From the NCBI GenBank assembly GCA_043228905.1, contig JBHGNT010000014.1, forward strand, positions 18,290,001 to 18,354,000: a stretch of 64,000 nucleotides of DNA. The letters are read 5' to 3'. The notes beneath the pieces are model-generated. The model did no database searches and was not told where the DNA came from. It saw only the letters and a program-made list of their open reading frames with translations. This document shows positions 1 through 64,000 of the stretch, piece by piece. The translations under genes were made by a program, and so were the position numbers. Within the stretch, counting starts at the first letter, position 1; each line of letters opens with the position of its first letter. Origin of the DNA: Azolla caroliniana. Its lineage: Eukaryota > Plantae > Polypodiophyta.

Positions 1-1804
1 GTCATACCTTTGAAAAGTTGAAGGCAAATTAGCTTATTACTTAAATGCCACAAAAAAAGAGGTAAGTATGAATGACAAAGAAAAACAAGCGTATAAACTT
101 CTCTAAATAGGCAAACGTGCCCTAGAAGATCAAACCAATGAAACATATGGTTGCAACTATGATACAATGGGACGATCCTCTAGCTATGATATGATGGGAT
201 GAATGACATAAAAATAATTGTATAAACTTCTCTACATAGGTGAATGGGGCCAATAAGATAACAATGATGAATCATATTGTTGCAATTGTGTTACAATGGG
301 ATTTCCAAATGGTTATCTCTTTTTGCATGGCAGGAATTTGTTTGTCTACGAGAAAATCAAAGTTGTATTGAATGTGGGATTGAAAAAATAAGAGTATTGA
401 TGTCTCTATGAAAATAAAGCTCCTTCCCTTGTTGTAGAAATGGAAATCCACAAACCCTAAATAATGCTTAAATGTTAGAAAGTGAGGGCGGTCATGTTGA
501 CCCATCCAAAGTTCCATGAGACTCTTGTAATCTTGAGCTTGAGGAGTTCCAACTCTAACCTTCGATGCTTCCCTATGATAGTTCTTATTTTTTTGAATAG
601 AGGGTATCTTATTCTTCTCTTGTGGTCTTGGGTGTCCATTATCCTTGAGTTCTTCGATCCCTTCAAAGCAATCCCTTTCGGTGACTTCATTTCCCTATTG
701 TGCAAACTATTTCACCTTATGATAGTTGTAAGGCATGTGGGGTGTGGGGGATACTTAGGTCAATGATGTGGCATAACTATGTCACATTATTGTGGTCCAA
801 ACCCCTCTTCAAACATAAAATAGTATCTACCTTGGATATCATTGTGCATACATATATTTTAGCTACATCCTTCTCACATAGGTAAGATAGTTGATATATC
901 ATGCTAAGAATCATTACTCTCTCCCGAATTGATGTGAAGACTCAATAGGTACATTTTTTGTCAATGCTCACACATAAGGATATGCAAGATTTGCACCCAT
1001 GTCCCAAGCGTGGATGGTGAAATCCTCATGGGAGAGCTAGAGAAAAGGGTTATCGTTTATAAATAATCAAAATATTAAAATTATTCTCGTGGTATGTGAA
1101 TAAATAAAAGTGCACATCTGCCCTATTGGTTGTCTTATTAGGAGTGGAGGCATGAGGCACGCATACATCAAGTCCCTGTATTGTGTGTGATGCTTTTGCA
1201 CTATTCCTTTGTGTTGAACACATGATACAATTTTACAAGAAATAAGATCAAATTGATGAATACTTTCAAAACATTGAGTAAATGTCTCCAATATTTGTTG
1301 TTATTTATGTCCAAATGGCATAGATGCTTGACAATACGTGACGACTTTTACAGCTTGAAACAAACATTGAAAGATTTATAAAAGTATAAACATCATAAAC
1401 AAAACTGATAATGATTTTGGAGTAAAATGATGTGCAACGTTATGCCACTCCCTGATGCCATAACATGATGCTACAAAATCTAAGACCCCTTTGAAGGAAT
1501 ACAATAATTTTGGGAGAAAAAACACATGGATGGGGGTTGGACGGCTTCCTTTAAATTCACATCTCAAGCTACTCCCAATCATATTGTTCTCTCTAGGAAA
1601 AAAGAACCTCTATCCTTTTTTAGATGGTACACACACATTTTTACTAGAAAATGTGGTAGTTTTTTTATAAGGTAGAATTTATATGGAATTAATGCTGATT
1701 CATATTATTGATGTATTCTAGCACAATGAAAGGCTATGTTATGCGACAATGGACATAAATTGATGGGCACATTGGATCTCAAACCTCGATTATGTAGTTT
1801 GGTG

Positions 1805-4303
1805 TCAAACTTGGACTTGGTTTCCCATAAAGGTTTGTCCGAATTGCCAATTAAAGGGTGCTACATTATAGGAAGTAACAACATGACCATGGCCCGTGGT
1901 TACTCTAAATGAGAGAGATTGCCCAACTAAGACCGAGTTGCATTGCCAATTTTGGCCCCAATTTCGAGTCATTGGGATCCATCCAGTGTTGGAACCTCTC
2001 ACAAGGACATGACTTATGTCCCCACTTCCTCCAACATTTGTAATCAAAACTAAATTGAAATATCTAAATCCATTTATGGTAAATCGAATGCCTCCTTCTC
2101 GTTTACAAGGAACCCTGCATTAGAACATACCTTTATGTAAGCCTTATCAATAACTCAAAAGTTCATCATATTGAGGTATTTACATCATGCATCTACTTGC
2201 ATTACAAACAAAATGTCACCCACATACATAATTCAATGAAAATGTGTGTAGAGTCTTTATGAAGTTGACGTAACCATGTGCATCAATGCTAGACTTAGTG
2301 ACAAATTAAGGCTTCAATTACATGACACACTCTATTAAGAGTTATAGGGAACTAAGACGTACATATTAAATTACAATTCCTACATAGGTACATTTAATAT
2401 GTGTTCGTTGGTAGGTGTCAAAATTACAAGAATGTATGTGTTGTGCTATTTTGTTGTACATAGAATATGGATGGATGGGATGTGTGTGGTAATGACTTTG
2501 AACAACATTGCACAAGTCATGCGAGCGATTGGCTAAAGACCCCCAAAAATCAAGATATTTGGCATTGTAATCATTTCAGTTTATTTAGATTGGTTGTTGG
2601 AAATGTACCCTAGTCTTTTTAGTATCTTTTTAGTTTATAAGTCAGGTGATTATAGTTTTTTGGGAGACGTCCTCTTTCCTTTAGATTTAATAGCATCATA
2701 AACTAAAAAAACACTAAATCCTTTAAAATTTTCAATGTTATCTTAGACTTACGATATAAAGAAAAGAATGTTTTTTAGAATTTACGGAGTAGAGCCATGA
2801 AAATTCGAAGTTTTCTTAGTAAGCTTTATGGTTACCTACCTAGTATAAATATTAGAACATGGAGTAAACTTGCGAGAACTCCCCCCCCCCCCCCCAGTGT
2901 AAAGGTGCCAAAATATAGTGGTGATCGTGTGGTGCTTACCTTCGGTAGATGACAGGGATGATCCCAGCCTGATAGTGTGCTAGTTTGAGGAAGGTAGGCT
3001 CGGCCATGTCAAAGTGTCGACGTGGGGGGTTGCACCAACCACCATTGTCTGATGCCAGGGCCCAATTGGGTGGACAAAAGTTTGTGGCCGTGACGATCAC
3101 TGAATTCATGGGGCCTCCCACACACCACTCAGGATCTGCCCAACACTTTATCTCGAAACATGCTCCACAACTCTCCCCTTGGTTGAACAAAGCCGTACTT
3201 AGTGCCACGGTTTTTGTCCCATATCCTTGGGCATATAGATCTCCATAGCCACATGCTCCCCCTACTCTCGTAACGACATGCACATGCACAACTTATATTG
3301 GTTAATCAACACTTGAACCTTAACTTCCATAGGTCTACTTGAACCTTCTTGAATCCATCATTACTATTTCACCTAAAACTAGCTAAATTCCAACATTTAG
3401 TTTGTGTATAATGGATACAAAGCATGGAACAGTTGTACAAAAAAATTGTGGTGGACTTGGAAAATACTTAACACTAATGCAAGCTTAATTAGCTATAGAT
3501 GTTTGTCAATGTGCACAAATTTGGTTGGAATGCCCACAAAAGTTCATTTTTATAGACAAACAAGAGATTATACCATCTAACATTCTAAATGTATAATCAC
3601 TCGAATCCATCAAAGTATGACATACTTTTAAACTAAGGCACACCGAGTAATCTTGCTTAAGAATATGGAGTCACACCCAGTCATCCCATCTAGAAGCATC
3701 CAAATATATAATTTATGTTTTCCACAGATTTAGTTGGAGTTCATACAACCCCTAATGTGGGCTATGTTCTTGCAAAGTGCTTGCATCATCCAACATAGGA
3801 ATTTGTGTACATTTAAATATAACCTTATGTTGTGGGTGCTCATCATCTCAAGGCTATGTTTCTTGCCCTAGTAGCACACTAGGAGTTATTCGTAATGAGT
3901 CACTATAAGCTAACAATATGTATACAAGTATATCCCATAAATCTACTTGGCTATTGATTATGGAACCCATTCCATTGATTGTGATTGCAATTGAATATTA
4001 TTAGATTCAAGATTAGAAATCAATGCGGGTTAAAAATAAAATAGCATGAAGATTAAAAATCAATGGAAGCTTAAAGTATGATGAAGGCTTGGAGATTGAG
4101 AAGATTATACCCATGGTTCCTGATGCATCACTCCCACCATAGAAAGTTGCATGAGCTTCTCTCCACATCATATGCACACTTGGTGATGGATGATACATGT
4201 AGTGATGATGATGATGATGAGTTGATCCAAAAGAGGCAGAGCTTAACATGATCATGGAGCATGACAATATCATGGATAATGATAATAATGCCTTGATCAC
4301 CAT
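1805..4303 (-). CDS. EXPA: Alpha-expansin (EXPA), 3 exons: 4303-4111, 3261-2940, 2114-1805; about 274 aa
   Basis: Signal peptide, then [15 protein letters not shown]|[42 protein letters not shown]|[41 protein letters not shown] introns in phases 1 and 2 at the usual EXPA positions; the joined frame is open to TGA at 1807-1805. Confidence 0.97.
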
Positions 4304-4585
4304 GATGATGATGAATCATAATAAATGGAAAGCAATGAGATGCCCACTCTATTTTAATTGGCAAAGGTTCATGTGGGCTTTTATAAGGAAGAGGGGGATT
4401 TTATAAGCTCCTTTTCACACCACTACTACACACTCTCACTACTACTACTACATCATCATTCCTTCATTGGTATTATGACAACTTCATAGTGTGGGCAACA
4501 CACACTTTGGGCCCCACCTCACACTTGACCACTAGTCTCCTCTCACTCACCCTAGTTCACACCTCATGCATCTCCCTCCCTCCCT

Positions 4586-4664
<79 letters not shown>

Positions 4665-7600
4665 TGTCCTAGAGAGAGAGAGAGATAGAGATTGATTTTA
4701 TTATTGTCCTTCAGATGTCAAATATGACACTCGGTCAAGAGTGGTAGAAAGAAAGAAAGAAACATTAACGTCTTCTAAGACCAAACTTGACCCATGAGTT
4801 TGATTTTATTATCGTCCTTTGATGTCAAATATTATTCATGGACGAGAGATAGAGTCCATTAATATCATCCTCATAAGTCAAATGTGACCCGTGGAGGCAA
4901 AAGAGAAACATTTTTACATTGTATACATGCAATTGAGAGGGGGAGGGGGAGGGGGAGGGGAGGGTTTTTTTGGAAATGCATCCTAGCTTTAGGAAAATTA
5001 CTTATAATGTCAACACGGGGAACTGAATATGATCTATGGGACATGTCTAACTTTTATGTTGATAGAACTAAACTTCTATATTTTGAGAGAGAGAGTGAGA
5101 GTCTTATGTGGAAATTTCGATTGCCTTAGGGATTAGGATCTATGGTACAAGTGGAGTATGAGAAATGGGTTATTGTTTGAACGATCTCTATGGAATACCA
5201 CAATAGGTATGTAGACTAAAAGGAAACCATATTGGTATTTTTCACGAGTGAGCTATGCATGCACCTTATTGGAGGAGGCGTCGCTTCAAATTAAGGCATT
5301 TGAAACATGATTGAGCTTTAAAAGACAATTATTGCGATACGAAGACTTCCTTTTCGTGCTTCACACCCAATAATCCTCATGTCATACATATGATCATACA
5401 CATATTGATATGAGGGGCATGAACACACATAATTACATACGAAATATTAGATCTTACCCTCCATGGGGCTTTACTATTTACATGGAGAAAATATAAGCCA
5501 CCCTCATTGAAAGGATCCAAATGCCACAAGAATTAACGTGGTCACACTTCATGAATTCATGTGGTGATATGACATACAAATCTAGGTATGGTCAATACAC
5601 AACTAGGTTGGGTTCGGTAGAGTGGATAGATCATAATTCACACATAGAGAGTGTCAAAAGGCAAGTTTAAAGTTTGCAAGAATGTTTAGAATCTAGATGA
5701 TATTGCAACAAGATCTAGTTTTCTCGTATTTGTATTCATGAACTAATAAAGGTTCATCATTAAATTACTCATTATGTGTTAAAGGTGAAACTTGTAATTA
5801 AAGACTTCACTCACTAGTTCACACGTTAAAGCCTAAAAGGAATCTAAGCACATGACATTCAACTAGTTTTCCCAAGCTTTACAACTATAACAAACTTCTT
5901 CTAAAGAGGAATAAAGCATGTGGGGTTTGGAGCGAACCATGGTTGTTGCCAAGGCTTGTTGCCCCAACACGAAGGAAAAGAAAAGCTCTATGAACTACAA
6001 GCCCTTACTAGCACATGATGATTGAGTTTGCCAACATTTTCCCATGTCGTTAGATTGCACTAATTTCACTTTTATTTGCTTCAAATTCATGAGAACTAGC
6101 CTTTCAAACACATGATATTTTCACTTTATGCTTTCTCTGAAGTCCACGCGTCTTTGTGTGAAAAATGAACCTTCCAACCCAAGACTTCTCTTACTTAGTT
6201 CATGCCCCATTCATCACCCATCTATTTCAATGTTCTCCCAACTAGACCTCAACTTTTAGCCATAAACTCTATAAACTGGTTATTGATGATCATGTCTACA
6301 TCGAATTCTATTGTAACTTTAGTTGTTAAATTCCCATGGTAAGTTTCGATATTTGTTTTCTCGAATCCCTTAGTTTTCCCACCAAAATAAAATAGCATGA
6401 AAGATAAATAATGGGAGACTAACAAATTTTCTGGTTGCCTTCAATTACTTTAGTGAGTAATCTACCTTCTATTACATGAGGTTCTCTATCTAACACATAA
6501 GAAATGTGTTCTATTTGACATTGCTCCACCTTATGTTAGCTTTCAATAAGTAATATTGGCCATGAAGCTCCTTGCTATTGTTGTGGTTTTAATACCCCAA
6601 AGATATTTATATGGAAGTAATGCAAATGCTATGTTTGTAATTATTAAAAGGCATCAAATTCTTATCTTCTTTATTGTATTCATAACTTAAGGAATGCAAC
6701 TTGATACAATTAAGGTCAATATGTATACTAGAATGCATCATGTAGTACTAAGAAAGATAGGTTACATATGCTTATTTCATAAACTTTGAATTCCGACGTC
6801 TGTCATGTTCTTGTGAGTGCACCACCACCATTCATTATGTAATGATTTCACATTCACTATCTCCAAGTTCCAATCATGCATTCATACTTACACAAACCTA
6901 CAATTGAGTACATACAAAACCGTGTTATTGCAATGATGCTCGATCTTGGTAATTTATCTCAAATACGCGAGATCGCCTCCACAAAAGGTTAAGAAATATT
7001 ATTTGAAGCTAAAAGTGTGAAGAGTGAATTGGCCTATAATCGACACATGAGAAGAGAAAATATATGATAATTCCTAGGATAATTGTGTGCCAAAAAGTGT
7101 GATTGGTTTATTAGAAAGCAAGGAATGCCATAAGTTATTTTATCTATAGGCAAATATATCCATATGGAAGTGCATACATTCTAGCACAATATCATGCAGC
7201 ATACATGTTATGGATGCGTGATGCTTTGTATCGGGTTACTTGATTATGCTATTAATATAAAATAGAACGAATATTACAATCAATTCGAACATAATGCCTA
7301 TGTTAAAGGCCATCGTATGACGACAATTATATACAAATAAATGTCAAAAAGTCCAATATGGAGTCCAATATGGAAAGGTATTGCATTTTAGAACTGATTG
7401 GAAAAAGAATAAAGTATATTATAGATGAAGGATAGAAATCTAGCAGGTTTATTGCCTTTTGACTAATGGCATCGTGAACCATTTTTTATATAGCATTAGA
7501 ACTAAACTATTCAAGAGTCAAGTTGATCTAACAATGTGAATGCTCCAATTGAAATTTCTAGCAATTAGACGTATGTATGTTATAAGACATAATGGTCCAA

Positions 7601-9974
7601 AGTTCTCGGAACTTGAACTTTTGAAACTTTATTATTATAGGCTAAGTTAATGGAAAAAGTACCCTTATATTCTACTTTTGAACTTTCATACACATAGTTA
7701 ACTCATTAGTCCAAGCTTCACATATGTTGCATTTGTTTTGCTTTGTGATTTCAAATGCATTAGAGCACTAAAATTTGAGAAACTCACTAAATATTTAAGT
7801 TGTTACTTATTCACCCTTTTCACTTTGCTTTGGTCTCCTTCAAAGCTTGTATATATGTGTAAATTGTAAGGCACATTACTGTAAGCTTTTTCAGGCTTTT
7901 CTTGGCTCCACTCAAAAGGTTCCATTTTTGCTTTATCATCTTTGTCCTTGTTTCACACTCAAATATTGCTTCTCCATAACATTATTTCATACTCAATGCA
8001 TTTGATACTCTGTACATGTGGACATATTGCAAAATCACCACTATGTGCACACAAATCCTTGGTTGGTTTGTATTTCATTGACAAAAACTCTCTTTGTTTA
8101 TTTGATATATGAATACCCCTTTAAATGGTATTCTTATACCTATTAAGTATAGAATAGAGACCCCCTCCTCGTGAGATTAGATTATACAGATAATGTCTTG
8201 AATCTTCGTTTACCTCCTACAATCTACTCCTTGTTATTAGGCATCCACTATTCTTTCCTTAAGTTTAAACATGCTATAAATTGAACATAAATCCACTCCT
8301 CTAGCTATATCATGATTAGTGCAAGCGTCGAGGAGCTCCAATCAAAAGAATTCATTTGTGTTTTCTTAGTATTTCACGCTATCTCATGAGGCCATAAAAC
8401 ATGTAAATGAAAATCTCTTGCTAAGGATCATCCACATCCCAACTTAAAACTTGACCATACATCTGGTTAATGTGAATAATGTTTCCAATAACTTCATACA
8501 CCAAAATATTTGAAAAATCGTGTTAACACATTTCAAAACATACAATAAACATACAATACGTAAATTTATTCACATGTTTCATGCCCAACACTTCATCACA
8601 TACAAATACATCACATATGTATACATAGAATGTTGGAATCATTATGTGAAATAGGCCCACATAAAGTCATAATAATTTCATGGCCTTAGTCCACAAAAAG
8701 TCATCAAAGTTTGGCTCTAGAATGATAAAAGAGAAGGCATTGAACCATAACATTATAAAAGGGGCATAAACCTTGTCTTGTACACATTGGACCACTTCGT
8801 TTACAAGCCATCGATTACTATACATACTTTTATCAACATGTAAATTTTAATTCATACAAGCTTACAATTTGGAAGAAATAGTTTTTTTGAGATAATGTAG
8901 TCCTTTCTCACATCTGGCTTACTGGACACTTGGTTCTACTCATTTTATGACATAAAATCATACTAAGATTCAAAATGACATTTTTACTAGGCTACAACAT
9001 TTTAATTGTCATTGTAATCTCCCATATGAATGCATTCATTCTATGTGATTTGTGGTGTGTAGTATGGTCAATAATCTTGCATTCATGTTTGATATAAGAC
9101 TTTTTGAGGTATTGAATCAGAATTACTTTCATGATATTTAGACATCATTAACTTGACTCTCTTGTATTTGCTTTGGATGGTTATAAGTTTGCACGCAATA
9201 GATAACTTTTGCAAGAAGCAGGGTTTCCTTTAAGTGAAACAAAAAGTGTATGCGAAACTATTTTACGAAAAAAGAGTTGATATGTTCCCTTGAGAAGTAA
9301 CCTTATTCTCTACAAGCTTCTTTCCGTGCACATCATATCCAACCATGCATGATATCAACTTAGTGAACTTTTATCTAGGATAGCCAAAATAGTTATAACT
9401 TTATTTAGATTTCTTCATTTTCTATAAATCATGACCTATTGGTATATGTATATGTATCTTCAACTTGATCTTAAGTTTGGGAATTCACTTGTTGTCGTAG
9501 TTCCATCTTGTTCTTCCTTGACTTCTCTAGGTATTTAAATGCTTTCCACCACTCAATGCTCTAGAAAAATGTTTACATTAAATTGAGTGGTGCATCTGGA
9601 TGAACAAAGTATGGGTAATAGGGGGTCATCTCATGATGTCAATGGTGTTAGGAGATTATACCCTCACTACATCATTGGTGTTGAATTGGTGCAACTTGAA
9701 AGTTGGGGTCTTTACATGGTCCAAGAAACTTAAATGACTTGGGAGATTGTTTTCTTGTGAGATTTTCTCAAGAAATGGAGTAAAAAGCGAAACAACAGTT
9801 TGCATTAGCAAGATCATGTTGCAAACATGACCAAAGTGAGTAAAAACCCACAAAAAAAGAAAACAAAATGGGCAAAGAGGTGAAAAGTATGTAAACCAAC
9901 CTTATGATCTATGCACACCCCCTTGATAATGATACATTTCACAAAAAATTGTACCAAAGCATTAATAAGTCATA

Positions 9975-10300
9975 AAAACATGTCGGCCTCTAGCTAAAAC
10001 TATTAAGCTAATATGGCACACACTAATAACTACATTGAGGGCACAATATGAGAGGATTGATGGAATAGATGATGCTTTAGAACTAACAAGGCTGAATTTC
10101 AGAAAATGTTGGTGTACTACACCGATGGCTGTAGCAAATGGAATGGATATACGATGGCAATACGTAGTACCCAGATGGTTGTTCCCCCCTCCCATTAGTT
10201 GAAAGAGGGGTATGAATGATGAGATACATAGAGAACATACATGTGGGCTATTGAATGCAGGTGATGTGTATGAAAGTTTGGCTAGAGACATATGTGAAAG
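9975..10300 (+). mobile_element. 5'-truncated LINE remnant (C-terminal end of ORF2)
   Basis: Plus frame reads PLAKTIKLIWHTLITTLRAQYERIDG...RLNFRKCWCTTPM...IRWQYVVPRWLFPPPIS*. This aligns by eye with the C-terminus of the LINE at 19690-19900 (PLEEVIMDIWFALISCLRGQL...RLCFWQKWRNTPM...PRWNY*PPR*LF). Confidence 0.7.
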
Positions 10301-11741
10301 TGTAAGATAAATAAGTGAGATCGCTCATGAATCATAGGATAAAAGGGACTAAAGTTGTGTACAAAAGGACATTTTAACTAATGGAGTATATTCTTTTTGG
10401 TGAAGTCATAAAAACATGACCTGACAAATGTCACTAAACAAAACTTCCCTCTATTTGGATGTGTATGTCTATTGGGACTATGGCAACGTTACCCATCCTC
10501 GGCAATTAGCGACACTTTCTCTATGAAGCGAAAAGAGTTCGTTGCACCTTGTGTATGTGTATAGTTTCATCTTTGCTTGATTTCATGTGTCATGATTTAT
10601 CATACTTCGAATGCATCTTATGCGTTTTACACTTGTCTTAACTATTGATTACTTTGTGTTCTCTCATTCTACCCTACTTGGTCAATATTAATTGACATTA
10701 GCTTTATCCAAGAAAATTACCTTGGTAGTCCATTTGAACTCTTGTATTAAACTCAAGCATCATTCTTCAATGGGCCACTAAAAATGAACAAGGTAGAGAC
10801 AAAAATTGACCATGTTCTCACTTACATTTATAGGTCAACGTGGCCTCCAAGTGCATACATTGATTAGATATCCTACTACCATTGAAGATTTAAACTTTGG
10901 TAGCATAGAAATTTGGAACTTTACTAGATTTTCAATCAACAATGAAGATTGTTAAACAAAATATTCAACCCTAATTACTAGATACAAAAAGCTCTGACCA
11001 ATTGGATACATTGTTCAACTTCGTCCTACCGATATGGTGTTATTTTTGGCATTGTCCCTATACATGCGACATTGGCTTCCCCTTTTCCTCCTTAGAATTG
11101 CTCCCTTTTTTACGGTCAGACAATATATGTAAAAGTTTCACTTGCACACATGCACATGCACAAACAAAAAGTTTACCATCCACACATATTATTGCAATCA
11201 AACAACATACACATAGCTAATGTGGTCGACATAGAGAAATAGGGCAAGATAAGGGAAATACTTTAACACAAACACACCATCCTTCCCCACACAAACACAC
11301 ATCATATATGTACACAAGCTATATATATAAGTACCATGACCTAAACTCCCATGCATAAAAACTCAACTAATCAATTGGGGCAAAACTTAACCGCAGTATA
11401 CATACGCATCTTACCTAATTATGATGGTTTACATCTCAACTACCTTCCCAATTTCCTAAGGCCAAAACATGCTAACATTTTCTTGCTCAAATTGGGTTGC
11501 ATGCTATAATTGATATGCCTTTGAAGGCAATTTAAAATACTTCCAAATCAACAATAAAATGAATCCAATATACAAAATGAAAAATATTGTGTTTAATATA
11601 TAACAAAGTGTCGTTATGTGTACTGAAATTTACATTACAGTCAATCCATTATGCAAAATGTACAAAACATGGTTAAATTTAGCATCAACGTGTTATTATT
11701 TTCAATATGGAAGAGTTTGAAAGAGAACAACATCAATTGGC

Positions 11742-13234
11742 TTAACTGTTGGCACTGACTTCAAAAAATGTCCCACCAATTGGATAAGAAAGGTGGTATG
11801 TTTTGGTAAAATTGCGAACACTAAAATATCTTCGGTTATTTATAGTCGCAACATTAATTTTTGTTTCCTGCTTCAACAAAAAAGAATTTTCAGACAAAGT
11901 GTTTTAAGGGCCTTTGGGATGTTTAAGTTTCTTTCATCAACAACACAAATTTTTTGTATAAAAGTGTTATCAGGGTTCTCGAATGTTCAATACCTTGATC
12001 TCAATATATGCTTTAATGATTTCATTTTAAATCTAGTAGGGGATTAGAGATACCATGAAAGTATAGTGTATGTATCCAAGGGGTGGTGTGTGTCAAACTT
12101 GGAATACGTTTGTGCAAGGTTTGTGAATTGGGTAATTGGTGCTGTGCCAAATTTATATAGTTTTAATGGCATTACAAGACGTCCCTCTCCCTACATAGGC
12201 ATATGATAGGTAGAGGAGACTAAGAAGTGTTGTAACTAAGTGGATTTTACATACAATTAATATAATTGTGTGCTTTTACCAAAAAAGAAGAAGAGAGAAT
12301 ATAATGCAATAGATATTTTATCATCCATGATGAGGCCAAATCAACGTATAAACTTGTATGTGATTCCTTCCTAAGAAGGGGGCTTACTATGCAATAAAAA
12401 CTCCTGATGTGAAAATAATTGCATGAACATATATGCTCACCCATCATGGTGAAAATTTGAGTATATGACACTCACATTATCATGGCCGTCTAATATGTCA
12501 TCATATTTCTAGTGAATTACCTCATATTTTGAGCATGTGATAAGAAAGTGATATTTGTCCTCCACTAGGTTTTCATTGTATACCTTGTATATCTTCATGT
12601 TTGCGTGATGATTCCATGATGCTACCTCAACACCTAACTTATGTGAGCAAGGTTAAAGAAGTGTTATGGTTCTCCAAGATCCAAGGTTCATGGGGGTAAT
12701 GAGATGTGATTGGATATGTTCTCACATTTTTTCCTTGCATTGGGGCCAATCTTGGGGGTTAATATTTGCAATGTAATATGCCATTTTTGACATTTTAGCT
12801 TCTTGCCACTTTACCCTTAGTGCATGTAGTAATATATCCTCAATGATCACATACTCCCATAGCATCACATGAGAGCTCCAATAAATCTTACCCATCTCTT
12901 AAACCATTTCATAATGTCAAGCACCCAACCAAATAAGAGGAATTTGTTCTTATCAATTTTTTGTACCTTGAATCCTATGCTTCAAGCTTGTTTGGGCACT
13001 CTATGATCATGCATTTCATGACTTTTGTGATATGCTTGTGTACTCCTTGCATGGCTAGCATCTCTATGGGCTGAGCACCTATTTCTAATAACACGATAGG
13101 ATTAGATGTTGAGGGTTTTACCCCCAATTATCTAAGTAGAAACATTTTTTGGATTTTCTCTATTTCATTCCATGCAAAGAGAGTGCCACCCCATAGTTCC
13201 ACTCCAAAATGTAACATTTGGACCACCGTTGCAT

Positions 13235-13276
<42 letters not shown>

Positions 13277-14967
13277 ATGAAAGATCAAAATATAATAGCG
13301 ATGAATTCCAAGTGGAGGAGCGGGTCCAATGTAGGGCACATTTTCAACACCAAGTTCCCAGATTTCTACATTGCATGATCCAAATTAGCCAAGGTAAGTG
13401 AAAAATCGTCGATTACCTATCTTATAAGCCATATTGAAATGGAAAACATTGGAAAACCATTTAGATGCTTCTTACAAATTACAGGAGAACACCAAAATAC
13501 ATGTCCCTAACATATTCAAGACATATTTATAGTGAACTTGTCGGTAATTTATGAAAATAAATGACAAACCTCTAGATTGATTTGTGATGAACCATTGCAA
13601 AGAAAAAACATTGGATTGAAGTGGGATTAACAAATTTGAAAATACAAGAAAAACACCACATTGAACTCTCATGAATTAATTAACAAAAGAACACTTGATT
13701 GAATCGAGATAAGCCACTTGTTATGAATATAAATTTTGAATTTGGATGCACCAATTGACAAATAAAAAACAAAACAACCACATTGATTTGAGATGAACTT
13801 GTTGAAAAAACACATAGTAGGTTGAATTGGGATGAACCAATTGAAAAGGAAAAAGACACTAGATTGGATTGGGATGAATTGGTTGTAAACGGAAACAAAG
13901 AGATTGAATCAAGATGAACCATTTCCATAAAAAAACACCATATTAAAGGATATTGAATCAGTGGTTCCAATTTAAAGTGCAAAAACACCGAATTGAATTG
14001 ACATGAATCAATCGGAGAAAACATAGGAACATTGATTGGATGGAATTGGAATGAAGAATTAAAAACTATCGTAGACATGGACAAGTGGGAGGAATTAAGA
14101 CAAGAGAGCAAAAAACACAATGGAAACTCAATATTTTTACAACAAGAAGACCAAGAAATTGAATCAAATAGATTTTTTAAAAATCCAAAAAATAAATAAA
14201 ATTGAAAAGACATCCAAAGAAGGAATTATAAAAGAAAAAATGCAACCAAAATCATCCCAAAAATAAAAACAAGGGTTGGGAGTTGAAATTTTGATCAAAG
14301 GAAACTCAATATTTTTAAACAACAAGACAAAGAAATTGAATCAAATAGATATAAAAGAAAAAATCGCGAGAAAAAAAAGAATTGAAAAGACACCCAAAGG
14401 TGGAATTAGAAAAGAAAAGAAAAACATCCAAAAAAGTGCAAGGGTTGGGAGTTGAAATTTTGATCATTGGATAGATACAGAGAACGAAAAAAGAAAAACA
14501 TTATAAGAATTGGGAGGAGAGGGAGTACCTTTGTGGTGATGATGATCCCCTACTAGCTCATCATGAGGGATGTTGGAAACAACCCAATGGATAATATTCT
14601 TGACCAAGGGATTTTCCGGTGACCTAGCATCGGGATCGACTATCACAAGTGTTAAGAGTGCTCCCTTGGGAATGCGCTCGCTCTTTGTCACCGCGACATG
14701 AGGCCTTGTTTGTGTGAAGTTCCTAGGGAGAATCTCCCCCAAGCTCACCACCTCTTGCTTCTTCCCTTGAGGAAAATCAAATGAGAGGCTTATGCTCACA
14801 CTAGGGCCATCTTCATAGGCATCCACCCAATCAGGCTTGACCGTGCCCCAAGCAAGCTTCGCTCTATCGAACCCCGGCGCCACCGTTGTCGATTCGGTGG
14901 CAGAAACAATGGTGGTCGTGGTGATGGCAAGGAGAGCCACCATGGCCACCCACCAGATAGCCACCAT
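11742..14967 (-). CDS. PEBP (phosphatidylethanolamine-binding/RKIP-fold) protein with N-terminal signal peptide; 3 exons: 14967-14529, 13365-13274, 11867-11742; about 218 aa
   Basis: Exon 1: MVAIWWVAMVALLAITTTTIVSA...LTLVIVDPDARSPENPLVKNIIHWVVSNIP...HHHHK. Exon 2: EIWELGVENVPYIGPAPPLGIHRYYILIFHQ. Exon 3: ETKINVATINNRRYFSVRNFTKTYHLSYPIGGTFFEVSANS*. The PEBP motifs (DPD, HW.V.NIP, Y.GP.PP.G.HRY, R..F..R.F...Y.L..P) are all present and the GT-AG junctions keep frame. Exons 2 and 3 are not in the ORF track. Confidence 0.92.
13590..14465. repeat. Degenerate roughly 30-bp tandem array plus a roughly 175-bp duplication in PEBP intron 1
   Basis: Recurrent ATTGAATTGG(G)ATGAACCAATTGAAAAAAAACAC-like units. 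14122-14298 resembles 14301-14465 (both end in AAGGGTTGGGAGTTGAAATTTTGATCA). Confidence 0.8.
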
Positions 14968-15109
14968 CTTCTTCTTCTTGACTTCGAACACTCTCTTGGG
15001 GAACACTCACTTGGGGTAGATAGTTCTCTTAGCTCCTTCTACTCTTCGTCTTCAGCCTCAACCCCTTTATATACATATAGAGGGAGATCATGACACCATT
15101 ACACACACA

Positions 15110-15162
<53 letters not shown>

Positions 15163-17977
15163 AGCATATATATTATAAGTTTGTGTTTGTATATATGTAT
15201 ATAATTTGTGTCTCTAGGCATTTGTATAACCTCCAAGAGTGTGGGTGAACCGCATCATAAGCCATGGTTCCTTTTGAGTCGACAAACCCCCAAGGACGAC
15301 GCCTCTTGCGACGATATATATATCTTCTTTTGGAGACCAATCATGTCACTACTCACTCAACTATGGGACCCAACCCAATACACACGCCCTTAAAAAAAAT
15401 TACATGAGAGTTCCTTTGTGTTGGTGCAAAGGATGTAGCCACATATGAATAATAAGATATAGCGAGTGACATATGCTCCAATTTAATAGAGAGATTACTT
15501 TAGATGACCTTTCTTATTGGTTATTACATGTATACATCACGTTAATGTACCATGGGGGAGGAGGGAGAGTTAATATATTCAAGTCAGCAAGCCAAAATGA
15601 ACCAAAGTTCAAAGAAATGACATTGATGTGAGATTTCATTGTGATTGTTTGTGACAAGGGAAAATTAGAAAGAAAAACTCTACCCATATATCAAACACTC
15701 ATAGAACGAATCTAGTGAGACTCGAGAGACAATGGCCATATTAATGGAGGACAAGTAAATGACATCACATGATCTCTTGTATGGGTATCTCTACAATGAA
15801 ATTAATATCATCTTGATAAAATGACTCATCATTCTTGTGCAACTATGTATAATGATGTATTGGATCAATGGATGTCATAGCCAACTATAGGGTGGAGACA
15901 ACGTTTATTAACATTCATGGAGATCAATCAATGAGGTTGGGTAGAGCCCATGGTGAGAATTGAACTCAAGTTCTCTCAATTTCAACCTCGACAATTTAGA
16001 TAAGTTGACTTATTAGGTGATTTCAATTGGAGTGCATGGGTTACTAGAATGTATAGCTTGCCACGAGGATACACCATCAATAAAATAATTAAATGGAAAA
16101 TTGAAAGAGAGAGAGAGAGATAGACCAATATATCATTTTTTGGATTATAGAAAGTCCCCTTTAGGCCCTCGTCTCCTTGAAGAGAATATTTCCATCATGG
16201 GGACCTCTACGTTAGGTGAAACGTCCACATGACAATCGTGTAACTCTGTGAGCCTTACAATTGTATTGTACTAATGCTCATAGATATGAATATATAAACT
16301 TGGTTTTTTTCTTTCTTATTGAATGGTTGAATTCAAGGAAATCTTGACAAGTCCATATGCATATATCCTATGGCATATGTGTTTCTCTTGGGACCAAATA
16401 TAAAAATTGGACCAACAAACATTGTCATTGTGGGTACCCTACTAGTAGGGTCAAATGCAAAATTGTCAAGAAACTCACATTTGATGAAGGCACCATTTTT
16501 CTTGACATTAGAGTATGAATGTGACTTGTGCCCAAAGGAATATATATATATATATATTCGTGAAAGGGGGTGAAATAGAATTGCAAAACTATTTGAAGAT
16601 TTGAGAATTGTGATCCAAATCAAACAAAGTGAATGGTTAATAAATCTTCATTTGACCCCCTCTAACAAATTAGGACGAGTCTAAGAGAACTGGCTAGAAA
16701 TACCACGTCTTCAACTGCCTCAAAAGGGAATGTTTTATAAAGTTCTTCTACTAGAATGTTATCTTACTATGTAGGTTATCAAGCCCTTGTTCTTAGGCAA
16801 ACCCTAAACTAAGCTTCTTAGAGTTATTTGCTTTTTATTGGTAGTTTCCATTTTTGTGGTTTTGCTATAGATGGAAGATATGGGGCAATGAGATGTTTGT
16901 CTACTTGAAAATTTGGCATTGGCAATCACATCGCCAATGTGGTGCCTTCTTGTGATGCATGCTCTTGCTCATAGTTTGCTCTAGGTAGCTTTCCACAACC
17001 CTCAATTTCCTTCCAAATATCTTTCTCATTAAGTAATCTCTCTTTTCATCAAATGTATATCGCACACATTATGGAAAATTTGAACACCTCTTCGTTCCCA
17101 AAACAATTTTTCGGAAAAGTTTCAATTTCATTCATCAAAATGTGTGTATTTCTAGTGGAATTGTGTTCCTTCTATAGCAAAACTTCATGGAGTTGTTGGC
17201 ATTCTTTCCTAAATCACATGGACCATTTTCCATGATCATTTAGCAATGGAGCTATAAGTACATCGATCACACTTATTCAACTTAATCTACACACCAATAG
17301 TTCCTATTTCTTCTATCTAAATAAAGGTTGTTGATATGTTATTATATTATGATGAGCCAACGATGGCTGCTCCAACAAAATCACTTACCAACTTAAATAT
17401 TGAAGTGCTTCATTTTTTCTATCTATATGAAAAAGTCCATTGAAATGAAAAGGTATGTATTTATTTATATATGTTCACATCTACTTGTGGACCCATATCT
17501 TTATATATGTTCACGTCTACTTGTGGACCCATCGGACAATCCTTGAATTACAATCCGCCCATCATATATAAATTGCAACGTGCATGATCGTGTGTTCCAT
17601 TTGACGAGGATAATATATTGTGAATCCATGTCTCATTGGACGTATTGTCTACAAATTTCGTTCGATAACAATGATATTTTTGCTTTCTAAAACCTTTTTG
17701 GCTTAGAATTATATTGCATCATTTAAAATGAAAAAGTGACTATCTTTTTTGTGAGCTTATCTAAGCATGTTTCATAAGGGTGATAAAGGAGTGTTCACAC
17801 ATCTAACATTAATCTTTTCAAAATACAGACAAGTGAGTTTCCTTTTGATTCATGTGAACTAACCCATACAAGGATACTTAATTAAATTTAATACAACAAA
17901 AAAAGTACTACCAACTTGATTTGAGGCATTCGGAATGTAATCATCTTATATAATGCTTTCTCCACCTTCAAAATGGA

Positions 17978-20150
17978 CTGATGGGATGACATTCAAGTAC
18001 CTCGGATTTACGATGGGGAGGGCAATCCCCAAGGGAGCGCAATTGTCACATGTGCAAGCCAAACTAAGCAAGAAGTTGAACCAATGGAGCAGGTCTAAAC
18101 TATCCTTTGCTGGTAGGGTTCTTATTGTGAACCAAGTGATGCTCGGCACCATGTGGCACTCAGTCTCGTGCTGGATTATGGACCCTTCAAGCTTGCACGT
18201 GGTTAAGGCTGCCATCAGGGGGTTTATATGGTCATGTAAGGATAACCTGATGGCTGCCGCTAGAGTGTCATGGCATTGGTTAACACAACCGCGGGCCAAA
18301 GGGGGGCTTGGCCTCATAGACCCCTTAATGCAGAGCCAAGCATTGCTAGCCAAAATGGTGGTTCGTTGCCTCCTACCAGGTAAGGGGTTTTGGAAGGTTT
18401 TACTTCGCAATAGGTTGCAGGTAGGGACTCCCAAGTATGGTAGGCCTTGGCCCGACTCCTTGAATTGGTGTTGCACAAGCGGCGTCCCACCCAAGATGGC
18501 TTGTCTTCCGAAGGAGAGGGTCACAAACTCCATCTTGCGGGCATGGTGTCACGTACGACATCATTTGGCCAAGCACACGCATCGAGTGGTCTAGACAACC
18601 ATTATTTTGGAACCCTCAGGTGCAAACAAGTGACTACATGATGTTAGGCCAGCTTAAAGGCCTTGCATGGGGAAAGCTGGCGCAAACAGGGCTTCACTCT
18701 TTAGATGATTGGAGACGCACAATGGCTTTAGGAGGAGCCCAAGAGGTCCCATTCCCTCCCCTCAAGGGAGCCATGAAAATGCGGAGATTGCTAGCTGAGG
18801 CAGTTGATAGGGTTTTGATGGGGGAGGTGAGAGAAGATGCTTGGTTCAGTCTCTTTGATGAGGCTGGAAGGGTTAAGGCACTGCAGGGCGTGAGCGGATC
18901 AGGAAGAGATAGGATTTTTGGGGAGAGTCAAAGTAGCGGCTCTTGGCACCCTATTCGCGTGGTGGCACAAGTTGGTAACATCTGGAAGACAGACCCGGAT
19001 GTTGCTAAGGTGGAACCCCATTGGAAGTTATGAGTATAAGGTTGTCATCCCCTCGTCGAACTAGAATGGGACCCAAGGGATTTCAGGTGGAAACATGATG
19101 GCAAATTTCGCCATTTCTTCGAGTACAACACTAAACTGGGTCAGGCTTTTCAACTGCAACTAGACGGCCCCTTACGCAATGGTCGGCGTACATTGGGCAT
19201 CCTTGATGAGGTGCTCATTACCTTTTGGAAGGGTCTCTGGCATCTCCACTTGCCGGAAAAGATAAAGTTATTTTGGTGGCAAATCGGTCATAATGTGGTT
19301 CCCATTGGCAAATGGCTAGGTAAATGTGGCAGCCCGTTAGGCTGCCCACTTTGCCATTCACCTATTGAGACTCTGAGGCATTGTTTGTGGGATTGCCCTC
19401 ACGCTCAAAAGGTATGGGATAGAGTGACTCGCCTCCTTGCGGCATGTGAAGTGGAAGGAACAGCATCGTGGAGTGTTGCGGCATGGCTTGATCACTCTAT
19501 TGATAGGTGGACGGATGCCTTCAATGCGGATAGTTGGTGCTATGTATGCATGAGAGGAAAAATCGCCAAGATTCTATTTGAGAGAGGCTTGCAGTCCACA
19601 TCCCCTAGGTTGCCGGACATTTGGATGCTGATCGCAGGCTTCACCCTGTGGTATGTATGGAAAGCGTGTTGCCTAAAGGTCTTCCAAGATCTTGTGCGGC
19701 CCCTGGAGGAAGTGATCATGGACATATGGTTTGCGCTTATTAGCTGCCTACGAGGGCAATTGGACGAGGTTTGCAGCCATTCCTCTAACGTGGGTACTGC
19801 CCGTTTGTGCTTTTGGCAGAAATGGCGGAACACGCCTATGGTGACACAAGGAGGAAGTGGCCCAAGGTGGAACTACTAGCCCCCACGTTAGCTGTTTTTG
19901 GCTCACTTACCACCCTCCCTTTGTTGTCGACCCCAAGAGTTGTCTCGTACTAGCCAACACTGCAGGGCACTGTTTTAGTTGTAGGTACTTACACTAAGTA
20001 GTCAGTCCGAAAGGCGATGTAACTAGTTTCAATTTCTTGAACTTGATCGGAGGGAGATTCCCCCATCTATGTTTAAGCCTCCTTGTACAGTCTCTTTGTA
20101 ATAATTCTACCTAACTAATGGGAAAGTAGCTTCATTTTGGGAAAAAAAAA
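17978..20150 (+). mobile_element. 5'-truncated L1/Tx1-like LINE (RT end, zf-RVT region, 3' UTR, poly-A)
   Basis: ORFs contain FKYLG, LSFAGRVLIVNQVM, WLTQPRAKGGLGLID and KIKLFWW...CPLCHSPIETLRHCLWDC. There are stops and frameshifts, an A-tail at 20142-20151, and a candidate TSD AAAATGGA at 17970-17977 and 20148-20155. Confidence 0.92.
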
Positions 20151-21075
20151 ATGGATTGTAAGGCAAATAAGGAAGGATTTCTCCACCTGATATCCAGGAT
20201 AATTTTTAATACTCTAATAGTTGAAACTTGATATCGTACCAAATACAAGGGTAGTCAAGCATTTCCCTTGTTTTAAAACACATGCATAACATAACTTCCA
20301 TGTTATCCCTTCCATAACAATTATACATTCAGGCATTATCAAGCCATTAAGTTACACCATCAATTACACAACATAGTACATGGAAAGAAAACAGATGGCA
20401 ACGATATTGTTACCATACAACCATTCATTTATACTTTTATCATTACGTTGTGATTCTTAGTCAATAAATTAATGCTTGCAGCCCAAAGATTTAAATCCAA
20501 CCATAGAAAAATGGGCAAAAAAAGTGCAGGCCTTCACATTCAAAAACAATTTGCATCATGCTACAATTGACAATAGATTACAATTGCACAACTCACATGT
20601 TACATTCAATGCATCCCTTTGATGGGATAAATAAATAGGCTTGAGACTAGGAGAAAGCGGACTTGAGTCTAGGGTTTAATTATTTTATTTTCTTTGAATG
20701 CATGTTTGCATATCCTTTGTGGATGAATTAAGTGCATTCCAAAAAATGTATCTCATGGTTCAAACCTGAAATCCACAATTTGAAACCCTTTTTAGGCTTG
20801 GAAAATTATTTTACATGTATGCGGCATACGTGGGTCCATATTTGATTCGACGTATACTCAAGGAATGAGCTAAAGCTTTATGGAAATTAGATCAATAAAC
20901 CCAAAAACTCATGGAAGGTAAATAATGTTAATATGGGCCTTCTTTCCATTGGTTTTTGTTTATTTGGGTGTTGAACTCTAGACCTATGCCTTCCATGTAG
21001 GCATTCTTTTTAAGTTTATATTGATAGGTCCGTTTTAAATGTATCATGTTAATTTTTTCCAACTTCCACTCTTCA

Positions 21076-23305
21076 TTACCCACATGATAAAATGGAATCA
21101 TCACGACTTGATCGATCCATTAATGGTCTATATCCATTCTCCTCCATATACATGCGTAGGCGATCCAGCTTTGCATACATGTCATGATATTGTTCCATAT
21201 TGTTTTTGTCACCTACAACAAAATCATACACATTATTATCGATCTCGAGAAATGCTTGACCGGGTTTCTTCCAAGAAGTTGAAGATAGCCTCAGGTCTTC
21301 AAGTCTTTTAGCATCCTCCCAACGACCCACGTATGCATAAATTCTTGACATAATTACGTATGCCGCACAATTATTCTGATCAATCGAAAGCACACTATGG
21401 AAGCATCGTTCGCCTTGTTCTAGATCTCCATGTGTCTTGCAATGATCGAGTAATGTTGTCCAGCCGATAATATTCTCTTGAAATGGCATCATATGTAGTA
21501 TATCTATAGCTTCATTTAGGTGACCTGCTCGACCAAGGAGATCAACTACACCATTGTAATGATCAATGGTGGGCTCTATACCATGGTTTGGCCTTAACGA
21601 ATTGAAATGATAACACCCTTCCAAAACTAGACCCAAATGGCTACAAGCAGACAGAAGTGATGTAAATGTGACATCATCTGGTTTCATACCTTCTCTTCTC
21701 ATATGTTCATAGTATTGCAAAGCTGATGCAAAATCACTATGCTCAGCACATCCTGCTATTATAGAGTTCCATATAACAACATCTTTGCTTGATAATCTAT
21801 CAAATAGTCTACGTGCATCTACGAGGCTACCACAGTTAGCAAACATGTCTATCAATGCACTTGCAACATATACATCTGACTCATAACCACTTTTCAGTAC
21901 ATCGGCATGGATGAGTTTGCCCTCATTGAATGCCGCAATACTGGAACATGCTTTGAGAATGGATGAAAATGTAGTAGAATTCAACTCTAGGCGTTCTAAT
22001 CTCATCTTCTGAGACAGTTTAATTGCATCTTGCGCTTTCCCTTGGTAGATAAACCCAGCAATCATGGCACTCCAAGTAACCACATCATGTCTTGGTAGTA
22101 GTTCAAACACTCTATATGCATCTTCTGTACTATTACATTTTATGTACATGTCTATGAGAGAACTACCGACAACAGTACTTGATTCTAAACCTCTACTTAT
22201 GATACAATTGTGAACGAGCTTGCCTCGATCCAAGGCTGATGTGTTTGACTGTCGCCCTTTCAAAAGGATTGTATATGTCACCTGGTCTGGTTCTATATCT
22301 TGTTCTTGCATTAAGAGGAAGAGAGAGATTGTATGCAAATCATCACCAGATTCTGCATATCCTCCGATTAAAGCATTCCATACAATCACGTCCCGGCTTT
22401 GCATGGTATCAAAAATATGTTGTGCATTTTCCATTTGTCCACATTTCGCATACATGTCGATTAAAGTGCTTGCCAGAAGTAAATCAGACTCACTACAAGT
22501 TTCAATGATACAGAAATTAATCAATTTTCCATAATATGCATGTTTTAAGCTACCACATGCTTGAAGAGCAGAAATGAAGACAACATTATCCACCTCGAGA
22601 CCCTTGAACTGCATTTTGAGGAAAAGATAGAGTGCCTTCTTTGGTAATCCATACTGGATATAACCAGATAACAATGCACCCCATGTAACTAAAGTTTTTT
22701 CTTTTGACATATCAAAGACTGCCTGTCCATCTCTAAGGCTCCCGCACTTGCAATACATGTCCACCAGGATGTTTGTAACAAAAACATTGGAGTCCAAGTT
22801 ATACCTCACAACATCTACATGTATCATTCTCCCTTCTCTCAATGAGGTTGAATCTGAACATGCTTTCAACACAGCAACAAAAACATGACCATCTGGTCTA
22901 ATGTTTGAAGAACACATGGCATGGTATAAGCTTATGGCTTCTTCCATGTGCCCCAAAGTGGAATGTGCAGATATGATTGCACCCCAGGAAAAAATACTCG
23001 GATTAGACAACACCTGGAATACTTCAGTTGCATCCACTAAACTTCCACATGAGGCAAACATCCGGATTAGATGGCTCCCTAAGAATGCATTTGACTCTAA
23101 TGAGTTTTTTTTAATAATATTGTGCACTTTTCTTCCTGAAGCAATGTCTTTCCTTTTTATGCAATCTTGCAGAAGCCTAAATAGATGTTTAAATGATATG
23201 GGATTCTGTTGTTGGGTGCTTACATCCTGCTCTTTGGGAAAAACGTCACATGTATCCCCAAGAAGACTAGAGAGTGTATTTTTTGGATCATTTCTCACAG
23301 CTACC
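21076..23305 (-). CDS. PLS-class PPR protein with E1-E2 and a truncated DYW (E+), probable organellar RNA-editing specificity factor; main exon only, 5' exon(s) uncertain
   Basis: 740-codon open frame of P/L/S motifs (e.g. LIDMYAKCGQMENAQHIFD..DVIVWNALIGGY), then E motifs and WKKPGQAFLEIDNNVYDFVVGD...LSCG*. There is no in-frame ATG before the first PPR motif. An acceptor TGTAG lies at 23310-23306, and a phase-compatible candidate first exon lies at 24948-24890. Confidence 0.95.
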
Positions 23306-25131
23306 CTACAATTTGATAATATAGATCCATATAATTTTAATGTTCAAAAAGCGTTTACAAGCTCAAAACTTGAACCTTTCAAATATATGACATAACTATA
23401 GTTTAGAGATCACACATTGCATATAAATAATAAAACCAACACGCACATGTCTGAAGACTCCAAAGTACACAAATATTTAATATGTCAAGATATTGCTAAA
23501 GACAAGTGCAGGTACTGACACAAGAATACATATTTCAGGTGAGTGCCACTATGACATATAAAATAATCTAGATGCTTTTTACCATCCCCAATTCATCATT
23601 ACCTTGACATATTAAGAAGCGACATTTCTATACAACCTTGACACTTGACGGCATGGTTTTCTTTTTTCTTTATACACTACTAGATATGGTTGGGAATCCT
23701 TTTGTTTGAGATGGATATGCATTCCTTTACATCATTCATGTTTGTAGTTATCCATAAAATATTAACCAAACCCTTGTAATAGTTTTGTCAATTGCACATG
23801 CTCTTTGTTTGGCTTCTTTTATTTATGCATATGCATCATACATGATAATTAGAATTAGTGAGTTTAGACAATTCCCCTTCCCCTTTTCTCCAACTTAACT
23901 ACATGTTTTGATCAAGCTATTTCAATCCACATGTTTAGATCCACATATCAATTACGTTAATCTTGTTAAGTTTCGTTAATGTGTATCCACATTGTTGATT
24001 CAAATCTTGAGAAATCATCAATTAACATTACCATTACTCCCGTCTTTAGATTCTTACCATAGATAGTTTTACCCATATTTTTTCCCTCTAGCAAATGAAT
24101 ATTGTAAGGAGGTTTTCTAATCATATACTCGGCCATGTCATCCTTCATATAACTGAAAATGATTCACCATAACACCTTCAGTGTCCGTTCATAAAATCCC
24201 AAGGAGATCTTAGCCATAGAGCAAACCCCTTTTGGCATAGGTCCTACTATGGCAGTATACACGTTTTCCAGAAAAAAGAGTGGCCTTACTTCATGAATAT
24301 GTGCAAACACCGAATTCCTATAAATTTGCAGTATTGCTTCAAAATTTCCTTATTTGTCATGCATTAAAAGGAAACCCAGCCAAATAAACAGTTTCCAGTC
24401 AGAAATATCTGCAAAGCTAGCAAACTATATATATAATTTCCCATGGCATTGTCTCATTATTTCCTACTGTTTCATGGGTAAAAAGGAACACAGTTAGATT
24501 AGTAACTTAACTTAGTTTATAAAAATCCAACAAATTATATAAAAACTTCTCCTAAATCCCCAAAACTTTTTTTTGTTTTTTTCTCAAAATATCTTCATTG
24601 AATTTTATGAATGAAAAAGAAATTCCTACAGATTTTACACCATTCTAGTCATTTCCTATTGCTTCATGCATAAAAAGGAACATAGCCTGACCAGCAGTTA
24701 GCCCTGCTTTCTCGAAAATCCATACACAAGTTTTTGGGTTTGTTTCGTAATATCTTGATTATAATTTGAGAATGAAACGAAAACGGATTTTTTAGCACAA
24801 AATGGTTATGCATCATTCCATTCGCCATGAAAAAGAGAACAAAAGAAAAAAGAAAAAAGAAGCAAATCAGTCTTTCATATGATTTGAACCTGGGAAAAGT
24901 TGAAACAAGGGACTTGGAAGGAGTTTGATTCTTGAGGAATTCCTTCATATCCACATCCTCTGTCCTCTGAGGGGAACCATTTCTGTTTGCTGTGTTGTTT
25001 CAAATTGAAGGGAGGTAAGAAGCAGGACTCACATTCACTGCTTCCTCTTCTAATAATAAAATAGTGTAAGAGGATTTCCAAACATGCATCTATTGTTTGG
25101 GATAATACCAAAACTAGCCCTAATCTTCTCT

Positions 25132-28100
25132 TTTTTCGGGGTGAAAACACAGAAGTATATTAATAAATGTGTGTGAAAAACACTACTTACAATGGGTGTG
25201 ACAATGGAGTATGATCACCCACTAACTACACTACATTACATGGGTAATGGAACATGTTGAATTGCCAATAGGTAAGACAAACACTCCACTGAGGAAAGAA
25301 TTTCGACTTGCTCCAATAATGAAAATTGTCACATTAATACTACTACTCCCTTCAACTTTCGTAGATATGCCTTCCCTCCATGTCTACCATCGAATACAAA
25401 AGCGTTACGCATGTTCCAATTATGACGCAATCCTAATATATCTCAGAAATAGGAAAACGATCTCTATCTCTGATTTTGGGTCAACCTGTGTAAATTGTGC
25501 AACCACCCACTGTCTAAGTGTCAAATAACACTGTGATAAAACTTGCCAAATTTGCAAAATGTAACTCCAAATTTGGCAAGCAATCGAACATTGTATAAAT
25601 CGATGAATATTATCTTCCATTTGAACAATGCAAAAGAAGCAATTACCCGTTGCTAGTCCACGACGATGTAGAGCTAATCCCAAAGGCAATCCTCCAATCA
25701 AAACTCTCCAAATGAAGACCTTTGCTACAAGTGGCAATTTAGAATGCCAACTACGTTGTAAGATCTGCCACCACTCATGATCATATTTGTGTATTTTCCA
25801 TTCTTCTTTAGCGTTAGATGATAGTCATCCAAGAGGCTCAACAGAGCAATCATACAGAGCAATCATACAAATGATAGTAACAACGACGTTTGACCCTGTA
25901 AACACCAATCAATCCACAGTTGTTCTCTTGTTTGTAGAGGTAAGCATCAATGCAATATTTTGTAGTTGTTGCCAAATAAACCCATAATTAGGCAGGATGT
26001 GTAATAATTGTCGCGCTTCAACAAACTCCAAAATTCTTTGAGATGGAGCCTCAACTATATCTCCCACCTCTTTGACCCCCAAACGAAACAAACAATTAAA
26101 TTGAGAGAGAAATCCCTCCTTTCCTAACCAACATAATAACCGAGAAGACACAAGCAACTCTTTTTGCAAAGAATTACAATGCTCTCTACTAGATGATGGT
26201 TTCCATACACATGACAAAGAGTGCTTCTTGCCATGAAATACATCCATTCAGTAATTTCCACCATGAAGCCTTAATCGTTGTCCCCCCATGGGTTAAACCC
26301 TTGTTCTCAATGAAATATTGAACAATAGATATCCATGGTTGTGAGTTTGTACACATGTCTTGCAATAATGAAAATCTATGAGCCATCATGTGCACAGATA
26401 AGTTCAATATTCCAGCTTCCCCCCCCCCCCCCCCCCCAAGCGCTTAGGGGTTGTTAGATGATCCCACACAACCCAAGTGATTCCCATCTTATCCCCCGTC
26501 TTCCACAACAAATATCAAAGAGGTTGTAAAACATAATGCAAAGCCTTCTTTGTCCATGGCAACAATGGCAAGTAATGTAATATCATGGGTTCCATAATAC
26601 ATTGTATAACCTTCAACCGTACATGAAATGCCCAAGATTGTGACTTCCAATACATGAACTTATCCCTCAACTTACTAGACATCTATTCAATCAATTGACC
26701 ATTTGTAACATTCATTCCTAATGGATAGCCCAAGTGTCGAAAAATAGAGCCTTTCTTCACCACAGAGTCTTGCCATCCTAAACATTCCAAATCCCTTTCA
26801 GTACATGATATGAGACTAGACTTCCTCCAATTAATATGTAATCCGGAAGCCAATGCAATTTGGTTCCATACAGGCATCCCCTTCTCAAGATTCTCTTGCA
26901 AGGCTTATAGAAACATGAAAGAATCATCTGCCAAAGCTTGTGCAACTAGTTGCCCTCCAAATGGAAGGTGTAGACCCACAACGTCACCATTCATTGCAAG
27001 CCTTGATAGCATCACTAATAAGGGATGAGTAACAATAGCAAACAACAATGGGCTAAGAGGGCATCCTTAACGAATGGATCTTGTGAGGGCAATATCTGAT
27101 GTAACTCCCCCATTAAGCATTACTCGAGACACTGCATCTTGTCCTAATAAAAATATGCGGCGAGACATACAAGGTCCAAAGCCCATTGTATGCATTAACC
27201 CAGAAACAAAAGACCAATTAACATGATCATAAGCTTTCTCCAAATCTAATTGCACCATAATCAATTCTTGATGTAATCCATGGCCATTTGAACATTCAAC
27301 ACATTATGCAATATATTCGTACTTGCAATAAAACCATATTGGGCAGGATGTATCAACTTTGGCAAATACTTTTGTAATGTATTTGCCAAGACCTTTGTAA
27401 ATATCTTATACAACCCCCCCATCAAAGAAATAGGTCTCCATTGATGAAATGACTCGGGAGATGCCACATTTGGAACTAATTTAATTAGACCAACCTTCCA
27501 AGCTTGAGGAATACAACCAGAATCCCAAGAATGTTGAAACATCAAAGTTAATGGCTCTTACCACTAGGAAGATGCCTTAAAACTGTGTCCACCTCATCCT
27601 CAATGAAATATGCATCCAATTCATGACTAATGAGGTCATGCACAATACATCCAACCACATCATAAAACTCATGGCTTGCTCTACTCACCTCATTTGTCAT
27701 TAACAATTGTGGGCCAATCAACTCCTTAAAGTAATGAACACATATGTCAATTATTGTAGTAGGATCCACTATCAATTCACCCCCTTGCTTCACATGTACC
27801 ACAATAGATCAAGCATAAGTAGGATGTAACACTTGGAAACACAAATGAGATTGACATTGCTTATCTATGAGCCCATCCCTCAATTGACGCATCTTCGTGA
27901 AATGATAACTTTGGCATTGCAACTGAGAAATAATAACTTGCAATTGACTTTGGATATCCAAAAGCTCCTCATCTAATGGTGCATGTATCAATAATGCATT
28001 AAACTTGGAGAGAACTTGTGAGAATTGTCGAAGAGGACCTCTTCTTCGTTGAGCATTAATTACTCCATACATACGATGAATGATCTTAATGTTTCATAAC
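25132..28100 (-). mobile_element. Degenerate L1/Tx1-like LINE (RT and zf-RVT), 5'-truncated
   Basis: Fragmented ORFs with WRPISLMGGLYKI, QLDLEKAYDHVNWSF, GCPL, ALADDS, GLHINWRKS, FRHLGYPLG and KVFIWRVLIGGLPLG...CFFC..HRFIQC. Many stops; short A tail near 25131-25136. Confidence 0.92.
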
Positions 28101-28147
28101 GTGATGTAATGTTTCTCTCTCTCTCTCTCTCTCTCTCTTTTTATCGT

Positions 28148-28332
28148 AATTAGCTTACCCTAGTGGTAAGTCGATAACACTACAAGCACCGTGTCTTGGG
28201 TTCGAAACCCAATTTCCTCACCTCTCTATTATATACTTCATATCTCTATTTCACTAGATGCCACTGTGAAATGTAGGGGTTGAACCCATGACCACCTGGT
28301 CTCCATTGGGCAACCTTACCAACTGAGCTACA
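28148..28332. repeat. Dispersed repeat with two convergent tRNA-derived (A/B box) heads, copy 1, flanked by (CT)n
   Basis: Plus: ...CCCTAGTGGTAAG...GGGTTCGAAACCC (28158-28210). Minus: TAGCTCAGTTGGTAAG...GGGTTCAACCCC (28330-28276). A homologous copy lies at about 57841-58095. Confidence 0.75.
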
Positions 28333-28355
28333 TCTCTCTCTCTCTCTCTCTCTCT

Positions 28356-29486
28356 GGTAAAAGCACACAATTATATTAATTGTATGTAAAATCCACTTAG
28401 TTACAACACTTCTTAGTCTCCTCTACCTGTCATATGCCCATGTAAGGAAAGGGACGTTCTGTAACATGCTTTTAAAAAACCTGAATATGCATTTGAGGAA
28501 ATGGGGATCCAAAAATTCTACATGGGAATACCTTTCAACTTCTTTATATAGGCTTTCACCCCATGTCTATTATCAAACATGAAAGCATTACGCATATTCC
28601 AATTGTGTTGTAGACCCCAATAACGTAAAAATTGGAACAATATCTCCATCCCATCATTTAAACCATTTTGAACATATTGAGAAAAAAACCCATTGTTGAG
28701 GTCTCAAACAACAACGGCTTAAAACTTGCCAAATGTCCGATAAGTACTTCCAAATGGTACACGCTATACGACATTTAATAAACCTATGTGTACTATCCTC
28801 CAATGGAACGATGCAAAAGAAACAAGTGTCCGACCCTAATCCTCGTCTCTTTAAGGCCGAACCTAATGGGAGCCCACCAATCATGACTCTCCATATGAAT
28901 ACCTTTGCACGAAATGGTAGATGGGAATGCCAACCACGTTGTAATATTTTCCACCACCTTGCATCTTAGTTACATACATTCCACAACTTCGTTGCTTTAG
29001 GAGATAGCCAAGATAATGATGCCATCCCATGATGATACAATATATTTGTAGTGACTTGTAACAAGCGTGTACCATCTGCAAAATTTGTTCCCAAACTTGC
29101 ATACTCCTTTCAATATTTTCTTTTTGAGGCTTGTAAAAACATAAAAGAATCATCAGCCAATGCTTGTGCCACCAATTGTCCACCAGAAGGAAGATGCAAA
29201 CCCACAATATCACCCTTAGCCGCAAGATTTGACAACATGACTAACAGAGGATGTGTAACAATTGCAAATAACAATGGGTTTAGTGGACATCCTTGCCGCA
29301 CGGATCTAGTAAGAAACACTTTCAGAGTAACTCCACCATTAAGCATCACACGCGAGGTCGCATTTTGCCCTAGCAAAAAGATAAGTCGACACATACGAGG
29401 ACCAAACCCCATATTATACATCACACCTGAGAGGAAAGACCAATTAACATGATCATATGTTTTTTCCAAATCTAATTGCACCATAA

Positions 29487-29489
<3 letters not shown>
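28356..29489 (-). mobile_element. Second copy of the same LINE family, 5'-truncated and internally deleted, bounded by (CT)n at both ends
   Basis: MVMVQLDLEKTYDHVNWSF...RQGCPLNPLLF...ALADDSFMFL joins almost directly to the zf-RVT region (GGLPLG...CFFC..HRFIKC). (TC)n tracts lie at 28333-28355 and 29490-29534. Confidence 0.9.
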
Positions 29490-29537
<48 letters not shown>

Positions 29538-29759
29538 TGTGCTTCTCAACCATTAGATCATGTGAGAAATATGGACAATCTATTTACATAGAAAAAGGCA
29601 TTGTTGTGCAACGCGTTGTTTTTAATTCTTTTAGAAAAATATAAGAAAAGAGAGATTCATAATCCCCCTCCCTTTTCATAAGGTGAAAAGCTCCCACCGT
29701 CAAGGAGCAGCAACACAACAGATGGAGGCCGAGTTGCCCTCCTCCTCGATTGCCAAGTA

Positions 29760-30130
29760 TGGCTCCTCAATTAGGGTTTAGGGTTAGGAACAAAACACGC
29801 GCACATACACATGCATATGCACAAAAAATTACATTCATGCATACTCACACACATATTCACAATTAGTAGTAGAGTTAGTATTAGGGTTTATCGTATACAC
29901 ACACAAAAATATATAACAATCACAATCACATGAACAAACACAAACTAGCAATCACATACATATACACATACACATACACAAATTCACAATCACATATACA
30001 TATACACAAATTCACAATCGCATACTCATACCCAAATTAACAATCACAATCACATGCACATCCATATACACATACACATACACAAACTAGCAATCATGTG
30101 CACATACACATACACATCCACTAAGACATG
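29760..30130. repeat. (CA)/CACAAT-rich low-complexity tract with telomere-like TTAGGGTTTAGGG motifs
   Basis: TTAGGGTTTAGGGTTAGG at 29771-29788 and TTAGGGTTT at 29881, followed by repeated CACATACA/CACAATCACA units. Confidence 0.7.
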
Positions 30131-33100
30131 AATGCTCATTGTTACACCAACACAAGACACACTTCTAGAGCTAGCAAATCTATTTGTATTTGATTTTTTC
30201 ATTCTTATCTATGTCATCTATATATTTTTTCAATAAAATCTCCTCGTTGTATGTATTTCATTGTTGTGTATCGATATTATCAATCTTACTAGGAAGGAAT
30301 AATAGACTTAAACCTCTAGGTTATGCATGATTAATAGTCCTAAGCACCTAATTATTCTTGTTCTATATTTAAAGTTGAACTCCGATGACTGATTAGGGGA
30401 GGTGGATAGTTGAGGATTCTCTAGAACCATGGACCTTATTGTTTTTCCATTGAACTTATCACAATCTAGAACAATATGATTCATTGGTATCAATATCATT
30501 ACATATAGAATCACAAAGTCTCAAATCTGCATGTGCTTCCAAATTGATACTAGCTACATTAGTCGTAGACGATCAAGACCCAAGTGCATTTGCTTTCAAC
30601 TTGTCAAAAGTAGACTCTTGTGGACAAGGTGTTATATAGAAGCATTGAGATAGAGTATTTATTTTAATGGTTGCATGTTGGGTGATCCATGATCACAAAG
30701 TCGAAGTGTATCAAAAACTACGCCTAACATGTTGGTTTGCACCAACCTAGGAGGAGGGCCTTCCAAGAGGTGGCACTACTTCTCAAAAGAATCCACATTG
30801 GCCACATGCTCATTGTCATGAATTTCATAATTGATTTTTGCGCCTTCAAGTTTGCGTAAATGGAAAGCATTTAGGGTCTCCAATTGTGGAAGGACTTTTT
30901 GAAGTGCAAATTGGTCACAAAGCTTTTATGATAAAGGGCTTAACTGCATAAACATGAACAAAATAGTGGTTGATTAAATACATGTATTAAGTTTTCAAAT
31001 GCCTCAACTACACACAAAGTCCATGCAAATGTTAGGTTCTTCCTTGTAAGTTGTGTGAGAGGCAACAATATTTTGACTAATTCTTGATAAATTTGTGGTA
31101 AAGGTCATGGGTTGAGTTCTTTGCAAGGCAAAGAATATCCATAAGTTTCTTTTTCAATTGGCTAGTGCTCATGACCCCCCTAGCATAGGCCTCATCGAGT
31201 CGAAGTTGGTTACAAGAATCATGTTGCTCTTTATTAATAAACATATAAACATACAATTCTAAACCAAATTCTCTTCAACAACCCTACATTCAAGGCACCT
31301 TGTCACAACACATGTCAACACCTTCAATTACATGCACACTATCAACTCATCTAGCTCAAGTTACCCCATATGTTGTTCACACAAAATAATTTTCCATTCG
31401 CTTGTGAAATAGAAGTCTCTCACCTCTATGTTTGTTGCTCAACTTGCAATGTTTCTTGCCAACGAAGCTTCCACGTCGTCGCTTACTTCTTGTCAAGCCC
31501 CTTCTTACAAAGTGCAAGCACTAAACCTCAAGCCTTAAGCCTCTCACAAAACTATAAGTACGAGAAAAATATGAAGAAGTAGGTGGGAGAAGAATTCCCA
31601 ACCCTTCTGAAAACAAAAACCTAAAAGTAATAAAACCTAATGGTAACAATCAAGAAGGAAGAAGAAACTCCTCTCTAAGAATCCAAGGAGAAAACCCTAA
31701 GAACACTCCTTAAAAAAATGACGAAGCCCTCTTTTTCGTATTTCCCCTTCCCCTTTCATAGTGAGAGGAAAGAGAGGCCCGCCTAACACACTATATGCCC
31801 ACCTATTCCCTTCTTATCAAGATAAATTCTTCCCATTCATGCACACGCTAGGGTTTTCCCTACACAATTAATATTCGTGACTCATAACCATTTGGTTATT
31901 TGCCTTTATTGTTTTACTTTTCTTTTGTCATAGTATGCACATATACTCCTACCCTCCTCAACTACTCGTTTTTCCTATTTTTATACCCCTTTCACACGCC
32001 ACATCACGATAACATGAATATGGACTAATAATTCGAGATGTAATAACATCATACGCCACAACTACAAGAAATATACACATTAAAAATATCTCCATAAATT
32101 AGCACAACATTCAAAGATATACAAATATACAATATAGTCTATTCAATCAACAATGACGGGGATATCAAGTTCACTAGTCATAATCGTGATTCGTAATTAC
32201 AATGCCATGAACAAAGTTCTTTCTCACTTACTTTCTAATACTCTACCGCTTAAAGAAGATCATCCCCCTCCAAGACCCATGTTTCTCATATTTATACTTA
32301 ATTGTCGTGGTTTCACATTATGTTGGCTTAATTGACATTTTGGTCTAATATGTCTTATTTGCATCGCATCCATGGGCCATATATTATAAATTTATATAAC
32401 ATGGTGGAAATTTGGCGAAGCTATCTCTTATGGTTTAAGATTCCTTCTTATTGTAATTTCAAAGAGACTCAAGATTTCAAGGTAAAATGTTTCCTAGGAT
32501 TGTAGACCATTAACATGCTCTCCATTGTTTTAATTGTGTCACCATTCTATTTCTTTATTGAATTTATGTATGAAACTTGAAATCTCTATATGCAATGTGC
32601 GTGAAAAAAACCCACAAATATTGTATACGAGTGTTGTATAAATCGATTAGCCTAAATATTTGTAATCTTAGTAACATGTAATTTCATTAAGTGGAGTAAT
32701 GGAAGTTAGAATCTAGACTTGCCTTCATATGGGAACTTGAGAGGGAGACATCAAAATTGTTAAGAGCCTCACAATAGTTAAAAGGTTGCAAGTTTGGAGC
32801 TCCTTGCATGATAGTTGGAAAATCATTCAACTGAAACTAATTTTTACGAATATTTTTTTATCTTATATCCAACATGTATGTGACATGGGAGAACACTGAC
32901 CTATCTTTTTCACCCTCGCACATGCAATCCATGTGAAAGAATTTTTAGTTTCCATTATCTTCATAGAATTTAATAAGCTCTCTACATTACTACGTTGCAT
33001 GTTAGATTGTCAACAACTCAACAAACTAGTAGTTAACCAAGTACTAGGATCAACAATGAAGGTAAATAAGGTTTCAAATAAAAAAGATGCACTACTTGTG

Positions 33101-33384
33101 TTGTTGAGACTTTTTATGCATTTCAATATTATACCAATAAGTAGATTGTTATGCTTTTCTCTTCATCCTTGACATTGTTTGTCTTCTTCAATTAATGTTT
33201 TACGGGTGACCAGAAACCGGCATTTTCAAAACATACACATGCCCTTCGAATATCGGCACATGTGAAGTTCATCTAAAGCATGAATCCGATGGCTTTCATC
33301 AACATTATCATGAATTTTAAAACCATATTGATGAAAAATCAGACAACATATTCATGCATTAAGAGTGATCATAGTTGTCCTTCA

Positions 33385-33554
33385 AGAGTTCTTCACATGC
33401 CTCTTTGATATTTGAAGGGATTCCAAATTGATATGTATGTCCATAGCTATATGCATAGCTTTAAGAGAGAGAGTTCTTCACATGCCTCTTTGATATTTGA
33501 AGGGATTCCAAATTGATATGTATGCCCATAGCTATATGCATAGCTTTAAGAGAG
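33385..33554. repeat. Near-perfect 85-bp tandem duplication
   Basis: GAGTTCTTCACATGCCTCTTTGATATTTGAAGGGATTCC...TAGCTTTAAGAGAG starts at 33386 and again at 33471. Confidence 0.9.
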
Positions 33555-33764
33555 CCTTAAGAAGACGATGCTATTGTGTTTTATTGTATCGTAGGAGGAA
33601 TATATGTAAAGCCATGTTTTTAGGACAAGTTTTTAGTGTTGATGGTCTAAGTAAAATAAATTGTATCTTCTTAAACAACAAATTCACTTACAGATTGCTT
33701 AATACTTGAACATGTCACTTTCAACCGTCATGCCCGTCACTTGATACTTGCGTGAAACTATAAC

Positions 33765-33797
33765 TTTCGGTGACATAACACGTGCACCAACACTAGT
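33765..33797 (+). mobile_element. Possible Helitron 3' terminus (decayed)
   Basis: GGTGACATAACACGTGCACCAACACTAG|T resembles a Helitron subterminal hairpin followed by CTAG|T. The hairpin is imperfect and no 5' end could be defined. Confidence 0.3.
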
Positions 33798-36700
33798 ATT
33801 TCCAGATATAGTTTAAACGCAAGCCAACGAATCTACAATAAATAATGTGGTCGAATAAATGGATAGGGATATATGGAGGCTCATGTAATTGTCGTTACTA
33901 ATATATATTATCATGAACCAACTATAGGTCCATTAGAATTTTCTTTGATATTTTGATTCTTTATGAATAGTATGTGTGCCTTGACATAAACAATATTTTT
34001 TTGATTCCAATGATGGTAGAACATTTTTACATGGAGTTTGTTGAGAGACACGTTCAATTGCAAGTTGTCCATGTTGTTATGTATCTTATGTGATAGATAC
34101 AAAAAATTCTTTTGCATTGTGATTTCATACGTAATGTCTTGATATCATAATATTGTAAAGACATGACATAGTTATACTTTGGCAATATGTAATGTATAAT
34201 AAATATGTTTGGCATCGATTAAAGGAAATTAAATACATTTTTTTTAGTGTTGTCTTCTATAAGAGAATGTTATATTTTGTTTTGGCAATGCATATAATTA
34301 TTGGTGGGGAACCTCAATGTGACTTAAGACACCCTCAAGAACAATAACATACATAATTTGGGTGCTCTGAAGCACTCATGATAAAATTGGAACACATATA
34401 AAGGGATTTCTACAAATGGGAGACATACAACTATTTCCAACCATTTGATTGTGAATAATGAATGAATTTGTAAAGCCATTTTTCTGGGGCAAAGTGCTAG
34501 TGAAATGTACGTTTACATGAGCTCAAACGAGAAAAGTGAATGTTCATCGAGTTAATTCGAGGAGCCTTCTTACGAATGTGCTAGAGTATTGCATGTACAT
34601 GCTCTCAAACTTAAAAAACATGAATGTATAAATATGAAGTCTGTTTTTCTATTGTAATTCATTCATCAAATGACATATAAATTGGTTAACAAGCTCAAGG
34701 CTTCTTATATGTTTCATGGCTTGAGAAGGAAAACAAATGCATCTTCACGAGGAAGGGGATCTAATCTTCAATACAACAAGGTAAGTCACGTGCCATAAAA
34801 AAATGGCATAATTATATAGGAGGAATAGTGGGATGAAGCTCGATAGTCATGATTGTTGCATGGGGAACTCGAGAAGTTATTGATGGGTCTCAATAGTTGT
34901 GCCAATGTATGCATCCATGCATATAGCGATGTATGGGTAAATTTCAAGAACCAAATGTCTAGTTGCCGGATTTGTTTCATGTGAAATTTATTTATTTACA
35001 TATGGCCCGCATATGGTGGAGGATACGCCTATGAAAAGGGTTACATTGAAGCATTGAGCAATTAGTCACAATGATTTATATGCTCCCCCATCTGTGTAGT
35101 CAATAAGAATGGCATCAAGCTTCAAAATGATGTTCCTAATGTGGATAGCTCTTCCTTTGCCCAAGCTTTTGTTTGTTGCAATATTCCTACTAGATCTAAT
35201 CAACCTTATCATTCGCAACTTTTTGTAGGATACTAGTCACCATCATGACATGATGTCCCATCATTAACTATACATTTTGTCTTCTAATGTCAAAATTTCA
35301 GGAGTGGAAAGGCATCATTAATGGGAAAGATAACGATGAATAAATTTTTTGAGTAAAAAATGGAGGGGGGAGCAGGAGAGAAGAAAGAATCAATAGGACC
35401 AACTACGAAAAACAACATGGGTGTGGTGTCAATGGTAGGGGTTAGAAATCAAGGCTATAGGTAAATTTACTTGTGGGACCACCATAACTTGTCCATGGAA
35501 GTGTCGTAAAGTTGGCAAACTATCCCATTTAACTTTAAATTTCGCCATTACACGTGTCATGTAAATAGAAGAAGAAGTCAATAATGTAGTTTGAATCTAA
35601 GAGCCATATCAAAAAACTGGGAGCAATATAAGGAGGAAACAATATTGGTGGCGAACAAAAGGTGATGAGGTAGGTGGTGCATGTGTAAATTGTTGTGGGG
35701 TCATCATATATATAGTTGTTGTAGTCCATGGGTCATATCTCCTTAGAGGTATAGATGTTGTACTAATGGCAAGATAACATATTCTCTACAATAGCAACAG
35801 TCTACGCAACATAATGTTAACTACTACACAAGGGTTATATCATAGGTAGAACATATGTGATTCAACTTGCAAGTTTTGAGAATCATGCGTTATTTATGTT
35901 GGCAACACATTTGGCTATAAAACTCAATTGTCAACACACTACTTAGTAGACCTTGATTGCTTTGATCATACATAACTAGCTAGTTGTGTAGCTCATGTGC
36001 TAGAATTTACAAGTCTCGAGGTAAAGGAATCAATAAACAATCTAACTTGGAGGCTTAAGGAAAGTATATGTATTTAATAAAGCTAAAAACAAATGGCAAA
36101 AAAGATGTATATTGCCAAATGGTCACACTTTCTCCACCCCACTCACCCATTTGCACGAGGACTCATTGGACATTGATACGACTCGCTAGCATCTATGCCA
36201 TAACTTAATATCCCAATTGAAATAGCTGTCGTTTAATCTTGACATACGAAAATAAGCATTGTGAGTTCTTGTTAGAAATACTCATGTAATGTAGTAGTCA
36301 AAGTTGGTAAGGCAAGTGGACTATAGTAATAGGGGATCTCTACGACTACTGTTTTGTCGAGGGTTCAATGTGAGCACACCATATCTCTACGTGATATGCA
36401 ACAATACATGTGGACACTGGCACTACAACTCCCATGATGAGCATAAACTCCTCTAGTTTCATGTCACAATTAGAGTTTGCCGGGGGTCCGATGTGAGTAT
36501 ATGTACCACATCATCTCTAAGATGTGCATCAACACACTTTGGGCACTAGCATTGGGACTCTCTCTCTCTCTCGAATACCCACTCGAATCGATGTCACATT
36601 GCATTCGAGGAAGATCCTCTCTCGATTGATACCGAATGGCGCACTCGGCAGATTTGGAGCAGAGAAAGAACAATCATCAAGGGGGGAGGGGCTTGGGGTA

Positions 36701-37696
36701 CATAAACCATGAGAAGGGAAGAGAAAAAAAAAAAGGCCCATCGAGAGAGAATAAAATAAACCATCGAGGACATACGATTTCGTGTGAAAATAAAAGTTTT
36801 TTCCCGAGAGAAGAGAAGAAGAAGGCCCTTTTCACAAAATGATGGGAAAAGATTGGCAAAGACTATATACAAGTCTACAGTCTAACTACTGCTGATTCTT
36901 TCTACATGTAGTAGTAGTAGTAGACTGTAGTTAGTGGATAGATCATAGATGTACAAAAAGAAGAAGAAAAGCTGAGATTTGATCCTTGGGCTTGGGCCCA
37001 TGAAAGTGATGTGAGTGGATATAGAAAGAATCAGCCAAGGAGACATAACATTGTTTTAAAAAAAAGGCACTAAAAAAAAAACCCCACTATATACAGTCCA
37101 CTACCACTACTACTATTTATTACTGCTATTTATCACCCAATTGTGGTACTAAGTTACTAACAATATAATTCTCATTATCTCCTTCTTTTATCTCTCTCTC
37201 TCTCTCTCTCTCTCTTTACATTGGTGTTTTTTTTTTTTTTTGGGTTTGCACTTTTTTTTTCTATCTTTTCCTTCAATTTATTTTTATTTTTATTTTTCCC
37301 AAAATTTTCCCTCCTCTCTTGTGAATAATAATATTAATTAATAATAATTAATAATTATACATACTGATACCATCAAATCTCTCTCTCTCTCTCTCTCTCT
37401 CTTATTCTTTTGATTCTCTCCATTTCCTTTCTATGGATTTCTTATTTGATTATGTACATGGAAGAAATTTGGGCACATGGATTGAAAAGCCTCTCTCTCT
37501 CTGTCTATGGCAAAGGTGTCTCTGAAATTTGAACCATTGTCAGCTTTTTTCTGATCAGTCCTTTCTTCTGTCTGCATCCATTCATTCATTCACTGAAGAG
37601 GAGAGAGAAAGTGGCCATGTCTTCTCTGCTTCCTAGGCTCAGCTAAGCTCAACACTTCTTCCAAATTTAGACCATTTTCTTTTGTCACTTACCAGA

Positions 37697-37731
<35 letters not shown>

Positions 37732-39267
37732 GTATATATACATAATATAAAAAAATATATAAATTATGTATATATACAGTATATATATATATAAATTATG
37801 TGTATATTAATATATATATATATATTTATGTTTAGTCTTTTTCTAAGCCTCATTTCTCCTCATTGGGTTCATGATTAATCAATCCTCTGTTTAATAATTG
37901 ATTTCTTCAGTTTAGAGAATGGAAAAAGAAGCTCTTCCTTTTCTTTGCCATTTTAGCTCACCTGCTGTTGTTGGGTTCTTCTAGAAACAGAGCATCCAGA
38001 GATAATCTTCTTCTTTTACACCGTTTTCTTCATGGGTTTCTTCATAAATCCTCAGATTGCTGCTTCAATGTAGAGGAAAAAAAGCCATTGTTTCTTTGCC
38101 CATCTGAGGTCAGTGCTTTTTGGATTCCTGTAGGAATTAGAGATCATCGTTCTTCTGAGTCGGTTGTTTTGTTTTGATGAGAATGTGCATCATGTACGAT
38201 AGAGAAGCTTGAAGAGTAGAGTGCTTCATCGCTAAGAGTTTGGAACTGATCTAATGACTCCACGGGATCATACCACAATTGCATCCACAGGGAACAGAGA
38301 AATGCAGGATATGGCGTGAAAATTAGGAGAGAGAGAGAGAGAGAGACAGGTCGGACCATTGAGAGGAAATGGAATGACAGGTTATTGATCCAGAAAAGGA
38401 GAAAAGAAGAAGAAGTAGGGATTGCGCCTTTCAGAGACAGAGGAGAATGCAGTATATATAGAGAGTGTGAAGCCTTCTCGAACCTGAAAAAAAGAAGAAG
38501 CCAGAGATAAGTAAGAGAGGGTGAGAGCAGGATTGTTAGAGAGGATTGAATTTTTTTTATTTTTTTTGAAGAAACGGAGGGATTTGGATCATTCAGAAAC
38601 AGGAGGAATGTGGGATATGGAGTGACAGCTCCTTGGGCAACAGAGAGCGAGTGAAAGAGTGAGAGAGAAAGGTAGCTCTGCCCACATAAAGAGAACCCAT
38701 TTTAGGAAAAGATGCCAAGAAAGGGGTTTCTTTTCTTTTCTTTTTTGTTTTTTCTTTTCCTTATGTGGCACAGTTTGGGTGGGTTGTCTGTTTGATCTCT
38801 ATAATGCTGAGACACACAGACATGCCATTTGGATGACCTTGCACGGATAACACCTACATTATTCCCAACATAAGAAAAGAAAAGAATAAACCCCACCCAA
38901 AACACATGCTCTTTGCCATTCTAACTTAAAACTTTCTTTAAAAAAAAGAATTTAAAAATAAAGATTATTTTTGTTAAAAGAGAAGAGAATTCCACAGAGA
39001 TTTAATGCATTAACTGGGTCTATTTTCCTATCACGGTTTTCTCTTTGAATCTTTGATTGTTTTTATTGTGATATGAGTATTTTTCTGTATCATTTCTGTG
39101 AATAATTCATAGATCAATGGTATCAATTAGTGGTTCAAATTGATTCTGGGCGTTCTTATGCGATGCTAATACATCAATAGAAGGCACCACTGATTATTCA
39201 TAAGATGAACTCTAGTATTCCCCTTCAACTAACCTCTCTCTGGTAGTGTTTCAGACATCATTGAGCT

Positions 39268-42200
39268 ATGGATGTAGAATCTCGAAAACATGAAGATAAC
39301 TATAGAGTGAGTTCTCTCTCTCTCTCTGTCAATTTCTTTCTCCAATTTAAATTATCTCTCTGATGATTGTTTTAACTTCTCAAATTCTGTAATGGTATCT
39401 CTTAAAGCTAATAGAAACCAGTAATTCCATGTGGGATAGCATTTGCATTATGTGTTATTCATTCCTCTTCAAGAGTCCTTGACACTCATTCATGCACGGA
39501 TACCTTGAAATAAAATGCTCGGAGAGATGAAGCATTTTATGTTTCTTTTAAAGCGTTATGTCTCTGACAGAAGCATCAAGGATGTATGCATGATTAAAGT
39601 CATTAGCATGATTTGGAGCTTTATTGTTCAGATCTGCACTAGAGACACAAAATATCTATTGCCTTTCATTGACCATGCATCATCATACACCCAAATGCTG
39701 ACATGGGTGTAGTTTGCAACGATGGACACATAAAATGAAGAGATAATTAGACAATGCCCCACATAGATGGGGATGGTTCCATGAGGTTTTAGCCTATTTG
39801 TTTGCAGCATTGAAATCTTGATGGAATGAAAACTAACAACCCCCCCCCCCCCCCCCCCCTGGAATGAATGAAACTGAACTTATGAAGGCAAGTTTATTTC
39901 CCATAACAAATTCAGAGTTTATTGCCATTGAAGAGAATTGATCTTATTCATGATAGTATAGATATTGTAGGGATGCAAATGCAAAAGTATGTATAGATGG
40001 TATAGTACATATTTGTATATTTAAGCACACATGCACACGCATATTAGGATGCCATGCCAAAAGAGTAGGATTACAGGGGGGGCTCCAGATGAAATCTTGA
40101 TGAAGTCCAAGTTTTGCAAGGACTTCTGAATTTACGTAACAAGAACCTAAGTTGTACACATTGCTAGCATTGCAAGGAATAATTGTGTTTATTCATTTAT
40201 CCAGGCATCCTGTATACGTGATATATAGCTTAACGTGGAATGTATGTATGTATGTAAGAAATCAAATATCACTTTATGGAACCTTTTAAACATCACAAAT
40301 ATTTCTACAGAAAAACTCATGGAAAGCTGTGCTGACTCTAGCATATCAAAGTTTTGGGGTGGTCTATGGCGATTTGAGCACGTCACCCCTTTATGTCTAC
40401 AAAAGCACATTTTATGGAAGCAAAGTTCAGCTCTCCGACACTGATGAAGAGATCCTTGGAGTTCTCTCCTTCATATTTTGGACATTCACTCTGATCCCTG
40501 CTTTGAAGTACGTCTTTATTGTGCTTAGAGCAGATGACAATGGTGAAGGTATGCTTTTCTTCCCTCCCGAAAGACAGTCTGAAAACAACAAATTTTTGTA
40601 GCTTTATTTACTTTTTTACATTCATAAGTTCAAACTGATGGGTTTTCTTATGAAGATATGTATAATATATATATGTGTGTGTGTCCTAGTAAGCCTGTTT
40701 AAAAACATATGAAGTATGAACATGAAAAGTATTTGAACGAGGCTTATTTTCTTTTGCCGGAGTCGATGTTAATAAGGTTTTTCTTCATTTACTTTAGGTG
40801 GTACCTTTGCTCTTTACTCCCTTCTATGTAGACATGCCAAAATAGGTCTTTTGCCTAATAGGCAGGCCATAGATGAGGAGTTGTCAACATATAGTCTGGA
40901 ACAACATCGGATTTCACATCGGTCACACATGATCGAGAACTTATTTGAGAAGCATCAATGGCTACGTTCAGGTCTTCTAATTGTTGTCCTGCTTGGGACT
41001 TGTATGGTGATTGGCGATGGTGTTCTTACTCCCACTATCTCTGGTATTCATTTTGTATTTCAATGTAGGTATCACAAAGCTGCATCATAGTAGGAAATTT
41101 TGCCAACATTACATCTTTTTCCTTTTTCCTTTTTCAGTTCTTTCTGCAGTCTCAGGCCTTAAAGTAAAAGCTAAAGATCTCCACGAGCGTAAGTGCATTT
41201 CAATCTACTTCAATCAGCCCTTGTTATTTGGAAGGGATTTTTAATTGTTTATAACATGTCAGCAACGGATAATTTGACACACACAAATGTTCACTGGTGT
41301 ATAAACACAATCTTTGATAGATGTAAAAAAGCAAAAAAGACATTTTGAGAAGGCTTGAACATGATGATGATGACACATTTTTGTTGATTTTTCTTGTAGA
41401 TTATGTTGTACTCCTTGCATGTGTGATCTTGATTGGACTATTTGCACTCCAGCATCATGGGACTGAAAAGGTCGGAGCTCTGTTTGCTCCAATTGTCATA
41501 GCTTGGCTCTTTTGTATCAGCAGCATCGGTGTTTACAACATATTTCGATGGAATCCGGGTGTTTTTAAAGCCTTGTCACCGTTTTATATGTACAATTTTC
41601 TGAAAAAGACACAGATTGATGGACTCATTTCTCTTGGAGGTGTTCTTCTTTGTATCACAGGTATGATGTTCAATCAATTTGTATCTTTGAGAGGAAGAAA
41701 AATGCATACTCAAACAGAATTCATCACAAATAAGAAAGAAACAGTTTGTTTTGAATGCATAATAATCAATGCACTATTTGCAAAGCACAATGTAGTGGCT
41801 GATGGATGGAATTTAAGCTGATTTCGTAATTCATCTTTCAATGGAAGACAAGAAGGATTCTGGAATTTGGCAATTATAGATATATAAATTAGGCCAACCG
41901 TTCACAGCATATTACTTACGTTTGGTTGAATACTACTAATAAAATTCCTTGTAAATTTAGGAGAATCTTTTAAGACTGTTTGTGAAAAATATCCCAAAGC
42001 TCTTGAAAACCTTGGAAATTTGCCATCTGCAAAATCTTTTAGCCAGAATTGTTTTTCCTTGGGAACCCAGCACATTATCCTTTCATCCTTATTGCATCAC
42101 AGGTGCTGAGGCAATGTATGCTGACTTAGGTCACTTTTCGCAACGCTCCATTCAGGTGCTGTCTCCTATATGATCCATTCATCTTTATTATATCTCAGGG

Positions 42201-44832
42201 GATACAATTTTTACAGTAGCACAAAAGGTGTCTGATAGATCATGATCATGTGCTGTGATTAATTTTCAGGTGGCTTTCACATGTGCAGTTTATCCCTGTT
42301 TAATTCTTGCATACATGGGGCAAGCAGCATTTTTGTCTCGCAACAATGGCGATATCGAACGCAGCTTTTACATGTCTATTCCAAGTAGTGATTTCCATCT
42401 GTTTGTCATATGTTTGCATTATCTTTTGCTACATATTGAAAATCATTTTTGTTGCATTCTTTTTTTTTTTAATGTTCAAAACCATAGAGCATCAAAAAAC
42501 CTTAGAACATGGTTGTTGGGCTGCCAATGATTCTGTCTAGAAGTCAAAGAAGGACAAGTTCATTTCCCTTTTCTTTGAGCAAGGGCATAGTTTGACATTC
42601 TTTAAAATCTAAATTGTGATTCTCATATATCATCCTAGGTGAAGAATATCTTCCCCTTCTTTTTATCTTAGTGGATCATATAAATGTGGATATGAGGCTT
42701 TTTCATTTTTGGCTTCTATCCCTGTTTACTAAGGGCATAGCAAGGATAATTTTCATATATCATCTCGTATGAAGAGTAATGCCTTAAACTATCAGCTTGT
42801 TTCTTGCTTCAATTGCATCATTTAGTGTATGGGGATTGGGGTTTTTTTAACTTATCTAAACCATGTATGTGCAGGGCATGTGTTCTGGCCAGTCTTTCTC
42901 ATCGCTACACTTGCTGCAGTTGTTGGAAGCCAAGCAGTCATCTCAGCCACATTCTCGATCATTAAACAATCTCAATCATTAGGTTGCTTCCCTCGTGTCA
43001 AGATCTTGCATACGTCCAATCACATTTGTGGGCAGATATACATACCCGAAATCAATTGGATTCTCATGGTTCTCTGTTTAGCTATCACGGTTGGATTTAG
43101 AGACACTATTATGATAGGCAATGCATATGGTGAGATATATAGCTTCATATTTCTTCTAACTAAGATCTATCAAGAAAATTTTGGGACTCGAATTTTTTGG
43201 CCTTCTAAGAGAGCCAATGTAGGAATATGCCACAAGAAAAGGGAGGGATCTCAAAACTCTATAAACCCTAATTAAGTAACCCGAAAAATTACTGGATCCT
43301 GCCTGATTTAGAAATGTAGCTTCAAGGGTTTTTCATCAATATATGATAATGTCTGATTTGAGGGAAACTAGTAGAGATTGGCACAATTCCATTTTGTGCC
43401 AATGAAGATTCTGATCCGCAACAGATTCCCACTTGTGAAAAAGGAATCTCCGGAAAATATATATTATGTCCCACCAAATGGGGGCCCACATGTCATGTAT
43501 TAATGGAAAACACCTTTGAAGAGTACATTTCTAAACTATGCAAGATCCACCAGGATGTTTAATCAATTAGGGTTGAGAGAATTTTTAGATTCTCTCCTCT
43601 CATTTTTGTGGAATATGCCCCACCCAAAAGGCTGTTTAAGTTCTTTTTTTGTCATGGTATAAGGGGTCTTTATATGAATGAATGTTATTTCTCATTTTAG
43701 CTCTCACCTTTTGTGGGCACCAGGTCTTGCAGTGATCACAGTGATGTTTGTCACAACATGCCTTATGTTCTTGGTCATGATAATTGTGTGGCAGAAGAGC
43801 ATTCTTATTGCTCTTGGTTTCCTCCTTTTCTTTGGGTCCATTGAGTGCCTCTACATTGCAGCCTCCTTGACCAAAGTACATGAAGGCGGTTGGGTTCCCT
43901 TGGTGCTTTCTATAATCTTCATGGCCATCATGTATATATGGCATTATGGGTTCCGAAAGAAATATGAATTCGATTTACAGAACAAAGTGTCGATGAAGTG
44001 GTTATTAACACTCGGCCCGAGCTTGGGCATAGTCCGAGTTCCCGGTATTGGGCTGATTTACACGGACTTAGTTATGGGCGTTCCGCCTATTTTCTCACAC
44101 TTTGTGACCAATCTTCCGGCTTTCCATAAGATCCTAGTCTTTGTATGCATCAAGAATGTTCCGGTTCCGTATGTGCCATTCGATGAGCGTTGCCTCATTG
44201 GACGCATCGGACCCAAGGAGTTTCACATGTTCAGGTGTATCGTCCGGTATGGCTACAAAGATGTGCAAAAAGATGAAGATGATTTCGAGAACCAACTTGT
44301 GCTGAAGATCGGGGAATTCATACAAACCGAGGCCACAGAGTTCGAGGAGCTTCCGATGAACAATGATATCACTGTTGATGGTCGTTTGTCGGTTATTGGC
44401 ATACCAACCCAACGTGGTATGAAGATTGTTGAACATAGTGATGGGATTGATGGCTCTTCATTGTCCCTCCCGCTTTCTTATGCGAAGTCTTCTCCACAAA
44501 TGCCAAGCTTCCATGGCATAGAAGAGCATGAATCGCCTCAACATTCAATGCGATCAACACGAAAGAAAGTCCGGTTCGAGGTTCCGAATAGCCCTGATAT
44601 CAACCCCGATGTGCGTGACGAGCTCATGGAGCTGGTGGAAGCCAAAGAGGCTGGTGTGGCATATATATTAGGGCACTCTTATGTGAAAGCAAAGAGGAAC
44701 TCATCTCTACTAAAGAAGTTTGTTATCAATGTGGCATACAACTTCCTTAGGAACAACTGCCGTGGCCCCACGGTCGCTTTGAACATTCCTCATCCTTCAA
44801 TGATAGAGGTGGGTATGATCTACTGTGTGTGA
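39268..44832 (+). CDS. KUP: KUP/HAK/KT potassium transporter; exons 39268-39306, 40311-40548, 40798-41043, 41138-41188, 41400-41660, 42103-42155, 42270-42384, 42875-43129, 43724-44832
   Basis: [28 protein letters not shown]|[31 protein letters not shown]|[73 protein letters not shown]. All junctions are GT-AG and in frame. Confidence 0.97.
43209..43636. mobile_element. Foldback MITE (PIF/Harbinger-Tourist-like) in KUP intron 8
   Basis: Imperfect inverted arms of about 140 bp (43209-43351 vs reverse complement of about 43489-43636; shared GG.ATAT.CCACAA, AACCCTAATT, TTTAGAAATGTA). TAA flanks both ends (43206-43208, 43637-43639). Confidence 0.7.
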
Positions 44833-47029
44833 TCATTGAATCATTGATGAGTACTAGTGTGAAGGGAGAGTTGGACTCTTTCTTGCTTAGCATTCTTGTT
44901 GTAAAACCTTATCCCCCAAGTTGTCTCTTGCACTTGAGGATTTTGTATAGAGAAAAAGAGGGATGCCATCACTTAATGGGTAGCCCACCTTGTGGTATGG
45001 CTAACCAATGATTGATTAAAACTGTTTTGTATACTTGGGTTACTATCATCATCATCATCGGGCATGTATACTATGATCACTCACTTTCCATGAATCCCTA
45101 TAGTACTTACCTTGATTTTACTTTCCATGAACACTTCCTTAATGGGTTGTTGGAAGAAGTTACTTAATGGATGATGATTGGTACATATCTTGTTTTAAGT
45201 TAGTTTTGTGGGCGAATTTGATGATTGCATTATGAGCTTGACTTACCTTTCGAGTTTGGCAATCTATTGATTTTGCTTGATTTTGATATACGCATTGGGT
45301 TTGGGAAAAAACACATTGATTAATATTCTAAAAATGTCGATGTGGATAATTGGAACTTGAGCCGCAGTTGGAGTATTTATAGATGAAATTGCATCACCAA
45401 AACTACCATGCATCAATAGCATATAACTTCTCTTTTTTTTAAGGTATGAATTTCTTGTAAGAGTAAATCAATTTACCATTCTGAAAATCGGATATCTTGT
45501 TTCATTCAATATGGTATAATTAGGAATTGCTTCTCGAGAGAAATGTGAAAAGAAGTATGAGCCTTGGCCCCTAAGATAACATTTGGTTGGAATCTTTTCA
45601 ATCTAACAATGTTAAAAAGAAACATTTGTGTTAACGTGAAATAAGTCGGAGATTTTAACATATGCACCTTTGCCATAAATGATATAATCTATTGTCTCAA
45701 TGAACATAAACTTTTATCGAATAATTGGAGAGTTTTGCAACCTTTACAAATAATTAAGGAGTTTTCACAACTAGTTAAAATGTCTTCAATATTAATATAT
45801 GGGGCCCAAGGAGGTGCTTCTCTTCAAGCTTGGTTTTGTCTATAACCAAACTAGTGTTTATTCTCTTACCAAGGTTGTTATTTGAGATCAAACCACCGCA
45901 TGCTCTCTTCTAGAAGGAGGTTGTAGAGCTCCTCTAAGCTTCAAATGATCGAGGTAGTTCTTTTGAGAACTCTCTCTACACTTGTATTCATAGGTAAAGA
46001 ATTAAGAAAGAGACTTAGTTACCAAGAAACTCACCATCACTCATTAATGACATAAAAGATCAACTATTTAATCATGATTATAAGATTAACTCAAGGGCTA
46101 TAGAGGGGGAGATAACTTTGGCTTTAAAATATGTCAAAAGAAAATGCAATTGAGAAGAGTCTAAAAGTGATTTTCATACTTCTCTTACAAAAATATATTT
46201 TCACGAAGAGCATTTCACACTTGTATGAATATGATTATAAGGTTCTCTCTTTCTAATTTCTAAATGTTTTTCTCTACTTATTTACATTGTGTCCTTGGAC
46301 TTAGGCCAATACCACCAGAAAGCTGCATGGAGTGTAATCTGTAGCAAATACTTAACATCTCCCCTTGACCTGATGTACGTGCACCACTTCATGTTTCTTC
46401 AACTAGGGAATTATAATTAACTTGATCAATTTTGAGAAATGATCGGGGTTGTTATGCACACATAATGTAGGTGAGGGTAGAACTCTAATATTTACATAAG
46501 TGAAAGGTATGTTCACTAATGTTAGAAAGGGACTAATGTGATTGGATAGAATGAATGATAGGTGCATGCACCGTCATGATCTTGACAACCAATGAATGGA
46601 GAGTCTTTCAGAAAGGCATATTTATTGAAGAGGTATAAATATGAGGCCTAACTACCCTCATAAGCGCATTACGTAAGAAGGTTGTTGTCTTAAGACACCG
46701 ATGTTGCGGGATAGGCTTTCGTCTCGACAATCATGTTATCTCTTCCAAGGTATTAGTCATCCTAATATCCGGCAGTATGGGATGTGAGTGGTTGGTTGGC
46801 GATGTCTTGATCACAGCTCGGGGGTGGTCGGGTGGAATGGGTTCTTCTATCCAATCTATTACCTTATTTTACTTATTTTTCCTAAACAAAATATCCTTCC
46901 ATTAGTTTAAAAAAAAGAAGTCATAACAACTACAACATACAAAATATTTTTTCCAAACCCATCTTGTGTAAGACAATGGCTGAGGAAACAAATCTATGTA
47001 CTCCAAAGTAGAGGAAAACAGACAACTAA

Positions 47030-47430
47030 TTTGCAAGTTATTCCATAAACAACAACAAAAGTACTTCCATTCGGAGGCAAGCCCTCATAGCCCATAGACA
47101 TGAAACCATTTCAATGCTTCTTCAACATGCTCATGTTCGGCATAATTTGCAATCAACACATTCCACGTTATCCATAGACAGAAACAAAAGTTGTAGCATC
47201 CAGAGGCAAGCCCTTGCAACTCATAGATTGGAACCATTACAATGCTTTTTCATCATGCTATATCCACCAATGCAATTCCAATCAATCTACCTTTATCCAA
47301 AAAACCGAATGCTACCACAACCTTTCAAGGTAGAGAACAATGTATTCCATGCCTCTACATCTCGGTTTTGAAGGTGATCAAATACATTCTATGCTTCTTC
47401 AAGACAACCGCATTTCATATACATGCCTGT
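47030..47430 (-). pseudogene. Mosaic of PPR-motif fragments (PPR pseudogene or candidate TAS-like locus)
   Basis: Minus strand reads GMYMKCGCLEEA*NVFDHLQNRDVEAWNTL / STLKGCGSI / LDKGRLI / GIALVD / EKAL*WFQSMSCKGLPLDATTFVSV / ITWNVLIANYAEHEHVEEALKWF / MGYEGLPPNGSTFV. It has stops, frameshifts and large deletions between pieces. Confidence 0.85.
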
Positions 47431-48885
47431 AAACACAAAAAGAATGCTTCCTCTTTCCACATCAACCATCTCGCCGGTTACCACCAAAATCCTGCACATA
47501 CAACAAGATAATAAGTCAAGTTTTCTCCTCTCCTCATGAGACTATCCTTCGGGCCCCACATATCTTAATTTACTTGTTTTAGTCTATTGATTAGCAATAG
47601 ATTCTTAATCGGGGGGATTGGGTTAGTGGGTGTTAAATGGGAGGGCTTCTCTAATGATGGCTTCTACAATGTGTGGTAAGGAGACAGGATGGGCTAGATT
47701 TCTTGTGGATGTGATGGGTTGACATCATGTGTGTGGTGAATGCAAGGTGGTGGTAGTGAATAGTCTTGGGGGAGGGCTAGACTCCTCGTGGAAACAACAA
47801 ATTTAATTTTATGAGTGAGTGCATGTGATGGGGGAAGTAGAATGCGGACCATCAACAAACATAGATGCCACACCATTGTCTCTTTCATTTGTTTTTTACC
47901 ATGTTTCTCATTCAATCTTCACTTGTGACTTGTAGTTGTTCTTTTGCTTCTTCTCAAGTTTGTTTAGATGTCATTTACACGGGTATTTGCGTCAAGAGTT
48001 GGAATTGAAAGTGAATCTCTTACTTTACTCATTTTATGCTTAACCTATCCACATTTCCATCCTTGTCAAGGTAACCTAGTAATTATGTTCAATGGATCCT
48101 TGCAACTCATGGAGAGCTTGAATATTCTTGTTCTTATATTCAACAAGGTCGTTGTTTTGGCTCAAAGCATCGGTAATACATGTAATGTAAGCATGAAAAT
48201 AAGGAAATAGATAAGAAAATAAAGAGAGGAGGGGGGGGTTGTGGATTGAAGGGATCAAGATGGACCAAAGCCCTAAATGGTGCCCCATACCACTATGTAT
48301 GGCTTCAAGTCATATTGAGCACTACCTTGCGCTCATCACAAGATCACAACCTCGACATGGTAATCTTCCCTCAATGTTTGTACTATGAAGTGAGCAAAGA
48401 GAAGTTAGGTAAGTCATATGAAGACCTCTTAAAAGGCTATACATGACATGTTCAACTATGAGGCCCACACATGGTGAACGAATGCCTCATTGAGCATGAA
48501 ATATTACAATTGGACATGTAATAGAACATTTCAGCATGTGGGCCCCTCAATTCCAAACCATTTCATTAGAACAATAAGCCCAAGGCATAAAAGCTTGGTT
48601 TCAATGAGAAGCCCCTTGTTTGAGTCGTGACTAAGGCCACCTTGTTCTTGATTGCCTTGAGAAGCAGAAAAATATAGTCACAAACCTACTATTAGTTGTG
48701 CCATCAAAGTTAAGAGTAAAAAGTAGTCACTTGAGCTCATTGAATGGCTGAATACTAAATTAGCAGAAGGAAGGTACTCAAACTATTACAAAAAGAAAGG
48801 AAATAAAGGATGTCATGAGATAGTGAGGTTTACAAAAAGGAAAAAGGCCTAGATACAAATAAGAAACAAAGTTGCTAGTCCACGT

Positions 48886-50109
48886 TGTCGTGAAGATCTG
48901 TCACTATGTGCGGATCGTGAGGCGGAACCGCCGGGGTTCTAGACCGGAAGGACTCGAAGTTTTTACTACCTTTAGCGAGAAAGGATTTAAGTTAGATTGA
49001 AAGAGAGAGAGATTTAAACGCTTGACTTTGGGTCGAGAGAGATTGATATGGCGTGAGAGAGATAAAGAGAGATTAAGATTGATACTCTTGACTTTAGATT
49101 TGAAGAACAAGATTAATACATCAATTGTATAACGAATTTTCTTCTTAATATTAAATTTGATATAAAGTACAAAGCTTGCTTGCTCAAAAATCCCCAAAAA
49201 ATTTACATTAATCCTTTCATCTTTTTCTTCCCCTCTTTTATAGATGCCCTCATGCATTTGAGGGTACAAGACATGCATAAAATACATGTTTGCCATTTGG
49301 TGCTCATGTATAACATGTGGTGTATGTTAACCATGTCACTCATTTTAGCTCTCATGTATGAGAATTTACATGTAAAGTTATAAGGATAAAAATATAATTC
49401 TAAGAAAATGTGTTGGCTTAGTGGTAAGCCTATTGACTCTCAACTTGGAGGTGCAAGGTTCAAATCCTTACTTCCCCTCCTTGTGTATATGTATAAATAT
49501 TTACTTATTTATTTATCCATCTAGCCACCGGATGCCGGTTACTGTTCGATCGCCGGTTGTCGGATGCTGAATGCTGGTTATCGTTCGGTCGCCGGATCCC
49601 AGTTTTGGTTATCGTTCCGTCGCCGGATGCCGATTACCATCCGGTTTCATCGTCGGACGCCGGTTACGTTGCCAGTTGCCACCGGCTCCGTCGCCAGTCC
49701 GGTTTTGGTTGGCCAAAACCTTTGCAAGTAGTCAGGCCACACCCATTCATCCAATAGCTTAGTTCAAGTCACTTTGAAGTCTCTATGCTCCACACATAGA
49801 CACAAAGATAATAGCTTTTGCTCTACCTTATATATGGTGAGATCCTTATTTCCTATCTATGTGGGATATCTCACAATTTTATTTTTCTCTTTGTCTTTGC
49901 AAACTTCCTTCCCACATAAGTTGACACTTAGATGTTTGTTTCTTATGTAGTAAAGTGCATCTGAAAGCTCTTCAAGACCTCCATCTTTTTGTACTAAGAT
50001 ATTAAATATATTTAAAATAGTATTTTCACTATTATTGTTTTATATGATTCATACTCGATTTCGTATGTTTTATGCGATTTTCACACCATTGCCAAAAATC
50101 TTCACGACA
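48886..50109 (-). mobile_element. Solo LTR (Ty3/gypsy-type)
   Basis: Inverted termini TGTCGTGAAGAT...ATCTTCACGACA. The minus-strand start TGTCGTGAAGATTTTTGGC matches the LTR start at 51232 (TGTCGTGAAGAATTTTGGC). Flanks ACGT / ATGT fit a 4-bp TSD with one CpG transition. Confidence 0.8.
49412..49478 (+). other. tRNA-derived SINE-like head inside the solo LTR
   Basis: A box TGGCTTAGTGG and B box GGTTCAAATCC at tRNA-like spacing. The acceptor stem does not pair, so this is not a tRNA gene. Confidence 0.6.
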
Positions 50110-51231
50110 ATGTAGTGCCTTTCCCCAAGCCTTGAGTTTTATAAAGAATCGTGGTATGATTTTGTGCAACAGAATAGGTTAGAGATGTGTGTTGTGTGTG
50201 TGTTTGAGAAGAGGCGAGGAGAAAGACACAAGATAGATAGAAGATAGAATACTCAAGAAGATGTATATTACAAAGGCGATTAACCGACACATTACAAAGT
50301 AGGAGGAGGGTGCTTTATATAGTCACCATCTCTCTTCATTAACTACCAAAGCTCATCGGTCATTGGGAATGTGAAAACTGATTAGTTATGTGTCATAGAA
50401 TATGATTTTATGACACAAGTTAATGTGTAGAGAGTAGTGGTGTGACTTTTGACCTTTGAGTGTTCATACACTCTTAAGGTGTGGTGTGTTCACACACTAG
50501 ACTAGGTTGAGCTTGATTCTCAACATGCCCCCTTAAGCTCAACTCAAGTCGGTTCCTTTCGGTTGATGTCCATGCTGGCTGGTACTTGGTTCGGACAATG
50601 TCTGGTTTGTACTCCCCCTCAAGCTAGGCAAGTCGGGGATTGCTAGTCCAAGGTCTAACATGAATTGTCGAAGCTTGTCAGCTCCTAGGGCTTTGGTGAA
50701 GATGTTGGTTGTCTGAAGATTCGCGTTGATGTGTTGAAGGTCGACATCTCCAGCCTGAATACGCTCTCCGATGAATTGAAAGTGCACCTTAATATGCTTC
50801 GTGCGCACGTGGAAAACCGGGTTCCGAACCAGATAAATATTGTACATGTTGTCGCAGTAAAGGGGAGTAGGATCCTTGATGGGAACACCCAGATCCTTTA
50901 AAATCCTCTTGAGTCATACGACTTCACATGCAACCACAGTTCTGCCCCTGTATTTAGCCTCTGTGCTTGAAAGAGTGACAATCGGTTGCTTCTTGTTACT
51001 CTGGGATATTGCACCACTACCGAGGGAGAAGGCAAATCCGAAGGTCGATTGGCGGTCAACTTTGTAGTTGACCCAATCGGCATCTATGTACCCCTCAAGT
51101 AGAATTGGTGTGGCCGATTTGTAGAGAATGCCACAATCCATTGTGCCGCTCACGTATCTTAGCACTCGCTTAGCACAATCCAAGTGAATGTCACGTGGTG
51201 TTTGCATAAATTGGCTAAGGAGACCGACCGG

Positions 51232-53466
51232 TGTCGTGAAGAATTTTGGCCAGAGGCGGAAACCGGGAAACATTGGCTACATCGGCGGGGTGCAGCATGT
51301 GTACGCACCCATGTACATTTAGTGTGAATATTGGGGGCGCCTTTATGGCGCCGAAGAGTAGTTAAGTCGGGACAGACAATCCCATGTAAGTCGGGATTTG
51401 TCCCACATTGTAACGCATCCCTTTCCTTGTTCTATAAAAGGAAGGGAACGCCCTTTGTGAAACAGTTGCCCGTTTTGCATTAGAGGGTATACCGTTAGGT
51501 TTAGAGTTAGGTTTTCTTCTTCTCCTTCTTCCCCTTCGTGTTTGCTTAGGGTTTGCTTTGGTTCGGCCTCCTGTGCAAGACCCCGCTCGGCGCGACGAGC
51601 TAAGAGCTCCCCGACGGCGGCTTGGCAGTTGACGACTATTGTAACCTACCTCAGTCCGGCTCGATGCCGGGAATGTATTCTTCCCTTTATATATATATAT
51701 ATATATACGTTTGTCTGTGTATATTCGCGTCGTTGTTGGCATCGGGTGCTTAACCTCTCCTACGTTTTTTGTACATAAGGCGTGAGTCGGTGTTAAGCAC
51801 GCTCTCTCTCTCTCTCCCTTCGGGTGCTTCTGGGGTGCTTCCGGGATGCCCCAGAAACAGTGAAGCATGACTTCCTACACTCCGTCTCTCCCTAGTCCAA
51901 GACCCCCGTGGTCCCGCCTTTCTCCACGCACGCGCGTAACAACGCGACATATTTGGTGAACCCGATGTGAAAGGCAGCAAGGGAGGATGGAGTCGGAAGA
52001 CGACGACCTTGCGAAGATGGTGGCTGAAGTGGTGTTGGAGTCGGCACGAGTGGTGATGAGGCGAGAAGCAGCGCAACAGGCGGTTGAGCGAGTGGTCGAA
52101 AGAGTCGGCCATTTCAACGGGGACGAAGTCCCATCTTACTTGGAAGCCTTCAATGCGGGAATGGAGGAGCGTGGCATAGACGAGGCGTTGAGGCTGGAGT
52201 TCTTCTGTCGGGTCGTGGTTGTCCAGATGCATGCGGAAATAAAGGAGCTCTGTGAGGCTCATAGTTCGTGGGAGGCCTTCGAAGAGGCGCTCCTGAAGGC
52301 ATACGGAGGACGGCGGAAGAGCCGGGGACGACACGACTTTGACCAATGGGTAGCATCGGCAAAGACCCACCGGGGCACGACGAAGGCGTTCCGAGAGTTC
52401 GAGCGACGGCTTGCTCGGCTCCCAGAGCGGGAACAAGGGTTGGTGGGGGCGAACAAGGTCCTATTGTTCGTCAGGTCGATCGACCGAACGGAACGGGAGG
52501 CCATCGGGATTGAGCTCGAAGACGATGATGGAGCGAATGGGCTTACGGAGGACTGGTCGAAGGTCGGAAGGGTGTGCCAATGGCTAGACAACGAGCGAGC
52601 CGAGAAGGCTAAGAGGAAGGTACGCGACGGCGTGCCATCACAGCGGGAAGAGGCCGAATGGCAAAAAGAGTCGGTAAGGGTCGGCGTTGGGGCCAGGATT
52701 GCGGAGGCGTACGCAGCTCTCGAGGCGATGCTCGAGGAAGAGGAAAGACAGGAGCCGTAAGCCGAGACTGAGAAGACGGACTTGCGCCACGCAACGGCAG
52801 AAGATCGGTACCACGGTACCATGGGAGAGGGTGCGGAACGAAAACGCCCTCTCGATTTGCGGAGAAAGAACGGCCAAGGACGAGGCCGAGATACTGATTG
52901 CGGAACCGGAACGTTGGGACCAGCGGTTTCGGGCGTGTTAGCCCGAGACCCCGGTCGTTGGAGAAGCGAGCCAAGACGGGGCTTGCGCGATCGGTAAGAA
53001 GACAACCACCGACCACGAAGAGTCGGTGGCTACGGACGGGCGATTCTTTGTGTCTTCCCACATTTGCTCCCGAGACGATGGCAGTCGGGCCCGAGTGCCC
53101 ACGTAAGTCCCAAGCGGAGGAAGGCGGTGGCGATAGACCAAGAATCACCGGCGAGACGATACGGGGAAGGAACGGACGAAAGCCCACGGACCCGATTCCG
53201 GAGATCTCGGCATTCGGGCCCGTATGCCCATGTAAGACCGAGGAGATGGATGGCAGTACTGAGGAGTCCTGGCACGATGCCAGCGAATTCGGATGGGAAA
53301 CGGCCTGCGAGGAGGCCGAGGACGGCAGCGGCACGAGGAGATCGGCATTCCGATACGCGTGGAGCGTAATCCGGTCGTGGACCGTTCAATCAAAGCCGGA
53401 TTCGGCATAGAGGTGCCGATACGGGAGAGGGTGCGGGACGAGCCGCCCTCTTTTTCATGGGGAGAA
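51232..53466 (+). mobile_element. Nested gag-only Ty3/gypsy-type element: 5' LTR 51232-51949, tRNA-Trp PBS, gag, PPT-like tract, 3' LTR absent
   Basis: LTR TGTCG...CGACA; PBS TGGTGAACCCGATGTGA at 51954-51970; purine tract ATGGGGAGAAAG near 53457-53468. It interrupts the copia RT/RNase H frame at ...PVGLLSQFMQ. Confidence 0.8.
51987..52760 (+). CDS. Gag-like protein of the nested gypsy-type element (257 aa)
   Basis: ATG just after the PBS; capsid-like GHFNGDEVPSYLEAFN...RLEFFCRV...WEAFEEALLKAY; open frame; no pol downstream. Confidence 0.7.
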   Translation: MESEDDDLAKMVAEVVLESARVVMRREAAQQAVERVVERVGHFNGDEVPSYLEAFNAGMEERGIDEALRLEFFCRVVVVQMHAEIKELCEAHSSWEAFEEALLKAYGGRRKSRGRHDFDQWVASAKTHRGTTKAFREFERRLARLPEREQGLVGANKVLLFVRSIDRTEREAIGIELEDDDGANGLTEDWSKVGRVCQWLDNERAEKAKRKVRDGVPSQREEAEWQKESVRVGVGARIAEAYAALEAMLEEEERQEP

Positions 53467-53859
53467 AGACCGACCGGGCGAAGGTCGAGAAAAGGAAAGA
53501 GAATGAAAGTCGGTCCTATGGGATTCCTTACGCCGATCCGGCCGTTGTCCCGAGTGCCGACGAGAGTCCGACAAGAAAGATCGGTGGCGATAGGAGAACG
53601 AGACTCGGCAATCCGGGGGGAAGACGAACAAACCCGAGCGAGAACCGGGCGGAGCGAGAGATAGGCACAAAACAAATCGTTATATTCCAATAGCAACAGT
53701 TACAACGAATGACAACAACCTTTTCTAAAGGTTACAAAGTCACTTTATATAGTGATTGTCCTAGGGCAACTGCCCTTTATGCTATTTACAGAAATAGCCC
53801 AAACTTGGGTTGTCCAAAGGGACAGTGTGAATACGGCCATTATACACTTATATTCGACA
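53467..53859 (-). mobile_element. Partial LTR of a third element, opposite orientation
   Basis: The minus strand starts TGTCGAATATAAG exactly where the copia GAG-pre-integrase frame (..KGVVI) breaks. It contains CTATATAAAG (TATA-like) and a downstream AATATAA. Confidence 0.5.
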
Positions 53860-54057
53860 ATGACGACTCCTTTGCATCACCTTGCGTTTGTTGAGATTGA
53901 TATGGCCAATTCTTTTATGCCATAACTCTACTTGGGTTGTCCAAAGGGACAGTGTGAATACGGCCATTATACACTTATATTCAACAATGACGACTCCTTT
54001 GCATCGCCTTGTGTTTGTTGAGATTGATATGGCCAATTCTTTTATGCCATAACTCTA
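53803..54057. repeat. 127-bp tandem duplication spanning the LTR/copia junction
   Basis: ACTTGGGTTGTCCAAAGGGACAG...CCATAACTCT starts at 53803 and again at 53930, with few substitutions. Confidence 0.9.
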
Positions 54058-56499
54058 TGTCGGTGTCGGGTTTGAGGCCCTTTGCAAACATGGCCGATTT
54101 TTACCTCGTTCGACTCAAGGATAAACATTCGACCTTCCCTTCGACCCCAAGTGATGAGTCAGCCTTCCTTCTCGATGAAGCAACCACCTTGGTTGAATCT
54201 AACTTGCATCCCTTGCTCCACAATTTGGCCAAGCAAGACCAAAATTTTCATTATGGTGGGTACATGTAAGACATTTTTTATGCAAGTTTGTTCGCCATCA
54301 TTCCCAAATGGGACATTGTTGACATGCTGAATCGATGAGTAGTGTCGTCTCCGGTTTCGACATAGTCGGGTTGATCTAGCTTTCGCAAATCTCAAAACCA
54401 TTCTTGATGAGATGTCATATGGTTTGAGGCACCGGAGTCGACGAACCATACATCTTCCAGATTGGAGGCACTAGTTGAAGTAGAGGCTGACATAGATTTG
54501 CTCTATGTCTCATCACAAACATTCCGCCATAGTCTTCATAGTCGGAGTTGGTGGCGTAATTGGTGATTTTTTGGCTTGTGGAAGCTTACTCACCCTTCTT
54601 CTTTCGATGCTCTTCTTCGTGGTGGCCGATTTTTCCGCAATATCCACATTCGTTCAGTTTTGTCGGCTTGGACCGGCATGGAAACTACCCCTTCTTCCGA
54701 ACATTCCTCTCGGGTTTCCCATGTATTGTCAGTAATAGGAGTTGTTTTCATAGGTCGGAGCTCGTCCACCTCGTCCTTGGCCGAATCAGCCTCTTCTTGC
54801 TCGACTATGTGCTCTTCCTCCATCCGAGTGTGTGTAGAGCATGTGGCCTTCTGAGGCATTGCTCTTAGTTCAAACATGATTTTCTTCAACCAATAGCATT
54901 GATTGAAGATCGAAGAAAGAGGGAGGATTCTCCTTGCTAGAATGACGGTTCTCATCACATAGAACCGTGGTGAGAGGCCACTGAGGCATATTTGCACCAT
55001 CTCGTCGTCATCCATATTGACGCTTATTGAGCCGAGCGAATCACAAAGCTCCTTGATCTTCAAGGTGTAGCTTGTGATGGACACGTCCCTTTGTTGAACA
55101 TTGTTCAACTCTTGGTGGAGTTGAAGCTTTCTTGCGGTTGTGTTGGCCGCAAAAATCTTCCTTAGATTCTCCCATACTTCCTTTGGCGTCGTGGCTTCTC
55201 GAATGTAGCCGAGCATGTGGTCATGAACACATGTCACCAAGCAATACATTACTCGACTCGTTAATTGCTCCCATGTTGAGTAATCGGCGTCCTTTGGGTT
55301 AGATCGATTTTCTTGTGCTCCTTTGGTGTAGCTCCAATAACCTTGATCGACAAGGTATTGGTGCATCTTGTACTCCCAAGATGCTGAAGTTGTTTCGATC
55401 CAACTTCTCACTAGGGAGATCGCTCCCCATTTGAGTATTCATGTTGTTTGATGTAGATTTCTTCCTTCTTCTTCTCTTTTGAATACGAGCTATGTAGTGG
55501 CACTACGATAGCGATGAACCAAATTTCTTTGAATCGTCAGCGTAGACACAACACACGCGGATGGGCTAGATCGAGCTACCAAAGCGCTCTGATACCATCT
55601 AAAGAATCGTGACATGATTTTGTGCAATGGAATAGGTTAGAGATGTGTGTTGTGTATGTGTGTGTTTGAGCAGAGCAGAGGAGAGAGACACGAGATAGAT
55701 AGAAGATAGAATACTCAAGAAGATGTATATTACAAAGGAGATTAACCGACACATTACAAAGTAGGAGGGTGCTTTATATAGTCACCTTCTCTCTTCATTA
55801 ACTACCAAAGCTCATCGGTCATTGGGAATGTGGAAACTCATTTGTTATGTGTCATAGAATATGATTCTATGACACATAGTTAATGTGTAGAGAGTAGTGG
55901 TGTGACTTTTGACCTTTGAGTGTTCATACACTCTTAAGGTGTGTTCACACACTAGACTAGGTTGAGCTTGATTCTCAACAAGTTTAAAGCAAGAAAGTAA
56001 GTACTACAATGATATGTTAACCTTGTCTAAAAGGATCAACAACGATGAATGTCTATCAACTCAAGGTTAAACTAAAATCTCTTAGGATCTCATTTCTTTC
56101 TATTATAGGGAGTCAAAATTGTGTCTTTAGGTCTCTTAGCTTCAAATCATAGTAATGAAGGTGCGTGTGATGTTATGATAAGTGTAGGTTGAGCTAAATT
56201 TTGGTTCTTGAGGGTAACCTACCTTCGTTTGATTCCATTTGGGTTGTATGTGCTAAATTTGGTTGTTGTTGCTCATCATTAGATGGTGGTATTGATCATA
56301 ACATTAAGATGTTGGTCTAGAAATTCCCTTTCAACATAGTCTATGTTGGTCATCTAGTGAGATGTGGATAGTGTTTTTATGGGTCACGTGAATATTCTTG
56401 AAAGTAAAGTATAGTTTGACCTTACATATCTAAAGTTAAGTTGGCTTTATATGTCAGGGGCGAGTAAGGAGGGGGCAAAGCCATGTATATTCACGTGTT

Positions 56500-57242
56500 A
56501 TCAACGAAAGCAACAATGCCTTGGTGGATCATGTACTTAAAAGGTCACATTTTATTACTAAAAAGGGTGTTTACCATGTCAAGGATCTAATGACATATGG
56601 TCATTTGACATCGTTGAATGCAAGTAAATACATAAAAAATACATATGCAAAGGAGGATATAGTGGAAGCCTTTCACATAGTTCCTCCTCGTATACAAATG
56701 GTTCAAACTTTTCTAATATATAGTTTGCAATTTAGGGATGATATTATTTGGAAGACAATTTCATCTATTTTGATGTAGGTAATTTGGAAAGTGCGATGTA
56801 CATCAGTTTTTGAGAACGTCACTCGTGATGTTTCTATTATAATTGCTAAATTCTGGTTGTTACATATTCATACCTTACTTGGTAAGTACGAAAGTTTTAC
56901 AGGCAATGTTGATGCCATTTTCAGGAAGCAAATGCATTTTAAAAGGTTATGGGATTCAATGGTCATTTTTAGGGAAGATGAAGATCACATAATATGGATG
57001 TATATTGTTCCTATCATTTTGGGAAACAATGTCTACTAACTTTGTTTATGGACTTAGTTGCAGTTTGGGAGGAGTAGACCATAAAAATCTTAGAGATATG
57101 GTGTACAAATATGTGTAGTTCTTGTATATACACATCAAATCAGGCACAATGGACTCGATTGGTATACTCCTTTATCCAACACAACTTTTGTATTTCTTAT
57201 GATTTTATAATACCAAGGTGTATCTCTTTAGGGAAAAAAAAA
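56500..57242 (+). mobile_element. Old LINE 3' fragment with poly-A
   Basis: IIWKTISSILM*VIWKVRCTSVFE...FWLLHIHTLLGKY...FKRLW...IIWMYIVP resembles the ORF2 C-termini at 19620-19880 and 9975-10200. An A-run lies at 57234-57242. Confidence 0.65.
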
Positions 57243-57840
57243 CATTGTAACACCACTCTCAAAAAGAAATTCGGCATAAAATATATGATTTGGTCCATGA
57301 TTGCATGGCTTTTCCATTAATAGGGACACACAATCATTTACACGATTAAAACTTCGTTAGTAGCTCCATAACTCTCTCAACGAATCAAATCGCAACCAAC
57401 AAAGTATACTAATTGCTTTTAGCATGCTACTTTGCCATTAATATAAAGATTATCCTTATGGCACTATTTAACTTAGGGCGTTACCAATCAGGATAGATCT
57501 TCAACGAAGACACGTTGCCACCAAAACATGTAGAATCACTTTAGAAGCAATTAGCCACTCTGATTTGAAATTGCCACCACACTAATCACTTATAGGAAAA
57601 GGTAAGGCAACACCTCTTATTCGTGTCCCAAAACTTCATTTTGGAAAGAACTTTTGGATATATGGTCTTATTACTATAGCCACCTCATATAATATATCTA
57701 AAGTTTCAATTGGGTTAGGTTTTGGGGATCATGGTTTATGGACTCTATGGATATCACATAAGCACGTGGTCTTTAATCAACATACTCTATGAATTCTTTT
57801 TCTTCTTCAAGAATTCACTCCATGAATTCTTTGTTTTGTA

Positions 57841-58095
57841 AAGAGCCTACCAAAGTGGTAAGTTGTTACACTACAAGCACTCTATGTCTTAAGTTTGAAG
57901 CCCAAATTTTCTCACCTCTCTATTACTTCGTACATGATCTCTTAATTTACAAGATGTCATTGTGCAATGTCGGCGTTAAACCCATTGACCTATTGGTCTC
58001 CATCGCCGATGCCATGGTGGAATGTAGGCGTTAAACCCATGACCTCTGAGTATCCATTGGGGGTAGCCTTACCAATCGAGCCCAACCCGAGCTAC
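57841..58095. repeat. Second, more decayed copy of the convergent double-tRNA repeat
   Basis: Shares AGTGGTAAGT..ACACTACAAGCAC..TGTCTT, CTCACCTCTCTATTA, AATGTAGG..AACCCATGACC and CCTTACCAA with 28148-28332. The minus-strand head is partly duplicated. Confidence 0.7.
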
Positions 58096-58377
58096 CTCCA
58101 GTTGCAACCACTAACCCAACAAAGTACTTAACTAGATCATTCAAGACTTAGAGCCAAACTGACAAGCATTAGCAATCGATACAGAATGATCCGAGCCTGA
58201 TTGAGTTCCATATACATAGTTCCATGAGGTCAGACATAGGGCATGGACGAGACAGATCATCAAGCGTTTGGTGAATGGCATGGTGGGGGGGGGGCACGGA
58301 TCGAAGAGATTACATTGGATCGGATCGGATCAAATCTTCGGGAGTAAATTTTCTTCAAAACACAGGAAGCTCTCTAA

Positions 58378-58551
58378 CACCATCACCATCACCATCACCA
58401 TCAAAAGAAGAAGAAGAAGAAGAAGAAGTAAAGAAGAAAGAAGTAAAGAAAAAAAGGAAGAAGAAGAAGAAGAAGAAGTAAAGAAGAAAGAAGAAGAAGA
58501 AGAAGACTCAGAAGAAGAAGAAGAAGAAGAAGAAGAAGAAGAAGAAGAAGG
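58378..58551 (+). repeat. (CACCAT)n followed by an interrupted (GAA)n tract of about 145 bp upstream of PRP40
   Basis: Read directly from the sequence; it ends about 80 nt before the ATG at 58630. Confidence 0.95.
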
Positions 58552-58629
58552 AACAGAAAGAAGCAGCAGGCGAAAGGCGTACTTCCATCGAGCTGCCTCC
58601 TCCTCATCGTCTCCTTCTTCTTCTTCGCC

Positions 58630-61600
58630 ATGGCTGGGATATCCCCTTCTCCTCTTGATCTTGCCTCTGCTCGTGGCCCCCCTCCTCCCCCTCCTCCACC
58701 CTGGATGCAAGGTTCGTCTCTCACTTCACTTCTCTTCTCTTCTCTTCCCTTCCATTCTTCTTCTCTCTGCTCTCTGCTCTCTCTCTCTCTCTCTTTTGTT
58801 TCTTGTCGTGATTCTTTCTCTGTGTTTCTTTCCTGGTGTCTCTTCTTTTGTGCGACCTACGTTGGCGTTTCTTTCTTTATGCTTCTCTTTGTGCCTCATC
58901 TTTGTTGATTCTATTCCCGTTTCTTTCTTTATGACATTTCTATTTCTCTTTTCTCTTTGTATCTTTATCTGGCAATTTGGAGTTCTTTTGTTTGAAATGT
59001 TGGTCTCAACATTTTATTGATGACGATACAATTCTGCTGAAAAAATGCTTGTTATTTTCGTTTGAAATATTTATCTTTTTGTGTCTTTGCTTATATCTAT
59101 TCTCAGCATTGCACTAATGAAGATATGTTCTCTGTCAGGAAAATTGGGTGTGAATGTCTTGTCATAATTTTTCTATTTTTCTATGACGAGTTATGGAGAG
59201 GGTACATCTCCTTTGTACTATTCAGACTACATAGAAATAACAATGCCTGGGAAAAGTACTAATAAACCTAAGTTTACTGGTATTTCTGCTAAAAATCTTG
59301 CCTTTGTTTCTGTTGATGATTACATTGTGAGACATGAAGAAGCTACCTCTCCTCTCGTACTAAAATTCAACTTCATGAGAAAAACAAGTGAACTTTGGCT
59401 GAAAAAAACGTTTCTTGCTAAAAATGTACATTTTCCCGTGTCACATTTTTAGATATGGAGGAGCTATCATTCCCCTTGTTGTGATCAAAACTTCTTGACA
59501 AAAACAAGTGAACTTTGGCCGAAAAATCTACTAATCATATTATATGGACTCGTCATACTTGTGTTTCTATCGGTTTTACTTGCTGTGAATTTCTGTTGAA
59601 ACTTTTGGTTTGCAAATTATGGAGGGGTTGCCTTTCCTCCTGAACTAAGCGAGATACATGGAGAAGTCATTTCTTCGTAATTTGTATCAACATTATACTG
59701 ATCAAGCTACAGTTTTTAGCTGGAAAAATTTCTTGTGTTTCCACAATATGGAAGCTACCTGAGAAGATAAAGGTTTTAAATATCGAGCTACAAGTGGTTT
59801 TGTTGATATTCTGCCTGTAAATTACTTTTTGAATTTTCGTTTTCGAATTATTGCCTCTGCAGGAAACTTTGTTATTCCATCTGTTTGACTTATCAAGCTA
59901 CATGGACTACTTATGCCTGTGTTTCTGTTAAGTGTTTTTGCGTATGCATTGTGAGTTTTGAAAAAGCTACTTTCTCTTGTATTCCGTTTGACTGAAGAGA
60001 GCAGTGTTATATATAAATACAAATCTCAGTATTTTTGCTTCATATATTATATTTTCTAATTCAGGTCCTGCTACACAAAATGGGTCTGGACCTTCATCTG
60101 TATTGCAACCTTCTCTTTCAGCACCACCGGTACATTTGCCAGACACTATTATAGATCATCTAAATTTTGCCGGGGGGGAGATAAGCAAATGCATTTGAAA
60201 CTTTATAGAAACTAATCTACTTGATCTTTGATTATATATGTATTTTCAGCCTCCACATAGACCGGTTTTAGGCGGTTCGCCTGCAATAGCACCACCTTCA
60301 GGATATGCTGCCATACAGGTATTCAAATAATCATGAAGATTTGTAATCTCTTGCATTATTATACTGCCATACTAAGCAGTATCCTATTGGTTGTAATACA
60401 GTTTAGACCTGTTGGCTCATTACCACCACAACCAAGTCCAGCATTTGTGCCATCTAGTGCACCACAATTTCGACCTGTAGCTCCCACTCCAAGTGTATCA
60501 TCGAATTTGTCCATGCAGTCACCAAATATGCTAGGTATGGGATCTCCAATGCAACCACAAACAATGCAGTTTCCACAGGGTGTGCTACCATCTCAAGGGA
60601 TATCATTTAATCCACCACAGAGACCATTGCCAGGACCCATACAAGTGCCACAAGTTAACTTTCTACCTTTAGGAGCTGTAAGGGTCACACCACCTCCTAG
60701 TTTTACGGTAAGGGTTCAAGCTTCAAGTTGCTTTAAATGTTCTGATTCCACCCAACATTAAATGATATGATTTGGATATTTATCTTTATATTGCAGTATG
60801 CTACTCAGAACTTTGGAGTTCGCCCTGCAACAGTTCCAGCTGCTGCAGCACCGCTGCAAGTTCACCCACCACCTTCCATGATGCAACAACCATGGAACAT
60901 GGCACCTTCGGGTCCTCTGCAAACAGGACAAACGGGTCAGCAAAATTCTCTTACAGTGAATTCAATCTTGGTAAGCATTTATCTATCGGGATGCTGGATA
61001 TGTGGGGTTAATGGATTCAATCTTCATTTAGTCATATAGCTTTTCACCCTTTCTCTATTGTGAAACATGTCTGTTCATATTGCTTCTCGATTTCAACCAG
61101 GATCAGACAGGATCAGATTGGCAAGAGCATTCTGCTCCAGATGGAAGAAGGTAGAAGCACATGTTTAATTGCAGGCTCTTTCGATGTATAATCCATCAAC
61201 ATTTACTGACATGGCCACCATTGGTGACCATTTAGGTATTATTACAACAAAATAACAAAGCAGTCAAGCTGGGAAAAGCCTACGGAGCTTATGACACCAG
61301 TGGAGGTGTGTTATTTATGTTTATATTTTTTGTTGACATTAAGATATAATAGTGCACATGTATTTCAGGCAGTTTCTCTATCATAGTTTTTAGATATGAC
61401 TAATGTTAGAATGCATTCAGGACATTGTCACACGAGTCAATAGATGTATTTCATCTGTTTAGCTAACTTGCAACACACTCATGATATTACAAGTCATAGT
61501 TTATAATGTCATTTAGGCTAGTCAATTATGCTGACAAGACATCGTTCTTGTTTGCACAGCGAGCGGATGCTTCAACAGTGTGGAAGGAATTCACAGCAGC

Positions 61601-64000
61601 AGATGGCAGAAAGTAATATTTTTTTTTTCAAAGGCTTATTTGCAAGAGCTAAAAATTTGTGCTAGAAACAAGGGACCACGAGAAATAAATAATGTTAACT
61701 TTCCAACACAAGGCTGGGGATGGTACTAAATGTCTTATTGCTGACTTCTCTAGATATTACTACAACAAGTTGACAAAACAATCAAGATGGAGTATTCCTG
61801 AAGAGATGAAGGTTTGCTTTAATCAATAATACTGGTTTGTTTTATTTCTGGTGTAGCTCTTTAGCTGGGACATCTAGCATCATTAGTTTTACCCTTAGCC
61901 AAATTCTCAAAGACATAGCCAGGATACCTTATGAAGTTTTACACATGTTTATTTGGTTTGGTGGTCTTAAAAAAGAGAGTAACATTTTCATTGCTAAAGA
62001 TGTATTCTATTTTTCAGATTTTGGTCTCTCAAGAGTGGTTAATATATCTTTCTTTTGTTACCAGCTAGCCAGGGAGCAAGTACATAAGGCTGCTAATCCT
62101 CCAAGTGCAGAAGTGCCTAATGTGTCTCCATCACCAACAACTTCAGCTCTTCCTGTGACAGTCACAATCGCAGCTACCCCAGCATTATCCACCCCGTCTT
62201 CTCCAACCGTTGAAAGTAGTATTGCAGCAGATGCTGGCCTGAATACAACAACTAAAATTAGTATTGTAGGAGAGGATGCCCTGACGACAACAACTATAGA
62301 ACCTACTCAACCTGAGGGTGCTCCAGAGACAGCGATAGGATGTTCTCAATCTGAGGGTGGCCCGATGTCAAGAGCACAACCTGATAGTCCAGCTACATCA
62401 GCTGAAAAGGAAGAAAAAAAAAAGTAACAAAATCTTTGTACCTCAATTTGCTTGTCAAGCATCATAGATTCAACTTGTCTCAGTGGATGAATGAAATTTT
62501 GGGTGCAGAGAAAATGAAGAAATTGATATCAAATCTGGTAGGCAACAGACTTGTGAAAACGACGGCGGGGATTTAAAAGAGTCTCCAACCCAAGATATTG
62601 AGGTAACCAAGTGCAGCAAACTATGTCTGTTTTCATTCATATGGTATTTTTCTAGCATCCAAAATAACTGTTTGAAACATAGATTTCTCTTATGTTCCAT
62701 TAATATTTTGTAAATGGTATTGATGTGCTTAATTCCTTTTTGTTGTGATCCAGTATTTAAGTTGTGGACACATTCAGCAGATTGTTTTCCTATACCTCTT
62801 TGCACAGGAATCTGTTCTTATTCTAGCTCTAAAATGCTGATTGAAGCTATCTATTTCAGGATTCATGTTTTCTTAGTCATTTTGGATTATAGATTTTTTT
62901 TCAGTTCTCATTTCTTTATTATAGTTCTACATTTTCTCATCTCATTTTCTTGATCATATGAAGGAGGCAAAAAAAGCAATGCCATCAGCAGGACATGTTA
63001 ATGTAACACCCTTGAATGAGGATAAGCCTCTTGTTGTTGCTGAAGGAGCAACTGTTTATTCAAATAAAGTAGTAAGAACTATAAACTTTCCAAATACAAA
63101 TGTATGAAAATTTAGGCCTGGAATTAGACAGCTTATTGACAAGTCTTCTACTTGCAGGAGGCAAAAAATGCATTCAAAGAGCTCTTAGAATCTGTGCATG
63201 TTGCATCAGACTGGACTTGGGAACAGGTAGGCATTCTATATAGAAAAGATGCACTGTTGGAAAGTAATACTTTTTGCTAAAAAGTAACTTCTGCAGGCAA
63301 TGCGCGTCATAATCAATGACAAGCGTTATGGAGCTCTCAAAACTTTGGGGGAGAGGAAACAAACTTTTAATGAGGTGATGGTTACATGGGCTTGGTGATG
63401 GAAATTCTCTTCCTTTTGAAGCAGTATATTGACAGTATCTGAATTGTATTTGCAGTTTCTGGCTCACAGAAAGAAGCAAGAGGTAGAAGAGAAGCGTGCC
63501 AGACAAAAGAAAGCTAGAGAAGAATTTCTAATAATGTTACAGGTTTAAGTGTACTCCCAAACAGATGTTATCTTTTTCTTTTAACTTCAAATCTCAAGTG
63601 TCACTGACATTCTTTATATATTTCCAGGAGTCCAGATCACTGAGTTCCAAAATGAGATGGAGGTTTTCTTCTTCCCATGTTGTTTTGATTATTTTGGCTT
63701 GCATGTCTTTTTATGTATACATTGACTTTATTTTCCTGTGGTTTGGATAGCTTAGTATTTAGTGCATATCCAATGTTGTAACTAAAGGCTTTGGTGAGCA
63801 ATTAGCTTGTACTGCTAAGTTGCAACTAAAACCTATACAAATAATCAGTCCAGTGGTAGGAACAAATGTCTTGCAATTTTCATTTGTAGTGAATTTCAGA
63901 ATTTCCATGAGCTGGCTTTTCAGTAAAATTGTGTCTTATGGCTTACTTCACATTTTTTCAGCAAGGTTGCATCTATTCTGGCTGAGGATCCTAGGTTTCG
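58630..64000 (+). CDS. PRP40: Pre-mRNA-processing protein 40 (PRP40A/B-like; WW and FF domains), 3'-incomplete
   Basis: Exons 58630-58711, 60065-60129, 60250-60318, 60402-60707, 60797-60970, 61101-61150, 61236-61305, 61560-61612, 61754-61811, 62065-62423, 62509-62602, 62964-63071, 63158-63226, 63297-63374, 63456-63542, 63628-63662, 63962-end. Pro-rich N-terminus; WW1 [27 protein letters not shown]; WW2 [27 protein letters not shown]; [47 protein letters not shown]. Confidence 0.96.

Follow-up and report, generated by a model that had tools for sequence, protein, structure and literature searches.

Plant PEBPs have been studied almost wholly as cytosolic or nuclear regulators, with roles as florigen, antiflorigen and in seed dormancy, and evolutionary schemes of the family comprise FT, TFL1, MFT and the bacterial-type SMFT. 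SMFT is similar to bacterial YbhB/YbcL, and a transfer from prokaryotes is assumed as its origin (Bellinazzo 2024 and Burton 2025, as summarized in PMC12812895; PMC8793217), and mammalian PEBP4 has been reported to be secreted (He et al., 2016, as cited in PMC8793217). In bryophytes and lycophytes, a large survey has recovered no more than a single MFT-like clade, conceding that divergent members were possibly missed (PMC8408984).

The window analyzed here, a stretch of 64,000 nucleotides from Azolla caroliniana, carries a PEBP gene on the minus strand, with exons at 14967–14529, 13365–13274, and 11867–11742 that together encode 218 amino acids. We consider it likely, with a probability of about 0.75, that the gene is functional, that its PEBP-fold product enters the secretory pathway, and that it is a member of an old land-plant lineage, denoted S below. 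No second PEBP copy was found by tblastn within the 64-kb window, a single gene being matched. The features of the locus, in window coordinates, are the following.

15066..15073, minus strand: TATA box TATATAAA, about 30 nt upstream of the start of the transcript contigs, read from the sequence.
14968..15040, minus strand: 5′ UTR of about 73 nt without an upstream ATG, from contigs and sequence.
14899..14967, minus strand: predicted signal peptide of 23 aa, ending ..IVSA before TES, from hydrophobicity and the −3/−1 pattern.
14529..14967, minus strand: exon 1, 439 nt, ending in phase 1; leader, PDWVD at the start of the core, N83-F-T, DPDAR, NIIHW, and the His4 loop.
13366..14528, minus strand: intron 1, 1163 nt, GT..AG, phase 1; joint 13365 to 14529 seen in runs X6, X7, and X18.
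13274..13365, minus strand: exon 2, 92 nt; codes for (E)IWELGVENVPYIGPAPPLGIHRYYILIFHQ, which includes the pocket motif GxHR, from sequence, Pfam, and contigs.
11868..13273, minus strand: intron 2, 1406 nt, phase 0; bridged by contigs X6 record 16 and X7 record 23.
11742..11867, minus strand: coding part of exon 3, 41 codons and TAA, with a sequon and TYH, from sequence and contigs.
11573..11741, minus strand: 3′ UTR; contigs end at 11573, 11612 or 11628.

The sequence-only reading from which this study started had described an intact three-exon PEBP gene with a leader ending ..IVSA/TES and the sequons RNFTQ and RNFTK, and all of these are present on the minus strand. The three exons are also borne out by contigs of three runs (X6, X7, and X18, whose label as RNA is a guess), which we placed on 3601 letters of the locus: they are confined to the exons, contain both splice joints and have substantial depth in all three runs. 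Such confinement to exons, together with spliced joints, is what RNA or cDNA would give, and we take the gene to be expressed and correctly spliced. The splice sites used are AAAG/GTACTC..TGTAG/ for intron 1 and CAG/GTCTCT..AAGCAG/ for intron 2. Two contigs run from exon 2 into exon 3 with 2 intervening letters, so that the acceptor is the second AG (11867) and the product is the 218-aa form. At the 5′ side, contigs end at 15040 and 15031 (runs X7, X18), downstream of the TATA box and upstream, not downstream, of the leader; the start codon at 14967 (context AAGAAGATGG) is the first AUG of the mRNA and opens the leader. Both introns have features of their own: within intron 1, a stretch of about 175 nt is duplicated, as visible from a secondary match, and intron 2 has its donor at the edge of a (GA)18 array and a dispersed repeat at approximately 12105–12346.

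The hydrophobic core of the leader is VAIWWVAMVALLAI, with Val and Ala at positions −3 and −1 before TES; its 10-residue Kyte–Doolittle maximum is 2.71 and its longest non-polar run 24 residues. The PEBP core starts at residue 44, PDWVD being residues 45–49, where the core of S proteins opens with IPxWVD. A hydrophobic N-terminal leader is found in 14 out of 16 S proteins, with N-extensions of 30–47 aa and Kyte–Doolittle maxima of 2.1–4.2, versus 2.0 or less in the canonical (MFT/FT/TFL1) proteins and in the leaderless lineage L described below. The two S proteins without it, P0004 and P0013, perhaps come from truncated gene models. The mean number of sequons per protein is 3.1 in S, 0.15 in L, and 0.44 in the canonical group. 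The Azolla protein has two N-F-T sequons, RNFTQ at 14721–14713 (N83, exon 1) and RNFTK at 11813–11805 (exon 3), and the first of them, as RNFTQTRPH, occupies a column (N-x-T before xxRPH) filled in 11 out of 16 S proteins and in none of the 31 others. The secretory character was assessed by hydrophobicity, the −3/−1 rule, and sequon statistics; from the conserved leader, the sequon enrichment, and the transcript start we infer that the protein is secreted, its leader being probably cleaved and its sequons probably glycosylated. The Azolla protein has no cysteines and hence no disulfide stabilization, unlike many secreted proteins.

The hydrophobic N-terminus might instead act as a signal anchor or as a presequence for an organelle, which would make the protein membrane-tethered (for example, facing the lumen of the ER or Golgi, or at the plasma membrane) or organellar; we regard this as unlikely. 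It would agree with the long hydrophobic runs in the clade, given the Kyte–Doolittle maximum of 4.2 in Equisetum and the 24 non-polar residues in Azolla, and with the leader-bearing proteins of Sphagnum, whose N-extensions of 60–100 aa look more like anchors. However, the hydrophobic core in Azolla comprises only about 14 residues and is followed by polar TTTT and V-x-A (−3/−1), the classic signal-peptidase pattern, and the leader has no Arg/Ser-rich amphipathic presequence. Sequon enrichment points to the ER lumen even if the N-terminus is an anchor.

The domain assignment, like the searches, the tree, and the motif analysis, was made with the three exon pieces used separately. Exon 1 matches Pfam PF01161 with 29 bits at a cut-off of 24, and exon 2 alone gives 19.9 bits. 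The motif peculiarities reported by the sequence-only reading were each found: DPDAR at 14637–14623 in place of DPDxP, the last Pro being replaced by Arg; KNIIHW (NIIHW at 14598–14584), with Ile at the position that precedes L-H-W and holds Trp in MFT, Tyr in FT, and His in TFL1; the His4 loop insertion (HHHH at 14544–14533); and TYH at 11801–11793, at the position of the FT L/IYN triad. GIHR is at 13309–13298. As read from the sequence, the motifs of the anion/ligand pocket (D-P-D, H-W, G-x-H-R-Y) are kept, and, with the proline replaced, the pocket may not be the same as in canonical PEBPs. DPDAR is also found in the S members of Marchantia and Ceratopteris, and the key position in the S clade is filled by I/V/L/F. 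An AF2 model of the Pteridium homolog P0007 has pLDDT 86 (core above 88, leader about 45–50), and its best PDB match is FT (1wkp; TM 0.89–0.90, rmsd 1.9 Å); Tfs1 (1wpx) is detectable both by sequence and by fold.

The Azolla gene is under purifying selection. In the comparison with an 87%-identical relative (P0002), identity is 93% in exon 1 and 81% in the intron, with dN/dS of 0.29. The loss of the DPDxP proline, the odd insertion in the His4 loop, and the Gly that replaces the conserved Trp of the H-W motif in P0002 could all be taken as signs of a decaying or functionless lineage-specific copy. Such decay is nonetheless extremely improbable, as the frame is intact over three exons, the canonical splice sites are in use, the contigs have substantial depth in three runs, dN/dS is 0.29 with conservation higher in the exon than in the intron, and DPDAR recurs in Marchantia and Ceratopteris.

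Relatives of the protein are few. The HMMER search against 1.84 billion representatives yielded 61 hits only, with leader-bearing proteins of seed-free plants at the top, and the word-index search with exon 1 retrieved two near-identical genomic read-through fragments (metagenome contigs) and no distant kin. In the maximum-likelihood tree, where the Azolla protein is represented by exon 1 only, it falls inside the S clade (support 100/96) together with proteins from Marchantia paleacea, Selaginella, Equisetum, Pteridium, Adiantum, and Ceratopteris, and the canonical clade (95/94) excludes S. The AU test rejects S and MFT/FT/TFL1 as a single clade (p = 0.006). No S members from seed plants were found among the relatives recovered. 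S is a probably old PEBP lineage of land plants, with members in liverworts, lycophytes, horsetails, and ferns, and is distinct from both MFT/FT/TFL1 and SMFT. No description of this clade was found in the searchable literature, nor anything on a PEBP of Equisetum bogotense or a PEBP/MFT of Klebsormidium, and S is apparently undescribed so far; the suggestion of a separate, possibly undescribed lineage accordingly stands.

Databases name some S members “mother of FT” (Equisetum UUW44837.1), “MOTHER of FT and TFL1 homolog 1” or “TF1-like” (Selaginella). These names, together with FT as the best structural match, would suit a divergent MFT-like cytosolic or nuclear regulator with an irrelevant or untranslated N-extension. 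We consider this very unlikely, given not only the AU test but also a different gene structure, the leader lying within the transcripts and opened by their first AUG, the replacement of the key Trp/Tyr/His by Ile, Val, Leu or Phe, and the coexistence with canonical MFT in ferns (Adiantum raddianum, Psilotum) and Sphagnum-type data (P0214).

The gene structure indeed sets S apart from MFT. The exons of the Azolla gene comprise 439/92/126 nt, and the intron phases are 1 and 0; three exons with a 92-nt middle exon and identical phases are found in Ceratopteris, Selaginella, Marchantia paleacea, and Sphagnum, and also in the leaderless Ceratopteris gene, the length of exon 2 being identical in five other S/L genes. 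By contrast, the MFT gene of Cucumis has exons of 198/62/41/224 nt. In this comparison, the Azolla gene lacks the first two MFT introns and shares a phase-1 intron at approximately the third position, while an additional intron, of phase 0, follows ..IFHQ, in line with what had been noticed about its introns from the sequence. With the separate clade in the tree, the AU test, and a differing structure conserved from liverwort to fern, the placement outside MFT/FT/TFL1 holds as well.

Lineage L comprises KP509_06G000200 of Ceratopteris, GOP47_0016791 of Adiantum, LOC131068785 of the conifer Cryptomeria, P0027, and P0069, and spreads over ferns and a conifer, with relatives in Sphagnum-type data; a related Klebsormidium protein is a possible member. 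The contigs of two leaderless proteins, P0027 and P0106, are transcripts and provide no gene structure. L shares with S the three exons with the 92-nt middle one and the motifs TQxxPH and EIW, and is its nearest group in the tree, although this grouping is weak (80/72, unrooted tree). It differs from S in having no leader, hardly any sequons, the DPDAP motif kept, Phe/Trp/Tyr at the key position, and a conifer member.

Whether the lineage is ancient or horizontally acquired had been left open. The former is favored by the occurrence of S in a liverwort, a lycophyte, a horsetail, and ferns, by the phase-1 intron shared with MFT, and by the leaderless plant sister. Acquisition from an animal, fungus or another eukaryote with secreted PEBPs, for which we see hardly any chance, might draw on the position of S and L on the same side of the starred branch (98/92, unrooted tree) as the opisthokont and amoebozoan proteins, on the high scores of animal multi-domain secreted PEBPs against the exon-1 query (P0005) and the S profile (P0070), and on language-model features of the S protein P0066, whose nearest ESM Atlas clusters are animal PEBP4 and “conserved secreted protein” (a lead only). 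However, one gene structure is conserved across liverwort, lycophyte, horsetail, and ferns, with a phase-1 intron lying approximately where MFT has its intron 3; the sister lineage of the same structure and the related Klebsormidium protein are from plants; the non-plant proteins form one side of the starred branch, so that the plant ones can be a single clade; and, among solved structures, plant FT/TFL1 are the closest both in sequence and in fold.

For the protein as a member of this old lineage, the following scheme may be proposed. The 23-residue N-terminal signal peptide would direct it into the ER, where it would be N-glycosylated, and from there it would pass to the apoplast, or possibly to the vacuole. 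Given the kept ligand pocket, what it binds outside the cytosol would most likely be another protein or a small ligand of anionic or phospho type, and it could work as a carrier, as a buffer or, like other PEBPs, as an inhibitor of proteases; our best guess for its biochemical role is that it binds a ligand or inhibits a protease, either outside the cell or in the vacuole.

The evidence points to two further related plant PEBP lineages, S and L, beyond the single MFT-like clade of the earlier survey. If S is truly secreted, plants, like animals (PEBP4), have taken the PEBP fold into the secretory pathway, the reading of “MFT-like” database names in seed-free plants would have to change, and tractable Ceratopteris, Marchantia paleacea, and Selaginella offer a testable entry point, the proteins concerned being KP509_35G043800 and KP509_34G008300, KAG6543109.1, and EFJ36245/XP_024515723, respectively. 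A bolder scenario, which we put forward as speculative and rather doubtful, is that seed-free plants have an extracellular glycosylated PEBP acting in the cell-wall space as a signal or as a carrier of ligands, a secreted counterpart, which seed plants have lost or replaced, of the symplastically moving florigen family, and that S, together with L, constitutes a fifth ancient streptophyte PEBP family beyond FT, TFL1, MFT, and SMFT.

Compared with canonical MFT/FT/TFL1, the Azolla protein belongs to the same Pfam family, shares the fold (according to the homolog model), the D-P-D, H-W, and G-x-H-R motifs, and the phase-1 intron corresponding approximately to MFT intron 3. It differs in length and targeting, having 218 aa with a 23-aa leader and sequons, whereas canonical proteins have about 175 aa and no targeting sequence. 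The canonical genes have four exons with middle exons of 62 and 41 nt, and S genes have three with a middle exon of 92 nt; S proteins have Ile/Val/Leu/Phe in place of Trp/Tyr/His and a variable DPDxP proline, and the Azolla protein has TYH in place of L/IYN.

SMFT, also known as SFT or PYBHB (AT5G01300) and published as a “fourth clade,” resembles S in being a plant PEBP outside FT/TFL1/MFT. Membership of S in this SMFT/YbhB group was considered and rejected: the S profile is far closer to FT (8e-39) than to bacterial-type PEBPs (1e-4 to 1e-2), and E. coli YbhB/YbcL do not match it at 0.01 or below.

The same architecture, a leader followed by one PEBP domain, is found in secreted PEBPs of animals, namely, mammalian PEBP4, nematode Tm16, and the arthropod “conserved secreted” proteins, and the better PDB matches of the S profile by sequence include Tm16 and Drosophila CG7054. 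S groups with the leaderless plant lineage and not inside the non-plant group, and the resemblance is best read as parallel recruitment of the PEBP fold to the secretory pathway. Finally, in yeast Tfs1, an inhibitor of carboxypeptidase Y, and in mammalian PEBP1, the PEBP fold binds and inhibits another protein, a protease or a kinase. This is a functional analogy only: both are cytosolic, unlike the predicted secretory S proteins.

The gene studied here (the window gene) encodes a PEBP-family protein in three exons:

14967-14529, minus strand: exon 1, from the ATG at 14967, ending in phase 1 at AAAG/GTACTC
13365-13274, minus strand: exon 2, 92 nt
11867-11742, minus strand: exon 3, including the stop codon TAA (11744-11742)

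The product comprises 218 aa, encoded by 146 codons, a GAA codon split by intron 1, and a further 30 and 41 codons. Frame, splicing and the match of exon 1 to Pfam PF01161 (29 bits at a cut-off of 24; exon 2 scores more weakly) agree with the intact three-exon PEBP described in the sequence-only reading, and the features it listed are all present: a leader of 23 residues ending in IVSA and followed by TES, the sequons RNFTQ and RNFTK, and the motifs DPDAR, KNIIHW, the His4 run, GIHR, and TYH. In the 64-kb window, tblastn found no further PEBP gene. For searches, tree and motif work, exons of the window gene were used separately, by reference, and the fold is that of a homologue.

Logan contigs from four sequencing runs were aligned to positions 11500-15100. 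In runs X6, X7, and X18, depth is restricted to 11573/11612/11628-11870, 13279-13367, and 14529-15031/15040, and all three contain the joint 13365->14529 (CT..AC on the plus strand, GT..AG on the gene strand). This fits RNA or cDNA, the RNA label itself being a guess, and bears out the three exons. Exon 2 is bridged to exon 3 by two contigs (X6 record 16, X7 record 23) with two letters between the aligned parts, as expected for use of the second AG of the AAGCAG acceptor, hence the 218-aa form. Transcripts do not start downstream of the leader: contigs begin upstream of it, at 15040/15031, ~30 nt past the TATATAAA box at 15073-15066. Since the 5' UTR contains no ATG, the leader begins with the mRNA's first AUG, whose context is good (A at -3, G at +4). 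Over 14529-14757 of exon 1, X7 and X18 each contain two contig variants (1-2 vs 5 differences from the window), which points to expression of two alleles, homeologues or close paralogues.

Several repeats accompany the gene. Intron 1 carries a tandem duplication of ~175 nt with ~83% identity (14118-14297 and 14296-14466, a secondary blastn match). Intron 2 contains a dispersed repeat (12105-12346). In the fourth run, X17, which behaves like DNA of a relative, summed contig depth over this repeat is 341-1778 vs ~5 to either side, and many joints are partial. A perfect (GA)18 array (13237-13272) adjoins the intron 2 donor (CAG/GTCTCTCT... on the gene strand), and a (TC)23 array (15113-15159) lies ~40 nt upstream of the TATA box.

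Relatives are few. A word-index search with exon 1 yielded only two genomic read-through fragments from metagenome contigs (99% and 86% identity), and, from 1.84 billion representatives, a full HMMER scan retrieved just 61 matches at E<=1e-3. The top ones include proteins of Adiantum capillus-veneris, A. nelumboides, Pteridium aquilinum, Ceratopteris richardii (KP509_35G043800, KP509_34G008300), Equisetum bogotense (deposited as "mother of FT"), Selaginella moellendorffii ("PEBP3-1" and "TF1-like," also "MOTHER of FT and TFL1 homolog 1"), and Marchantia paleacea. The nearest named relatives are ferns; identity to the Pteridium protein is 70% in exon 2 and 56% in exon 3, each exon taken alone. 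We denote this leader-bearing clade of seed-free plants, including the window protein, as S; these searches found no S member in seed plants, hornworts, or mosses other than Sphagnum.

Decay of the gene is one rival explanation, considered very unlikely: exon 1 shares 93.0% identity, and the adjoining intron 81.4%, with the 87%-identical relative L002, and Nei-Gojobori dN/dS is 0.29 over 143 codons. Separately, the relative P0002 (loci L002/L003; metagenome contigs ERZ1034381, ERZ1034399), 86-90% identical, has KNIIHG, with Gly for the conserved Trp of H-W, and NHHH where the window has HHHH; it could represent either a paralogue that is diverging or a sister species' orthologue.

A second profile search, seeded with two leaderless proteins, revealed a group L, whose named members score 250-310 bits vs ~148 for the best MFT proteins, so that by bit score L is clearly separate from MFT; it seems to be absent from published FT/TFL1/MFT/SMFT schemes. 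L comprises ferns and a conifer (L011, Ceratopteris CM035411.1, gene 1001-1812; P0138, P0140-P0143, P0027, P0069), the named members being Ceratopteris KP509_06G000200, Adiantum GOP47_0016791, two A. nelumboides proteins, and Cryptomeria japonica LOC131068785, labelled "uncharacterized."

The tree (68 rows, 177 columns, LG+C20+F+G4, 1000 ultrafast bootstraps and SH-aLRT), in which exon 1 alone represents the window protein, recovers S (16 rows, 100/96), canonical MFT/FT/TFL1 (18 rows, 95/94), and L plus Sphagnum (13 rows, 99/99); the union of S and L (29 rows) is weak (80/72). A starred branch (98/92) separates the canonical rows, some leader-bearing MFT-like transcripts and chlorophytes from S, L, Klebsormidium KFL_004640060, Sphagnum BDL97_04G049400, and non-plant rows. 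Constraining S to join MFT/FT/TFL1 lowers the log-likelihood by 44.4 units. The AU test rejects this constraint (p=0.006); the test is somewhat weakened by the constraint having been named after a quick tree was viewed. Tree, AU test and gene structure thus place the window gene outside MFT/FT/TFL1, in the separate lineage that had been proposed.

That proposal left the lineage either ancient or horizontally acquired; ancient origin is favoured, and horizontal acquisition is a very unlikely rival. Since the non-plant rows make up one side of a starred branch (95/92), a single clade of all plant rows is compatible with the tree. Klebsormidium nitens KFL_004640060 (L013, DF237413.1, gene 801-3903) adjoins S and L; its exons are 153/151/101/126 nt, with a phase-1 intron at the S/L place and one in phase 0 three codons beyond its S/L counterpart. 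Placement and introns hint, and do not prove, that the lineage is older than land plants.

Exon structure of PEBP genes (annotated proteins threaded onto their own genomic loci)
Ceratopteris 35G, S: 364/92/126 nt
Selaginella PEBP3, S: 388/92/135 nt
Marchantia paleacea, S: 403/92/129 nt
Window gene, S: 439/92/126 nt
Sphagnum fallax 17G, leader-bearing, L side: 511/92/141 nt
Ceratopteris 06G, L: 334/92/162 nt
Cucumis MFT, canonical: 198/62/41/224 nt

In all S and L genes compared, as in the window gene, intron 1 is in phase 1 and intron 2 in phase 0 right after ..F.Q. The former lies roughly where MFT has its intron 3, likewise in phase 1, and adjoins a five-residue "EIWxx" insertion; S/L genes lack the other two MFT introns, whereas MFT lacks the intron after F.Q. 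Comparison with Cucumis MFT thus upholds the earlier observation of two missing canonical introns and an extra one after ..IFHQ.

Fourteen of the 16 S rows have 30-47 residues ahead of the "IPxWVD" core start (10-residue Kyte-Doolittle maximum 2.1-4.2), and the other two, which begin at the core, possibly reflect truncated gene models. Among L and canonical rows, residues 13-20 mark the core start (maximum <=2.0). Mean N-x-S/T sequons per protein are 3.1 in S, 0.15 in L, and 0.44 in canonical rows. At the column of the first window sequon (N-x-T before xxRPH), 11 of 16 S rows carry a sequon and not one of the 31 others does; the second (RNFT) recurs in Marchantia, Equisetum, Ceratopteris, and one unnamed transcript. 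A cytosolic MFT-like role is an unlikely rival reading.

Leaders also occur elsewhere. Sphagnum has at least four loci of PEBPs with long hydrophobic N-extensions (L007, Sphagnum fallax CM038210.1; P0072, P0074, P0111, P0123, P0028): three group with L, not S, and the fourth, leader-bearing BDL97_04G049400, lies near S and L without resolved placement. Leaders therefore either arose repeatedly or disappeared from L. The Logan and EukProt transcripts P0189, P0052, P0168, and P0080 are otherwise canonical MFT-like, yet their proteins start with hydrophobic leaders or anchors; they branch basally in the canonical clade.

All S proteins retain D-P-D, H-W, and G-x-H-R-Y. The DPDxP proline, invariant in L and canonical rows, is P, R, V, F or Y in S, DPDAR recurring in the window protein, Marchantia, and Ceratopteris; the FT-Tyr85/TFL1-His88/MFT-Trp position is I, V, L or F, and the His4 run is shared by the window gene with its close relative alone. 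In the AF2 model of the Pteridium homologue, the core (residues 35-195) has pLDDT 88-98 and the leader is unstructured (pLDDT 45-51); the best match is FT (TM 0.89-0.90, rmsd 1.9 A). When language-model features are compared, an S protein falls closest to the animal PEBP4 and "conserved secreted protein" clusters of the Atlas, a lead only.

Taking all this into account, the observation made from the sequence is confirmed as a whole, and its interpretation as a separate, putatively secreted PEBP lineage is supported; we give the complete reading a probability of about three in four. Translation from the first AUG would yield a 23-residue leader directing the protein to the ER, with cleavage after VSA; glycosylation would occur at N83 and near the C-terminus; and, upon export to the apoplast or vacuole, the intact PEBP pocket would bind either a small anionic ligand or a partner protein. 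Cleavage, glycosylation and destination of the window protein are what we infer; a leader serving instead as a signal anchor or organellar targeting sequence is a less probable rival. Carrier, protease inhibitor or signal are candidate roles. The value lies in the evolution of PEBP and florigen-family proteins, the role of the window protein being a candidate only.

In the searchable literature, outside which several key papers lie, we came across no account of any plant PEBP clade with leaders, and the secreted PEBPs reviewed in PMC8793217 come only from animals and a bacterium. The S profile matches FT, TFL1, Hd3a, and CEN at 1e-35 to 1e-39; its matches to Drosophila CG7054, Trichuris Tm16, and mammalian PEBP1 lie at 1e-24 to 1e-33. 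The published "fourth clade" SMFT/SFT/PYBHB (AT5G01300) is, according to PMC12812895 and PMC8793217, YbhB-like and of prokaryotic type; S differs from it, matching bacterial-type chains at 1e-4 to 1e-2 only. Compared with these systems, the window gene adds a new branch to a well-known family, and the location predicted for its product is new as well.
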